From contig CAVPCQ010000006.1 of the NCBI GenBank assembly GCA_963702425.1, positions 1 through 64,000 on the forward strand: a stretch of 64,000 nt of DNA, read 5' to 3'. Position numbers and translations under genes: made by a program. Position 1 is the stretch's first letter. Every line of letters begins with the position of its first letter. The stretch comes from an uncultured Acidobacteriota bacterium (GTDB lineage Bacteria; Acidobacteriota; Polarisedimenticolia; J045). Below are positions 1 through 64,000 of this stretch, piece after piece. The notes beneath the pieces were generated by a model. It was not told the DNA's origin. It did no database searches and saw only the letters and a program-made list of their open reading frames with translations.

Positions 1-2
1 CG

Positions 3-761
3 GAGCCGCGCGAGTTCCGGCGCGGCCCGGAGGAGTACCTCGACCACATCCGCAAGGCCAAGGAGGCCCTCGACGTCCCGATCATCGCCTCGCTCAACGG
101 GCGCTCGCCGGGCGGCTGGACCGAGTATTCGAAGAAGTTCGAGCAGGCCGGTGCGGACGCGATCGAGCTGAACATCTACTTCCTTCCAACCGACCCGCAC
201 CAGCCGCTGTCCGAGATCGAGGGGATCTACGGCGACGTGGTGCTGGACGTCAAGAAGGAGGTGAAGATCCCGGTCGCGGTGAAGATGCACCCTTACTTCA
301 CCTCGATCCCCTTCACGGCGCGCGACCTGGTCGAGAAGGGAGCGGACGGCCTGGCCCTTTTCAACCGCTTCTACCAGCCCGACATCGACCCCGAGAACCT
401 CGAGGTCTTCCCGAACCTGCAGCTCTCGACCCCCTGGGATTCGCGGCTCGCCACGCGCTGGCTGGCGATCCTCTACGGCCGGGTGCGGGCCGACCTGGCG
501 GCGACCGGCGGTGTGCACAGCGGGCGCGACGCCGTGAAGATGCTGATGGCGGGCGCGTCGGTGGTGCACATGACCTCGGCCCTGCTGAAGTACGGCGTTT
601 ATCACCTGAAGCGGGTCGAGGAGGAGCTGCGGACCTGGATGGAGGAGAACGAGTACGCGTCGGTGAAACAACTGGTTGGGACGATGAGCCAGAAGTCTTC
701 TCCCGATCCGGCGGCGTTCGAGCGGGCGAACTACATCAAGGTCCTGCAGTCCTACAAGTAG
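3..761 (+). CDS. Dihydroorotate dehydrogenase-like flavoprotein (5' end outside window)
   Basis: Frame open from window start: PIIASLNG, GADAIELNIY, IPVAVK, LFNRFYQPDID, ATGGVH, FERANY are typical of the DHOD-like FMN TIM-barrel family. Confidence 0.85.
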   Translation, partial: EPREFRRGPEEYLDHIRKAKEALDVPIIASLNGRSPGGWTEYSKKFEQAGADAIELNIYFLPTDPHQPLSEIEGIYGDVVLDVKKEVKIPVAVKMHPYFTSIPFTARDLVEKGADGLALFNRFYQPDIDPENLEVFPNLQLSTPWDSRLATRWLAILYGRVRADLAATGGVHSGRDAVKMLMAGASVVHMTSALLKYGVYHLKRVEEELRTWMEENEYASVKQLVGTMSQKSSPDPAAFERANYIKVLQSYK

Positions 762-789
762 CTTTCCGGGGTTCGTTCCTCGAGCGGGC

Positions 790-830
790 GCGCTGCAGCC
801 GACGGGCGCTGTGCGCCCGCGGCTGAGCGC
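790..830. other. attC-like imperfect hairpin (degenerate)
   Basis: GCGCT[G]CAGCCG[A]CGGGCGC-TGT-GCGCCCG-CGGCTG-AGCGC: two unpaired bases placed as in integron attC L boxes; AAC/GTT ends absent. Confidence 0.4.
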
Positions 831-922
831 TCCGGGGCGGCTACCGAAGCTGCCGGTTCGCGACGTGGGTGAGATGCTGTCCTGGCCGCGCGCGCGTCGC
901 GCGTGCCTTCCCGGGTGAGTTC

Positions 923-1312
923 ATGAATCGTCCGCTGGCCTTCGTTGCTTGCCTGTTCGGGTTCACCGCCGTGGTGGCGGGGGCGTTCGGGGCGCATGCG
1001 CTGAAGGACGCGATACCGGCCGATCTGCTGGCGGTCTTCGAGACGGGGGCGCGCTACCAGATGGCCCACGCCGTGGCGCTGCTGTTCGTGGCGATTGCCG
1101 GTGAGGCGCGCGGCGCCCGGGTGGCGCGGGTCGCCGGGTGGCTCTTCGTCGCCGGGATGGTCGTGTTCTCGGGGAGTCTCTATCTGCTCGCACTGACCGG
1201 TGTTCGCGCCTGGGGCGCGGTGACGCCGCTCGGCGGGGTGGCGTTCCTGGCGGGATGGGCGCTCCTGGCGTGGGCGGTGGCGGGGCCGGCGAGGCGTCCG
1301 CCCGGGTCGTAG
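923..1312 (+). CDS. DUF423 (YgdD/TMEM256) membrane protein
   Basis: GAFGAHAL, FETGARYQMAHA, FSGSLY, GAVTPLGG motifs; four hydrophobic segments. Confidence 0.9.
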   Translation: MNRPLAFVACLFGFTAVVAGAFGAHALKDAIPADLLAVFETGARYQMAHAVALLFVAIAGEARGARVARVAGWLFVAGMVVFSGSLYLLALTGVRAWGAVTPLGGVAFLAGWALLAWAVAGPARRPPGS

Positions 1313-1332
1313 CCCCGGCGGGACGGCGTCGA

Positions 1333-1362
1333 TTGACCCTCTCGCGGGGCGGGTGCTAACCT
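1333..1362 (+). promoter_or_regulatory. sigma70-type promoter upstream of recN
   Basis: TTGACC-18 nt-TAACCT with extended TG. Confidence 0.6.
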
Positions 1363-1424
1363 CAACCTTACCGGTTCCTAAGACGACGATCGCTCCGCTC
1401 GTTGGCCCAACGAGGAAGGGTGCC

Positions 1425-3125
1425 ATGCTGCGTCAGGTGCGCATCGAGAACCTGGTTCTCGCCCGCGAGCTGCTGCTCGAGTTCGACCCCGGGCTGAATC
1501 TGATCACCGGCGAGACCGGGGCCGGCAAGTCGCTCATCGTCGGCGCCATCGCTCTCGCGCTCGGGGGGCGCGGCGAGGCGGCGATGGTGCGCCAGGGCGA
1601 GGAGCGCGCGATCGTCGAGGCGCTCTTCGACGTCAAGGAGCGGCCCGACCTCCAGCACCGGCTCTCCCGAGCCGGCTATGACGTCAAGGGGAACGAGATT
1701 CTGGTCCGGCGCGAGGTCGGTGCCGACGGCCGGTCGCGCGGCTTCCTCAATGGCGCCTCCGTGACGATCGCCCTGCTGAAGGACCTGCTCGCCGGACTGA
1801 TCGAGATGCACGGCCAGCATGAGCCGCAGACCCTGTTCCAGCCGGAGCTCCACCGCGCGATCCTCGACCGCTTCGGCGGCCACGAAGAACTGCTGGCCGA
1901 GGTCCGGCGGGAGTCGACCGCGATCCGCGAGATCGACCAGAAGCTCGGCGAGCTGGCCGACCGCGCTGCGCAGCGCCAGGCGCGCATCGAGCTGGTGAAC
2001 TTCCGCCTCGCCGAGTTCGACGCCGTGCGGCCGCTGGCCGGCGAGGAGCAGAAGCTGCGGGCCGAGCGCGAGCGGCTGCGCCACGCCGAGTCGCTCGGCG
2101 AGGCCCTGCGCGCGGCATTCGAGCTGCTCTACGAAGGGGAGGGGGCGGCGGTCGATCGGGTCCACGCCGCGGCGCGTCGGCTGCGGCCGCAGGGGACCGT
2201 CGACCCGTTGTATACCGACCTCGCCGACCGGCTCGACGACGTCCGCTCGCAGCTCGACGACGTCGCGGCCGACATCCGGAGTCAGATCGACGAAGCCAGC
2301 GCCGATCCCGGGCGCCTCGAGCAGCTCGAGGAGCGGTTGGTCGCGCTCGAGCGGCTGCGGCGCCGGTTCGAGGGCGGTTCGCTGGAGGACATCATCAGCG
2401 GGGCCGAGGCGATGCGCCGCGAACTGGCGGAACTGCTCGGCCAGGGCGACTCGGTGGAGCAGCTGGTCCGGGAGCGCGAGGTCCGAGTGGGCGTCTACGC
2501 CGCCGCGGCCGGCACGCTGTCCGCCGCCCGGCGCGACGCGGCGGAGCGGCTCGCGGCCTCGACCGGCCGGTTGATGCGCGACCTGATGATGCCGAGCGCG
2601 AAGCTGGAGGTGGAGTTCCAGCCCGGCCGGGTCGAGGAGCTGGCCGGATCGCCGGCAGGCGCCGAGGGGACCGAACAGGTCGAGTTCCTGCTCGCCGCCA
2701 ACCCGGGCGAGCCGGCGCGTCCGTTGCGAAAGGTGGCGTCGGGCGGCGAGCTGTCGCGCGTGATGCTGGCGCTCGATCTGTCGCTGGAACGGGGTCTGCC
2801 GCGCCGCACGCTCCTGTTCGACGAGGTCGACCAGGGGATCGGCGGCGAGGCGGCCGACGTGCTGGCGGAGTTCCTCTCCAAGGTCGCGCAACGCCACCAG
2901 GTGATCTGCATCACGCACCTGCCGTCGATCGCGGCGCGGGCCGAGCGCCACGTCGCGGTGACGAAGAAGCTCAAGGCCGGGCGGACCCACGTCGTCGTGA
3001 AGGTGCTCGACGACGGCGACGACCGGGTGGAGGAAGTTGCACGCATGCTTGGCGGCACGATGGTGACCGATACCGCCCGGCGCCACGCCGAGGCGATGAT
3101 CAAGGCCTCCCGGGGGGAGGCGTGA
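1425..3125 (+). CDS. recN: DNA repair protein RecN
   Basis: Walker A GETGAGKS, HGQH, coiled coil, NPGEP..L.KVASGGELSR, FDEVD, CITHLP; GAGGAAGG RBS before ATG 1425. Confidence 0.95.
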   Translation: MLRQVRIENLVLARELLLEFDPGLNLITGETGAGKSLIVGAIALALGGRGEAAMVRQGEERAIVEALFDVKERPDLQHRLSRAGYDVKGNEILVRREVGADGRSRGFLNGASVTIALLKDLLAGLIEMHGQHEPQTLFQPELHRAILDRFGGHEELLAEVRRESTAIREIDQKLGELADRAAQRQARIELVNFRLAEFDAVRPLAGEEQKLRAERERLRHAESLGEALRAAFELLYEGEGAAVDRVHAAARRLRPQGTVDPLYTDLADRLDDVRSQLDDVAADIRSQIDEASADPGRLEQLEERLVALERLRRRFEGGSLEDIISGAEAMRRELAELLGQGDSVEQLVREREVRVGVYAAAAGTLSAARRDAAERLAASTGRLMRDLMMPSAKLEVEFQPGRVEELAGSPAGAEGTEQVEFLLAANPGEPARPLRKVASGGELSRVMLALDLSLERGLPRRTLLFDEVDQGIGGEAADVLAEFLSKVAQRHQVICITHLPSIAARAERHVAVTKKLKAGRTHVVVKVLDDGDDRVEEVARMLGGTMVTDTARRHAEAMIKASRGEA

Positions 3126-3640
3126 GCCCGCGCGAGGTGCGGGCGATCTATCCCGGGACGTTCGACCCGGTGACGCACGGGCACCTCGACCTCGTGCGCC
3201 GCGCCGCGGGGATGTGCAGCGAGCTCGTGGTCGCGGTACTGCGTAACACGGAGAAGGCGCCGCTGTTCGACGCCGACGACCGCCGCACGATGTTCGAGGA
3301 GTCGCTGGCGAGCGCGGGGCCTCCCGGCATCCGGGTCGTGGCCTTCGAGGGCCTGCTGGCGGACTACGCGCGGGCCGAGCGCGCCACGTTCGTCGTGCGC
3401 GGCCTGCGGGCGATCTCGGACTTCGAGTACGAGTTGCAGATGGCGCTGATGAACCGCCGCCTCGACCCCGGCCTCGAGACGGTGTTCCTGACCCCGGGCG
3501 AGGATGTCTCGTTCATCTCGTCGCGGCTCGTGCGGGAGATCGCGCGGCTGGGAGGCGACGTCTCGCGCCTGGTGCCGGCCCCGGCGCTCGACCGGCTCGA
3601 GCGCCTGTTCGGGCCCGGGGTGCGCGGAGGGCGGCGATGA
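3122..3640 (+). CDS. coaD: Phosphopantetheine adenylyltransferase
   Basis: YPGTFDPVTHGH, RGLRAISDFEYE, ISSRLVREIA. Confidence 0.97.
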   Translation: MSPREVRAIYPGTFDPVTHGHLDLVRRAAGMCSELVVAVLRNTEKAPLFDADDRRTMFEESLASAGPPGIRVVAFEGLLADYARAERATFVVRGLRAISDFEYELQMALMNRRLDPGLETVFLTPGEDVSFISSRLVREIARLGGDVSRLVPAPALDRLERLFGPGVRGGRR

Positions 3641-4410
3641 GCGGCGGATCGAAGGCGGGGGCGTGGGCCGCGATCGGGCTGGTGCTGGCGATCGGAGCCG
3701 CCGACGCGGCCACCCCGGGTCGACGCGAGCTGACCAAGGCAGAGAGGCTCTACCAGGCAGGCCTCGAGAAGGAGAAGCAGGGGGACGTGCAGGGCGCTCA
3801 GGCCGATTTCCTGGGAGCGCTCGAGGCCTACCCGAACTACGGGCTGGCCCAGCTCGAGATCGGGAAGCTGCTGCTGGCCGAGAAGAAGTTCCCGGAGGCC
3901 GTCGCGGCCCTCAAGCAGGCGGAGGTACTCTTCAAGAAGACGGCCGACGAGCGGCACAAGGCGGCCATGAAGAACTACCAGGACGCGCAGCGCGAGATCG
4001 TGGCGCAGCAGGAGCAGATCCGCGCGCTGCAGAACCCCGGTTCGATCACCAACAAGATGAACGAGACGCAGGTCACGACCGACATCAACAGCCGCCAGGA
4101 CCGGATCAAGCAGCTGCAGGCGATTCCCTCGCCGTCGGAGGGAGACTTCCAGAAGGCGCCGGGAGACCTTTACTTCTACCTGGGCAACGCCTACCTCCGC
4201 GAGGATCGGCTGGACGAGGCGCTGGAAGCCTGGGAGGCCTGCCGGAACCTGTTGCCGAACTTCCCGGCCGTATACAACAACCTCGCCTTCGCCTACTGGA
4301 AGCGCGGCCGGATCGACGAGGCCCGGACGGCGCTGGCCAAGGCGGAGGAACTCGGCGCACCCGTGAACCCGGAGTTCAAGGCCAAGCTGGAGCAGGCGGC
4401 CGGCCGCTGA
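3637..4410 (+). CDS. Secreted TPR-repeat protein with internal coiled coil
   Basis: Signal peptide ending in AxA; TPR-like helices (LYFYLGNAY, VYNNLAFAY); Gln-rich helical insert. Confidence 0.75.
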   Translation: MSGGSKAGAWAAIGLVLAIGAADAATPGRRELTKAERLYQAGLEKEKQGDVQGAQADFLGALEAYPNYGLAQLEIGKLLLAEKKFPEAVAALKQAEVLFKKTADERHKAAMKNYQDAQREIVAQQEQIRALQNPGSITNKMNETQVTTDINSRQDRIKQLQAIPSPSEGDFQKAPGDLYFYLGNAYLREDRLDEALEAWEACRNLLPNFPAVYNNLAFAYWKRGRIDEARTALAKAEELGAPVNPEFKAKLEQAAGR

Positions 4411-4446
4411 GCCGCACCCCGACCGGCACGGGGATACAATGAGTCG

Positions 4447-5778
4447 ATGAGATTCTCCTGCCTCCGGCTCCTCGTCGCGCTGGCCCTGGCCGGTGCCGTG
4501 TCCACCGCCCTCGCTGCTCCCGTGGTCCGAGTCCACCGTCACGACGGTGTGATCCACGGCGTTTCGGCCGACATCCTCGAGCGGGTGCTGGCGGACGCCG
4601 CGCGCAACGGCGACACGCTCGTGCTCTTCGAGCTGGATACCCCCGGCGGGCTGGTCGACGCCGCCGAGCGGATGGTTCAGCAGCTCCTGAACAGCAAGGT
4701 CCCGGTGGTGGTCTTCGTCGCGCCGAAGGGGGCGCACGCCGCGTCGGCCGGGTTCTTCCTCCTGCTCGCCGGGGATGTCGCGGCGATGGCGCCCTTCACC
4801 CGCACGGGCGCCGCCCACCCGATCACCGCGGGAGGCGAGAACCGGGAAGGCGATATCGCCCTGAAGAAGTCCGCGGAGGACCTGTCGGCGCTCATCCGGA
4901 CCACGGCCCGGGCCCACGGCCGCCCGCCGGAACTGGCGGAGAAGGCGGTGAGGGACGCGGTCTCCTGGTCGGCCGAAGAGGCGCTCGAAGCCCGGCTGAT
5001 CGACCTCGTCGTGGCCGACCGGGAGGCGCTGGTGCGGCAGCTCGACGGGCGGGAGATCGTGCGGCCCGACGGGACGCGCGTCACCCTCGACCTGGCCGGC
5101 GCCACGCTGCAGGACCAGGAGCTGGACTGGGTCGAGCGGATGAAGAGCGTCGTGCTGCACCCGGTCGTGATGGCGCTCCTGCTGTCCATCGCGGCGCTGG
5201 GGATCTACATCGAGTTCACGCACCCGGGGCTGATCCTGCCCGGGGCGGTGGGAGCGGTCGCGCTGCTGGTGTTCCTCTACGGCTCGCGGGTGCTGCCGGT
5301 CAACTACCTGGCCGCGGCGCTGGTCGCGGCCGGAATCGTCTTCTTCATCCTCGAGATCAAGGTGACCTCCTACGGCATGCTCGGCGTCGCCGGAACGGCC
5401 ACGATCGCGCTCGGGCTGTGGCTGCTCTTCCCCGGCACGGTCCCGGGGCTGAGGCTGCCGCTGTCGATGCTCGTGCCGATCGTGTTGTTCATGGCGGCGG
5501 TGCTCGGCGGCGTGGCGCTCGTCGTCTCGCGGGCGATGCGCCGGCGTCCGACCACCGGGCGCGAGGGGATCATCGGGTCGATCGGCCGCGCGACCGAGCC
5601 GGTCGCTCCCGAAGGCTGGGTTTTCGTCTGGGGCGAGCGCTGGCGCGCCCGCAGCCCGCGGCCGATCGCGGCCGGCCAGGCGATTCGGGTCACGGGCTCG
5701 GAGGGGTTGGTTCTCCTCGTGGAGCCGGCGCCGGACGGCGCGAAGGCCCCCGAGGACGACAGGGAGGCACCGTCATGA
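4447..5778 (+). CDS. NfeD-family membrane-bound serine protease (long form)
   Basis: LDTPGGL, AASAG, GAAHP ClpP-like domain; TM block; C-terminal OB domain ([10 protein letters not shown]). Confidence 0.92.
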
Positions 5779-6551
5779 TTCCAGGGATTTCCGCCGGCGT
5801 CCTGGTCGTCGTCGTCTTCGTCATCTTCCTGTTCACCCAGGCCGTCAAGATCCTGCCGGAGTACGAGCGGGGCGTCGTCTTCCGGCTCGGCAAGCTGCAG
5901 CCGCACGACTACGGCCCGGGACTCGTGCTGATCATCCCCTTCGTCGACCGGATGATCCGCGTCTCGCTCCGGACCGTCGTGCTCGACGTTCCGCCGCAGG
6001 ACGTGATCACGCGCGACAACGTCTCGGTCAAGGTCAACGCGGTGATCTACTTCCGCGTCTTCGAGCCGCGCAAGGCGATCGTCGAGGTCGAGAACTACAT
6101 CTACGCGACCAGCCAGCTGGCCCAGACCACGTTGCGCTCCGTGCTGGGCCAGGTCGAGCTCGACGGGCTGCTGGCGTCGCGCGAGCAGCTCAACCACCAG
6201 CTCCAGTCGATCCTCGATGCCCACACCGACCCCTGGGGGATCAAGATCTCGGCGGTCGAGGTCAAGCACGTCGACCTGCCCGAGGAGATGCGCCGGGCGA
6301 TGGCCAAGCAGGCCGAGGCCGAGCGCGAGAAGCGGGCCAAGATCATCCACGCCTCCGGCGAGTTCCAGGCGGCGCGCGAGCTGCGCGAGGCGGCCGACGT
6401 GCTGGCGGAGGCCCCGATGGCGCTCACGCTGCGCTACCTGCAGACGCTGACCGAGATCGCGACCGAGAAGAACTCGACGATCATCTTCCCGCTGCCGATC
6501 GACCTGCTCTCGCTCTACCTGAACCGCTCGGGGCGCGCCGCGGCTCCATGA
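5775..6551 (+). CDS. Stomatin/SPFH (slipin) protein
   Basis: [50 protein letters not shown]; classic partner of nfeD. Confidence 0.95.
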
Positions 6552-7579
6552 CGACGGCCCCGCACCCCCGCGGCGCGATCCTCGACGCCGCCCTGGCGGC
6601 GACGCGGAAGCTCGACCGCGAGGGCTGCTTCTCCGCGGTCGCCGAGCACTCGCTCCGTCTCTTCGGGGGGCTGTTCGCGCTCGGCTTCGTGCTCGGTCCG
6701 GGGGGCGAGGACTACGAATGCTGCGCGGCCGCCGGACTGGTCCCGGCGGAGCGGATCCGCAGCGCGCTCGCGATCCTCGACGCGGGGCTGGTGCGCCGGC
6801 TCGCGGGGGGCGGGCCGGCGCTGATCGACGACGCCGAGATCCTCCTGCCGACCGGCGAGCAGGAAGGCCTGCCGTCCCTCGGCGCGGCGCTCGTCGTGCC
6901 GCTGGCCTCGGCGACGGGCGCGGCGGGCCTGCTCGTCACGATCGCCGCGCGCGGAGAGCTGCTCGCCGCCGAGGCGCCGCGGGTCGCAGCCGAGCTGGCG
7001 CGCGAGCTGGGCCCGGCCCTCGAGAACCTGCGCACCGTGGAGGCGCTGCGCGATCTCGCGATCCGCGACGACACCGCCGACTGCTTCAATCGCCGCCATC
7101 TCGACCAGTCGCTGGACGACGAGGTGGAGCGTTGCCGGCGGTTCGGCGGCGGGTTCGCGCTGATCTTCCTCGACATGGACAACCTCAAGGACGTGAACAC
7201 GACCCACGGCCACGCCGCCGGCTCGCGCGTGCTCTACGAAGCATCGGTGCGGATGGCGCGCTCGATCCGGAGCATCGACCGGCTCTACCGCTACGGCGGC
7301 GACGAGTTCGTGATGATCCTCCCCGGGACCAGCCTCGAGGGGGCCCGGGAGGTGGCGGACCGGATCCGGCGCGAGCTCTCCCGCGCCCCCTACGAGGTGA
7401 CCCCGGGCGGGTCGGTGCGGCTCAGCGCCTCGGCCGGCGTCGCGGCCTGGCCCGATCACGGACCGAGCGCCCGCAGCGTGATCGAGGCCGGGGACGGTGC
7501 GATGCGCCTCGTGAAGGACGCCGGGAAGGACGGCGTCGGGGTGGCGCGGCGGGGCGGGTCCTCGGAGGACCGGGGATGA
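6548..7579 (+). CDS. Diguanylate cyclase, GAF-like plus GGDEF
   Basis: [22 protein letters not shown], with RSID inhibitory site five residues upstream. Confidence 0.9.
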
Positions 7580-8104
7580 CGCGGCGCGAGGGGCCCCGCG
7601 TGATCGAGTTCGAGCTCAACCTGGCGCAGCGTGGCGCTGGGTGCGGCCGTCCTGCTGGCGCTGCTGGGCGGGGCGTTCCTGCTCGGCCGCAGCTCGGTGC
7701 CGCAAGCCGCGGGGCTCTCCGGCCCCGGCCGGTCCACCTCCCGCGACGGCGGCGGCGCGGCGGGCGGCGGCGTCGAGCAGCTGGGCGCGGCGACCGTGTT
7801 CGACGACGCAGGCGAGGGCGAGAAGAATCGCGCCCCGCAGTTCCAGGTGACGCGCGAGGCGTCGCGCTCGGGGCGCTTCGCGCTCGAGATCGGGCGGGCC
7901 TCGACGCGGGTCGTCGCCGGCCAGCTCGAGGAGGCGGCGCGCAGCGCCGGCGTCCCCGCGGCCGTCGTCGCCGACGGCCGGGGAGGTTACCTCGTCACCG
8001 GCGGGCCCTACACGACGCGCGTCGAAGCCGATCGCGCGGGGGCCCGGCTCGGGAAGCTCCTCGGCCGGGCGGTGACCGTGCACGAGACCGGCACGCGGCC
8101 GTGA
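7576..8104 (+). CDS. Single-TM SPOR-like domain protein (apparent frameshift near 7630)
   Basis: [15 protein letters not shown] continues in another frame into a TM helix and C-terminal YLVTGGPYTTRVEA SPOR-like motif. Confidence 0.6.
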
Positions 8105-9692
8105 GCGTTCCACCGCCCGGGAGGGCCGGTGCGGTCCGCGACCCGCGCCGCCTCGCGCTCGCCGCGCTCGCCGGCCTGCTGGCGGGGCTCGCGTTTCCGC
8201 GCCCCGGGTGGGGACCGCTGATCGTCCCCGGCCTCGCGCTCGTCTTCTTCCTCGCGGCGGGGGCCGGGGGGACTCGCCGTGCGGCCTGGGAGGGGGGCGT
8301 CTTCGGTTTCGTCTCGACCGCGCTCACGCTGCGCTGGTTCGCGACGCCGATCCTGCTCTTCTCGTCGCTCGGAGCCTCGATCGCCTGGACCGCGGTCGTG
8401 CTCTCGGCCCTGACGCTGGGACTGCTCTGGGCGGCGATGGCCGCGTTGATCGACGCCTGGTCCCGGCGCTGGGGCGCGGCCGCGGCGCTGGCGGGGGCGC
8501 CGCTCCTGGTCACCGCCTACGACCTGGTCCGGGAGCGGTTCCCGTTCCCGTTCCCGTGGGGCTCGGCGGCGGCGGCGCTCGTCGACTGGCCGTGGGTGCT
8601 TGGCGCTGGTCGGCGCGGTCGGCGCGGCCGGCGTCTCGTTCCTGCTCTACGCGCTGGCCGCGATCCTGGCCGGCGCGGCGCTCGTGCCGCGCCGGGTCAC
8701 GGTGCGGCGCGGCCTGCTCTGGTTGGGCGCGCTCGCCGCCGCGCTTGGGCATGGCGGTGCTGGAGGCGCCGAGCGGGGCCGGAATGGCCCGCGTCGCGGT
8801 CGTCCAAGCCTCGCTGCCGCGCGACGCGTCGCCGCAGGAGGAGTGGGAGGCCTACCGCAGCCTGACCGAGGAGGCCGCGCGGGCCGGGGCGGAGATCGTC
8901 GTCTGGCCCGAATCCGCGGTCTCGTACACTTTCCGCGACGATGGCGCGTGGGCCGCGCAGCTGGGGGACCTGGCCGCGCGCCACGGGATCGACCTCGTCG
9001 TGGGCGGGCTGACCCGCTCCCCCTCCGGGAAGTACGAGAACAGCTCGGTGCTGGTGCGGGCCGACCGCGGGATGACCGCCAAGGCCCCCAAGCGCGAGCT
9101 GGTGCCGTTCGGCGAGTACATGCCGCTGCGCTGGCTCTTCGGCCGGATCCCCGCGCTGGCCAACGAGGTCGGCGAATTCGAACCGGGAACGAACACCGTG
9201 GTGTTCGAGGGGCGAAGCGCCAGGATTGGCCCCCTGGTCTGCTTCGAGGCGGTCTTTCCGGGGCTGGGGCTCGACTTGGTCCGCGGGCGGGCCCAGCTCC
9301 TGGTCAACCAGACCAACGACAGCTGGTTCGGCACCACAGGCGGGCCGGAGCAGCACCTCGACCACGCGCTGCTGCGCTCGGCCGAGACCGGGCTGCCGAT
9401 GGCCCGCGCCGCGAACAGCGGGATCTCGGCCCTGGTGCATGGCGGCGGCCACGTCGCGGCCCGGCTCGAGACCGGCCAGCGCGGCGTCCTGGTGGCCGAC
9501 CTCGCGTTCTTCGACCAGCCCGCGCCCGGCGCGTCCCGGGGCCGCGCCGTCGCCTGGACCGCGCTGATCTTGACAGCCGGGCTGGCGGCGGGCATCGTCC
9601 CCCGGCGCCGCGCGGCCCCCGCCGCAGCCCGGCACGCCCCGCGAGAGCCCTCCCGATGCGTGACGACCTCCTCCAGCAGTGGCAGATCCTGA
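8101..9692 (+). CDS. lnt: Apolipoprotein N-acyltransferase (apparent frameshifts near 8600 and 8745)
   Basis: N-terminal TM helices, FPFPWG, VWPES, KRELVPFGEYMP, VCFEAVF, TNDSWFG, ANSGIS spread across frames; upstream of prfB as usual. Confidence 0.9.
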
Positions 9693-10751
9693 AGCGCCGC
9701 GTCGAGCCGCTGCGGGGGTACCTTTGACGTCCCGACCCTCGACCGCCGCGTCGCCGAACTCGACGACCAGCTCGCCGACGGGGCGGTCTGGAACGATCCC
9801 GAGCGGGCCGCCGACCTGAACCGCCAGCGCGCCGTCGTCGCCGTGCAGCGCAACCGCGACCGGCGCCTCGAGACGCTGGTCGCCGACGCCGAGACGCTGC
9901 TCGAGCTGGATCGCGAAGGGGAAGGGGTCGACGCGGAGTTCGAAGAGACGCTCTCCCGACTGGAGCCGGCGCTGACGGAGGTCGAGGTCGGGACGATGCT
10001 CTCGGGCCCCGAGGACCACAACAACGCGTTCCTCGAGATCCATCCCGGTGCGGGCGGGGTCGATGCCCAGGACTGGGCCGAGATGCTGCTCCGGATGTAC
10101 GTCTACTGGGCCGAGAAGGGAAGCTACCAGGCGGAGCTGCTCGACCGGCTCGAGGGCGACGGGGCCGGGATCAAGAGCGCCACGCTGCGGATCGTCGGAC
10201 CCGACGCCTACGGCTGGTTGAAGGCCGAGCGCGGCGTCCACCGGCTGGTCCGGATCAGCCCGTTCGATGCCCAGGCGCGGCGCCACACCGCGTTCGCGTC
10301 GGTCGACGTCATCCCCGAGGTCGACGACACGATCAAGATCGACATCCAGGACAAGGACCTGAAGGTCGACACCTACCGGAGCTCCGGCGCGGGGGGGCAG
10401 CACGTCAACGTCACCGACAGCGCCATCCGGATCACCCACCTTCCGACCGGCATCGTGGTCACCTGCCAGGACGAGCGCTCCCAGCCCCGGAACCGGGAAA
10501 AGGCGATGCGCGTCCTCCGGGCGCGGCTCCACGAGCGGGAGCGGCAGAAGCAGGAGGCCGAGCGGCAGGCCAAGGCCGGGGACAAGAAGGACATCGGCTT
10601 CGGCAGCCAGATCCGCTCCTACGTCCTGGCCCCTTACAGAATGGTAAAGGACCACCGGACCGACTACGAGATGGGGGATGTCGACCGGGTCCTGAACGGC
10701 GATCTGACCGGGTTCATGAAGGCCTGGCTGCTCGAGAAGGCCAAGTCCTGA
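9656..10751 (+). CDS. prfB: Peptide chain release factor 2 with programmed +1 frameshift
   Basis: Short ORF ending RGYL then CTT TGA C; +1 frame carries GVHRLVRISPF and GGQ. Confidence 0.97.
9713..9728 (+). promoter_or_regulatory. prfB autoregulatory frameshift site
   Basis: CGGGGG-TAC-CTT-TGA-C: internal SD-like run, slippery CTT-T and weak UGA-C stop. Confidence 0.95.
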
Positions 10752-10791
10752 CCCGCCGGCGGGACGCTCTGCGAACGAATCCAAACGCGAG

Positions 10792-10821
10792 CTTGCATCC
10801 CCGGACGCCGGTCCCTATAAA
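10792..10821 (+). promoter_or_regulatory. Promoter of the hrcA-grpE-dnaK operon
   Basis: TTGCAT-17 nt-TATAAA; also reads as RpoH-like CTTG...CCCTATA. Confidence 0.6.
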
Positions 10822-10866
10822 TCCAGCAGGAGCTTCATCTTCCGACCGAAGCCGGGGGAGAGGCGT

Positions 10867-11950
10867 GTGACGCTCGACCAGAGGGCCGTGGAGGTCCTCC
10901 GCATCGTCATCGAAGAGCACGTGAAGAGCGGCGAGCCCGTCAGCTCGCGGCGCACGGCCCGGCTGCACGCGGAACAGCTCTCCCCGGCGACGATCCGCAA
11001 CATCATGGCCGACCTGACCGACGACGGTTACCTCGAGCAGCCGCACACCTCTGCCGGCCGCGTCCCGACCGACCGCGGCTACCGGTTCTTCGTCGACGAC
11101 GCGCTCGGGAACAAGATCCGCCTGCCGGCGCGCGAGGTGCGGCAGATCAAGGACCTGCTGGCCTCGACCCGCGAGCTGGACGAGCTGCTCTCCCGCGCGA
11201 CACGCCTGCTGGCCGACATGACCCACCAGGTCGGCGTCGTGCTCGCGCCGGACCTCGAGCAGGCGGTGCTCGAGCACGTGGACTTCGTCCGGATCGGCCC
11301 GCACCGCCTGGTGGCCATCTTCGTCAGCCGCACCGGGATCGTCACGCACCGCGTGCTCGAGCTGGACGAGGACCTGCCCCAGGACGGGCTCGATCGCCTG
11401 GGTGCCAAGCTGCGCCAGCACCTCGTCGGCTACACGCTGCCCGACGTGCGGCGCCGGATGATCGAGCTGCTGCGCGAGGACCACGAGTGGGCGCGGCGGA
11501 TCGGCCGCGAGGCGGTCGGCCGCGTGATCGGGTTCCTCGAGAAGCCGTTTCCCGAGGAGGCCGGCGAGCTGCGCCTCGAAGGGAACCTCGAGCCTGCTCG
11601 AACTGCCGGAATTCGGGGACGTCCAGCGCCTGCGCGACGCGCTGCGTACGCTCGAGGAGCGGACGCAGCTGGTCCGTCTGCTCGACCGCTGCCTCGCGTC
11701 GCCGGGGGTCCGGGTGATCATCGGCGCCGAGACGGAGGATCCGTCGCTGGCGCTGATGGCGGTCGTAGCCAGCCCCTATCGCGCGGGACGGACGGCCCGG
11801 GGTCTCGTCGGCGTGGTCGGGCCCCGCAGGATGGAATACGCGCGCGCCGTCGCGATCGTCGACGAGCTGGCGCGCACGATCACCGAGATCCTCAACGCGG
11901 AGGAGCGCGAGCGGGGACCGGAACAGCGCCAGCCCGGAGCGGAGGAATGA
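10867..11950 (+). CDS. hrcA: Heat-inducible transcription repressor HrcA (apparent frameshift near 11590)
   Basis: GEPVSS, SPATIRNIMADL, LEQPHTSAGRVPTDRGYRFFVD; C-terminal IIGAE and GVVGPRRMEY in second frame. Confidence 0.93.
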
Positions 11951-12489
11951 TGAATCGCGGCGAAGACGATGCGAGCTCCGGCGTCATCATCGAGTTGATC
12001 GGCGACGAGCCGGTAAACGCCGCGCCGCGGACGCCGCCGGCACGCCCCGCGGACGGTCCCACGGTCCGCCCGGCGCGGCCGCCGGGGCCGAGCATGGTCC
12101 GCGCGCGTGAAGAGTCCTACCGCGACGGGATGCGCGCAACGCTGCGCCAGATCCTGCCGGCGCTCGACTCGCTCGAGTCGTGCTACCGCGAGGCGGCGGA
12201 CCAGGAATCGCTGCAGCAGGGCGTGCGGATGGCGCTGCGGGAACTGTGGGACGTCTTCCGCGCCCACGAACTCGAGCGGATCGAGGGCGATGGCATCGCG
12301 TTCGATCCCGGCCTGCACGAGGCGGTCCAGGTCACCGCGAGCGACCGCGTGCCGCCCGGCACGGTGCTCGAAGTGATGCGCGTCGGATACACGCTGGGGG
12401 GCGAGTTGGTCCGTCCGGCGATGGTGAGGGTCTCGATCGCATGCGACGGGTCGATGGCAAGCGACCCGTTCCAGGAGGAAGACAGATGA
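11947..12489 (+). CDS. grpE: GrpE nucleotide exchange factor (divergent N-terminus)
   Basis: ILPALDSLE, FDPGLHEAV, GYTLGGELVRPAMVRV; position between hrcA and dnaK. Confidence 0.85.
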   Translation: MMNRGEDDASSGVIIELIGDEPVNAAPRTPPARPADGPTVRPARPPGPSMVRAREESYRDGMRATLRQILPALDSLESCYREAADQESLQQGVRMALRELWDVFRAHELERIEGDGIAFDPGLHEAVQVTASDRVPPGTVLEVMRVGYTLGGELVRPAMVRVSIACDGSMASDPFQEEDR

Positions 12490-14306
12490 GCCGGATCGTC
12501 GGCATCGATCTCGGCACGACGAACTCGGTCATCGCGGTGATGGAGGACGGCGGGCCCGTCGTCATCCCGGCCCGCGAGGGGAGCCACACCGTGCCGTCGA
12601 TCGTCGCCTTCTCGCGGCGCGGCGAGCGGCTGGTCGGCTCGCTCGCCAAGCGGCAGGCGGCGACGAATCCCGAGGGGACCTTCTATGCGATCAAGCGCCT
12701 GATCGGGCGCAAGCGCAACGACCCGCACGTCGACGAGGCCTCGCGCCACGTCCCGTACCGGATCGCGGCCGCCGCCAACGGCGACGCGCACGTCCAGGTC
12801 GGCGAGAAGATCTTCTCGCCGCAGGAGGTCGCCGCCGCCGTCCTGTCGCACCTGAAGGAGATCGGCGAGGAGTACACGGGATCGCGGATCTCGGACGCCG
12901 TGATCACCGTGCCGGCCTACTTCGACGACAGCCAGCGCCAGGCGACGCGCGATGCCGGGCGGATCGCCGGGCTGAACGTGCTCCGGATCCTCAACGAGCC
13001 GACCGCCGCGAGCCTGGCCTACGGCACGATGCGGGAGGGGACCGATGAGCGCGTGATCGCGGTCTACGACCTCGGCGGCGGGACCTTCGACATCTCGATC
13101 CTGCGGTTGTCGCAGGGCGTGTACGAGGTCCTGGCGACGGCCGGCGATACCTTCCTCGGCGGCGAGGACTTCGATCAACGGATCATCGGCTGGCTCGCGG
13201 GCCAGTTTCACGACGAGACCGGCGTCGACCCGCTGGCCGACCGCCTCGCGCTGCAGCGGCTCAAGGAAGCGGCGGAGAAGGCCAAGTGCGAGCTGTCACG
13301 CCAGGACTCGGCCGACATCCAGCTGCCCTTCCTGGCGACCACGCCGAAGGGGCCCGCGCACCTCTCGCGGACGCTGACCCGTGACGCCTTCGAGGAGCTC
13401 GTGAAGGACCTCGTCGAGCGGACGCGCGGGCCGTGCGAGGAGGCGCTCTCGGCGGCCGGCCTGGCGCGCGAGCAGATCGAGGACGTCCTGCTCGTGGGTG
13501 GCCAGACCCGGACGCCCCTGGTTCAGGAGACGGTGCGCCAGATCTTCGGCCGCGAGCCGAACCGGCAGGTCAACCCGGACGAAGTCGTCGCGCTCGGCGC
13601 CGCGATCCAGGCCGGCGTCCTGCGAGGCGACGTCAAGGAAATCGTGCTGCTCGACGTCACCCCGCTCTCGCTGGGCGTCGAGGTCCGGGGTGGCGCGTTC
13701 GTGAAGATGATCGAGCGCGGCGCCACGGTCCCGTGCCGGCGCACCCGCGTCTTCACGACGACGGCCGACAACCAGAGCAAGGTCGAGATCCACGTGCTGC
13801 AGGGCGAGCGCGAGCTGGCGACCGCGAACAAGAGCCTGGCGCGCTTCGACCTCGTCGGCATCCCGCCGGCGCCCAAGGGCACGCCGCAGATCGAGGTGGC
13901 GTTCGACATCGACTCGAACGGGATCGTCTCGGTCTCGGCCCGCGACCTGGCGTCGGGGCTGGAGCAGCAGGTGGTGGTGACGCCGACGACCGGCCTCACG
14001 CCGGACGAGATCGATCGCGCCATCGGCGAGGCCGAGTCCTACTCCGAGGAGGATCGGCGGCGGATCCTCTCGACCCGGACGAAGGCCAAGCTCCAGGGAC
14101 TGCTCGCAACCAACGAGAAGTCGTTCGCGGAGTTCGCCTCGCTGCTCCGTCCCGACCAGCAGGGGGAGATCCGCGCGGTCTTCGACGAGTGCCGCCGGGC
14201 GCTCGCCGCCGACGAGGTCGACGCGCTCCAGGCCGCGCTCGAGAAGCTCAGCGGGGTCGCGCGGACGATGGCGGACCTGGCGATGTACGACCCCAACACC
14301 CTCTGA
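12486..14306 (+). CDS. dnaK: Hsp70 chaperone DnaK
   Basis: [46 protein letters not shown] linker, [12 protein letters not shown]. Confidence 0.95.
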
Positions 14307-14363
14307 ACCGGCGCGCGCGCCGCGGCGTGAAGCGGCGCGCGCGACCGGGTATAGTCGCGGGCC

Positions 14364-15521
14364 GTGACGACCAAGAAACGTGACTACTACGAGGTCCTGG
14401 GCGTGCCGCGCAGCGCCGGCGCCGAGGACCTGAAGAAGGCGTACCGCCGCCGCGCGCTCGAAGTGCATCCCGACCGCAACCCCGGCGACCCGCATGCGGA
14501 AGAGCGCTTCAAAGAGCTGACCGAAGCGTACGCCGTGCTGGGGGACCCGGCGCGCCGGGCGCGTTTCGACGCGGGGGGGTTCGACGCCGTCGCGGGCACG
14601 CCGGGATTCGATCCCTCGATCTTCGAGGGGGTCTTCGGAGGACAGGGGTTCTCGTCGCTGGACGACCTGTTCGAGCAGTTCTTCGGGGGCGGTGCGCCGG
14701 GAAACCGGGGCTCCGGCCCGCGGCGCGGGGACGACCTGCGTTACGGGCTCGAGATCGCACTCGAGGACGCCGCGGCGGGGACCGAGATCAAGCTCCGGCT
14801 CCCGCGCTCGGAGGGGTGCCCGAAGTGCGAGGGGACGGGGGCCGCCCCGGGCGGCCTCGCGACCTGCGCCACCTGCCACGGCCGGGGCTCGGTGGTGGCC
14901 CGGGTCGGGTTCGTCCAGTTCGCGCAGACCTGCCCCGCCTGCGCGGGGCGGGGGCGCACGATTCGGAAGCGCTGCGCGGAGTGCGACGGCGACGGGCGGA
15001 TCGCGACCGAGCGGACGGTGCGGGTGCGCATCCCCCCCGGGGTCGACGACAAGACCCGCGTGCGCGTCGCGGGAGAAGGGGACGGGGGCACCCTCGGCGG
15101 CCCGCCGGGTGATCTCTACGTCGACATCACGGTCAAGCCGCACGCGGTCTTCTCACGCGACGGTGCCGACATCCACGCCACGCTGTCGGTCGGATTCCCG
15201 GACCTCGTGTTCGGCGGCAGCTTCGACGTGCCGACGCTCCACGGCCCGGCGCCGGTCGAGATCGCGCCGCGGACGGCACCCGGGACCGCGATCGTGCTGC
15301 GTGGTCGCGGAGTGCCGCGGCTCGGCCGAAGCGGCCGAGGCGACCACGTCGTGCACGTGACCGCCCGCCCGCCGGAGGAACTGGATGCGCGCGAGCGCGC
15401 GCTCTGGGACGAGTTGCACGCGATCGAGCGGGCACGGCGAGCAGCTTCCGGAGCGGCCGGTCCGGAAGCTGACCGCAACCTGTTTGAGCGAGTCAAGGAC
15501 TTCCTCGGTGGCGAACGATAG
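14364..15521 (+). CDS. dnaJ: Chaperone DnaJ
   Basis: DYYEVLG, HPD motif, G/F region, four CxxCxGxG repeats, GDLYV. Confidence 0.96.
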   Translation: MTTKKRDYYEVLGVPRSAGAEDLKKAYRRRALEVHPDRNPGDPHAEERFKELTEAYAVLGDPARRARFDAGGFDAVAGTPGFDPSIFEGVFGGQGFSSLDDLFEQFFGGGAPGNRGSGPRRGDDLRYGLEIALEDAAAGTEIKLRLPRSEGCPKCEGTGAAPGGLATCATCHGRGSVVARVGFVQFAQTCPACAGRGRTIRKRCAECDGDGRIATERTVRVRIPPGVDDKTRVRVAGEGDGGTLGGPPGDLYVDITVKPHAVFSRDGADIHATLSVGFPDLVFGGSFDVPTLHGPAPVEIAPRTAPGTAIVLRGRGVPRLGRSGRGDHVVHVTARPPEELDARERALWDELHAIERARRAASGAAGPEADRNLFERVKDFLGGER

Positions 15522-16404
15522 GCTCCGCATCCCCGGCACCTGGTACCGCGTCCGGGCGAGCCTGCCGCGTGCGGCCGAGGATGCCGCGCTCGGGGCTCTG
15601 CACTGGGCCGGGGCGACCGGCTCGGCGACCCGCCCCGCTGGCCCGCGGCGCGTGAGCTGCGAAGCCTGGTTCGAGGACGCGACGGCAGCCGCGGCGGGCC
15701 GCGCTGCGCTGGGTCGCATGGCCGGCACGAAGCTCGACGGCGACGGCCCGGAGCCGGTGCACGACGACGGTTGGCTCGACGCGTCGTTGCGCCGCCGGCC
15801 GCCGCTTCTCGCCGGGCGCTTCGCGGTCGTCGACCGGCGGCCCGACGAACTCTCCGACGCCGACACGCTCGGCGACCGCGAGCTGCTCGTGATCCCCGCC
15901 AGCCGCGCGTTCGGCACCGGTGAGCACGCGACGACGCGGCTTTGCCTGGAACTCCTGTCGGAGCGGGTCCGGCCTGGCGATGACGTGCTCGATCTGGGCA
16001 CCGGGTCGGGAATCCTCGCGATCGCGGCGGCGCGGCTCGGAGCGCGGCGCGTGCTGGCACTCGACATCGATCCGGCGGTGCTCGAAGTGACGGCGGAAAA
16101 CGTCGCGGCGCACGGTGTCGCGGGGGTGGTCCAGCCGGCCGCCGGGAGCTGGAGTGCGCTGGCGCCGGCCGCCCTCTACGATGGGCTGGTCGCCAACATC
16201 CACCGCACGGCGCTGGTGCGGGGGGCGCGTGGTCTGGCCGTGCATCTGCGCCCGGGCGCCTTCGCGGTCCTCTCGGGTTTCCTGCACGGGGACGAGGACA
16301 AGGTCGAACGGGCCTGGTCCCGCGCCGGGCTGCAGCGCGAAGCCGTGCGGCGTGACGGGGAGTGGGTCGCGATCGCGGCGATCAGGGAAGGGGCGGAGCG
16401 GTGA
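15508..16404 (+). CDS. prmA: Ribosomal protein L11 methyltransferase
   Basis: AFGTGEHATTRLCL, VLDLGTGSGILAIAA, VANI, LSG; follows dnaJ. Confidence 0.9.
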   Translation: MANDRLRIPGTWYRVRASLPRAAEDAALGALHWAGATGSATRPAGPRRVSCEAWFEDATAAAAGRAALGRMAGTKLDGDGPEPVHDDGWLDASLRRRPPLLAGRFAVVDRRPDELSDADTLGDRELLVIPASRAFGTGEHATTRLCLELLSERVRPGDDVLDLGTGSGILAIAAARLGARRVLALDIDPAVLEVTAENVAAHGVAGVVQPAAGSWSALAPAALYDGLVANIHRTALVRGARGLAVHLRPGAFAVLSGFLHGDEDKVERAWSRAGLQREAVRRDGEWVAIAAIREGAER

Positions 16405-18962
16405 GCGGATCGGCGAGATCGGGCATGGGCGGGCTGCGGATCCTCGGCACGGGGTGCCTCGTCGGGCTGCTGCTCGCAGGCTGCGGCGTCCGCTCGGCCG
16501 GGCCGGACGATCCGGTCGACCTGGCCGCGGCACGCGCGCAACTGGAGGCGGGTGACGCGCTGGGCGTGGTCGTCCTGCTGCGCGACCGGGCGGGTCACGA
16601 TCCCGAGCGCGTCGAGCTGCTGGCCGCGGCCTACGAAGCGATTCCCGGTGCAGACATCGAGGCCGCGGCCCGCTTCGCGCCGCTCGGCACCGCGGACGAT
16701 CCGCGACTCGTCCTCGTTGCGGCGCGCGCCGCGGTGCGCTCCGACGGCCTCACCGAAGCCGAGACGATGCTGAAGCGGCTGCTCGCGAAACAGCCCGGGG
16801 CCGAGGAGCTGGCGATCGAGTACGCCAAGCTCCTCGGACGCATGGGACGCCACGACGCTGCGAACCGCGTGCTCGAACCGTTCGTGCGCGACGAGCCACG
16901 GATCCTCAACCTCCGCGGCTATTCCGAGTTTCTCGCCGGCCGGCCCGAGGCGGCACGCCCATTGTTCGAGCGCTCGGCGGCCGTAGCCCGCGCCGCCGGG
17001 CAGGACTACGCCCCCGCGCTCTACCACCTCGGTCTCTACTACCGCTGGAAGGGCGAGCCGGCCGCGGCGCTCGACCTCTTCCGGCGCGCCTGCGGGGCCA
17101 GCCCCTCGCACCTCGCGGCGCACTACCAGTGGATGGCCACCGCCGAGCAGCTGGGCCTGGCGGACGACGTCGCGATCGCGCGGGGCGCCTTCGGACGGAT
17201 CTACCGGACGACGCTGACCCGCGCCGGGGCGTTCAAGGAACCGAAGGCCCCCGATCCGGGCGCCGTCGAGCGGACGACGAAGATCGAGTCGCGTCCCGTG
17301 GCGGAGGGGACGTCCTTCCGCCGCCGCTTCCCGGCCGGCGTGTCGCTCGAGATCGCGTGCCGCACGCCGGTCGCCGGGACAGCGCGTTACCTCGCGCGGA
17401 TCGAGAGCGGTCCCGGAGCGGGGACGAGCCTGCTCGACGTCGTGCACGCGAGTGGCCCGGACGGACAGATCTGGGTCCCGCACAACGTCTCGATCCCCCC
17501 CGGCGCGGCCGGAGCCGAGGCTGAGCTGCTGTTCGAGATCCGATCCACGGCCTGGCTCGCCGGATGGCGCGGGCTCGCGCCGGCGGCCGACGCAGCGTTC
17601 TCCGAGCCCCAGAAGACGGCCGGCGCCGGGCCGCGCTCGGCGGACCCCCGCCCCAACGTGCTGCTGATCTCGCTCGACACCCTGCGCGCCGATCGGTTGG
17701 GGCACTACGGCAGCAGTCACGAGACCTCGCCGGCGATCGACGCACTGGCCGCACAGGGCGTGAGCTTCGAGCGGGCGGAGGCGCCGTCGAGCTGGACCCT
17801 TCCGTCGCATTACTCGATCTTCTCAGGCCTCACCCCTGCGGCCCACGGCGTGATGCCGGACCTCGAAGCGACACGGGGCTTCATGTGGGCCGATCGGATG
17901 GTCGAGCTTCGCGGCTCGGGGCGCGAGGTGATGGTCACCGAAGCCTTCAAAGAGGCCGGGTACCGTACGGTCGGCGTGACGGAGAACGGCTGGCTGGCCG
18001 GGCGCTTCGGCTTCGGCCAGGGATTCGACGTCTACCGCGCCGACATGGTCGGCAACCTCTGGCGGACGCTCGGCGCGACGATGGCCGAACTCGAAGCTCA
18101 CGGCGAAGGGGGGCCCTGGTTCCTGTTCGTGCACACCTACACGCCGCACCAGCCCTATCACGCGCCGCGTTCGTTCCGCCTGCGCTGGGCCGACCCCGAA
18201 TCGGGTGGGCTGGCCTGGCCGGATGCGCTCGTTCCGATGGAGGAGTACCTGCGCTTCAGGACGGAGGTGTTCCAGCCCGCACCGTCCGACATCCTCGCCT
18301 TCCGAGACCTTTACGACGGCCAGGTCGCGTGGTCCGACTCCCTCGTCGCGCGGATCCTCGGGTGGCTGGACAAGCGCGGCCTCGCCGAGCAGACGATCGT
18401 GGTGCTGCTCTCGGACCACGGCGAAGAGCTCTTCGAGCGTGGCGAGTTCGACCACATCAACTCGCTGCACGAGGAAGTGACCCGGGTCCCGCTCGTCATC
18501 CGCGCACCCGGGCGCGTGCCGGCCGGCCGCGTAGTCACGGGCCCGGTGTCGTTGATCGACGTGCCGGCGACGATGCTCGACCTGGCGGGCCTCGGCGATC
18601 GGCTGGGGCTCGGGACCTCGCTCCGGCCGGCTTGGGGCGACGGGGGGACGTTGCGACCGGCCTACGCCCAGACGATCGGCCGGCAGAGCGAGCCACTGGC
18701 CGCGGTCTGGGACGGAGCGCTCAAGTACCTGCGGCGCGAGCGGACGGGAGGCGTCACCGAGAAGCTGTTCGATCTGGACCGCGATCCTTCCGAGCAGCGC
18801 GACCTCGCCGCCGTGCGACCCAACGACGTTGCGCGGCTGCGCGCGCTGCACGAAGCGCACGAGCGGGACGCCGCGACGATTCGCAAGGACCTCGGGACAG
18901 TGACCGAGCAGCTCGATCCGGAGACCGTAGAGCGCCTGAAGAGCCTCGGCTACGCCCGGTAA
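16401..18962 (+). CDS. Lipoprotein with TPR region and C-terminal sulfatase-like (alkaline phosphatase superfamily) domain
   Basis: Lipobox LLAGC; TPR helices; PNVLLISLDTLRAD, WTLPSH, FLFVHTYTPHQPY, SDHGE, LFDLDRDP, LKSLGY. Confidence 0.85.
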   Translation: MSGSARSGMGGLRILGTGCLVGLLLAGCGVRSAGPDDPVDLAAARAQLEAGDALGVVVLLRDRAGHDPERVELLAAAYEAIPGADIEAAARFAPLGTADDPRLVLVAARAAVRSDGLTEAETMLKRLLAKQPGAEELAIEYAKLLGRMGRHDAANRVLEPFVRDEPRILNLRGYSEFLAGRPEAARPLFERSAAVARAAGQDYAPALYHLGLYYRWKGEPAAALDLFRRACGASPSHLAAHYQWMATAEQLGLADDVAIARGAFGRIYRTTLTRAGAFKEPKAPDPGAVERTTKIESRPVAEGTSFRRRFPAGVSLEIACRTPVAGTARYLARIESGPGAGTSLLDVVHASGPDGQIWVPHNVSIPPGAAGAEAELLFEIRSTAWLAGWRGLAPAADAAFSEPQKTAGAGPRSADPRPNVLLISLDTLRADRLGHYGSSHETSPAIDALAAQGVSFERAEAPSSWTLPSHYSIFSGLTPAAHGVMPDLEATRGFMWADRMVELRGSGREVMVTEAFKEAGYRTVGVTENGWLAGRFGFGQGFDVYRADMVGNLWRTLGATMAELEAHGEGGPWFLFVHTYTPHQPYHAPRSFRLRWADPESGGLAWPDALVPMEEYLRFRTEVFQPAPSDILAFRDLYDGQVAWSDSLVARILGWLDKRGLAEQTIVVLLSDHGEELFERGEFDHINSLHEEVTRVPLVIRAPGRVPAGRVVTGPVSLIDVPATMLDLAGLGDRLGLGTSLRPAWGDGGTLRPAYAQTIGRQSEPLAAVWDGALKYLRRERTGGVTEKLFDLDRDPSEQRDLAAVRPNDVARLRALHEAHERDAATIRKDLGTVTEQLDPETVERLKSLGYAR

Positions 18963-18973
18963 GTGGGGCCAAT

Positions 18974-19058
18974 GCCGGCGCCGGCCTCCAAGGCCGGGCC
19001 GGCACAGAGGCCGGCGCCGGCCTCCAAGAGCCGGGCCGGCACAGAGGCCGGCTCCTAC
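18974..19058 (-). repeat. GTAG-type REP cluster (tandem 36/37 bp units)
   Basis: Minus strand GTAG-GAGCCGGC-CTCTGT-GCCGGCCCG, with the hairpin repeated in a second unit; lies between convergent genes. Confidence 0.75.
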
Positions 19059-20623
19059 GGTTTCTTGGTGTTGAGCCCGTCGAGCGACTTGCGGGCCGAG
19101 GTGCGAACGAAGGCGGCTTCGTCCTTGAGCAGCGCCTCGAGCAGTTCCTTGGCCTTCGGTCCGCCGATCTTGCCCAGCGCCACCGCCGTCGCCTGCCGCA
19201 CGCCCGGGTCCGGGTCTTTGGCGAGCTTCGCGAGGGCCGCCAGGGCTTCCGCACCCCCGATGCTCCCCAGCGCTCCCGCGGCCGCGATGCGGACCTGCTT
19301 CGCCCCCTTGGACTTGTCCTCCGCCGCCTGCACGAGGACGGGCACCTGCTTGGGGCCACCGATCTGGCCGATCCCCTCGATCGCCATCGAGCGCACGTTC
19401 GGATCCGAGTCGGAAGCGAAGGCGACGAGCGCATCCGCGGCCGCCTTGCCGATCCCGGCCAGCGCGCCCGCCGCTTCCAGCCGGACCGACGCATCGAGGT
19501 CGCTCGTGAGGGCCGACAGGTCGGCCACGGCGCGCTCCCTCGACAGGTCGGCCAGCACGGGGACGGCCGTCGCGCGGACAGCCGAGTCCTTGTCGTTCTT
19601 CAGCGTGTTGCGCACGGCCTCGGCGACCGTGACGTCACCGACCTTCGTGTCGGGCTTCGCGATCTTGTCCAGGGCGCGGAGCGCGGTGCGACGCAACCGG
19701 GGATCGGGGTCCGCAAGCTGCTTGACGAAGAGCGGCACCGACTGCTCGTCCTTCATGTCGACCAGCCCCTGGGCCGCGCCCAGCCGGACCGCGAGCGAGG
19801 GATCGGACATCGCGGCCCTCAGGACCGGCAGCGCCTCGGGATTCTTGATCCGCGCGAGCGCGCGCGCGGCGCCGGCGCGGACCGCGTCGGAAGGGCGTCC
19901 CTTGTTGGCCTTCAGCGCCTCCTTGCTCGGCATGGGGACGATCAGGATCAACTCGCGCACGGCCTCGGGGGTGCCGATCGTGGCCAGTGCCTCGGCGGCC
20001 GCCGGTTCCGCCGCGAGATCGCCCATCGTGCGCGCGATCCGGCCGAGCTCGGCGACCGACTGCGGGTCGCGTGCCGCCTGGCAGGCGAGGACCGCGGAGC
20101 GGACGACGCTCTCCGACGGGTCCTTGAGCGCCTTCCGGAAGAGCGCGTTCGCCTCCGGGTCGCGGGGGAATCCCTCGCGCAGGGACTGGATCACCTCGAT
20201 GCGCGCTCCGAAGTCGGGATCCTCGGACGCGGCGCGACAGAGGTCCCTGGGCCGCGACTTGTCCCACATCCGGCACGCGGCGCGGATCGCCCCGTCGCGG
20301 ACGATGGTGGAGTCGTCGTTGTAGAGCTTCTCGAGCAGGTCGGTCCCCTTGTCGCCGAGGATCTCCTGAACGGCCCACACCGTCTCGGCGCGCACCTCCG
20401 GCTCCGGATCGGTGACGAGGACCTCGAGCAACGGACGCGCAGCCGCGGGAGGCGGCTTGAGGCGCATCAGTTCGCGCACTCCCGTGATGCGCTCCTGCTT
20501 GGTGTCGGAGGCGAGTCGCTTCTGCACCGGCTTCAGGTCCACCTCGGCCGCCAGAAGCAGCCCCGCAGGGAGAGCCAGAGCCACGACCATCGCCAATCTG
20601 CGCCCACCGCCCGTCGTCATCAT
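19055..20623 (-). CDS. Secreted HEAT/PBS-lyase repeat protein
   Basis: Signal peptide; many L.D.DP.VR..AA.ALG repeats; GGAGG RBS. Confidence 0.9.
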   Translation of the reverse strand: MMTTGGGRRLAMVVALALPAGLLLAAEVDLKPVQKRLASDTKQERITGVRELMRLKPPPAAARPLLEVLVTDPEPEVRAETVWAVQEILGDKGTDLLEKLYNDDSTIVRDGAIRAACRMWDKSRPRDLCRAASEDPDFGARIEVIQSLREGFPRDPEANALFRKALKDPSESVVRSAVLACQAARDPQSVAELGRIARTMGDLAAEPAAAEALATIGTPEAVRELILIVPMPSKEALKANKGRPSDAVRAGAARALARIKNPEALPVLRAAMSDPSLAVRLGAAQGLVDMKDEQSVPLFVKQLADPDPRLRRTALRALDKIAKPDTKVGDVTVAEAVRNTLKNDKDSAVRATAVPVLADLSRERAVADLSALTSDLDASVRLEAAGALAGIGKAAADALVAFASDSDPNVRSMAIEGIGQIGGPKQVPVLVQAAEDKSKGAKQVRIAAAGALGSIGGAEALAALAKLAKDPDPGVRQATAVALGKIGGPKAKELLEALLKDEAAFVRTSARKSLDGLNTKKP

Positions 20624-20793
20624 CGAAGTCCGTGCCTCCCCGGGAACCCGTGCCGCCACCGCCGACATCGATTCGGCGCGACGAGCGGGAAGAGACTAGC
20701 GGCGCCTCGAAGGCGGCGCCAGCACGCGGCGGCCGTCCCTCGGGGCGGTCTCCGCCCTTGTCCGCAGACCTCTTCGGCCGCCCGGGCCGTTTG

Positions 20794-20823
20794 TTGACCC
20801 CTGGGAAGGCGCCGTGATAGGTT
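20794..20823 (+). promoter_or_regulatory. sigma70-type promoter of the pgsA operon
   Basis: TTGACC-18 nt-TAGGTT with extended TG. Confidence 0.5.
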
Positions 20824-20929
20824 CCGAGCGGTCCGGCGGCGCGCCGGCCCCCGGGCGGGCGCCGTGACCGGCCCCGCGCGGGCACGGGCGAACGGGCGCG
20901 CGGTGCCGGGTCGCCGGACTCGCGAGCCC

Positions 20930-21544
20930 ATGAACCTCCCGACCAGTCTCACCCTGCTACGCATACTCTTCGTGCCGCTCCTCGTGGTGGTGCTGCTCGC
21001 GCCCCCGTGGCACTGGACGACGGTCCTGTTCTTCGGCGACGGCGGGCCGCCGGCACGCGAACTGCTGGGCGTGCTGATCTTCCTCGTCGCGACGATCACC
21101 GACATCCTCGACGGCTACCTCGCGCGCCGGCGCAACGAGGTGACGACGCTCGGCACCCTGCTCGACCCGATCGCCGACAAGCTCCTGATGTCGGCCGCCT
21201 TCATCTCGCTGGTCGAGATGAAGCTCGCCCCGGCTTGGATGGTGGTGATCATCATCGGGCGCGAGTTCCTGATCTCCGGCATGCGCTCGATTCTCGCGAC
21301 CCGGGGCTTCGCGCTGCCCGCGTCGGCCTGGGGCAAGGCCAAGACCGCCTCCCAGGTGATCGCGATTCTGTTGCTGATCCTGACCGACACGATCCACCGC
21401 CTGTCCGGTTTCGACTGGCTCGGGATCGGCGCGCTCTGGATCGCGATGCTGCTGACGATCGGCTCGGCTGTCGGGTACGTCGGGGAGTTCGTGCGACTCT
21501 ACCCCTCGCTCGGGGCCGGTCCGCCGGACCCGCGGCCGGATTGA
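20930..21544 (+). CDS. pgsA: CDP-diacylglycerol--glycerol-3-phosphate 3-phosphatidyltransferase
   Basis: MNLPTSLTLLRI, TDILDGYLARR...G.LLDPIADK CDP-alcohol phosphotransferase motif, GKAKT. Confidence 0.95.
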   Translation: MNLPTSLTLLRILFVPLLVVVLLAPPWHWTTVLFFGDGGPPARELLGVLIFLVATITDILDGYLARRRNEVTTLGTLLDPIADKLLMSAAFISLVEMKLAPAWMVVIIIGREFLISGMRSILATRGFALPASAWGKAKTASQVIAILLLILTDTIHRLSGFDWLGIGALWIAMLLTIGSAVGYVGEFVRLYPSLGAGPPDPRPD

Positions 21545-21553
21545 GGCCACGGC

Positions 21554-22219
21554 ATGGGCTGGGGGGCGCACGTTCGACGACAGCTGCTCGCGGGCTTCTT
21601 CTTCCTGCTCCCGTTCGGCGTCTCGATCTGGTTCTTCTTCTTCATGATGTCGCTGATCGATCGGCTCGCCGCGGACGAGCTGCGCGGCCTACTCCACGCG
21701 CCGGGCGAGTCGACGCGGGTCGAGGTCTGGGTCACGCGGCTGCTCGCGTTGCTCTTGACGCTCTTCGTGCTCTACCTGGTCGGCCTGTTCGGCACCCACG
21801 TCATCCGTCCGCAGCTGATGGAGGCGGGCGATCAGTGGATCTCGCGCGTGCCCTTCTTCGGCACGGTCTACCGCGCCACGCGCCAGATCTCGGACGCCCT
21901 GCGGGCCGGCGGCTCGGGCACCTTCCGCCGCTGCGTCCTGATCGAGTACCCGCGGGCCGGGATCTTCACGATCGCGTTCGTCAGCAACGCCCGCACGTTC
22001 GAGGCCGGGCAGCCGCCGCGCCGCGTCCTGCCGGTCTTTCTCCCGACCACCCCGAACCCGACCTCCGGTTTCTTCCTGCTCGTCCCCGAGGAGGACACGA
22101 TCCCGCTTGCCCTGACGGTCGAGGAGGGGATCAAGGTGATCGTGTCGGGCGGGATCTTCATGCCCGACCGGCTCTCGGTTCGCGGAGCGGACGCGCGCGG
22201 AGCAGAAGGAGGCGGAAGG
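21554..22219 (+). CDS. DUF502 membrane protein (reads in frame into cinA in this assembly)
   Basis: Two TM helices, VLIEYPR.G, VFLPTTPNPTSGF, TVEEGIKVIVSGG. Confidence 0.85.
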
Positions 22220-23518
22220 ATGAGGGTTCCGCAGGCCAGCCTGATCGCGATCGGCGACGAGCTCGTTTCGGCACGCCGGCCGGAGACGAACGGCCAGGTG
22301 ATCGTCCCCTGGCTCGAGGCGCTCGGCTGCGAAGTCCGCGCGCGCCTGCTGGTGCCCGACCGCGTCGACGCGATTGAGGCCGCGGTGGCCGCGGCGCTGG
22401 CCGGCGGCGCCGAGCTGGTCGTACTGTCGGGTGGACTCGGCCCGACCCACGACGACGTCGCGCGGCAAGGGATCGCTGCCGCGCTCGGGCTCCCGCTGGT
22501 TCTCGACGGGGCGGTTCAGGCGTCGATCGAGAGCCGGTTCCGCGAGCGTGGTCTCGAGATCCCCTCCGAGGTCGCGCGCCTCGCGCTGCGCCCGGAGGGG
22601 AGCGAGCTGGTCCCGAACCCGGTCGGGATGGCCCCCGGTTTTGTTGTGCGCCACGCCGGGGCGACGATCGTTGCCCTGCCGGGGGTGCCGCGCGAGTTCG
22701 AGACGATGTTCGAGCGCAAGCTGCTCCCGGAGCTGAGGCGCTCGCTCGTCGGGGCACTCGCGCGGCGCAGCGAGACGCTGCACGTCGTCGGGCTGACCGA
22801 GGCGGAGGTCGACCAGCGCGTCGCCAGCGCGGTCGAGACCGGCCCGCGGCTCTCCGTCAGCTTCGCCTCTCAGCGCAGCGAGGTGGAGGTCCTGGTCACG
22901 GCGCGGGCCGAGACGGAAGCGGAGGCGGCGCGCGCGCTCGAGCGGGCCAACGCGCGGCTGGAGGAAGCGCTGGGAGACCTGGTCTACGGGCGGGGCGAGG
23001 ACACCCTCGTCGGCGTCGTGGGACGCCTGCTCAGCGCACGCGGCTGGATGCTGGCGACGGCCGAATCGCTCTCCGGCGGGCTGCTCGCCAAGCGCATCAC
23101 CGACCAGCCGGGGTCATCCCGGTTCTTCCGCGGCGGCGTCGCCGCCTACCACGACGACCTGAAGCGCTCGCTGCTCGACGTGCCGGCCGAGGTGCTCGAG
23201 CACTGCGGCGCGGTCAGCGGCGAGACGGCACGCGCGATGGCGGAGGGGGCGCGTCGCCGGATGAACTCCCCGGTCGCGGTCTCGACGACCGGGATCGCCG
23301 GACCGACCGGGGGCTCGATCGATCGCCCGGTCGGGCTCGTCTACCTCGCGGTGGCCTGGCCGGAAGGGCTGCGCGTGCTGCGGTTTCTCTTTCCCGGGAA
23401 CCGGAACGAGATCCGCAGCGCCACCTCGGCGGCCGCACTCGACGAGACGCGGCGCGCTTTGGCCGGATTGCCGCCGCTGGGCGTGACGGTCGAGGAACGC
23501 TGCGGAGCCACGGGTTGA
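22220..23518 (+). CDS. cinA: CinA competence/damage-inducible protein (MoCF-like plus NMN deamidase domain)
   Basis: IAIGDEL, SGGLGPTHDD, LPGVPRE, ATAESLSGG, GAVS..TA.AMA.G, STTGIAGP; own RBS AAGGAGG. Confidence 0.93.
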   Translation: MRVPQASLIAIGDELVSARRPETNGQVIVPWLEALGCEVRARLLVPDRVDAIEAAVAAALAGGAELVVLSGGLGPTHDDVARQGIAAALGLPLVLDGAVQASIESRFRERGLEIPSEVARLALRPEGSELVPNPVGMAPGFVVRHAGATIVALPGVPREFETMFERKLLPELRRSLVGALARRSETLHVVGLTEAEVDQRVASAVETGPRLSVSFASQRSEVEVLVTARAETEAEAARALERANARLEEALGDLVYGRGEDTLVGVVGRLLSARGWMLATAESLSGGLLAKRITDQPGSSRFFRGGVAAYHDDLKRSLLDVPAEVLEHCGAVSGETARAMAEGARRRMNSPVAVSTTGIAGPTGGSIDRPVGLVYLAVAWPEGLRVLRFLFPGNRNEIRSATSAAALDETRRALAGLPPLGVTVEERCGATG

Positions 23519-23523
23519 TCGGG

Positions 23524-24086
23524 ATGAGGCTCTTCTTCGCGGTCCCGGCCCCCACCGCCGTACGGGCCGCCCTGGCCGAGTGGGGGCGCGAAGCGCGCCG
23601 GCGCGCGGACGGCTGGCGGTGGGTCGATCCGTCGACGATCCACCTCACGCTGCGGTTCCTGGGGGAGACCGACGAGGCGCTCGTGGCACCGCTGGTCGAG
23701 GCGGCGCGGGAGATCGCCAGCCGGGAGCCCCGGCACGCGGTGACCGTCCGGGGCTGGGGCGTCTTCCCGAACCCCTCGCGGCCGCGGGTGCTCTGGGCCG
23801 GACTGGCCGGCGAGACATCACACCTCGCCGCGGATCGCCGCGGCGTTGGAGTCGGAGGCCCGCGAGCGTGGCTTCGCGCCGGAGGAGCGTGGCTTCCGAG
23901 CGCACCTGACCCTGGCCCGCGCGGCGCGATGCACGGCCGCGGCTGCCGGGCCCGCCCGACGACGAGCAGCCCGACTTCGGGCTGTTCCCGGTGGCGGAGA
24001 TCGTGCTCGTCCGCAGCCACCTCGGGCAGGGGGGAGCGGTCTACGAACCCCTCGCCCGCGTGCCGCTCGGTGACGCGACGCCGTGA
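23524..24086 (+). CDS. thpR: RNA 2',3'-cyclic phosphodiesterase, 2H family (apparent frameshifts near 23835 and 23930-23960)
   Basis: MRLFFAV, HLTLRFLG, PRVLWAG, second HLTLAR and LVRSHL...YEPL tail in other frames. Confidence 0.88.
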
Positions 24087-24739
24087 GCGCCGCGCTGGCA
24101 GCGGCCGCGTCGTTTCTCGCCGGCTACCTTCCGGGCTCGATCCCCTTCGGCCTGCTGCTGGTCCGGGCGGTCCGGGGGACCGATCTCCGCTCGCACGGCT
24201 CGGGCAACATCGGGGCGACGAACGCGCTGCGGACCGCGGGGCGGGGGCTGGGCTTCGCGACCCTCGCGCTCGACGTGCTCAAAGGGGTCGTCGGCTACTA
24301 CGTCGCACTTCGCGCCGGGCAGGCGCTCGGGGCGCCGTGGCCCCAGTTCTGGGCTGCACTCGGCCCGATCGCGGGCCACTGCTTTCCCGTCTGGCTGCGC
24401 TTCGCCGGGGGGAAGGGCGTGGCGACGGCGCTCGGCGTGCTCGCCGTCGCCGACCCGAGGGTGCTCGGCCTGGCGGCGCTCGTCTTCTTCGCGCTCGCCG
24501 TGCCGACACGCCGCGTGTCGCTCGGCTCGATCGGCGCCGCCGTCACTGCGGCGGTCGCGGCCTTCACCCTCCCGGGCCCGGGACCGCGCGGTGGCCTCGA
24601 TCCGGGGCTGGCCTACGGCATCCTCGCGGCAACGGCCATCGTGGTGTTCCGGCACCGGACGAACATCGGGCGCCTGCTGCGCGGCACGGAGCCGCCGATC
24701 GGGCGCAAGGCCGACGGGCTCGACGAGGATCGGGCATGA
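24083..24739 (+). CDS. plsY: Glycerol-3-phosphate acyltransferase PlsY
   Basis: GSIPFG, GSGNIGATNALR, DVLKG, GHCFPVW..F.GGKGVAT, RHRTNIGRL. Confidence 0.96.
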   Translation: MSAALAAAASFLAGYLPGSIPFGLLLVRAVRGTDLRSHGSGNIGATNALRTAGRGLGFATLALDVLKGVVGYYVALRAGQALGAPWPQFWAALGPIAGHCFPVWLRFAGGKGVATALGVLAVADPRVLGLAALVFFALAVPTRRVSLGSIGAAVTAAVAAFTLPGPGPRGGLDPGLAYGILAATAIVVFRHRTNIGRLLRGTEPPIGRKADGLDEDRA

Positions 24740-25753
24740 CCGAGAAGGCGGCGGTACTCGGGGCCGGTTCCTGGGGGACCGCGCTCGCGGTGCACCTCGG
24801 GCGGCGGGGGCCGGTGGCGCTCTGGGCCCGCGCGGCGGACGATCCCGAGCGGATCGCGGAGCACGGCGAGAATCGCCGCTACCTGCCGGGCGTGCCGCTG
24901 TCGCCGGGCGTGACGGTCACCGGCGAGGTGGCCCGGGCGCTCGACGGTGCCGGCGTGGTGGTGCTGGCGGTCCCGACGCAGTTCGTGCGGGGCTTCCTCG
25001 CCGAGCATCGCGCTGCCGGGTCCTGGCAGCCGCCGATCGCGATCGCGGCGAAGGGGATCGAGGTCGGCACGCTGGCGCTCCCGTCGGCGATCGTCGGCCA
25101 GGTGCTGGGCGAGGATGCCGCGGCGCGCTCGGTCGCCTTCTCCGGGCCGTCGTTCGCGCGCGAAGTGGTCGCCGGCGAACCGACCGCCGTCGTCGCGGCG
25201 TGCGCCGACGCGAGGCAGGCCGAGCGGGTGCAGCAGCTCTTCAGCCACGACAACCTGCGCGTCTACACCAGTCCCGACGCGGTCGGAGTGCAGCTCGCGG
25301 GGGCGCTCAAGAACGTGGTCGCGATCGCGGCCGGCGTGCTGGACGGCCTCGGGAACGGGAGCAACGCGCTGGCCGCGCTGATCACGCGCGGGAATGCCGA
25401 GATCTCCCGCCTCGGCGTCGCCATGGGGGCGCGGCGCGACACCTTCATGGGCCTGGCGGGGATGGGCGACCTGGTCCTCACGTGCACCGGGACACCTCTC
25501 GCGCAATCGCCTGCTCGGGCGCGAGCTGGCGCGGGGCCGGTCGCTTGCGGAAATCGTCGGCGGGATGAACATGGTGGCGGAAGGGGTCGAGACGACCCGC
25601 GCCGCGGCGATGCTGGCGCGCAGCCGGGGGATCGAGATGCCGATCGTCGACCAGGTCCACGCGATCCTCTTCGAGGGGATGGAACCGCGCCGGGCGCTGG
25701 CGGCACTGCTGGCGCGCCCGCTGAAGGCCGAGACCGAGGATCCCCGCCCGTGA
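24736..25753 (+). CDS. gpsA: NAD(P)H-dependent glycerol-3-phosphate dehydrogenase (apparent frameshift near 25495)
   Basis: GAGSWGTALA, KGIE, SGPSFA, GALKNVVAIAAG, GMGDLVLTC; then SRNR, VAEGV, EMPI in second frame. Confidence 0.93.
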
Positions 25754-26553
25754 TCGACACCCACTGCCACCTCCTTCCCGGCCTCGACGACGGTGCGCCG
25801 GACGACGCCGTCGCGCTCGCCATGGCGCGTCTGGCCGTCGCCGACGGCGTGACGGCGATCGTCGCGACGCCGCACATGCGGGAAGGGGACTACCTCAACG
25901 AGCGGCCGACGGTGATCGAGGCGGTCGAGCACTTCCGCGAGCTGCTGGCGCGCGAGGCGGTGCCGCTCGCGATCGAACCCGGCTCCGAGGTGCACCTCTC
26001 CGCGCGCCTGGTCGAGCGGATCGTCGAGCGCCGGATCCTGGCCTACGGGGACCGCCAGCCGGAGGCGGGGCGGCCGGCCTACCTGCTGCTCGAGTGCCCC
26101 TACCGCAACCGCCCGATCCGGCTCGAGGAAACGGTCTTCGAGCTCCTGCTCGGAGGGATCGTGCCGGTCATCGCCCACCCCGAGCGGATCCGCTGGTTCC
26201 AGGAGGATCCGACGCGCTACGAGGCGCTCGTCACGCGGGGCGTTCTCGGGCAGATGACCACCTCGAGCCTGCTCGGCACGTTCGGCAAGTCGGTCCAGAC
26301 GCTGGCCGAGTCGTTCGTGCGGCGCGGTCTGGTCCACCTGCTGGCCAGCGATGCGCACGACACGGAATACCGGCCGCCGCTGCTCGCGGAGGGGCGGCGA
26401 CGGTGGGCCGAACTGGCCGGGGAGGCGTCGGCCGAGTCGGCGACTGCCGGGATCCCGCGCGCCCTCGTCGAGGGGCGCGCGATCGAGGTGGCGCCGCCGC
26501 GCGCCGAGCCGCGGCCCCGCGGCCTCTGGGAGCGGCTGCTCGGTGGCCGCTGA
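25750..26553 (+). CDS. CpsB/CapC/YwqE-type PHP protein-tyrosine phosphatase
   Basis: IDTHCHLLPGLDDG, ATPH, IAHPER, ASDAH. Confidence 0.9.
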   Translation: MIDTHCHLLPGLDDGAPDDAVALAMARLAVADGVTAIVATPHMREGDYLNERPTVIEAVEHFRELLAREAVPLAIEPGSEVHLSARLVERIVERRILAYGDRQPEAGRPAYLLLECPYRNRPIRLEETVFELLLGGIVPVIAHPERIRWFQEDPTRYEALVTRGVLGQMTTSSLLGTFGKSVQTLAESFVRRGLVHLLASDAHDTEYRPPLLAEGRRRWAELAGEASAESATAGIPRALVEGRAIEVAPPRAEPRPRGLWERLLGGR

Positions 26554-26590
26554 GCGATCCGGTATCCTCCCCAGGTCCAGGAGGGTTCAG

Positions 26591-27346
26591 ATGGGAAGAT
26601 GGTCCGTGGCCGCGCTCGCCGCTCTGGCCGGGCTGGCGGCCGGATGCGCCTCGTCGAGCGCCCCGGCGCCGACCGAGTCCGGCCCGCTGCAGCACTACCA
26701 GATGGCGCGGATGTACTTCGAGCAGGGGCGGACCGACGACGCGCTCAAGGAGATCGACCTCTCGCTGCGCAAGGACGACGCGCTGCCGCAGGTCCACTTC
26801 TACCAGGGGTTCATCTACTACAGCCTCGGCGACCCGGCGAAGGCCGTCCCGTCGTTCGAGGCGGCGATCCAGCGTGACCCCTACTACACCGATGCGCGGA
26901 TGTACCTCGCCGCCTCCTACGAGGAGCTGGGGCGGCCGCAGGACGCCCTGGCCGAACTCGACCGGGCGCTGTCCAACAGGACCTACCCGACGCCGGAGAA
27001 GATCCTGGTCAACAAGGCGCTGATCCTGGCCCGGCAGGGGCAGTACGAACCGGCCCTGGCGGCGCTGCGCCAGGCGATCGATCTCAAGCCGCGCTACTAC
27101 CGCGCGCACTTCGAGACGGCGCAGATCCTCGAGACGACCGGCCGCGGGAAGGAGGCACTCGCGGCCTATGAGACCGCTGCGCCGGGGTACGTCGAGGACG
27201 CCGCGTTCCACCTCGCCTACGGGAGCGCGCTGTTCCGCGCGCGGCGCGAGGCGGAGGCGAAGGTCGAGCTGAAGCGCGCGATCGAGCTGGCGCCCGGCTC
27301 GACGGTCGCGGCCAAGGCGAGCGAGCTGCTGGGGATGATCGACTGA
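26591..27346 (+). CDS. TPR lipoprotein (PilF/PilW-like)
   Basis: Lipobox LAAGC; tandem TPRs; YPTPEKILVN segment resembles PilF family; AGGAGG RBS. Confidence 0.75.
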   Translation: MGRWSVAALAALAGLAAGCASSSAPAPTESGPLQHYQMARMYFEQGRTDDALKEIDLSLRKDDALPQVHFYQGFIYYSLGDPAKAVPSFEAAIQRDPYYTDARMYLAASYEELGRPQDALAELDRALSNRTYPTPEKILVNKALILARQGQYEPALAALRQAIDLKPRYYRAHFETAQILETTGRGKEALAAYETAAPGYVEDAAFHLAYGSALFRARREAEAKVELKRAIELAPGSTVAAKASELLGMID

Positions 27347-28281
27347 TGTTCGGACGGTTGCGCCAGAAGATCGTCGACGGGCTGAAGAAGACGCGGGACG
27401 CGATCACCGACCGCGTCGAGCGGATCGCGTCGGTCGGTCGCCCGGTCGACGACGCGCTGCTGGACGAGCTGGAGGAGGTGCTGGTCGCCGCCGACCTGGG
27501 CCCGGAGCTCGCCTCCGAGCTGCGCGGGCGGATCGGGACCCGGTTGCGCGGCCAGGCGGTGGACGGGCCGGCCCAGGTGATCGCCGTGCTGCGCGAGGAG
27601 ATCCTTGCGCTGCTTCCGCCGCAGATGCCCGAGGCGCGGCCTGGAGCGCCGCCGCGCGTGACCCTCGTCGTCGGCGTCAACGGTTCGGGCAAGACCACCA
27701 CCGCCGGGAAGCTCGCGGCGCTCTGGGGCCGCGAAGGGCGCAAGGTGGTCGTTGCCGCGGCCGACACGTTCCGCGCCGCCGCGGTCGAGCAGATGGCGAT
27801 CTGGGCGGAGCGATCGGGGGCGGCGGTGGTGCGCTCGCAGCCCGGCGCGGATCCCGCATCGGTGGCGTTCGATGCCGCCCGCGCGGCGCGCGCCCGCGCC
27901 GCCGACGAACTGCTCGTCGACACCGCCGGCCGCCTGCACAACAAGAAGCCGCTGATGGACGAGCTGGCCAAGATCGCGCGCGCCGTCGCGAAGGAGGTTC
28001 CCGGGGCGCCGCACGAGACGCTCCTCGTGCTCGACGGCACGACCGGTCGCAACGCGGTGATCCAGGCCCGCGAGTTCACGCGCGTCGCCCCGGTCACCGG
28101 CCTCGTGCTGACCAAGCTCGACGGCACCGCCCGCGGCGGCGTGGCGGTCGCCATCGGGCGCGAGCTCGGGATCCCGGTCCGTTACATCGGGGTCGGGGAG
28201 GGGGCCGAGGACCTGCTCCTGTTCGACCCCGAGGAGTACGTGCAGGGCCTGCTCGCCCCGGCGGGCGCGAGGGGCGAATGA
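27346..28281 (+). CDS. ftsY: SRP receptor FtsY
   Basis: GVNGSGKTTT, DTFRAAA, DTAGRLH, TKLDGTARGG, GVGE. Confidence 0.97.
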   Translation: MFGRLRQKIVDGLKKTRDAITDRVERIASVGRPVDDALLDELEEVLVAADLGPELASELRGRIGTRLRGQAVDGPAQVIAVLREEILALLPPQMPEARPGAPPRVTLVVGVNGSGKTTTAGKLAALWGREGRKVVVAAADTFRAAAVEQMAIWAERSGAAVVRSQPGADPASVAFDAARAARARAADELLVDTAGRLHNKKPLMDELAKIARAVAKEVPGAPHETLLVLDGTTGRNAVIQAREFTRVAPVTGLVLTKLDGTARGGVAVAIGRELGIPVRYIGVGEGAEDLLLFDPEEYVQGLLAPAGARGE

Positions 28282-29411
28282 GCCGATCCGCCGCCGACGC
28301 GTGGCTGGCTCGCGCGTTCGAGCTGGCGGAGCGGGGAGGCCGCGCCACCGCCCCCAACCCGCGCGTCGGGGCGGTCGTCGTGAGTGGCGGAGAGGTCGCC
28401 GGCGAGGGCTGGCACCGCGCCTGCGGTGGCCTGCACGCGGAGGCCTGGGCGCTCGACGCGGCCGGGGAGCGGGCGCGCGGTGCCACGCTCTACAGCTCAC
28501 TCGAGCCCTGTCCCCACGAGGGGCGCCAGCCGCCGTGCGTCGAGCGGATCGTCCGGGCGGGCGTGGCGCGTGTCGTGGTCGGCCTCGTCGACCCCGATCC
28601 GCAGGTTTCTGGAGCGGGGATCGCGGCGCTGCGCCACGCAGGAATCCAGGTCGCGCTGGCGGAGGGTGCGTTGGCCCGCGCCGCGGGACGGCTGATCGAG
28701 GACTACCTCGTCCACCGCCGCGAGGGCCGGGCCCTGGCCGCACTCAAGATCGCGGCGACGCTCGACGGCCGGATCGCCGACCGGGACGGGGCGTCGCGCT
28801 GGGTGACGGGGGAGCCGGCCCGTGCCGCGGGGCGCGCACTGCGCTCGCGGTACGGGGCGATCCTCGTCGGCGTCCGCACCGTGCTCGCGGACGACCCGCA
28901 GCTGCTCCCTTCCGACCTCGACGAGGGCGGGCCCTTCCTGCGCTGCGTGGTCGACGGTGCACTGTCGGTTCCGTCCGTGGCACGGCTCTTCGCGCATGAG
29001 CGCGAGCGGGCGCCGGTCCTGGTCTACACGGCCCCGGACGCCGATCCGGCGCGCCGCGCCGCGCTCGAGCGGGCCGGGGCGCTCGTCGTCACGCTCGGGC
29101 CGCCGGGAGGGCCGGTGCCGCCGGGCGAGATCCTGCGCGACCTCGCAGGGCGCGGGATCCTGGGGGTGCTGGTCGAGGGGGGCGGCGCCACGCACGGGCA
29201 CTTCGTCGAGGCCGGGCTGGCCGACAAGCTCCATTGGTTTCTTGCGCCGCGCCTGCTCGCCGACCCCGCGGCGCGTCCGGCGGTCGCCGGCCCCGCCCGA
29301 ACCCTCGACCGGACCTGGGAGGGTGCCTTTGCCGAGGTGACCCCGCTGGGGGAAGATCTGCTCCTCACCCTCTATCCGCGCGGAGCGCAGGCGTGTTCAC
29401 CGGACTCGTAG
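28278..29411 (+). CDS. ribD: Riboflavin biosynthesis deaminase/reductase
   Basis: PNPRVGAV, HAE, LEPC.H.GRQPPC, TLDGRIA, VEGG. Confidence 0.95.
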   Translation: MSRSAADAWLARAFELAERGGRATAPNPRVGAVVVSGGEVAGEGWHRACGGLHAEAWALDAAGERARGATLYSSLEPCPHEGRQPPCVERIVRAGVARVVVGLVDPDPQVSGAGIAALRHAGIQVALAEGALARAAGRLIEDYLVHRREGRALAALKIAATLDGRIADRDGASRWVTGEPARAAGRALRSRYGAILVGVRTVLADDPQLLPSDLDEGGPFLRCVVDGALSVPSVARLFAHERERAPVLVYTAPDADPARRAALERAGALVVTLGPPGGPVPPGEILRDLAGRGILGVLVEGGGATHGHFVEAGLADKLHWFLAPRLLADPAARPAVAGPARTLDRTWEGAFAEVTPLGEDLLLTLYPRGAQACSPDS

Positions 29412-30002
29412 ACTCCCAGGGGCGACTGCTCGCGACCCGCCGCCAAGGCAGTGGGCTCCAGCCTCGGCGTCGCGCACGCCCTCCGGGGCGGGCCGCTCGA
29501 GCCGGGTGAGAGCGTGGCGACCGATGGGGTTTGCCTGACGGTGACCGAGGTGGGGCCGAAGCGCTTCGCGGCCGAACTGTCGCCGGAGACGCTGGGGCGC
29601 ACCGGCGGCTCGGCGCGCTGGCGGGCGGGCCGCCCGGTCAACCTGGAGCGCGCGCTCGAGGCGGGAGGACGGATCGGCGGACACGTGGTGCAAGGACACG
29701 CGGACGGCCTGCTGCGCATCGTCGGATGGCGGCGGCTGCCGGGGGGGTGGGTCGAGGCCCGCCTCGAGCTGCCGGCCGCGGCGCGCGACTGGATCGTGGA
29801 GAAAGGCTCGGTTGCGCTCGACGGCGTGAGCCTGACCGTCTCGCGGGTTGGCGGCGCCTGGTTCGAGTGCGCGCTGGTCCCCGCCACGCTGGCGGCCACG
29901 ACGCTCGGCGCGCGGCGCCCCGGCGACCGGCTGGTCGCCGAGTTCGACGTCCTGGCCAAGGTGGCTGCGCAGGCCGTGGCGCGCGGCGGGGGGCGGGCCT
30001 GA
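29393..30002 (+). CDS. ribE: Riboflavin synthase alpha chain (apparent frameshift near 29460)
   Basis: GTG start MFTGLV; [40 protein letters not shown]. Confidence 0.92.
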
Positions 30003-31204
30003 TGCTGTTCGCACCGATCGAGCAGGCGCTGGCCGAGCTGCGCGCCGGGCGGATGATCGTCGTCTGCGACGACGAGGACCGCGAGAACGAAGGCGACCTC
30101 ACGATCGCGGCCGAGAAGGTCACCCCCGCGGCGATCAACTTCATGGCCACCCACGGGCGCGGCCTGATCTGCCTCGCGATGACGGAAGAGCGGCTCGACG
30201 AGCTCCAGGTGCCGCTGATGGTGCGCGAAAACCAGACCCGGTTCCAGACCGCGTTCTGCGTCTCGATCGAGGCGAGGAGCGGCACGACGACCGGGATCAG
30301 CGCGGGCGACCGCGCGGCGACGGTGCTGGCCGCGATCGATCCCGCGACGCGGCCGGAGGACCTGCTCCGGCCAGGGCACATGTTCCCACTCCGCGCGGTC
30401 CGGGGCGGCGTGCTGCGACGGGCGGGGCAGACCGAGGCGGCGGTCGACCTGGCGCGGCTCGCGGGGATGTACCCGGCCGGCGTGATCTGCGAGGTCATGA
30501 ACGGCGACGGCACGATGTCCCGCGTGCCCGACCTCGAGCGGTTCTGCGCCGTCCACGGCATCCAGATGATCACGATCGCCGACCTGATCCGCTATCGGAT
30601 GCAGCACGAGCGGCTGGTCACGCGGATCGCCGCGCCGACGCTGCCGACCGACATGGGCGAGTTCCAGCTCTACGCCTACGAGAACATGCTCGACGGCCAG
30701 ACCCACCTGGCCCTCGTGCACGGTCAGGTCCAGGGCGGCGAGCCGGTGCTGGTGCGGGTCCACAGCGAGTGCCTGACCGGCGACGTCTTTCACTCGCGGC
30801 GCTGCGACTGCGGCGATCAGCTCCACCGCGCGATGGAGGCCGTCACCGCGGCCGGGTGCGGGGTGATCGTCTATCTGCGGCAGGAGGGGCGCGGCATCGG
30901 GCTAGCCAACAAGCTGCGCGCCTACGAGCTGCAGGAGCAGGGGCTCGACACGGTCGAGGCCAACCTCCAGCTCGGGTTCGCGGCCGATCAGCGCGAGTAC
31001 GGCGTCGGGGCCCAGATCCTGGCCGACCTCGGCGTGCGGCGGCTGCGGCTCCTGACCAACAACCCGAGGAAGTTCGTCGCCCTGTCCGGGTTCGGGCTCG
31101 AAGTCGTAGAGCGCGTTCCACTCGAGGTCGCGCCGCACGCGGTGAACGCCCAGTACCTCCGGACCAAGCGCGAAAAGCTGGGGCACATCCTGGGCCAGGG
31201 CTAG
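30002..31204 (+). CDS. ribBA: Bifunctional DHBP synthase / GTP cyclohydrolase II
   Basis: [47 protein letters not shown]. Confidence 0.97.
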
Positions 31205-31227
31205 GTCCCGTTCCCGGCGGGAAGTGC

Positions 31228-31255
31228 TTGACCGGGCGGGAGATTCCGCTAGTCT
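31228..31255 (+). promoter_or_regulatory. sigma70-type promoter of the ffh operon
   Basis: TTGACC-16 nt-TAGTCT. Confidence 0.45.
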
Positions 31256-31296
31256 TAGTCGTTTGCGCGCGCCGTGGCGGCGCGGGGGATAGAGCT

Positions 31297-32625
31297 TTGT
31301 TCGACGCCCTCACCGAACGCCTTCGAGGCGTTCTGGACAAGATCCGCGGAGGCGGAAGGGTCACCGAGGCCGATCTCGATGCGGCGCTTCGGGAGATCCG
31401 GGTTGCCCTCCTCGAGGCGGACGTGTCCTTCAGGGTGGTGAAGGACTTCCTGGCCCGGGTCCGCGAGAAGGCGCTCGGGGCGGACGTCATGCAGAGCCTG
31501 ACACCCGGTCAGCAGGTGATCCGGGTGGTCCGCGACGAGCTTCTCGGGCTGCTCGGGGGCGGGGCGGCGACGCGTCCGCTCGCGATCTCCTCCCGGCCTC
31601 CCTCGGTCTACATGCTCTGCGGCCTGCAGGGCTCGGGCAAGACGACCACGATCGGCAAGCTGGGGCGCTGGCTGAAGAAGCAGGGGCGGCACCCGCTGGT
31701 CGCGCCGGTCGATCTGCAGCGCCCGGCCGCGGTCCTCCAGGCGATCCAGGTCGCGAAGAGCGCGGATCTCGCGGCCTACGAGCACGACGGGACCGGTTCT
31801 CCGGTCGAGCGCGCGCGCGAGGCCGTGCGCCACGCGCGGCAGAAGGGGTTCGACGTCGTGCTGCTCGATACCGCCGGGCGGCTCCACGTCGACGAGGACT
31901 TGATGGAGGAACTCGCCGCGCTGCGGACCGCCGTCGAGCCCGCCGAGATCCTCTACGTGGCCGACGCGATGACCGGGCAGGACGCCGTCCGCTCGGCCGA
32001 GGCGTTCAAGGCCCGGGTCCCGCTGACCGGCGTGATCCTGACCAAGCTCGACGGCGACGCCCGAGGCGGGGCTGCGCTCTCGGTCGCCGCGATCACCGGA
32101 GTCCCGGTCCGCTTCGCGGGGGTCGGCGAGAAGGCCGACGCGCTCGAGGTCTTCGATCCCGAGCGGATGGCCGGCCGAATCCTCGGCATGGGCGACGTGC
32201 TCGGCCTGATCGAGAAAGCCGAGGAAGCCTTCGACGTCGAGTCCGCGAGGAAGCTCGAACAGTCGCTGCGCAAGAACCAGTTCTCGCTCGAGCAGTTCCG
32301 CGACACGCTGCGCCAGGTGCGCCGGATGGGGCCGCTCGAGTCGGTGATGGGGATGATCCCCGGCGTCCGGCTTCCGGCCGACGCGAAGGTCGACTCCCGC
32401 CGCGTCGTGCGGATGGAGGCGATCGTCGACTCGATGACGCCGGGCGAGCGGCGCGACCACCGGGTGCTCAACGGTTCGCGGCGCAAGCGGATCGCGCGCG
32501 GATCGGGGTCCTCGGTGCAGGAAGTGAATCAGTTGCTGAAGCAATACCTGGAGATGCGCAAGCTCTTCCAGCAGATGGGACCGTCCCCCAGCAAGGGGCA
32601 GCTTCGCCGCCTGCTCGGCCGCTAG
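31297..32625 (+). CDS. ffh: Signal recognition particle protein Ffh (TTG start)
   Basis: MFDALTERL, GLQGSGKTTT, DTAGRL, TKLDGDARGG, RILGMGDV, SRRKRIARGSG. Confidence 0.97.
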   Translation: MFDALTERLRGVLDKIRGGGRVTEADLDAALREIRVALLEADVSFRVVKDFLARVREKALGADVMQSLTPGQQVIRVVRDELLGLLGGGAATRPLAISSRPPSVYMLCGLQGSGKTTTIGKLGRWLKKQGRHPLVAPVDLQRPAAVLQAIQVAKSADLAAYEHDGTGSPVERAREAVRHARQKGFDVVLLDTAGRLHVDEDLMEELAALRTAVEPAEILYVADAMTGQDAVRSAEAFKARVPLTGVILTKLDGDARGGAALSVAAITGVPVRFAGVGEKADALEVFDPERMAGRILGMGDVLGLIEKAEEAFDVESARKLEQSLRKNQFSLEQFRDTLRQVRRMGPLESVMGMIPGVRLPADAKVDSRRVVRMEAIVDSMTPGERRDHRVLNGSRRKRIARGSGSSVQEVNQLLKQYLEMRKLFQQMGPSPSKGQLRRLLGR

Positions 32626-32653
32626 GCGCCGCGCACCGGCATACGGAGACGTC

Positions 32654-32905
32654 ATGCTCAAGATCAGGCTTCGCCGCGAAGGCTCGAAGAATCACCCCTA
32701 CTTCCGGATCGTCGTCTCCGACTCGCGGAACACGCCGACCGGGCCGATCGTCGCGACGATCGGGCACTATGCACCCAAGCGCCAGCCGGCCGGCGTCGAG
32801 CTCGACCTCGAGGCGTACGACGGCTGGATCAAGAACGGCGCCCATCCCTCCAACACCGTGCGCGTGCTGGCCGACGCCCGGCGCCGCGGTTCGACGATCG
32901 GCTGA
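32654..32905 (+). CDS. rpsP: 30S ribosomal protein S16
   Basis: MLKIRLRREG.K..PYFRIVV.DSR, GA.PS.TV. Confidence 0.96.
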   Translation: MLKIRLRREGSKNHPYFRIVVSDSRNTPTGPIVATIGHYAPKRQPAGVELDLEAYDGWIKNGAHPSNTVRVLADARRRGSTIG

Positions 32906-32930
32906 GGCGGCCGTGAACCAGGACCTCAGG

Positions 32931-33170
32931 ATGAAAGCCTTCCTCGAGCAGCTCGTGAAGGCGCTCGCCGCGCACCCCGAGCAGGGCGAGGTGCGCCTGC
33001 TCGACGGCCGCCGGGCGACGCGGTTCGAGATCCACCTGCCGGCGGGCGAGCGCGGCCCGCTGATCGGCAAGGAAGGCTCGACCATCAAGGCGATCCGCAC
33101 GCTCGCGGCGATCTCGGCCCACCGGCACCGCCGGCGCTTCGAGGTGGAGATCGCGGGACCCGGAGAGTGA
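32931..33170 (+). CDS. khpA: KH-domain RNA-binding protein KhpA
   Basis: LVKALA.HPE, G.LIGKEG.TIKAIR; canonical position between rpsP and rimM. Confidence 0.88.
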
Positions 33171-33177
33171 GCGCTGC

Positions 33178-33769
33178 ATGAGCCCGTCCAGGCTGGTGAT
33201 CCTCGCGCGCGTTCGGCGGCCCTGGGGGCTGCGCGGGGAACTCCTGCTCGAGCTCCACACCGACTGGCCCGAGGATCGGTTCGTCCCGGGGGCCGAGATC
33301 GAGCTGGCCTGGGACGACGGACGGACCGCGCGGGCGACCGTGCGCGAGTTCCGGCAATCCGGGGTCGGTCCGCTGCTCTCCCTGCGGGGGGCGGACGGGA
33401 TCGGCGAAGCGCGCGTCTACGCCGCGGCCTCGATCGTCGCCGACGCGGAGAGCCTGCCGCGGCTGGCCGGCGCAGGGGACTGGCAGCACGCCGACCTCGT
33501 CGGGCTGACCGTCACCCTGCGCGACGGGCGGCGCGTCGGCGTCGTGGAACGGATCGAGGAGGGCGCGGCCTCGGACTTCGCGGTGGTGCGGCTCGACGCG
33601 AGGGGGCGAAGCGCTGCTGCCGCTCGTCCCGGCCATCGCGGTCGCGATCGACCCGGAGCGGGGCCGGCTGGTCGTCGATCCGCCGGCCGGCCTGCTCGAT
33701 CCGGAGTCGGTCGAGGCCGCCGACACCGGCCGCGCGGCACCGTCGCCGCGGGTGCGGAGGCCGGCGTGA
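33178..33769 (+). CDS. rimM: Ribosome maturation factor RimM (apparent frameshift near 33600)
   Basis: [15 protein letters not shown]...G.V; second frame LLPLVPA...[18 protein letters not shown]. Confidence 0.88.
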
Positions 33770-34509
33770 CCCGCTCCGCCCCGTTCGAGTTCGTCGTCGT
33801 GACGATCTTTCCCGGGATGTTCCCGGGTCCGCTCGAGTCCGGCGTCGTCGGCCGCGCGTTCGCGCGCGGCGACCTCGCGCTGCGGACGATCGACCTGCGC
33901 TCGTTCGCGAACGGCAGCTACCGGCAGGTCGACGACGCGCCGTTCGGCGGCGGGGCCGGGATGGTCCTGATGGCCGAGCCGATCTACGGCGCGGTCGAGT
34001 CGATCCGGGCCGAGCGCCCGGAGTTGCGCACGCGGGTCGTGCTGCTCGACCCGGCGGGGCGCCGCCTCACGCAGCCGGTGGCGCGCGAGCTGGCCGCCTG
34101 GGACAGGCTGGTGCTGCTCTGCGGCCGCTACGAAGGGGTCGACGAGCGCGTCCGCGCGCTGGTGGACGAGGAGATCTCGATCGGCGACTATGTCGTCTCG
34201 GGGGGCGAACTCCCGGCGATGGTCGTCATCGATGCCGTGGCGCGCCTGGTGCCGGGCGTCGTGGGAGAACCGCAGTCGGTGGTGAGGGAGTCGTTCGAGG
34301 AGCGGCTCCTGGACCACCCGCAGTACACCCGGCCCGCCGAGTTCCGCGGGATGAAGGTGCCCGAGGTCCTGCTCTCGGGTCACCATGCCGAGATCGAGTC
34401 CTGGCGGCAGCGGATGGCGTTCGAGCGCACCCGCGAACGGCGGCCGGACCTGCTCCACGAAACGACGTGTCAGAGGCCCCTTGCGGGCGAGAGCGAGGCA
34501 GAGAGATGA
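33766..34509 (+). CDS. trmD: tRNA (guanine-37 N1)-methyltransferase
   Basis: [47 protein letters not shown]. Confidence 0.97.
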
Positions 34510-34865
34510 GCGACCAGTTGATTCGCAGCGTCGAGGCACCGTATCTCAAGGACGAGGTGCCGGATTTCAGCTCCGGCGACACGGTGCGCGTTCACGTCCG
34601 GGTCCGGGAAGGCGAGAAGGAGCGGATCCAGGTCTACCAGGGCGTCGTCGTCGGCCGCAAGAGCGGCAAGCACACGACCCGCGCCTCGTTCCGCGTGCGC
34701 AAGATCAGCAGCGGCGTCGGCGTCGAGCGGGTGTTTCCGCTGCACTCGCCGCTGGTGGCGAAGATCGAGGTCGTGCAGCGCGGCCTGGTCCGCCGCTCGA
34801 AGCTGTACTACTTGAGAGGGCTCTCGGGCAAGGCTGCGAGAATCCGGGAGCGCCGCCAGGCCTGA
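34506..34865 (+). CDS. rplS: 50S ribosomal protein L19
   Basis: [38 protein letters not shown]. Confidence 0.97.
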
Positions 34866-34868
34866 CCG

Positions 34869-36707
34869 GTGGCCGACGACCGCCGCCAGCTCCTCGAGGA
34901 AGCCGAGCGACAGGCTCGGAAGGGGGACCTGTCCGCCGCGGCGACGTGCTACCGCAAGCTGCTCGAGAAGACGCCCCACGACGCCGGCCTGCTGCAGCGG
35001 CTCGGGGACGCGCTCGCCCGCAGCGGACAGGAGAGCGAAGCCCGCACGACACTCCGCCGCCTGGCCGACCTGCACTGGAAGACGGGGCTGCGGTCGCGCG
35101 CGATCGCCTCGCTGCGCCGCGCCGTGCGGCTCGGGCAACCCGACCCCGAGGCGCTGGAGCTGCTGGGCGATCGCTGTCTCGAGGCCGGACTGGCAGCGGA
35201 CGCCCGCGAGCCGCTGCTCGAGGCGGCCGCGCTCCGCGAGCAGGCCGGCGAGGTCGCCGAAGCGTCGGCGATCCTGGAGAAGCTGATCCAGGCGCTGCCG
35301 CGCGATCTCACGGTGCGCGAGCAGCTGCTGCGGGTCACCGCCGGCCACGGCGCCCCCCGGCTGCACGTGCGCGCACTCTGCCTCGCGGCGGAAGGGCGCG
35401 CGCTCGCCGGGCAAGCGAACGAAGCGCTCGAAGCCCTGGCGCAGGCGCTCGACCACGGCGGAGAGGATCTTCCGGCGCTGGAGTTCCTGCCTGCGATGAT
35501 CCCGGCGCTCGCCACGCTGCCCGCGTCGGCGTTCCCCTCGCGGCTGGGCGGGGTCGGCGGCTCCGCCGCGGCGGCCTGGGTCGTGCTGCGCGCTGCCGCG
35601 CTGACGCAGCTCGGCGACGCCGGCGCGATCACGGAACTCCGCGACGCGACCGACGGCGGAGACCCGATCCCGGCGCGCGCCCGGCTCTGGGCGGGTCGCG
35701 TCTTCCTGTCGCATCTGATGCTCTCCCACGCCGAGACCTCCATCGACGGAGCGGCGGCCGAGCTCCAGGACCGGACGGAGCTCCGTCAGGAAGTGCTCGA
35801 CGCGCTCGGCGCGCTCCTGTCGCGCAGTCCCGGGAACGAGCTGGCGGAGGCCTGGAAAGCGCGCTATGCCCCGACGGAACGCGTTCCGGCGGAGCGCAAG
35901 AGAACGGGGCGCACCGTCCGCCACGCGGAGCCCGCACCCGTCGCGCCACGCTCCGAGGAGCCGCTGCCCCCGGAGATCATGGCGAAGCTGGTCGAAGCGC
36001 GTTCGTTTCTCGATCACCGCCTCCCGGAGCAGGCGCTCGAGACGCTGACCTCGATCCCGGCGGCGTGGCGCGAGCGCGAGGACGTGGCCACGCTGATCCG
36101 CACCGCCACCGCGGTGGCGACGCGCCGCTCAGAGTCCGGCGTCGCCGGCAGGACGCGACCCGAGCCGACGCCGCCGCTGCACGCGGATCAGGAGGCAGAC
36201 GAGGACGGCTTGCTGCTGGTGCTCGACCTGGACGGCAACGCTGCCGGCGCCGCACCTCTTGCCGCCCAGGCGTCCGCCGCACCCGATCCCGGCAGCCCCG
36301 ACCTGGGCGAACTCGATCGCGCGCTTCGCCAGTTCATGTCGGAGGAGGACGCCGAGACCGAGTACCAGATGGCAATCGGTCTGCTCGAGATGGGACTGAA
36401 CGACCAGGCGATCCCGCTGCTGGAGAACCTCCTGACGAGCCGCGACCGCGCGGCGGACGCCGCACTCTCTCTGGTCCGGCTTCACGAGAATCTCGGCGAC
36501 CTCGAGGCTGCGGAGCGGGCCGCGCGGGCCGGGCTCGAGGTGACGGGCGACGACCGCCCCTCGCAGCGCGGCCAGCTGCTCTCGGTCTACGCCGAGCTCT
36601 GCGAGGGACGCGGGGCCGGCGAGGAGGCCGCCGCAGCCCGCGACGAGCTGGCGGCGATCCTCGAGGCCCACCCCGACCTGCGAGGGCCCGGGGCGGCCGG
36701 CCCGTGA
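34869..36707 (+). CDS. TPR protein with acidic linker and FimV-like C-terminal motif
   Basis: N-terminal TPRs; acidic low-complexity linker; ETEYQMAIGLLEMGL.DQAI motif. Confidence 0.65.
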   Translation: MADDRRQLLEEAERQARKGDLSAAATCYRKLLEKTPHDAGLLQRLGDALARSGQESEARTTLRRLADLHWKTGLRSRAIASLRRAVRLGQPDPEALELLGDRCLEAGLAADAREPLLEAAALREQAGEVAEASAILEKLIQALPRDLTVREQLLRVTAGHGAPRLHVRALCLAAEGRALAGQANEALEALAQALDHGGEDLPALEFLPAMIPALATLPASAFPSRLGGVGGSAAAAWVVLRAAALTQLGDAGAITELRDATDGGDPIPARARLWAGRVFLSHLMLSHAETSIDGAAAELQDRTELRQEVLDALGALLSRSPGNELAEAWKARYAPTERVPAERKRTGRTVRHAEPAPVAPRSEEPLPPEIMAKLVEARSFLDHRLPEQALETLTSIPAAWREREDVATLIRTATAVATRRSESGVAGRTRPEPTPPLHADQEADEDGLLLVLDLDGNAAGAAPLAAQASAAPDPGSPDLGELDRALRQFMSEEDAETEYQMAIGLLEMGLNDQAIPLLENLLTSRDRAADAALSLVRLHENLGDLEAAERAARAGLEVTGDDRPSQRGQLLSVYAELCEGRGAGEEAAAARDELAAILEAHPDLRGPGAAGP

Positions 36708-36738
36708 CTCGCGCCGCGGTCCGTGCGGGCGACTCTCG

Positions 36739-37560
36739 ATGACCGAAGCGCCGTTTCTCGCCGCGCTGGCGGGCGGTCCCGAGGAGGGGGCCCGCGCGAT
36801 GGCGCGCGACGAGAGCCTGGTCCGTCACCTCACGCGCACCGGAACGCCGGCGATGGTCCTGCGCGGGCACGGATGGCTGCGCCCGACCATCAGCCTGGGA
36901 CGAGGGCAGGCGCTCCCCCCGGGGCTGCTGGCCGAGGCCGCGGCGCTGGCGGTCGACGTCGTACGCCGGCCGACCGGAGGCGGGTGGCTGCTCCACCTGC
37001 CGGGAGACCTGGCCCTGACGACGGCGCTGTCCGGCCCCCTCCGGACCGGGGACTTCCGTCGCGCGGCGCGCTCGACGTCGCAGGCGATCGCGCTCGGGCT
37101 CGCGGCCTGCGGTCGCCCGGCACTCGTCTTCACCGGGTTGTCCCGCCCCGCCTCGCGGGCCGAGGTCTGCTTTCAGCGGGCCGATCGCGACGAGGTCGTG
37201 ATGGGCGCGACGAAGGTCGCCGGCGTCGCGCTGGCGCGCTTCGGTCAGGCGGCGCTGGTCCAGGCCGCGTTGCCGCTGGCGGCGGCCCCGCCGGAATTGG
37301 GCGGATTCGCCCGGCGCTGGGACGCGAACCGCGCCTCCGCCGCGGTCGAGTGCGTCGGCATCGACCGCGAGGCGCTCTGGCGCGGCACGCTTGACGCATT
37401 GGCGCGCATCGTCGACCTGCGGGTGGGCGCGTGGCACTGGCCGGGGCCCGTCCTTCGCGACGCGGAGGACCTGCGCGTCCGCGTCTATGCCGATCCCTCC
37501 TCGCGCGGACGCATGGAAGCGGTGACTCCGGAGGGCGACGTGGGCGGCGGCGCGCGATGA
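36739..37560 (+). CDS. Lipoate-protein ligase / octanoyltransferase (LplA/LipM family)
   Basis: MARDE, PTISLG, VVRRPTGGG, CF...E....KVAG. Confidence 0.85.
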   Translation: MTEAPFLAALAGGPEEGARAMARDESLVRHLTRTGTPAMVLRGHGWLRPTISLGRGQALPPGLLAEAAALAVDVVRRPTGGGWLLHLPGDLALTTALSGPLRTGDFRRAARSTSQAIALGLAACGRPALVFTGLSRPASRAEVCFQRADRDEVVMGATKVAGVALARFGQAALVQAALPLAAAPPELGGFARRWDANRASAAVECVGIDREALWRGTLDALARIVDLRVGAWHWPGPVLRDAEDLRVRVYADPSSRGRMEAVTPEGDVGGGAR

Positions 37561-38267
37561 ACCGGCGCACGGCCGCCGGCGCGCTGGTTGCGTTGCTGGC
37601 GCTTTCCTGTCGCAGCCTGCCCGAGAAGGCTCCCGACGGTCCCGGCGCGGCGCCACTGCAGGTCGTGCACCGCGCGGCCCGCAGCGCGTCGGGAGCGCTC
37701 ACACCCGCGGCCGCAGCCGCGCTGGCGGACGCCGCGGCGCTTGCCGCCTTCCCGGAGCGGCTGCCGCTGGACGCCTGGGCCGCCGTGGTGCGCGGCCGCG
37801 GCCCGATCGCGCTGATCGCGTCGCCGTCGAAGGGCGAGATCGCGCGCGCGATCCTCGACCGGCTTCGGGCCGCCGCCGCGCCTCGCGCGATCGTGGTCCA
37901 TGACTCGCCTGCCGAGATGGACCCGAAGACGCTGCGCCGCGCGGCCGTCGTGCTCGTGGTGGCGCCGGCCTGGAAGGATGGGGACGTGGTGCCCGATCCC
38001 CAGCAGGTCGCCGCCGAGGTCGCCCGGCTCGGCGGAGCGCGTCTGCGCCTCGTCGTCGCGGACCTGACCTCGGTGCGCGTGGGGGAGGAGACCTGGCCGG
38101 CCGACCTGGTGGTCGCCGGTACCGACCCGGCGCGGGTCGGGCTGGTGACGGAGTTCGTCCTCGCTGCGCGCGCCGCGCGTGCGCTCCCGGACGCCAGTGC
38201 GATCGCACGGCGACGGGGTCTGCCCGAGGCGGCGGCCGACTGGGAAGTCGCAGTGATCGCGGACTGA
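37557..38267 (+). CDS. Hypothetical lipoprotein
   Basis: MNRR plus hydrophobic stretch plus LALSC lipobox; ATGA overlap with upstream gene. Confidence 0.6.
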   Translation: MNRRTAAGALVALLALSCRSLPEKAPDGPGAAPLQVVHRAARSASGALTPAAAAALADAAALAAFPERLPLDAWAAVVRGRGPIALIASPSKGEIARAILDRLRAAAAPRAIVVHDSPAEMDPKTLRRAAVVLVVAPAWKDGDVVPDPQQVAAEVARLGGARLRLVVADLTSVRVGEETWPADLVVAGTDPARVGLVTEFVLAARAARALPDASAIARRRGLPEAAADWEVAVIAD

Positions 38268-38288
38268 GCGCCGCCCGCGGGGCGCGGC

Positions 38289-40938
38289 TCAGCGCAGGTC
38301 CAGTCCCTCCTCCAACGGTTGGACCCGCCTCGAGCGGTTGACCGGGATCGCCCGCGCGGTCCCCGTTCCGACGCTCCCTTCCTCCCGCTCGAGCTGTGCC
38401 GTCTCGCGGGCCAGGGGGAGTCGCGTGACGTAGCGCGCCCAGCCGTCCGCATCCCATCCGAGGGGGAGGGAGGCCACGGCCAGCAGCGGCGCCGCGGCGC
38501 CGGCCGATCCCGCGGCATCGCGACGGGTCGCCGTCCAAGTCAGCGACTGCCCTCCCGGCGCGACCGAGAAGCGGTCGGGCGACTGCGCGACCAGGCGCGC
38601 CGCCTCCTCGGGCGAGAGCGCGAGCGATCCGTCCGCACGCAGCGCGTAGCGCTGCAGCTGGAGCGGCAGGTCGACCCGCGCGAGGTCGCTGCTGCGGCAC
38701 TCGCGTGTCGGTTCCTTGCCGCTGGGCAGGAGTTCCGTCACGGTGGCGCTGCACCCCGGGGTCGTCCCCGGCAACAGGCCGGTCCGGCCGTTGAGCGCGA
38801 CCGACGCGAGGCCGGCCGGCACGGCGAATCGTTCGACGGGCGCGTCAGCGAGCGCTTCCTTCAGGAAGGCGGTCCAGATCGGTAGCGCCGCCGTCGCCCC
38901 CGTCTCGCCGCGCCCGAGCGTCTTGCGCTGGTCCAGTCCGACCCAGACGCCGACGACGAGGCGCGGCGTGAAGCCGACGAACCAGGCGTCGGAGTAGTCG
39001 TCGGTCGTCCCGGTCTTGCCGGCGACCGGGAAGCCCAGCGCAAGCGCGTCGCGCGCGGTGCCCCGCTCGACCACCCCGCGCAGCAGCGAGGTCATCATGC
39101 CGGCGACCTCCGGCGACAGGACCTCGGTCGTCTCGGGCTTCACCGGACCAGGCGGTGGTTCCGTCGGGGTTGACCACTCGCCGCACGAGCTGCGGCGTCA
39201 CCAGCAGGCCGCCGTTGTCGAACGCGCCGTAGGCCGCGACGAGGTCGAGCAGCGTCACCTCGAACGCGCCGAGCGCCAGCGAAGGGTAGGGCTTGAGGTC
39301 GGTCGCGATCCCGAGCCGGCGCGCGAGGTCGACCGCGGGGTCGTAGCCGAGAGCGTTGAGCAGCTTGACGGTCGGGATGTTGCGCGAGTGCTCGAGCGCC
39401 GACCGGAGCGTCACCAGCCCCTCGAACTTGCGGTCGTAGTTCTGGGGCGCGTAGACCCCCGGCGACCCCGGGTCGGAGAGCACGATCGGTTCGTCGAGCA
39501 CCAGCTGGTCGGGCGTGAAACCGTTCTCGAGGGCCGCCGCGAAGATGAACGGCTTGAACGCCGAGCCGGCCTGGCGCTTGGCCTGGACCGCGCGGTTGAA
39601 CTCCGAGCGACTGAAGTTCCGCCCGCCGACCAGCGCCAGGACCTCCCCCGTCGCCGGATCGAGCGCGACCAGCGCCGCTTCGACCTCCGATTCGCCGGCC
39701 AGCCGCGCTTTCGTGATCTGGCCGCCCGGGGTCGCCTCGAGGACCCGGATCTTCGTCAGCGTGAGCGCCGGGAGGGCGCGCTCGAGGCGCGTGATCCCGC
39801 TCCACGCCACCTCCGGCATCCCGAAAGTGAGGCGCTGGTCGCCGACGCGCAGCAGCGCCGACTCCGCGCTCGAAGAGAGCACGAGGGCGGGGAAGACGTC
39901 GCCCGCGCGCGGGGTACGCTGCCACGCCGGGTCGTCGAAGCTGGCGGGATCGGCCCCTTCCGGCAGCGGGACGCGCGGTGCGGGGTGCTTCCAGCGCTTG
40001 GCGTACGACTCGAGTCCGGCGGCGACCGCCCGTTCGGCGGCGGCCTGGAACGCGGGGTCGAGGGTCGTCTCGACCACCAGTCCGTCGCGGTAGAGCGCGT
40101 TGTCCCCGAACTGGCGCGCGATGCGGCGACGCACCTCCTCGACGAAGTAGGTCGATTCCGCCGGCCGCAGTCGGGGCTTGACGACGCCGAGCGGAGCCTT
40201 CTTCGCGGCCGACGCGAGGCGTGCGTCGAGATAGCCCTCGCGCACCATCCGGTCGAGAACGTGATTGCGGCGCCGCATCGCGCGCTCGGGGGACTTGAGC
40301 GGCGAGAGCGCCTCCGGGCGCTGGGGAAGGCCGGCCAGGAGCGCCGCCTCGGCCAGTGAAAGGTCCGCCGTGCCCTTGTCGAAGAAGAAGCGGGAGGCGG
40401 CCTCGAAACCGTAGTTCCCGTGGCCGAGGTAGATCCGGTTGGCGTACAGCTCGAGGATCTCGTCCTTGGAGTACTGCTTCTCCAGCAGCGCGGCCAGCAC
40501 CGCCTCGCGGAGCTTCCGGCTGACGGTCTTCTGCGGGTGGAGCCAGATCCCGCGCGCCAGCTGCTGCGAGATCGTGCTCCCGCCCTCGGCGCCCCAGTCG
40601 AACGAGAGCGCGCTGTTGACCAGCGCGCGCGCGATCGCCTGCGGGTCGATCCCGACGTGGTCGTAGAAGCGCGGGTCCTCGGTCGCGAGCAGTCCCTTGA
40701 TCAGCCACGGACTCATCCGCGAGAGCGGGACCGAGGTCCGGCGCTGCTCGGCGAAGCTGGAGTAGCGCTCGCCGTTGCGATCGAGCAGGATCGTCGACTG
40801 CGGCAGCTCCAGCGCCGAGAGCTGCTCGAGGCCCGGAATGTCGCGCGACAGCACGATCGCGAACGCGACCCCGCCGAGGACCGCGATCGCGTAGAGCGCG
40901 GCGAAGAGCAGCAGGGTGCGGCGCGGCGGCAGGCGCAT
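38289..40938 (-). CDS. Class A penicillin-binding protein, PBP1A family (apparent frameshift near 39143)
   Basis: TEDPRFYDH, GGSTISQQ, RKLRE transglycosylase motifs; SAFK, SRN, KTGT transpeptidase motifs. Confidence 0.93.
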
Positions 40939-41048
40939 CGCTTGATTCTAGCGCCGGCGGCCGAAGGTCGCCGGGGGGCTTTACAGGCCGCCCGCCGCGT
41001 GCGAGAACCGTCGCCTCGCGCACGGGCGGCGCGGAGGGGCAGGACTGC

Positions 41049-42371
41049 ATGGGGCGCAGGGCGGGGAAGGTCGACCGGCGCACGGTCTGGTCGTGGGCGC
41101 TCTACGACTGGGCCAACTCGGCCTTCGCGACGACCGTCGTCGCCGGCTTCTTCCCGGTCTTCTTCAAGGATTTCTGGAGCGCGGGGACCGAGCCGACCGT
41201 CAGCACCTTCTGGCTCGGCGTGACGCTCTCGCTGGCCGGGCTGACCGTCGCCGTCACGGCGCCCGTGCTCGGCAGCTTCGCCGACGGAGGGGGGGCACGA
41301 AAGCGCTCGCTCGCGCTGTTCGCGGCGCTGGCGATCGCGATGACGGCGATCCTCCCGGCGATCCCGCGCGGCGCCTGGCCGGCGGCGGCGACGGTCTACG
41401 GCCTCGGGTACGTGTTCTGGCTCTGCTCACTCGTCTTTTACGACTCGCTCCTCCCGTCGGTCAGCAGCTCCGAGAACGTCGATCGCGTCTCGAGCCTCGG
41501 CTTCGGCCTGGGGTACCTGGGAGGCGGTCTGCTGTTCGCCTTCAACGTGCTGATGACGCTCCGGCCGGAGCTCTTCGGGCTCGTCCCGGCCGGCGCCGAC
41601 GACGCGGCGCGCGCCGGCGGGACGCTGCGCGCGGTCCAGCTCTCGTTCCTCACCGTCGCCGCCTGGTGGGCGCTGTTCTCGATCCCGCTGTTCGTCGCGG
41701 TGCCGGAACCGGGTGACGCCGGGCGCGTTCCCATGCGCGAGGCGCTGCGGCGGGGCCTCGCGCAGTTGCGCGACACCTTCCACGAGGTGCGCCGCTACCG
41801 GGTCGTCTTCGGCTTCCTGGTCGCCTACTGGCTCTACATCGACGGCGTCGACACCGTGATCACGATGGCCGTCGACTACGGCAAGTCGCTCGGGTTTCCC
41901 ACGGCGACGCTGATCAGCGCGCTGCTGCTGGTCCAGTTCGTGGCCTTTCCGTGCGCGCTGGCGTTCGGCTGGGCCGGCCAGCGCTTCGGGCCGAAGCGGC
42001 CGATCCTGGCCGGGATCGGCGTGTACATCATCGTCACCGCGCTGGCCACCCAGCTGACGGTCGAGCCGTGGCTGGTGGGTGGCGTCTCGATCAGCCCCTT
42101 CTACGCGCTCGCGATCCTGGTCGGGACGGCTCAGGGCGGCGTTCAGGCGCTGTCGCGCTCGCTGTACACCCGGCTCATCCCGGCCGAGCGCACGGCGGAG
42201 TTTTTCGGCTTCTACAACATGGTGGGGCGCTTTGCGGCGATCATCGGTCCGTTTCTGGTCGGCGTCGTCGGCCGCTTCACCGGCAGCCCGCGAGCGGGCA
42301 TCGGCTCGATCGCGCTGCTGCTGGTCGTCGGCGGCGCGCTGCTGGCCCGCCTCGACCTCAACAAACCGTAG
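41049..42371 (+). CDS. MFS transporter, UMF1/ATG22-like family
   Basis: WALYDWANSAF, FYDSLLP, G.GYLGG, YIDGV.T, QALSRS, EFFGFY. Confidence 0.9.
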   Translation: MGRRAGKVDRRTVWSWALYDWANSAFATTVVAGFFPVFFKDFWSAGTEPTVSTFWLGVTLSLAGLTVAVTAPVLGSFADGGGARKRSLALFAALAIAMTAILPAIPRGAWPAAATVYGLGYVFWLCSLVFYDSLLPSVSSSENVDRVSSLGFGLGYLGGGLLFAFNVLMTLRPELFGLVPAGADDAARAGGTLRAVQLSFLTVAAWWALFSIPLFVAVPEPGDAGRVPMREALRRGLAQLRDTFHEVRRYRVVFGFLVAYWLYIDGVDTVITMAVDYGKSLGFPTATLISALLLVQFVAFPCALAFGWAGQRFGPKRPILAGIGVYIIVTALATQLTVEPWLVGGVSISPFYALAILVGTAQGGVQALSRSLYTRLIPAERTAEFFGFYNMVGRFAAIIGPFLVGVVGRFTGSPRAGIGSIALLLVVGGALLARLDLNKP

Positions 42372-42411
42372 GGGCCGCCCTCTGTGGCGGCCCGCGCCTC
42401 CGCCCCCCTAC
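42368..42411. repeat. GTAG-type REP element between convergent MFS and nadK genes
   Basis: GTAG-GGGCCGCC-CTCTGT-GGCGGCCC...CCCCTAC; same loop as the element at 19058. Confidence 0.75.
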
Positions 42412-43274
42412 GGGTGTCCCCAGCCCAGCTTGCTGCGCAGCACGCTGAAGAACGAGCGCCCCGGCCGGCGCACCAGCGTCGTGGCGAAGGGGGCGCGTTC
42501 GACCGTCACGCTCTCCCCGGGGAGGAGCGGGAACGCGACCTGACCGTCCATCGTGACCTGGACCGTCGTCCCCGGGCGTCCCTCGGGAAGCACGACCCGG
42601 ATCCGGGTCGATCCGGGCAGCACCAGCGGCCGCTGCGACAGGGAGTGCGGGCAGATCGGCGTGACGAGCAGGGCGTCGACCGAGGGGACGACGACCGGCC
42701 CCCCCGCCGACAGGCTGTAGGCGGTCGAGCCGGTCGGCGTCGACAGGATCAGGCCGTCGGCGCGGTAGTCGGTCACCCACTCGGCATCGATGTAGAGCGA
42801 GAGCGTGAACAGCCGCACCGCGCTCGAGCTGGAGATCACGACGTCGTTCAGCGCCAGGTGCTGGTCGCGCGGCAGGTCGTCGTTGTGCGAGACCGCCAGC
42901 ATCGGACGCCGCTCGAGCGGTGCCCGCCCGGCAAGGGCGGCCGCCAGGACGTCGTCGATCTCGTCGCAGCGCAGCTCGGTGAGGAACCCGAGATGCCCTA
43001 GGTTGATCCCCAGGATCGGGGTCTCGCGCGCCCCGATCGTGCGCGCCGAAGCGAGCAGCGTCCCGTCGCCCCCGATGACGACCGCGAGGTCGGCGCGCCG
43101 CGCTCCTTCCTCGCGCGACACGAACGACGGCAGGCCGAGCGTCCGGGCGGTGTCCTCGTCGGCGAGCGGCTCGCAGCCGAGTCGGTCGAGGCTCGAGAAG
43201 ACGCGCCGCAGGACGGCCGGCGCGTCGGGGTGCGGCTTGCTGAAGACGGCGACCGCACGCTGGTCAGCTGGCAT
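42408..43274 (-). CDS. nadK: NAD kinase
   Basis: GGDGT, GINLGHLGFL, LNDVV, DGLILSTPTGSTAYSLSAGGP. Confidence 0.96.
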   Translation of the reverse strand: MPADQRAVAVFSKPHPDAPAVLRRVFSSLDRLGCEPLADEDTARTLGLPSFVSREEGARRADLAVVIGGDGTLLASARTIGARETPILGINLGHLGFLTELRCDEIDDVLAAALAGRAPLERRPMLAVSHNDDLPRDQHLALNDVVISSSSAVRLFTLSLYIDAEWVTDYRADGLILSTPTGSTAYSLSAGGPVVVPSVDALLVTPICPHSLSQRPLVLPGSTRIRVVLPEGRPGTTVQVTMDGQVAFPLLPGESVTVERAPFATTLVRRPGRSFFSVLRSKLGWGHP

Positions 43275-44079
43275 CGCGCCGGACCTCCTCGTCGACCAGC
43301 CTATCAAAGGCCGCCGTGCCGAGTCCGGGACCCCGGGTGGCGAGCAGGAAGACCTCGCGGTTCCCCTTCGGGCCCGCGACCGGCGAGGAGGCCGCGGCGG
43401 CCGGCCCCCAGCCCCGCTCCTCGAGGAAGTGGCCGACCCGCAGCACGGCGCGGCCGCGAAGCTCCGGATCGCGGACGACCCCGCCCCGGCCGACGAGCGC
43501 GGGCGAGAGCTCGAACTGCGGCTTGACCAGGAGCAGCAGCCGAGCCCCGGATCCGAGAAGGGGCAGGACCGCGGGCAGGACGAGGGTCAGCGAGATGAAC
43601 GACAGGTCGGCCGTGGCCAGGTCGTAGGGGGGAGCGACCTGGCCGGCGCCGAGGTAGCGCGCATTGCAGTGCTCGACGACGAGGACCCGGGGGTCGGCGC
43701 GGAGCCCGGCGTCGAGCAGGCCGTGACCGACGTCGACCGCCGTGACGTGGGCCGCGCCGCGGCGCAGCAGGACGTCGGTGAAGCCGCCCGTCGAGGCCCC
43801 GAGGTCGAGGCAGCGCCACCCGGCCGGGTCGAGGCCGAGCCGGTCGAGGACCGGGGCCAGTTTGAGGCCGCCGCGCGACGCGTAGAGCCGGTCGCCCTCG
43901 GTCAGCGCGAGTGCGGCGCCGGCGGGGACGGGAGTCCCCGGCTTGTCGACGCGCCGCCCGTCCACGAGGATGCGGCCGGCGATGACCAGCGCCTGCGCCT
44001 TCTCGCGCGAGGGAACGAGCCCGGCCTGGACCAACGCCAGATCGAGGCGCCGCCGGGGAGGCCGGGGCGCCCCGCCCAT
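43264..44079 (-). CDS. tlyA: TlyA-family rRNA methyltransferase
   Basis: S4 domain RLDLALV..GL..SREKA, SRGGLKL, DLGASTGGFT, DLSFISL, KPQFE, GPKGNRE. Confidence 0.95.
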   Translation of the reverse strand: MGGAPRPPRRRLDLALVQAGLVPSREKAQALVIAGRILVDGRRVDKPGTPVPAGAALALTEGDRLYASRGGLKLAPVLDRLGLDPAGWRCLDLGASTGGFTDVLLRRGAAHVTAVDVGHGLLDAGLRADPRVLVVEHCNARYLGAGQVAPPYDLATADLSFISLTLVLPAVLPLLGSGARLLLLVKPQFELSPALVGRGGVVRDPELRGRAVLRVGHFLEERGWGPAAAASSPVAGPKGNREVFLLATRGPGLGTAAFDRLVDEEVRRDAS

Positions 44080-44978
44080 CAATGGCTCCTGTCGACGGCC
44101 GCGCGCACGAGGGCGAGCACCGGATCCGCCGCCGGCCCGAGGGATGCCAAACCGGCGAGCGCCTCGTCCCGCAGCGCCGCCGCTCGTCGCAGCGCCGCGT
44201 CGAGCCCGACCAGCGCCGGCCAGGTCGCTTTCCCCTGAACGAGATCCTTGCCGGCCGTCTTGCCGAGCTGCTCGGTGGAGGCCGTGAGGTCGAGGATGTC
44301 GTCCTGGATCTGGAACGCTTCGCCGACCAGCTCGCCGCACCTCACCAGCCGCGCACGCACCGGTTCCGGAGCCGCGGCCGCGAGCGCCCCGAGCTCGAAG
44401 CAGGCGGTCAGGAGCGCACCGGTCTTCATCCGGTCGATGCGGGCGACGGCCCCGGCGTCGGCCGGAGTTCCGGCGGCGGCGAGGTCGAGCGCCTGGCCAC
44501 CGGCCATCCCGGCCGGTCCGGCCGCAGCCGCCAGCGCTACGACCTGCGCCGCGACCGTCGCTCCCGGGACTGCGCCGCGGGCGAGCACTTCGAACGCCCG
44601 GGTCTGCAGCGCGTCGCCGGCGAGGATCGCCATCGCCTCGCCGTAGACCTTGTGCGTCGTGGGCCGCCCACGCCGCAGGTCGTCGTCGTCCATCGCCGGC
44701 AGGTCGTCGTGCACGAGGCTGTAGGCGTGGATCATCTCGATCGCCACCGCCGCCGGCAGCGCCGCCGCGGTCGTTCCGCCGCAGGCGCGGCAGGCCGCGA
44801 GCGTCAGCAGCGGGCGCAGCCGCTTTCCCCCGCCGAGCAGCGCGTAGCGCATCGCTTCGAGCAGCTCCGCGTCTGCGCCCGCGAGCTCCTCCGGCGCGGC
44901 CAGGGCGTCCTCGAGCCCACGCTCGACCTGCTCGCGCCAAGCGGCGAGCGCGTCGGTGCCGGGCTCGGCGGCACTCAC
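44079..44978 (-). CDS. ispA: Polyprenyl (farnesyl/geranylgeranyl) diphosphate synthase
   Basis: GGKRLRP, HDDLPAMDDDDLRRG, GQALD, KTGAL, FQIQDDILD, GKD. Confidence 0.95.
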   Translation of the reverse strand: MSAAEPGTDALAAWREQVERGLEDALAAPEELAGADAELLEAMRYALLGGGKRLRPLLTLAACRACGGTTAAALPAAVAIEMIHAYSLVHDDLPAMDDDDLRRGRPTTHKVYGEAMAILAGDALQTRAFEVLARGAVPGATVAAQVVALAAAAGPAGMAGGQALDLAAAGTPADAGAVARIDRMKTGALLTACFELGALAAAAPEPVRARLVRCGELVGEAFQIQDDILDLTASTEQLGKTAGKDLVQGKATWPALVGLDAALRRAAALRDEALAGLASLGPAADPVLALVRAAVDRSH

Positions 44979-45247
44979 GGCGCGTCCGTCGGCGGCTCGA
45001 ACGGCACGGCGAGGGGCTCGCCCGCCGTGCCGCGGACGAGCGCCTCGACCTTCATCTCCGCGGCTTGCAGCTGGGCCTCGAGCGCGCGGGCCAGCGCCAC
45101 CCCCTCCTCGAACAGCGCCAGGCTCTCTTCCAGCGGCAGCTCGCCCTGCTCCATCGCACCGACGATCGCCTCGAGCCGCGCGAGCGAGCGTTCGAACCCC
45201 TTGTCGTCGCCGGCGGGCGGCGCCGCCGATCCGGTCCTGTCGACCAT
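44975..45247 (-). CDS. xseB: Exodeoxyribonuclease VII small subunit
   Basis: FERSLARLEAIV..ME.GELPLEESLALFEEG; GAGGAGG RBS (alternative start 45301). Confidence 0.93.
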   Translation of the reverse strand: MVDRTGSAAPPAGDDKGFERSLARLEAIVGAMEQGELPLEESLALFEEGVALARALEAQLQAAEMKVEALVRGTAGEPLAVPFEPPTDAP

Positions 45248-45297
45248 GCCTCCTCCTCGTCTCCTCGTCCCCGGCTCGACGCGGCCGCTCCCAGTCG

Positions 45298-46689
45298 TCA
45301 TGGTCGCTCGTCGATCGGGCCGTCCACCGTCGCCGCGAACGCGCCGCGGCCCAGCCGCACCGCGACGCGCTCCCCGGCCACGAGCGACGCCGCGTCGCGC
45401 ACCACCGCCGCCGGCCGGCCGGCCCGGGTGACGAGCGCGAAACCGCGGGCCAGCACCGCCAGCGGCGACAGCGCGTCGAGCTGCGCCACCAGCGCGGCGC
45501 AGCGGCTGCGGCCGGCCGCGAGCCGCCGCGCCACGGCGACGCGGAGCGCGGCGCGGGCGACGGCGAGGCGGTGACGCCGCCCCGCGAGCCGCGCGCGCTG
45601 CCCCTCGGGAGCCAGGCGTGCGACGAGCACGCCCAACGCGCGGCGCCGGCGATCGAGCACGGCCCGCTGCACCAGCTCGAGCCGGCGCTCGAGATCGGCC
45701 GCGTGGGCCGCCAGCCGGCTCAGCGCCCGCGGAACCGACCCCAGGGCGCGGGCGCCGGCGAGCGGTGCGAGGCGGGCGCGGGCGCGATCGATCCGGCGGC
45801 GCGCGGCCTGGGCCAGGCGCGATGCTCCGGAAGCGACGCGAGCCGCCATCTCGATCTCGGCCCGGACCACGACCTCGGCTGCCGCCGAGGGGGTCGGAGC
45901 GCGCAGGTCGGCGGCGAAGTCGGCCAGCGTGGTGTCGATCTCGTGGCCGACGCCGGTCACGACGGACGTGCGACAGGCGACGATCGCGCGCACCACCCGC
46001 TCGTCGTCGAAGGCCGCCAGATCCTCGCGCGCCCCGCCGCCGCGCACCACCAGCAGCAGGTCGAGGCCGCACGCGTCGGCCGCTGCGAGCGCGGCGACGA
46101 TCTCCTCGGGAGCCTTCGCCCCCTGCACGGTCGCCGGCACGACCAGCACGTGCAGGCCCGAGACGCGGCGCGCCAGGACGCGCAGCACGTCGCGCAGCGC
46201 CGCGCCGTCGGGCGAGGTCACGACACCGATCCGGCGGGCCAGCGCCGGCAGCGCCTGCTTCCGCTCGGCGTCGAACAGCCCTTCCGCGGCGAGCCGGGCC
46301 TTGAGCTGCTCGAAGGCCAGCGCAGCCGAGCCGGCCCCGACCGGCTCGAGCGCCGAGACCGCGAGCTGGAACCGGCCCTGCACCGCGTAGACCGAGGGGA
46401 GCGCCAGCGCCAGCACCTCGAGGCCGTCCCCGGGCGTGAAGCGGACGCGCAGGTTCTCGCGCCGGAACATCGCGCAGGAGATCGACGCCCGCCCGTCGGT
46501 CAGCGAGAAGTACCAGTGCCCGGAGCCGTGCGCGACGAAGCGCACGATCTCGCCCGCGACCCAGACCGGGCCGATCCCCTCGCGTAGCTGCGCGTCAGCC
46601 AGCTCGTTGAGCTGCGTGACGGTCAGCGGCGCGAGGCGTGAGCCAGGGAGGGGATCGTCACCACCCGGCGTGTGCGCGCCGGAGCGCAT
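45298..46689 (-). CDS. xseA: Exodeoxyribonuclease VII large subunit
   Basis: SGHWYFSL, GVVTSPDGAA, RGGG..EDL..F, GVGHEID, APTPSAAAE, L.RGF. Confidence 0.96.
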   Translation of the reverse strand: MRSGAHTPGGDDPLPGSRLAPLTVTQLNELADAQLREGIGPVWVAGEIVRFVAHGSGHWYFSLTDGRASISCAMFRRENLRVRFTPGDGLEVLALALPSVYAVQGRFQLAVSALEPVGAGSAALAFEQLKARLAAEGLFDAERKQALPALARRIGVVTSPDGAALRDVLRVLARRVSGLHVLVVPATVQGAKAPEEIVAALAAADACGLDLLLVVRGGGAREDLAAFDDERVVRAIVACRTSVVTGVGHEIDTTLADFAADLRAPTPSAAAEVVVRAEIEMAARVASGASRLAQAARRRIDRARARLAPLAGARALGSVPRALSRLAAHAADLERRLELVQRAVLDRRRRALGVLVARLAPEGQRARLAGRRHRLAVARAALRVAVARRLAAGRSRCAALVAQLDALSPLAVLARGFALVTRAGRPAAVVRDAASLVAGERVAVRLGRGAFAATVDGPIDERP

Positions 46690-47477
46690 CAGGCGCCCCC
46701 GGCCCCGCGCGCGAGCCGGCGCACCGCCGTCGCGCGGCCGCTTCCCTCGTCGATCTCGAACAGCGCGCCGCGCAGGCCGGGCTCGCCATCGGAGGGGTCG
46801 GCGTGTCCCGGGCGGCCGGTCAGGAACCGGCGCAGCGCGGCCTCGCGCTGCATCCCGATCACGCCGCCGTAGGGGCCGGTCATGCCGAGGTCGGTGATGA
46901 ACCCGGTCCCTCCCGGGAGAACCCGGGCATCGGCGGTCTGGACGTGGGTGTGGGTCCCGAACACTCCGGCGACGCGGCCGTCGAGGTAGGTGGCGAGCGC
47001 CAGCTTCTCCGACGACGCCTCGGCGTGGAAGTCGACGACGATCGCGTCGGCCCGGCCGGAGAGCTGTTCGAGAACGCGGTCCGCGGCGCGGAAGGGATCG
47101 TCGACCGGCGGCATGAAGACGCGCCCCTGCAGGTTGACGACCGCGATCCGCAGTCCGGCCAGCGACGGCGCGACGAGGAAGCCGCGGCCGGGACAGGGTT
47201 CGGGGTAGTTGACCGGCCGCAGCAGGCGCGGCTCGCGCTCGAGCAGCTGGTCGTGCCCCTTTTGGGCCCAGACGTGGTTGCCGGACGTCAGGCAGTCGGC
47301 GCCCGCCTCGAGCATGGCGCGCGCTCCGGCCGCATCGACTCCGCGGCCTCCCTTGATGTTCTCGACGTTGACCACGACGAACGCCGCGTCGTGTTCCTCG
47401 CGCAGCCTCGGCAGCCACTGCGCCACCGCGCGCCGCCCGGTCTCCCCGAAGACATCCCCGATCGCGAGCAGGTTCAT
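46689..47477 (-). CDS. ymdB: YmdB-like metallophosphoesterase
   Basis: GDVFG, NVEN, TSGNH, DFHAEASSEK, GTHTHVQTAD, TDLGMTG; follows rny. Confidence 0.92.
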   Translation of the reverse strand: MNLLAIGDVFGETGRRAVAQWLPRLREEHDAAFVVVNVENIKGGRGVDAAGARAMLEAGADCLTSGNHVWAQKGHDQLLEREPRLLRPVNYPEPCPGRGFLVAPSLAGLRIAVVNLQGRVFMPPVDDPFRAADRVLEQLSGRADAIVVDFHAEASSEKLALATYLDGRVAGVFGTHTHVQTADARVLPGGTGFITDLGMTGPYGGVIGMQREAALRRFLTGRPGHADPSDGEPGLRGALFEIDEGSGRATAVRRLARGAGGA

Positions 47478-47495
47478 GGCGCGCCGCGGTCGCGC

Positions 47496-49059
47496 TCAGA
47501 CCGCGTAGCTGACGGCGCGGGTCTCGCGGATCACGACGACTCGGATCTGCCCGGGGTAGTCGACCGTCTTCTCGATCTCGAGTGCCAGGTTGCGGGCCAG
47601 GAGCAGCGCCTGCTCGTCGGAGGTCGCCTCGGCCCTCACGTGGACCCGCAGCTCGCGGCCGGCGCGGACCGCCGTGGCGCGCTCGATTCCCTCGTGCGCC
47701 AGAGCCATCCGCTCGACCTCTTCCAGGCGGTCCATGTGGCGCTGCAGGTTGTCGTTCCGGGCCCCGGGGCGCGAGACCACGATCCGCCGGGCGGTGGCGA
47801 GGACCACCCCTTCCGGCGTGCGCGGCGCGTCATTGGGTTGCGCCAGCAGGCGAATCGGGTGCGTGACCGCGGGCTGCTCGCCGAAGCGGGTCGCGAGATC
47901 GGCGCTGGCGATCGCCGGGTGCTGCAGCAGCGGCACCTTGTCCGCGCGGGCGACGTCGTGGAGCAGCCCGGCGCGCCGCAGGGCGTCGCCGGACAGGCGC
48001 ATCTCGTCGCCCAGCTCGCCCGCGATCAGCGCCACCTCGCGCGCGCGCTGGAGCAGGCTCTGCCCGTGGTCGCTGGCGAACGACAGCCGACCGAGCAGGA
48101 GCACGAGGCGCTCGTGCAGACCGGTGATCCCGAGCTCGAAGATCGCCGCCTCGCCCCGCTCGCGCGCTTCCTCGTCGGCCTCCGAGCGCGACTTCTCGAC
48201 GACCTCCTCGATCCGCGCGGGGTGGATCCGGCCGTCTTCGACCAGCTTCTGCAGCGAGCGCGCGGCGATCGTGCGCCGCAGCGGGTCCCACGACGCCAGC
48301 AGGATCGCGTGCGGCGTGTCGTCGACCAGAAAGTCGACTCCCGTGGTGTGCTCGAGGGCGCGGATGTTGCGTCCCTCGCGCCCGATCACGCGTCCCTTCA
48401 TCTCGTCGCTCGGCAGCTCGACGAGGGAGATCGTCCCTTCGATCGCGACCGACCCGCGGACCGACGCCATCGCGCGCAGGACCAGTTCGCGCGCGCGCTC
48501 GTCGGCGGCGAGCCGGGCGCTCTCTTCGGCGCGGGCGACATGGCGGGCGACTTCGCCCGAGAGCTCCCGCTCCAGGGTGGCGATCAGGCGCTCCCTGGCC
48601 TCGTCGGCCGAGAGCCCGGCGACCTGCTCGAGCCGGCTGCGGATCTGGTCCTCGCTGCCGGCGATCCGCGCCTCCCGCTCATCGAGCCGCGTCGAGCGGG
48701 CGTCGAGGGCGCCGGCCCGCTCGGCCATCTCCTCGGCCTTCGCGTCGAGCGTCGCGCCGCGCTCCTCCAGCTTCTGCCGCCGGTCGGCCAGCTCGGCGGA
48801 CCGGCGAGTGACCTCCTCGGTCTTGCGCGCGGCCTCGGCCTCGCGCTGGGCGATCCGTTCGCGGAGCCGTCGCTCCTCGTCGACGACCCGCCGGCGGACC
48901 TGCTCCTCCACCCGGCGCTCGAGTTCGAGCTCGAGCTGGGTGAGGCGCTCGATCTGCTGCGAGAGCTGGCGCGAGCGCCGCGCGGCGAAGATCGCCAGAC
49001 GCGGCCACGACGACCACGAGAGCCGCGTCCAGCATTCCGAGCCAGAGCAACGGGTTCAT
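47496..49059 (-). CDS. rny: Ribonuclease Y homologue with degenerate HD domain (apparent frameshift near 48985)
   Basis: TM anchor, coiled coil, KH motif EMKGRVIGREGRNIR, DGRIHPARIEE, AGLLHD, SRPGAR, AGRELRV, YPGQIRV.VIRE. Confidence 0.9.
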
Positions 49060-49086
49060 GCGGTCCGCCGGTCGATCGATCGAAGT

Positions 49087-49289
49087 GGCCGGCAGATCGG
49101 GGCGGTGGGCGGATGCGGGATTGATGCCTGGAGGACCAGGTGGGTGCCCTCCCGCGGGCTTAGGCTTCCTTCAGTCGTGGCGCGCAAGGCGCCGAGAAGG
49201 CCTGCACACCCTCCGCGGAGTCCAGGCTCCCGAGGTGGTGCTGTTGGCTCAAGCGCGATCCGCCGGCACGTAAACCCGTTCTGCCGGTC
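49087..49289 (-). ncRNA. ssrS: 6S RNA
   Basis: About 200 nt rod with closing stem GACCGGCAGA/TCTGCCGGCC, 6S-like CTTGAGCC, GGGAGC and GCACCCACC segments, own promoter, canonical zapA-6S-rny synteny. Confidence 0.88.
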
Positions 49290-49295
49290 GGGAGC

Positions 49296-49324
49296 AGTAT
49301 GCGGGGCTGTGGCGGGGGGGTCAA
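49296..49324 (-). promoter_or_regulatory. sigma70 promoter of 6S RNA
   Basis: TTGACC-17 nt-CATACT, 6 nt before the predicted 5' end. Confidence 0.75.
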
Positions 49325-49342
49325 CCGCCACCGGCACGCGAG

Positions 49343-49684
49343 TCAGCCGCGTGGCTCGTCCACCGGCTCGATCGCCGCGGCGAGCTGCAGCAGGCTCTCC
49401 TCGAGGCGCCGCGCGCGCTGCCCCACGGCGCGCGCGCGCACCAGCCAGGCCTCGCGCCGCTCCTCGTGCTCCGAGGCGAGGTTGAGCGCGGCGAGCACCG
49501 CGACCTTGAAGTCGTCGCGCAGCCCGGACGCGCCCGCCACCTCGGCCAGCGCGTCGTCGACGCGGGCGGCCAGGGCGCGCAGCAGCGCCGGGTCCTCGCC
49601 GCGGAGCCGGTAGAGCCGGCCGGCGAGTTCGACCTCGACCACCTGCGCCGCCGGCCGGGCCGGGGGAACTCCGTTTTCCGGCAT
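49343..49684 (-). CDS. zapA: Cell division protein ZapA
   Basis: VEVELAGRLYRL, LA..VD, KVAVLAALNLA.E, coiled coil; GGAGG RBS. Confidence 0.88.
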   Translation of the reverse strand: MPENGVPPARPAAQVVEVELAGRLYRLRGEDPALLRALAARVDDALAEVAGASGLRDDFKVAVLAALNLASEHEERREAWLVRARAVGQRARRLEESLLQLAAAIEPVDEPRG

Positions 49685-49710
49685 CACGCGAACGGTCCTC
49701 CGGGGAGGGG

Positions 49711-49760
49711 ATTATACGGGGTCGGGGGGCGAGCCCGGGGTCGGGGATCGAGGATACAAT
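49711..49760. promoter_or_regulatory. Divergent -10 boxes for zapA (minus) and pheS (plus)
   Basis: TATAAT at 49716-49711 on minus; TACAAT at 49755-49760 on plus. Confidence 0.55.
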
Positions 49761-49794
49761 CCGCCGTTCTGCGCGGCAGGCGCGGGAGGTCGGC

Positions 49795-51334
49795 GTGGGT
49801 GCGGTCTTGCGCGAGGTCGAAGTGCGGGTGCTGGAGGCCCTTCCGCCGGACGGCGGGGCGCTCGGGGTCGAGGATCTGGCGCGCCGCCTGGGGCTCGACC
49901 AGAGTCCGGTGGCGGGCGCGGTCGCGACGCTCGCCGAGCGCGGCCTGGTGACCGTTTCGGAGGAGTCCGAGGACGAGTACCGGGTCGGCGCCGAAGGCGG
50001 CGGGCTGGGAGCGGTTGTGTCTTTCCGGAGCGGCGGGTCGCGCGGGCCCTCGCGGTGGCCGGCGGAGAGGCCGAGATCCCGACCCTCGCTGCGGCCTCGG
50101 GGTTGTCGACGAAGGAGATCGGCGAGTCGCTGCGCTGGTTGACCCAGCGCGGCTGGGCCGCGAAGGACGGCGCACGGCTGCGTGCGACGGAGGCCTGGGC
50201 GGGCGCCGAGCCGGCGGCCGAGCCCGACGAGCGCCTGCTGCAGTTCCTCGTCGATCACGGACCGGCGCGCCGGGCTGCGGTGCTCGACGCCGGCGAGGCG
50301 CTCGATGCCGCGCTCGAGCGCCTGGCCGCGCGCGCCGGGGTCGTCGAGCGCCGCGAGCGGCGCCGGCGGCTGGTCGCGATGACCGTTGAGGGCGCGGCGC
50401 TCCGGGCGGGAGGGGTCGAGTCCCGCCGCGAGGTCAACGAGCTGACCACCGAGCTGCTGGTGTCGGGACGCTGGCGCGAGGTCGCGTTCCGCGCCTACGA
50501 CATCGGCCTGCCCGGCCCGGAGGTGGTGCCGGGCAAGGAGCACCCGTTTCCGGCGGATCCTCCACGAAACGCGGCGGGTCTTCCTCGAGATGGGTTTCGA
50601 GGAGACGAAGAGCCCGTGGGTGGAGTCGGCCTTCTGGGACTTCGACGCGCTGTTCCAGCCGCAGGACCACCCGGCGCGCGACATGCAGGACACCTTCTAC
50701 GTCGCGCGACCGGAGCGGGCGACGCTGCCCGATCCGGCGCTGGTCGAGCGCGTGCGCCGCACCCACGAGGACGGCGGCGACACCGGCTCGATCGGCTGGC
50801 GAACGCGGTGGGACCCGGCCCTGGCCGAGCGCTGCGTGCTGCGGACCCACACCACCGCCGCGACGGTGCGCGCGCTCTACGCCGACCCGCGGCCCGCCGC
50901 GGCGCGTCTTCTCGGTCGGCCCGGTCTTCCGGCGCGAGACGATCGACTACAAGCACCTGCCGGTCTTCCACCAGGTCGACGGGATCGTGATCGACGCCAA
51001 CGCGTCGTTTGCGATGCTGCTGACGCTCCTGACGACCTTCTACCGGAAGATGGGCTTCCCGCGGATCCAGTTCCGGCCCGCCTTCTTCCCCTACACCGAG
51101 CCGTCGGTCGAGGTCTTCGTCTACCTCGAGTCGCGCCAGGACTGGGTCGAGATGGGCGGGGCAGGGATCTTCCGGCCCGAGGTCACCGAGCCGCTCGGCT
51201 GCACCGCGCCGGTGCTGGCCTGGGGCCTCGGCCTCGAGCGGGTGGCGATGTTCCGCTTCGGCCTGTCGGACATCCGCGAGATCTACCTCGCCCACCTCGA
51301 GTGGCTCGAGGAGACGCCGCTGTGCCGATCCTAG
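49795..51334 (+). CDS. pheS: Phenylalanine--tRNA ligase alpha subunit, archaeal/eukaryotic type (apparent frameshifts near 50010, 50545, 50895)
   Basis: Long N-terminal winged-helix-like region, FPER, FWDFDALFQPQDHPARDMQDTFY, LRTHTT, VFRRETIDYKHLPVFHQVDG, FFPYTEPS, WGLGLER. Confidence 0.93.
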
Positions 51335-53143
51335 GGATCCCGCTCGACGAGCTCTTCGCGCGCTACGGCGCGACCATCGAGCCCGCCGAGCTCGAGCACG
51401 AGCTGCACCGCTTCGGCTGCTCGGTCGAGGGCTGGGCGACTGCCTATCGCTGGCGCTGCCCGTCATGCGGCACGCTCTCGGAAGGGGGCGAGGACGCCGC
51501 GCCGCCGCCGGCCTGCGAGGGTTGCGGGGTCGAACTGCGCTCCGCGGCAACGCTCGGCGTGCCGGCAGGCGAAGTCCGGGTGCTGCGGATGGAACTGCTC
51601 GCCGTGCGGCCCGACCTGTTCGGCCCGGAGGGGCTGGCGCGCGGGCTGCGGGGCTTCCTGCGCCGCGAGTCGGGTGCGCCGCGCTACCGCCTCGAGCCCG
51701 GGAGCTTCACGGTCGACGTGGATCCCGCGCTGGCCGGGCCGGGCGTGCACCGCCCGCGGATCGTCGCCGCGATCGTGCGCGGGCTGACGCTCGACGACGC
51801 GCGGCTGCGCGGCCTGATGAAGCTGCAGGAGAACGTCCACTGGGCGCTGGGCCGCGACCGCAAGCTGGCCTCGATCGGCGTCTACGACCTGGCGACCGTC
51901 GCCGGTCCCGCGCTCTCGTACCGCGCGGTCGAGCTGGACGGCGTGCGCTTCGTGCCGCTGGGCTTCGATCCGGCGCAGCCGCACGCCGCGCTGACGCCGC
52001 GCGAGATCCTGCAGAAGCACCCCAAGGGGACCGCCTACGCCTGGCTGCTGGAAGGGAACACCAGGGCCCCGCTGCTGGCCGACGCGAAGGGGAGCGTGCT
52101 GTCGATGCCGCCGATCATCAACAGTGAGGCGACGCGCGTCACCACCGCGACGAAGGACGTCGTGATCGACGTCACGGGTCTGGCCGACCGCCACATCGAC
52201 AAGGCGCTGGCGATGGTCGTGACCAGCCTGCTCGAGGCCTGCCCCGGGGCGCACGCCGAGACGGTCACGGTCCGGTACGCGGACGGGGCGCGCGTCACGC
52301 CCGACCTCGCGCCGCACGAGGTCGTCCTCGATCCCGTCGCCGCCGGCCGGTTGATCGGCGTGGCGTGGACCGCCGAGGACGTCGCCGAGCTGCTGCGCTT
52401 CATGCGCCACGACGCGACGGTGGTCGACGGCCAGGTGCATCGTCCAGGTCCCGGCGTGGCGCTCGGACATCCTGCATCCACGCGACCTGGTCGAGGACGC
52501 GGCGATCGCTCACGGCTACGACCGGATCCCCGCGGTCGGCCTGGCGGCGGCGACGATCGGACTGCCCGAGCAACGGGAAGAGGACGCCGCGCGGGCGCGC
52601 GAGGCACTCGCCGGGATGGGTTTCCTCGAGGTCATGACGCTCGCGCTGACCTCGGAGGAGGCGACCTACCGCAAGACCGGACTGCCCGACGACGACCGCC
52701 AGGTCACGATCGAGAACCCGATCTCGATCGAGCAGACGATGGTCCGGATCTCGGTCGTGCCGGGACTGCTGGAGACGCTGGCGATCAACCTCGGCCACCC
52801 GTATCCGCAGCGGATCTTCGAGGTCGGCCTCGTCGTGCACGCCGACGCGTCGCGCGAGACCGGCGCCGCGGAGACGATGGTCGCCGGCTGCGCGCTGGCG
52901 GGCGACGGATTCGGCTATGCCGACGCGCGCTCCGCGGTCGACGCGCTGCTGCGCGAGACCGGGCGCGACGGCGGCGGGACCAGCTTCCGCGCGCTCGACT
53001 GGCCGCTCTTCATCCCGGGCCGCGGGGCCGAGATCCTCGACGGGGCGGGGGAGCGAATCGGGGTCGTGGGCGAGGTCCACCCCGAGGTGCTGACCCGCTA
53101 CCGGATGATCCACCCGGTCGCGCTCGCCGAGATCACACTCTAA
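51322..53143 (+). CDS. pheT: Phenylalanine--tRNA ligase beta subunit, archaeal/eukaryotic type (apparent frameshift near 52440)
   Basis: RPDL, QENVH..LGRDRKLASIGVYDL, LSMPPIINS, RSDILHPRDLVED.AIAHGY, GEVHPEVL; about 600 aa, no B2 or B8 domain. Confidence 0.92.
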
Positions 53144-54281
53144 GCGCGGCGCGCACCGCGTAGACCAGCAGCCGGGCCTCGACGCCGCTGACCGTCAACG
53201 GGATCCGGCGCTCGGCCTTGAACCCGAGGTGCCGGGTGATCGCGGCGTTTCCGGACAGCGCGGCCAGCGTCCAGCCCGCCAGCCGTTGACGCGCCAGCGT
53301 TCCGAGTCCGCGCCACGCGCCGGCGGCCTCGTCGGCGAGCCGCAGCCCCCACGGCGGGTTGGTCAGGACGAGGCCCGGCCCATCCGGCGGCTCGACCGTC
53401 TCGATCTCGGCGCACTCGAGCTCGACGTGGCGCCCGAGTCCCTGGCGCGCGAGCGCGGCGCGCGCCTCGGCCAGCGCGCGCGGGTTGCGATCCGAGGCGA
53501 GGAACGGGGCGTGCAGCGGAATCCGTTCGGGGCGCAACTCCTGGGCGATCGCCTCGAGCGGGAGGCCCGCGAACGGGAGCAGGGTCGAGACGGCCAGCGA
53601 ATCCGGCGTTCGCTGCGGCGGGATCCCGAGCGCAAGCGCCGCCGCTTCGGCGACCAGGGTTCCCGTTCCGCAGAACGGGTCGAGCAGCGGGCGCTCGGGA
53701 TCGACGCCCGCCAGCAGGGCGATCCCCGCCGCGACGTCTTCCCGCAGCGGAGCGATCCCCTGGCGGCCGGTCCCCCGCGCGTGGAGGCTGTGACCGCCGA
53801 GGTCGATCCCGGCCGACGCCGCGCCGCGCTCGAGCCGGAAATCGACCAGGATCCGCGCCCCGCGCGGGTCGACGGGAGGGCACGCGAGGCCCCGCGCGGC
53901 GAAGCGGTCGCGGACCGAGTCCTTGACCAGCCGCGCGGTGTGGAGCGGTGAGCGCAACTCCTCCGTGGTGCCGGTGACGCGGACGGCCCAGCCGACCTCG
54001 CGCGGCAGCCACTCCTCCCAAGCGATCCGGGTCAACTCGGGCTGAAACCCCTCGGCCTCCTCGGGGAGCCCCGTCGCGAGTTCCAGGATCACGCGCGGCG
54101 CCGAGCGCAGCCCGAGCGTCAGCCGCGCCCCCAGCAGCAGGTCGCCCGGCACGCGCACGGCGCCTCGGGCCGCGGACAGCGGCTCGGGGCCGCCGAGACG
54201 GCGCACCTCGTCCGCCACCGCCGGCTCGAGGCCGGCGGTCACGGCGAGGCGGAAGACGAGAGGGGCCGCCGTAAAGCTCAG
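53133..54281 (-). CDS. THUMP-domain SAM-dependent RNA methyltransferase (RlmL/YpsC-like); start uncertain (CTG 54281 or GTG 54242)
   Basis: [47 protein letters not shown]. Confidence 0.88.
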
Positions 54282-54631
54282 GCGAGCGCGGCGCGCGCCT
54301 TGTCGACGAGCTGCGTGAAGGTCTGCGGCTGCTGCAGCGCCAGGTCGGCCAGAACGCGCCGATCGAGCTCGATGCCGGCCCTCTTCAACCCGTCGATGAA
54401 GCGGCTGTAGGAGATCCCGTTGGCGCGCGAGGCGGCGCCGATGCGGGTGATCCACAGCGCGCGGAAGTGGCGCTTCTTCTGCTTGCGCCCGGCGTAGGCG
54501 AAGAGCAGGGAGCGATCGACCTGCAGCTTCGCGATCCGGTAGCAGTTGTGCTTCGAGAGGTAGTAGCCCTTGGCCCGGGCCAGGATCTTGCGCCGGCGGT
54601 CGCGCCGGTTGGTACCCCGTTTCACGCGCAT
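54278..54631 (-). CDS. rplT: 50S ribosomal protein L20
   Basis: MRVKRG, AKGY, R.LWITRI.AA, SYSRFI.GLK, DR.VLADLA. Confidence 0.97.
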
Positions 54632-54706
54632 GGTGCGTTCTCCTTTCTCACCCTGGCCGGACGGGGAAGACCGGCTTCAGGTGACGCGGCGAGCTGGGCT
54701 CGGCCG

Positions 54707-54910
54707 TCAGGGGCGCCCGTAGGGGAGCATGCCGTTGAAGTTCTTCTCGTCGGCCTTGGAGATGAACGTCTCGGTGTCCAGGTGGCGGCGCCGTTTGCTG
54801 TCCTTCTTGGTGAGAATGTGACTCTTGTTGGCCTTGGAGCGCTTGAGCTTGCCGGTGGCCGTGATCCGGATTCTCTTCGCGGCGCCCCGGTGGGTCTTCA
54901 TCTTCGGCAT
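54707..54910 (-). CDS. rpmI: 50S ribosomal protein L35
   Basis: [28 protein letters not shown]. Confidence 0.97.
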
Positions 54911-54943
54911 GGCGGACTCCTGTGGGTGCCTTCTCGTGCGGTT

Positions 54944-56884
<1,941 letters not shown>

Positions 56885-57020
56885 CCTACCGCTCCCTTGC
56901 TCCGTCTTCCGCGTGGCGCAACGGCCGCGCGAACGGCGCCGCGGCCGCCCGGTTCGGCCCAGCCCGCGGCTGCGTCCCCGGTCTTCCGATGGGGAAGGCC
57001 CGTCCACCGGGCCCCGGGAC

Positions 57021-57095
57021 TGGTAGGCGCGGGCGGTTTCGAACCGCCGACCTCTACCGTGTCAAGGTAGCGCTCTCCCACTGAGCTACGCGCCT
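57021..57095 (-). tRNA. tRNA-Val(GAC)
   Basis: AGGCGCGTAGCTCAGTGGGAGAGCGCTACCTTGACACGGTAGAGGTCGGCGGTTCGAAACCGCCCGCGCCTACCA folds as a cloverleaf with anticodon GAC and encoded CCA. Confidence 0.97.
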
Positions 57096-57172
57096 GTACG
57101 CTTGCCGCCGCACACCGGCGGGCGGCACCTCACCCAAGCGGCGTTCGCACGCCGGCAGGGGCGAAGTCGGGG

Positions 57173-57201
57173 ATGCTAGCAGCCCCCCCAGGGGGTGTCA
57201 A
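57173..57201 (-). promoter_or_regulatory. sigma70 promoter for tRNA-Val/thrS
   Basis: TTGACA-17 nt-TAGCAT with extended TG. Confidence 0.75.
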
Positions 57202-57353
57202 TCCGCGCCGGGTCAGCAGTTACGGGAATTGCCCGTGCTGGTTGCCGCGGGCCGCCGCCGTCCGCTAACATTCAGCGGTTCGACCCGCGCCGGATCTCAC
57301 TTCGCCTGACTTTCTCCTGCCGCCGGGACGGCGCGCCGGGACCGGAGCACTCG

Positions 57354-58502
57354 ATGGAATCCATCCTCGCCCTCGAAGACGGCCGTGTCTTCCAGGGGAA
57401 ACGGTTCGGTGCGGTCGGCGGGGTCAGTGGCGAGGTCGTCTTCAATACCGGGATGACCGGCTACCAGGAGATCCTCACCGATCCGTCCTATGCCGGCCAG
57501 TTGGTCTGCCTCACCGTGCCCCACGTCGGGAACACGGGCGTCAACTCCCAGGACCCCGAGGCCGACCGGATCCAGGCGGCCGGCCTGATCGTCCGCGAGG
57601 GCTCGACGACCGCCTCGTCCTGGCGCGCCGACGGCGACCTCCCGCAGTACCTCGTCTCGGCCGGCGTCGTCGGCATCAGCGGGATCGACACCCGCGCGCT
57701 GACCCGCCACCTGCGCTCGGCCGGCGTGATGCGCGGCCTGCTCGCGACCGACGGGACAGGTGCCGAGGAGGCGGTCGCCCGCGCCCGCTCCGCCCCCGCG
57801 ATCGGCGACGTCGACCTGGTGGGACGGGTGACCTGCGCCCGCTCGCACGCCTGGCGCGAGGGTCGTTCCGGCCTGCTCGGTGCCTTCTCCGAGGCGCCGG
57901 CGATGGGACCGCACGTCGTCGCCTTCGACTACGGGATCAAGCGCAACATGCTCCGGCTGCTGGCCGACTCCGGCTTCCGGCTGACCGTGGTGCCGGCGCA
58001 CACCTCGGCCTCGGAGGCGCTGGCGCTGCGTCCGGACGGGATCTTCCTCTCCAACGGGCCCGGGGACCCTGCGGTCTGCCGGTCCCAGATCGAAACGATC
58101 CGCGCGCTGCTGGGACGGGTGCCGATCTTCGGGATCTGCCTCGGCCACCAGCTCGCGGCGCACGCGCTGGGAGGAATGACATTCAAGCTCAAGTTCGGCC
58201 ACCGCGGGATCAACCATCCCGTGCGGGACGAGCGCACCGGCCGGGTCGCCATCACCTCGCAGAACCACGGCTATGCCGTGGCCGACGAGGGGCTGCCGGA
58301 CGCCGTCGAGGTCACGCACCGCAGCCTCTACGACGGGACCGTGGAGGGCCTGGCCCACCGCGAGCTGCCGTTCTTCAGCGTGCAGTACCACCCCGAAGCG
58401 GCGCCGGGTCCCCACGACGCGTGGGACCTCTTCGGCCGCTTCGCCCAGATGATGGCCGCCGGGCGTCCGCATGTTCCGTCCGTGCGGTTGCGCTCGGCAT
58501 GA
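57354..58502 (+). CDS. carA: Carbamoyl-phosphate synthase small subunit
   Basis: GEVVFNTGMTGYQE.LTDPSY, LSNGPGDP, GICLGHQ, TSQNHG, QYHPE. Confidence 0.97.
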   Translation: MESILALEDGRVFQGKRFGAVGGVSGEVVFNTGMTGYQEILTDPSYAGQLVCLTVPHVGNTGVNSQDPEADRIQAAGLIVREGSTTASSWRADGDLPQYLVSAGVVGISGIDTRALTRHLRSAGVMRGLLATDGTGAEEAVARARSAPAIGDVDLVGRVTCARSHAWREGRSGLLGAFSEAPAMGPHVVAFDYGIKRNMLRLLADSGFRLTVVPAHTSASEALALRPDGIFLSNGPGDPAVCRSQIETIRALLGRVPIFGICLGHQLAAHALGGMTFKLKFGHRGINHPVRDERTGRVAITSQNHGYAVADEGLPDAVEVTHRSLYDGTVEGLAHRELPFFSVQYHPEAAPGPHDAWDLFGRFAQMMAAGRPHVPSVRLRSA

Positions 58503-58527
58503 GCGCCTTTTCGCGGAGAGGGTAAGG

Positions 58528-59673
58528 ATGGCCGACTGGAAGTCGCCGATGCGTGCGGATCCCTCCGAGTGGCTGGTGCTCAACGCCGGGGCGCCACTCA
58601 AGTACCGCCTGCTGACCGAGCTGCACAACCTCACCGTGGCCGACCCCAACGTCGCCAAGCTGCGGCAGGAGTGCATCGCCTGGCCGGCGGCGAAGCAGGA
58701 GATGCGTTACCAGCGCCAGGACGGCTCGTGGGGTGGCGTGGCGCTGGGGGGCGATCCGCGCAAGACCGAGCGCTCGACCGAGCGCACGCTCTGGTGGCTC
58801 TACGAGCTGACCTGGGACCGCGAGTCGAAAGAGGTGCGCAACGCGGCCAAGATGCTCAAGAGCTTCCTGACCCACAAGAAGGACATCCCGCTCTTCGAGT
58901 TCAAGACGCAGGTCAAGCAGGACCCGCTGCGCGAGCGGCACTATCGCTGGCTGCTCAAGATCGCGGCACTCCCGCTGCTGGCCCGCGGCGGCTACCTCGA
59001 GGACAAGGTCCTCGACGCGGTCGAGGAGCTGATGAACAACGTCATGTCGTTCGTCAGCGACCCGGTCTCGCGCCGCCCGGTCGAGCACGTCGGCGTCGGC
59101 CTGCCGCAGCTCCGGCCGGAGGCGTTCCGGCAGCACTACGTCTTCATCCCCGACATCTACATCCTGCGGACCTTCGCCCACGTGCCGATGATGCTCGACT
59201 CGCAGCGGGCGCGGAACATCCTCAAGAAGATCTTCGACTACGTGCTTTCGCCGGACTACCAGGACCTCGGCTACGACATCGGGTCGATCCGGACGGCGCG
59301 CGGCTCGATTCCGCGGAGCTTCGGGATCCAGCTGCGGCCGATCGAGGAATACACCGAGAAGGGGAACCTCGAGGAGCTGTTCTACCTGCTCGAGCAGTTC
59401 GCGCGGCTGGGGCTGATCAACCGCTACCCGACCCTGATGGGCTACCTCGAGTGGCTGCTGGCCCAGCAGCAGAAGGACGGGCGCTGGGACCTGCCGCAGA
59501 AGTACTTCGGCGGCAAGCCGCTCTACCAGTCGTGGGTCCGGCTCGAGAAGGACTGGAAGAGCCCCAACCGGCGGATCGCCGACGTGACCTTCCGGATCAT
59601 GCTGATCCTGCGCTACCAGTGGGAGCGGCAGATCAAGATGCTCGACCGCGGCGCCGACATGTATGCCTTCTGA
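58528..59673 (+). CDS. Hypothetical protein with two QW-like motifs (prenyltransferase/squalene-cyclase-like alpha/alpha fold)
   Basis: QRQDGSW and QQKDGRW motifs, helical composition, strong host-like codon usage. Confidence 0.65.
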
Positions 59674-61728
59674 CCGGCCCGCCGGCGCGCCGGCGCTGCT
59701 GGTCTCGCGCGCCGTCCGGCGCCGGGCGCACGAGGTGGCGATCGGGAACGTGACCGTCGGCGGGCGGTACCCGATCGCGATCCAGTCGATGACCACGACC
59801 CGCACCGCGGACGCCGCGGCCACCGCCGCCCAGGTCGCCGCGCTGGCGCGCGCCGGCTGCGCGATCGTGCGCGTGACGGTCCCCTCCAAGCCGGACGCCG
59901 AGGCGCTCCCGGAGATCCGGCGCCTGCTGGCGCAGGAAGGGGTGACGGTCCCGCTCGTCGCGGACATCCACTTCACGCCGAACCTGGCGCTCGCCGTGGT
60001 CGACCTGGTCGAGAAGGTGCGGGTGAACCCCGGGAACTTCGCCGACCGCAAGAGCCTGAAGGGCGAGGCCTACGACGACGCGCGCTGGGACCAGGACGTG
60101 CAGCGCCTCTACGAGCTCTTCGCGCCGCTCGTCGACCGCGCGCGGGAGCGGGGCGTGGCGCTGCGGATCGGCACCAACCACGGCTCGCTCTCCGACCGGA
60201 TCGTGCACCGCTTCGGCGACAGCCCGCTGGGGATGGTCGAGTCGGCGCTGGAGTTCGTCCGGATCGCCGAGGACCGCGGCTTCGACCGGATCGTGATCTC
60301 GATGAAGGCCAGCAACCCGCAGGTCATGGTGCGCGCCTACCGGCTGCTGGTGGACCGCCTCGACCGCGAGCACCGGCCGTACCCCTTGCACCTCGGCGTG
60401 ACCGAGGCCGGAGGGGGCGACGAGGGGCGGATCAAGTCGTCGGCCGGGATCGCGACGCTGCTGGCCGACGGGCTGGGCGACACCGTGCGGGTCTCGCTCA
60501 CCGAAGACCCGGTCAACGAGGTGCCGGTGGCGCGGGAACTGGTCCGGCAGTTCGGACTGGGCGGGACTCTGCCCGCAGCGGTCGTTGAGACGAGCGGGTC
60601 CGCTCGAGCGCGGCGGGAATCCGCGGGTCGAGGTCGTGGAGACGAGGGATCCGCTCGACCCGGTGCGTCGCGCCGCGGCGCGGATCGAAGCCGGTCCGAT
60701 GGCCTTCGGCGGCGACGAAGTGCCGCGCGTCGAGCTGGTCGTTCCGGCCGGGGGCGCGCGCGAGGTGGCGGCCCTGCTGGCGCTGCGGCCGCCGGTCGAG
60801 GTGGTCGACGTGCCGGTGGAGGATGCCGCCGGGCTCGACGCCGCCGTCGCCTTCCTCGTGCAGTTCCCGGCGGGGGTCGTGACGCGCTCGCTCACGCTGG
60901 AGAACGCGCAGGCCCGCGCTGCGGCGTTCGCGCGCCGCGCGGCGTGGGCCTTCCGGGTCGACCGGCTCACGCTCGTGGTCGATGAGGACGAGTCATTCGG
61001 CGCATCCCTCGCAGCGACCGGCGGCCTGCCCGTCCTCGTCCTGCTGCGCACGGACGGCGCGCCGGGAGCCGCGGGGACCGAAGCGATCGCGCGCTTTGCG
61101 TCGGCCGTCGCCGGCCTCGCCCCGGGCGTGATGGCAGGATTGCAGCTCGGAGAATGCGCCGCGCCGATCGAATCGTTCCGCCTGCTGGCCGCGTGCCTCG
61201 ACCGGGCCGGCTCGCGGGCTGCCGATCGTGCTCGGCGATCGTCCGTCTGCGGCCGGCGACGACCGCCGGATCGGCGTCGCGGGGCGGCTCGGCTCGCTGC
61301 TGCTGGACGGGATCGGCGACGCGGTGCGGCTCCCCGCGGCACCCGACGCCGCGGCGACGGCGAAACTCCTGCACGACGTGCTGCAGGCGGCGCGCCGCCG
61401 ACTCGAGCGCGCCGACTACATCGCCTGCCCGTCGTGCGGACGGACGCTCTTCGAGCTCGAGGAGACGACCGAGCGGGTGCGGCAGCTGACCGCGCACCTG
61501 AAGCTGAAGATCGCGGTGATGGGGTGCGTCGTGAACGGGCCGGGCGAGATGGCCGACGCCGACTTCGGCTACGTCGGGTGGGGCGCGGGGAAGGTGGCGC
61601 TCTTCGTCGGCCGCGAGCTGGTCGAGCGCGACGTGCCGTCGGCCGAGGCGCCGCAGAAGCTGGTCGAACTGATCCGCGCTCGCGGGCGCTGGACCGACCC
61701 GGAACCCGCGCCGGAAACCGCTCCGTAG
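59663..61728 (+). CDS. ispG: HMBPP synthase IspG, long three-domain form (apparent frameshifts near 60590 and 61225)
   Basis: [48 protein letters not shown]; C-terminal CPSCGRT and [10 protein letters not shown]. Confidence 0.93.
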
Positions 61729-61908
61729 CCCGCTTCGGTCCGGATCCGGTCTCGGTCCGGCCAGCGTCCGGTCGAGCTGGCCGATCGTCGGACAGCGTGA
61801 CCCGCGCCTCGCTTCCGGCCGGTCGGCAAGCGAAGCCCGAAGTCACGTTCTCGCTTCGACTTGCCGGCGTGTACCCGGCTGGCACGGGGGTTGTAATAGG
61901 AATGTTCG

Positions 61909-62868
61909 CTACCGAGAGCCGCCCTCACGAAACCGGAGTGGCCCGACCCTCCGGACTCGCGGCTCAGAAAGGACTCGCGCGCCCCTGACCCTCTCCTCTT
62001 CGGGACCTCCGCACCCTCGGGGCCCTGGCCGATCCCCCCGGCCAGGGCCCCAAAATCTTCCGTGGACCTCCTGGAGTCGCTGCGGGGCGCCCGCGCCGGC
62101 GATTCTGGCCCCAACGCGGCTCAGCTCGCGCTTCCCATTTCCCCACAGCTCCTTCGCGGCTCGCATGTCCTCTTGGCACTCACGACAGAGGTCCCGCACG
62201 AGCCTGAACGTGAACAAGCCTCTCAGTACGGCGTAGGCCACTGACCGTCCGGTTGGAGGAGCCAGGATGCAATCAGGGTTTCTGCAATGCCCTCCAAGCA
62301 CACCGATATCGTAGCAGTGGGCCGGGTTCGTCCCCAGGCCCAGTACGTGCGCGAATTCGTGTTTCAGTGTTCGCGCCTCGAGATACTCGCCCGGAACCCT
62401 GTCCTGCGCGACGAAGATCCCGAAATATGCCCCCTCACCGCACCCCTCCGCCTCCACACGTTCCATGAATGCATAACTTTCATCGTGACCGACATACCTC
62501 ACGAAGACATGTCTATTCCGCGTTGGCCATTGCTTCCGACACGTCACAACCCCCAGATTGTCCCACTCCACCTCTTCCGCGACCGACTCGCCCCACACCC
62601 AGCGACAACTCACCCCTGAGTACTGCGCGCAGAACTCCGTGAGCTCGTCGAGGGCCCTCTCTGAGGGCTTCTCTCCTTCCGCGTGATAGACGACAAACAC
62701 CACCGAGACGGCTGCTGGCGCAAAGTACTCCTCGCGGAGGCCCCACGGAGCACTGCTTGTTGCTGTCTGCACCTCCGGTAGTGGATGTCGTAGAACGGTC
62801 CGGCAGCCAGTCACGACGCCTCCGACCGAGCACGCACACGCGACCAGCCAGAAGCGTCGGTACATCAT
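61909..62868 (-). CDS. Putative lipoprotein with zinc metalloprotease (archaemetzincin-like) motif; true 3' end uncertain
   Basis: MMYRR..VTGC lipobox-like leader; HEFAHVLGL...GHCRNPDCIL...LCREC. Confidence 0.65.
   Translation of the reverse strand: MMYRRFWLVACACSVGGVVTGCRTVLRHPLPEVQTATSSAPWGLREEYFAPAAVSVVFVVYHAEGEKPSERALDELTEFCAQYSGVSCRWVWGESVAEEVEWDNLGVVTCRKQWPTRNRHVFVRYVGHDESYAFMERVEAEGCGEGAYFGIFVAQDRVPGEYLEARTLKHEFAHVLGLGTNPAHCYDIGVLGGHCRNPDCILAPPTGRSVAYAVLRGLFTFRLVRDLCRECQEDMRAAKELWGNGKRELSRVGARIAGAGAPQRLQEVHGRFWGPGRGDRPGPRGCGGPEEERVRGARVLSEPRVRRVGPLRFREGGSR
62019..62051. terminator. 13 bp perfect GC-rich hairpin, possible terminator
   Basis: GGGGCCCTGGCCG-7 nt-CGGCCAGGGCCCC; no clean U tract downstream on either strand. 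Confidence 0.45.
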
Positions 62869-63596
62869 CAACGCACCCGCGTGCCAGCTCGCGTCAGCAA
62901 CAGGACGCCACATCCCACCAAACACAACGCTATCGCCGCCAGCTGGGCTCGGTTGACATCTGTCAGGCCGGTCGGACCGTCAAGCCGAAGGTACTGCAGC
63001 GCGAACCGGATCGCTCCGAAGGAGAGCAGGTAGAACCCGGTTGCGAACCCATCACCGATGCGTTCACGCCGAAGAATCAACACGAGGAGAACTCCGGCCA
63101 CGGCCGCCGCTTCGTAGAGCTGTACTGGGTGCAGCGGGATTGGGCCCACCAAGAGAGCGGCTGCGCTTGCCGGTGGCGGTCTCATGCCGAGGAAGAACGT
63201 CGTCGGGCGCCCCAGGCAACATCCGTTGACGAAGCAGCCCAGCCGCCCGACGACCTGACCGACACTCACAGACACGAAGGCGCAGTCCAGCGCTGTCAGA
63301 AATGGAACCCTCACAGCGGCCGCCCCTAATGCAACCCCACCGATCCCGCCGACCAGACAACCGAGAATGGTCGCCGGAGCACGCAACGGCGACGCCAAGA
63401 GACTTCTAGCCGCCGTCAGGAAGCCAATACTCCCGTGCCCAAATAGCACTGGCTCGAGAAGTACTCCTCCGTACGAACCAAGTACGAGCGCTGGTACGAC
63501 TACCGCGATCGCCCTCGGTCCGGCCCGTAGCCACAGTAGCCAGCCGCATACAGCGGCGCCGCACAGGGTCGCTGCCAGGTACAGGGAAGCCGCCAT
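62868..63596 (-). CDS. Prolipoprotein diacylglyceryl transferase (Lgt) family protein
   Basis: GRLGCFVNGCCLGRPT, HPVQLYEA, Y...RF..QYLR, multiple TM helices. Confidence 0.8.
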   Translation of the reverse strand: MAASLYLAATLCGAAVCGWLLWLRAGPRAIAVVVPALVLGSYGGVLLEPVLFGHGSIGFLTAARSLLASPLRAPATILGCLVGGIGGVALGAAAVRVPFLTALDCAFVSVSVGQVVGRLGCFVNGCCLGRPTTFFLGMRPPPASAAALLVGPIPLHPVQLYEAAAVAGVLLVLILRRERIGDGFATGFYLLSFGAIRFALQYLRLDGPTGLTDVNRAQLAAIALCLVGCGVLLLTRAGTRVR

Positions 63597-63626
63597 GGAT
63601 CGACGCCAGGGCTCACGCTATCGCGC

Positions 63627-64000
63627 TCACTCCTCGCGCTCGTGCGCGACACCTTTCACGATCATCATCGCGGTCGAGGTTGTGGGATTGATCGTTCCCT
63701 CCAGATCGATCGTCACCGGAATCTCGCTGCCTTCCGGATAGTAGTCGTTCCTTAGCTGCGCCGAGAGGCGCAAGGTGACCTCGCCTGTCACGATGTTTAT
63801 CTCCCCCCGACTGAGAAACCCTCCCCTAAGCGAGTACACGTTCACACCGGTCGCATTCGGCGCCGTCGCGGAATGCACCAGCGACGGCACTGTTGCGGTG
63901 AAGCTCTTCACGCGCAACTTGCGCAGATTCGGCTGATCTCCTGCCTCTATCGCAAACACAATTCCAACTTCCGATAGTTGCAGGCCAAGACTAATCCCTG
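63627..64000 (-). CDS. Hypothetical beta-rich protein, 3' part (start probably outside window)
   Basis: Open frame with plausible composition upstream of the lgt-like gene; no recognised motif. Confidence 0.45.
   Translation of the reverse strand, partial: GISLGLQLSEVGIVFAIEAGDQPNLRKLRVKSFTATVPSLVHSATAPNATGVNVYSLRGGFLSRGEINIVTGEVTLRLSAQLRNDYYPEGSEIPVTIDLEGTINPTTSTAMMIVKGVAHEREE

Follow-up and report, generated by a model that had tools for sequence, protein, structure and literature searches.

A predicted Cys4 zinc ribbon in domain B1 of PheT as a probable hallmark of a bacterial branch of archaeal-type PheRS

The beta subunit of phenylalanyl-tRNA synthetase (PheRS) encoded in the window, which is the whole 64,000-nucleotide stretch of DNA analyzed, carries a Cys4 zinc-ribbon-like insert in its domain B1. 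Our main reading, with a probability of about 0.6, is that this insert is a hallmark of a bacterial branch of archaeal-type PheRS and has an accessory role, and its identity as a conserved, clade-marking Cys4 zinc ribbon is very probable. PheRS is a classic example of transfer between the domains of life, known mainly from spirochaetes, and the sequences collected here reveal a distinct and far larger bacterial branch of archaeal-type PheRS beyond the spirochaetes, which is apparently undescribed. The ribbon provides a simple sequence marker for this branch, and it bears on PheRS as an antibacterial target, the bacteria of the ribbon branch carrying a eukaryote-like enzyme.

The archaeal/eukaryal-type alpha subunit gene, pheS (49795..51334, forward strand, about 513 codons), has Pfam tRNA-synt_2d matches on two C-terminal pieces (5e-24 and 3e-52) and winged-helix HTH matches at 49795-49992, the N-terminus of alpha. 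The beta subunit gene, pheT (51322..53143, forward strand), has a GTG start at 51322 that overlaps the pheS stop at 51332-34 and encodes B1, B3/4, B5, and a catalytic-like module, with Pfam B3_4 and PhetRS_B1 on its first piece and B5 and tRNA_synthFbeta on its second, while B2 (tRNA_bind, PF01588) and B8 are absent from the window's PheT in the same scan. The core of the B3/4 (editing) domain lies at 51874..52203 (forward strand; Pfam B3_4 on residues 185-294), where N267, D283, T285, and G286 (D283-x-T285-G286), which we take from work on P. horikoshii to be editing-site residues, are invariant or nearly so in 89 aligned sequences. The C-terminal part, comprising the end of B5 and the catalytic-like module, is read at 52403..53140 (forward strand) in the frame that follows the insertion near 52440 (tRNA_synthFbeta, 4e-40; B5, 3e-9). 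An intact orthologue (P0008) scores 450.1 bits against TIGR00471, pheT_arch (cut-off, 282.65), and the window's 363-residue PheT piece, being partial, falls short of this cut-off with 230.3 bits. By score, domain set, fold, and the adjacent long alpha subunit, the window's PheT is an archaeal/eukaryal-type beta subunit. It shares with the archaeal and eukaryal cytosolic beta subunits (TIGR00471; 2CXI, a P. horikoshii fragment; 3L4G, human; 8S8B; and 7BY6, P. vivax) the domain order, the fold (TM, 0.79), and the lack of B2 and B8, and its partner alpha subunit likewise has winged-helix matches at the N-terminus, but those proteins are without the Cys4 insert of about 46 residues at the tip of the B1 hairpin, and the hosts of the window's branch are bacteria.

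In the three-frame translation, TGC codons of frame 1 at 51457-59, 51466-68, 51514-16, and 51523-25 encode C46, C49, C65, and C68 of PheT, which form the motif C46-x2-C49-x15-C65-x2-C68 within ...AYRWRCPSCGTLSEGGEDAAPPPACEGCGVELRS..., in frame on both flanks, with the first PheT helices upstream and ...MELLAVRPDLF downstream. The first-pass annotation had proposed an added zinc-ribbon module in the N-terminal domain of PheT, inserted in frame on both sides ahead of the RPDL motif, and the reading frame, the conservation, and the AF2 model all agree with this and place the module in domain B1 (51322..51681 with the insert, forward strand, about residues 1-120), as delimited by AF2 elements and a match to PF18262, PhetRS_B1 (residues 84-114 on profile positions 52-82). 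The 69 bases from 51457 to 51525 to which it had confined the module are correct for the Cys4 core (C46-P-S-C49 ... C65-E-G-C68, forward strand, defined by translation and by conservation in homologues) but do not cover the whole insert, which, relative to canonical short archaeal-type PheT, spans 51436..51573 (forward strand, about residues 39-84) and comprises an acidic linker and the zinc ribbon as well as the outer halves of the beta-hairpin, which is lengthened here. The RPD motif lies at about residue 96 in the window's PheT versus about residue 50 in the short forms, which gives the whole insert its length of about 46 residues; in a profile search the short forms match profile positions 84-137 with their own residues 39-93 or so, and the N-terminus of P0112 was also compared for placing the borders.

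The AF2 model, computed from 89 aligned sequences, has a mean pLDDT of 96 and a pTM of 0.93, and, for the fold of the N-terminal half, its best Foldseek match is 2cxi_A (E, 2.9e-30; TM, 0.79/0.83; rmsd, 2.7), followed by 8s8b_C and 3l4g_B (E, 3e-24). Its B1 elements are strand 3-7, helices 8-15 and 21-31, strands 34-45 and 80-91, and helix 102-112, and in this model, which is without metal, the ribbon forms the tip of a lengthened B1 beta-hairpin whose strands 34-45 and 80-91 flank it, with a pLDDT of 92-95 over residues 41-80. The insert has a ribbon-like secondary structure and shows the features of a Cys4 zinc ribbon, two CxxC knuckles with a short beta-hairpin spacer between them that are conserved in homologues, and the four cysteines are predicted to bind zinc. 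Searched by itself against Pfam at E values up to 10, the insert gave only subthreshold zinc-ribbon matches, no curated zinc-ribbon model reaching its cut-off (DUF7130, 18.1 bits versus 35; Zn_ribbon_8, 16.9 versus 34.4); such scores are usual for short knuckles and weaken only the claim that the insert belongs to a named family.

The hairpin turn that carries the ribbon is also the site of B2 in the bacterial-type enzyme. When a B2-less bacterial PheT is aligned with that of E. coli, residues 1-37 align with residues 1-37 and residue 40 onward aligns with residue 154 onward, which places B2 between the ...V-D-x-V-E strand and the ...N-R-x-D strand, and the available part of PMC12494982 terms the bacterial unit 'B1-B2-B1'. 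The AF2 model and this alignment together show that the ribbon and the B2 OB-fold share one site, although B2 (EMAP-II-like; Pfam tRNA_bind) is an OB-fold of about 116 residues, basic and RNA binding by its family description, whereas the ribbon is an unrelated, acidic fold of about 25 residues. The turn is empty in the short archaeal and the B2-less bacterial forms, and in one archaeal-clade protein (P0160) it holds a stretch of about 135 residues with several CxxC pairs. Holding an OB-fold, one ribbon, or several CxxC pairs in different lineages, the B1 hairpin tip has received insertions repeatedly and offers a natural experiment on the effect of accessory modules at this position on tRNA handling and editing. 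B2 is missing from many CPR bacteria, according to the available part of PMC5370408. The sister families of the window's family, in the same class, have bacterial PheT without any B2, so that the turn may need nothing. The role of B2 is reportedly the subject of a 2006 study by Roy and Ibba.

All four cysteines are invariant across the window's family (23 of 23 N-termini, from 12 genera), in which the residues between them vary; they are also present in all 40 word-index matches. The ribbon type is widespread in bacteria, and the four cysteines are kept in 75 of 80 related loci from species genomes, whose labels name a dozen or more different bacterial groups. Among 172 collected full-length sequences, 131 have the four cysteines, with a spacer of 15 residues in 119, and the consensus around them is R-[FYW]-[RK]-C-x2-C-G-x-[LIV]-x-E-x9-P-x2-C-x2-C-G-x-[DE]-[LF]-R. 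At overall identities of 35-45%, the E (92%), P (76%), G (76%), and R (79%) of this consensus are strongly kept, and the ribbon is flanked by arginine before C1 (R, 79%; R/K, 79%) and by R/K after C4 (about 60%). Within the motif, public metagenome contigs depart from the window sequence solely at third codon positions (51465, 51477, 51513, and 51522), and by codon reading these differences are synonymous. The mean net charge is -2.3 for the ribbon (over the 131 sequences) and -1.9 for the linker behind it, and in this acidity the ribbon and linker are unlike typical RNA-binding ribbons. One sequence (L086) is without the insert, yet it is nested with support 97 among insert-bearing WOR-3 sequences, and three others (L050, L081, and P0092) have kept the insert and lost cysteine pairs; these losses favor dispensability.

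The ribbon type carries the labels of Acidobacteriota, Planctomycetota, Myxococcota, Eisenbacteria, Eremiobacterota/Vulcanimicrobiota, WOR-3, Gemmatimonadota, Fermentibacteria, KSB1, Nitrospinota, and others, and a Spirochaetota single-cell genome (L052) has it as well. All insert-bearing loci with a taxon label are labelled bacteria, at least 563 matching stretches occur in species-representative genomes, and the beta subunits of the branch, of about 600-630 aa, span many phyla; the insert is not peculiar to this organism. A weak match in G171 (E, 6.7e-4), confined to profile positions 30-72, was left out of the counts as an unrelated zinc ribbon. The insert was not seen in any of the 29 canonical short archaeal-type PheT proteins (531-590 aa) of the profile search or in any of 119 archaeal-clade relatives of P0160. 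No counterpart of it was found in the solved archaeal, eukaryal, and Plasmodium beta subunits, whose alignments begin only after it, at about residue 82-95, and the curated NCBIfam pheT_arch model likewise aligns only from residue 79, after the ribbon, which matters for annotation; the earlier statement that such a module is unseen in characterized archaeal and eukaryotic beta subunits is thereby supported. The proposal that it marks a distinct PheRS subfamily is likewise supported, since in trees built without the insert columns (FastTree and IQ-TREE quick) a branch with support 99 separates the 29 short forms, together with P0160, from the insert-bearing sequences. These trees are unrooted, with the short forms sampled by N-terminal similarity, and without a root they do not tell whether the bacterial branch gained the insert or the short-form clade lost it. 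A pheS-pheT read-through ORF (P0041) and a frameshifted sequence (P0003) were excluded from the trees, and P0120 (543 aa, with repeated CxxC units that alone produce its profile match) was excluded from both the PheT counts and the trees.

In the window's family, the archaeal-type PheRS is present in 22 of 22 genomes and the bacterial type, recognized by FDX-ACB, in none of them, FDX-ACB being absent from the window's own genome as well, whereas the 12 sister families of the same class have the archaeal type in 0 of 18 genomes and the bacterial type in 18 of 18 (one of them, G034, unpublished). In the window's family, the ribbon-bearing branch has taken the place of the bacterial-type enzyme. 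In spirochaetes (Borrelia, Treponema, and Spirochaeta), too, an archaeal-type alpha/beta pair has replaced the bacterial PheRS, but, going by the available part of Andam and Gogarten 2011 (PMC3191353), it is a separate transfer that groups with Thermococcales, and its beta subunit of 514-573 aa leaves no room for the insert, so that this archaeal-type PheRS works in bacteria without room for a ribbon.

In the proposed mechanism, the insertion lengthens the B1 beta-hairpin and the Cys4 zinc ribbon caps its end, so that a rigid finger would stand out from B1 next to the B3/4 editing domain, with zinc stapling the small exposed module. The module may tune the hold on the acceptor arm of tRNA-Phe, or on a neighboring protein surface, near the editing domain, by analogy with the B2 OB-fold at the same turn in bacterial-type PheT, and it would take no part in catalysis or anticodon recognition. 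An accessory, nonessential role of this kind, either structural or in tRNA handling, has roughly even odds. Zinc knuckles are inserted in other aminoacyl-tRNA synthetases and in ribosomal proteins as small Cys4 modules of surface loops, and some forms there have lost the cysteines and kept the segment, as here. We know of no zinc knuckle described at the B1 hairpin of PheRS beta. The literature, whose subscription papers and supplements might mention one, yielded no account of a zinc ribbon in this subunit, nor did the available parts of PMC3191353, PMC11580382, PMC3275996, PMC8464048, PMC5370408, PMC12494982, PMC4427996, and PMC3151239.

The insert may instead be neutral and purely structural, a self-folding zinc knuckle at a tolerant turn that was fixed once and spread horizontally without a role, and this is possible but the less probable reading. 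The different modules, or nothing, found at the B1 turn across lineages are consistent with it, as are the loss of the insert in L086 and of cysteines in three further sequences, but the constraint on E, P, G, and R and on the 15-residue spacer, the confinement of within-population variation in the motif to third codon positions, and the retention of the module in nearly all related loci argue against it.

It is somewhat less likely still that the ribbon is a tRNA-binding module, needed for an archaeal-type PheRS without B2 and B8 to recognize bacterial tRNA-Phe, and direct contact of the ribbon with tRNA is judged equally doubtful. All taxon-labelled insert-bearing loci are bacterial, the turn is the one that carries the RNA-binding B2 in bacterial PheT, and conserved arginines flank the ribbon. 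The tRNA-Phe of the window's family is also a usual bacterial one, since all 18 genes read carry T at position 20 and A73 in the numbering adopted here, so that the archaeal-type enzyme works on a bacterial tRNA. However, the ribbon is net acidic and occasionally lost, which disfavors an essential RNA-binding role, and the spirochaete beta subunits manage without room for it. Between the window's family and its sister families, tRNA-Phe shows no consistent difference, and its D- and anticodon-arm sequence in a genome with the bacterial-type PheRS (G033) is identical to that of the window's family. One sequence, L125, fitted the tRNA-Phe pattern at a place where ARAGORN called no tRNA gene; ARAGORN with lowered thresholds or introns made tens of thousands of false calls, which were discarded. 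The first-pass suggestion that the ribbon stands in place of the missing B2 and B8 is helped for B2 by topology, the site being B2's own hairpin turn, and is not supported for B8, as the alpha N-terminus matches winged-helix models, in line with the DNA-binding-fold domains that, in the available part of PMC3275996, occupy this end of archaeal-type alpha and substitute for the absent anticodon-binding domain B8. A stronger version, in which the ribbon is a convergent substitute for B2 that hands the acceptor end of bacterial-type tRNA-Phe between the active and editing sites and so enabled the spread of one lineage, is improbable; if true, the ribbon would have let a single archaeal-type PheRS lineage spread horizontally through at least a dozen bacterial taxa, displacing the native enzyme repeatedly.

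A redox or zinc-sensing switch, in which oxidation of the four cysteines or loss of zinc would alter the editing domain and tune fidelity under stress, is very unlikely: the available part of PMC8599791 reports that bacterial PheRS editing responds to oxidation, and position, beside B3/4, is all that speaks for the switch here, while lineages without the cysteines still keep the insert. That the Cys4 motif is an artefact, arising by chance or from frameshifted, decaying pheS-pheT genes, is refuted, since, although five single-base insertions lie in these genes, more densely than in the rest of the window, the motif falls in an unbroken 363-codon stretch and is conserved across genomes far beyond this one.

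The five insertions themselves are most likely assembly errors. pheS is read in four frames, with single-base insertions near 49993, 50017, 50547, and 50893, and one near 52440 shifts the frame of pheT; about 6 of the 17 isolated single-base insertions relative to a congener (G004) fall in 2.7 of 62 kb. The public-run contigs cover the stretch in pieces, with the listed joints and gaps coming from other organisms at 90% likeness, and the holes were not used. Because both genes are frameshifted in the assembly, function in this very genome depends on the frameshifts being errors, and this is the favored interpretation because congeners and some public contigs are without the extra bases: all five are absent from three congeners, and each is missing from one or more of the public-run contigs that cross the site, though other contigs crossing there do not show the omission and that at 52440 rests on a single contig of depth 3.3. 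A pseudogene reading of pheS and pheT was rejected on the same grounds and because in the 91%-complete genome this pheS is the sole PF01409 locus and there is no other B5 locus.

The window (G+C, 72.5%) carries a phenylalanine-tRNA synthetase (PheRS) gene pair of the archaeal/eukaryal type, delimited by three-frame translation and Pfam: pheS, for the alpha subunit, at about 49795-51334 and, directly after it, pheT, for the beta subunit, from a GTG start at 51322, overlapping the pheS stop by 13 bases, to 53143. The first-pass annotation had described a CPSC-x15-CEGC motif in PheT, and its sequence, frame, and place all proved correct against the window sequence and its translation, with the Cys4 core (C-P-S-C, 15 residues, and C-E-G-C) at PheT residues 46 to 68, exactly 51457-51525. 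No second pheS or B5 locus was found in the window's own genome, which is 91% complete. The rplT (54278-54631), thrS (54944-57007), and tRNA-Val(GAC) (57021-57095) genes lie on the opposite (-) strand. The usual arrangement is thrS-infC-rpmI-rplT-pheST, all co-oriented, and the transferred pheST pair thus lies outside it. An RlmL/RMKL-like RNA methyltransferase ORF (53136-54455, - strand; Pfam UPF0020, 8e-26; RlmL_1st, 4e-9) is convergent to pheT, and its true start is probably further in than the given one, which overlaps rplT.

In this assembly, three-frame translation spreads pheS over four frames and pheT over two, and DNA alignment with three congeners revealed five single-base insertions, at about 49993, 50017, 50547, 50893, and 52440, that all three lack. 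Both genes are in one frame in most relatives, and two other few-contig assemblies (genomes G003 and G004) are broken elsewhere. Each extra base is absent from at least one public-run contig spanning its site, for example a 301-base contig of metagenome run X1, which has 2 further differences, and contigs from runs X2 and X4. Not every contig over these sites omits the base, and for 52440 the omission is represented by one contig at a depth of 3.3. Compared with G004, isolated single-base insertions are found throughout the window and are denser in the pheS-pheT region. The five insertions are most likely assembly errors.

The same PheT was found in 22/22 other genomes (12 genera) of the window's own acidobacterial family, f1. 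[quoted passage not shown] The first-pass annotation had named loss of the cysteines in close homologs as evidence against its zinc ribbon, and no such loss appeared in the family: the four Cys are invariant in all 23 f1 N-termini, including the window's, with variable residues between them (L025 and L028, fragments that lack the N-terminus, are outside this count). A word-index search with residues 1 to 130 returned 40 proteins, including Eisenbacteria members at 46% identity, with the motif in 40/40. At 35 to 45% overall identity, positions beyond the cysteines are also kept (Glu at C1+8, 92%; Arg at C1-3, 79%; Pro at C3-3, 76%; Gly after C4, 76%), the spacer is fixed at 15 residues, and motif variation within public contigs is confined to third codon positions, all of which was counted for a real role of the insert. 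The Cys4 motif is conserved beyond chance.

A profile of the first 140 PheT residues, searched against 1.84 billion representatives, gave 298 matches at an E value of ≤0.001, 150 of them listed. Among the matches listed, 62 proteins have at least 500 amino acids, and 31 of these contain CxxC...CxxC within their N-terminal 130 residues, including P0120, which is no PheT, and P0160, a special case from an archaeal clade. The other 31 comprise 29 canonical archaeal-type forms (507 to 590 amino acids) with the downstream RPD motif near residue 50, where the pattern matched, P0092, which has the insert without cysteines, and P0041, a read-through ORF. Insert-bearing proteins span the whole profile, whereas these short forms, of which Methanopyrus kandleri PheT is one, align only profile positions ~84 to 137 with their own residues ~39 to 93; the insert, absent from all 29, is therefore about 46 residues long in the window type, not 23.

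Names of cluster members include Gemmatimonadota, Planctomycetota, and Deltaproteobacteria MAGs. A scan of GTDB with one genome per species, for which 30 diverse members were aligned as the query, gave at least 563 confirmed stretches, so that the distribution search proposed in the first-pass annotation revealed a widespread insert. Labels in the best 80 of these at least 563 loci include Planctomycetota (with the cultured Planctomicrobium sp. SH664), Myxococcota, Eisenbacteria, Eremiobacterota/Vulcanimicrobiota, WOR-3, Fermentibacteria, KSB1, Nitrospinota, Chitinivibrionales, Gemmatimonadota, Acidobacteriota, and one Spirochaetota single-cell genome, and none is archaeal. The four Cys are present in 75 of these 80 loci; in L058 and L076 the first knuckle is C-x-C instead of C-x2-C, L050 and L081 retain the inserted segment, with the second Cys lost from both pairs, and L086 lacks the entire insert. 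The distribution in Acidobacteriota is patchy, with 7 good matches in 301 sampled genomes: the window's genome, 4/4 others of its family, and two other families.

The solved beta subunits (human 3L4G, 8S8B, P. horikoshii 2CXI, and Plasmodium 7BY6 and 7DPI) match an intact ortholog only downstream of a start at residue ~72-95, and the match of the NCBIfam archaeal model begins at residue 79. Cys4 before RPD was found in 0/119 relatives of P0160, some of which are named Bathyarchaeia, Hadesarchaea, and Baldrarchaeia. Classical spirochete archaeal-type beta subunits, according to one study (PMC3191353), have 514 to 573 amino acids and group with Thermococcales; unlike the window branch, they have no room for the insert and so represent a separate transfer. 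As far as sampled, the insert thus appears to be absent from archaeal, eukaryal, and classical spirochete forms; the first-pass annotation had named its common presence in archaeal or spirochete PheT as refuting evidence. Trees were built from 89 sequences, thinned to <62% identity plus ten kept deliberately, using only columns after the RPD motif, so that the insert itself was left out. FastTree and IQ-TREE (quick) concur in separating the 29 short forms and P0160 from all remaining insert-bearing sequences by one branch (support, 99), in agreement with the distinct PheRS subfamily suggested earlier. L086 is nested in insert-bearing WOR-3 sequences (support, 97) and reads as a secondary loss. 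The simplest reading of these unrooted trees, with short forms chosen by N-terminal similarity, would be that the bacterial branch gained the insert once.

An AlphaFold2 model of residues 1 to 363, based on 89 aligned sequences, has a mean pLDDT of 96 (residues 41 to 80, 92 to 95) and a pTM of 0.93, and its best Foldseek match, 2cxi_A (E value, 3e-30; TM, 0.79/0.83), confirms the family. Long strands at 34 to 45 and 80 to 91 enclose short strands about the two knuckles, and the insert is predicted to be a lengthened B1 beta-hairpin with the ribbon as its cap; in short archaeal forms (P0112), a few residues link the two B1 strands instead. The bacterial-type PheTs of two sister-family genomes, G030 (L110, 119-2176, - strand) and G039 (L109, 137-2485, - strand), have about 685 amino acids, lack the B2 OB-fold, and align with Escherichia coli PheT from 1-37 to 1-37 and from 40 onward to 154 onward. 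This places the ~116-residue E. coli B2 between the ...V-D-x-V-E and ...N-R-x-D strands, the same hairpin turn as the ribbon, in a unit called "B1-B2-B1" in PMC12494982. P0160 (691 amino acids; JGI record), whose nearest relatives are named Bathyarchaeia, Hadesarchaea, and Baldrarchaeia and which has a precomputed Pfam PF08271 match, carries some 135 additional residues, several CxxC pairs among them, at this B1 turn, in what looks like an independent event. The tip of the B1 hairpin is thus a recurrent insertion site.

A tRNA-Phe pattern match was found in 19/22 family genomes, and ARAGORN confirmed tRNA-Phe(GAA) in 18; all 18 f1 genes read have anticodon GAA, T20, and A73 (our own numbering), with no consistent difference between f1 and the sister families. 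In the window's own genome (42 contigs), ARAGORN at default (62 tRNAs), the Rfam tRNA model (46 matches), and a custom anticodon-loop scan found no tRNA-Phe, leaving Phe the sole amino acid without a tRNA gene; given the family matches, this gene is probably unassembled. The alpha subunit N-terminus matches winged-helix models, and archaeal-type enzymes, according to PMC3275996, have DNA-binding-fold domains there that replace the missing B8. We favor a putative zinc-stapled accessory finger, dispensable and located next to the editing domain, because both ribbon and linker are acidic (mean charge, -2.3 and -1.9), a few lineages have lost the insert or its cysteines, sister families have no module at the same site, the alpha N-terminus matches winged-helix models, and the host tRNA-Phe is ordinary. 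A minority reading gives the ribbon a B2-like role in tRNA handling; going by the title of a 2006 paper by Roy and Ibba, B2 is said to be dispensable and to contribute to editing. An essential or simple RNA-binding role is opposed by every point that favors the accessory finger. No description of a ribbon in PheRS beta was found in the literature searches and the open-access main-text passages covered. The insert is a good evolutionary marker of the insert-bearing branch of archaeal-type PheRS, and its functional role is testable.

Separately, an in-frame deletion of 51 bases (17 codons), opposite window positions 51883-51933, affects the B3/4 region of pheT in the congener G001 (locus L008) when compared with the window, G002, and G004.
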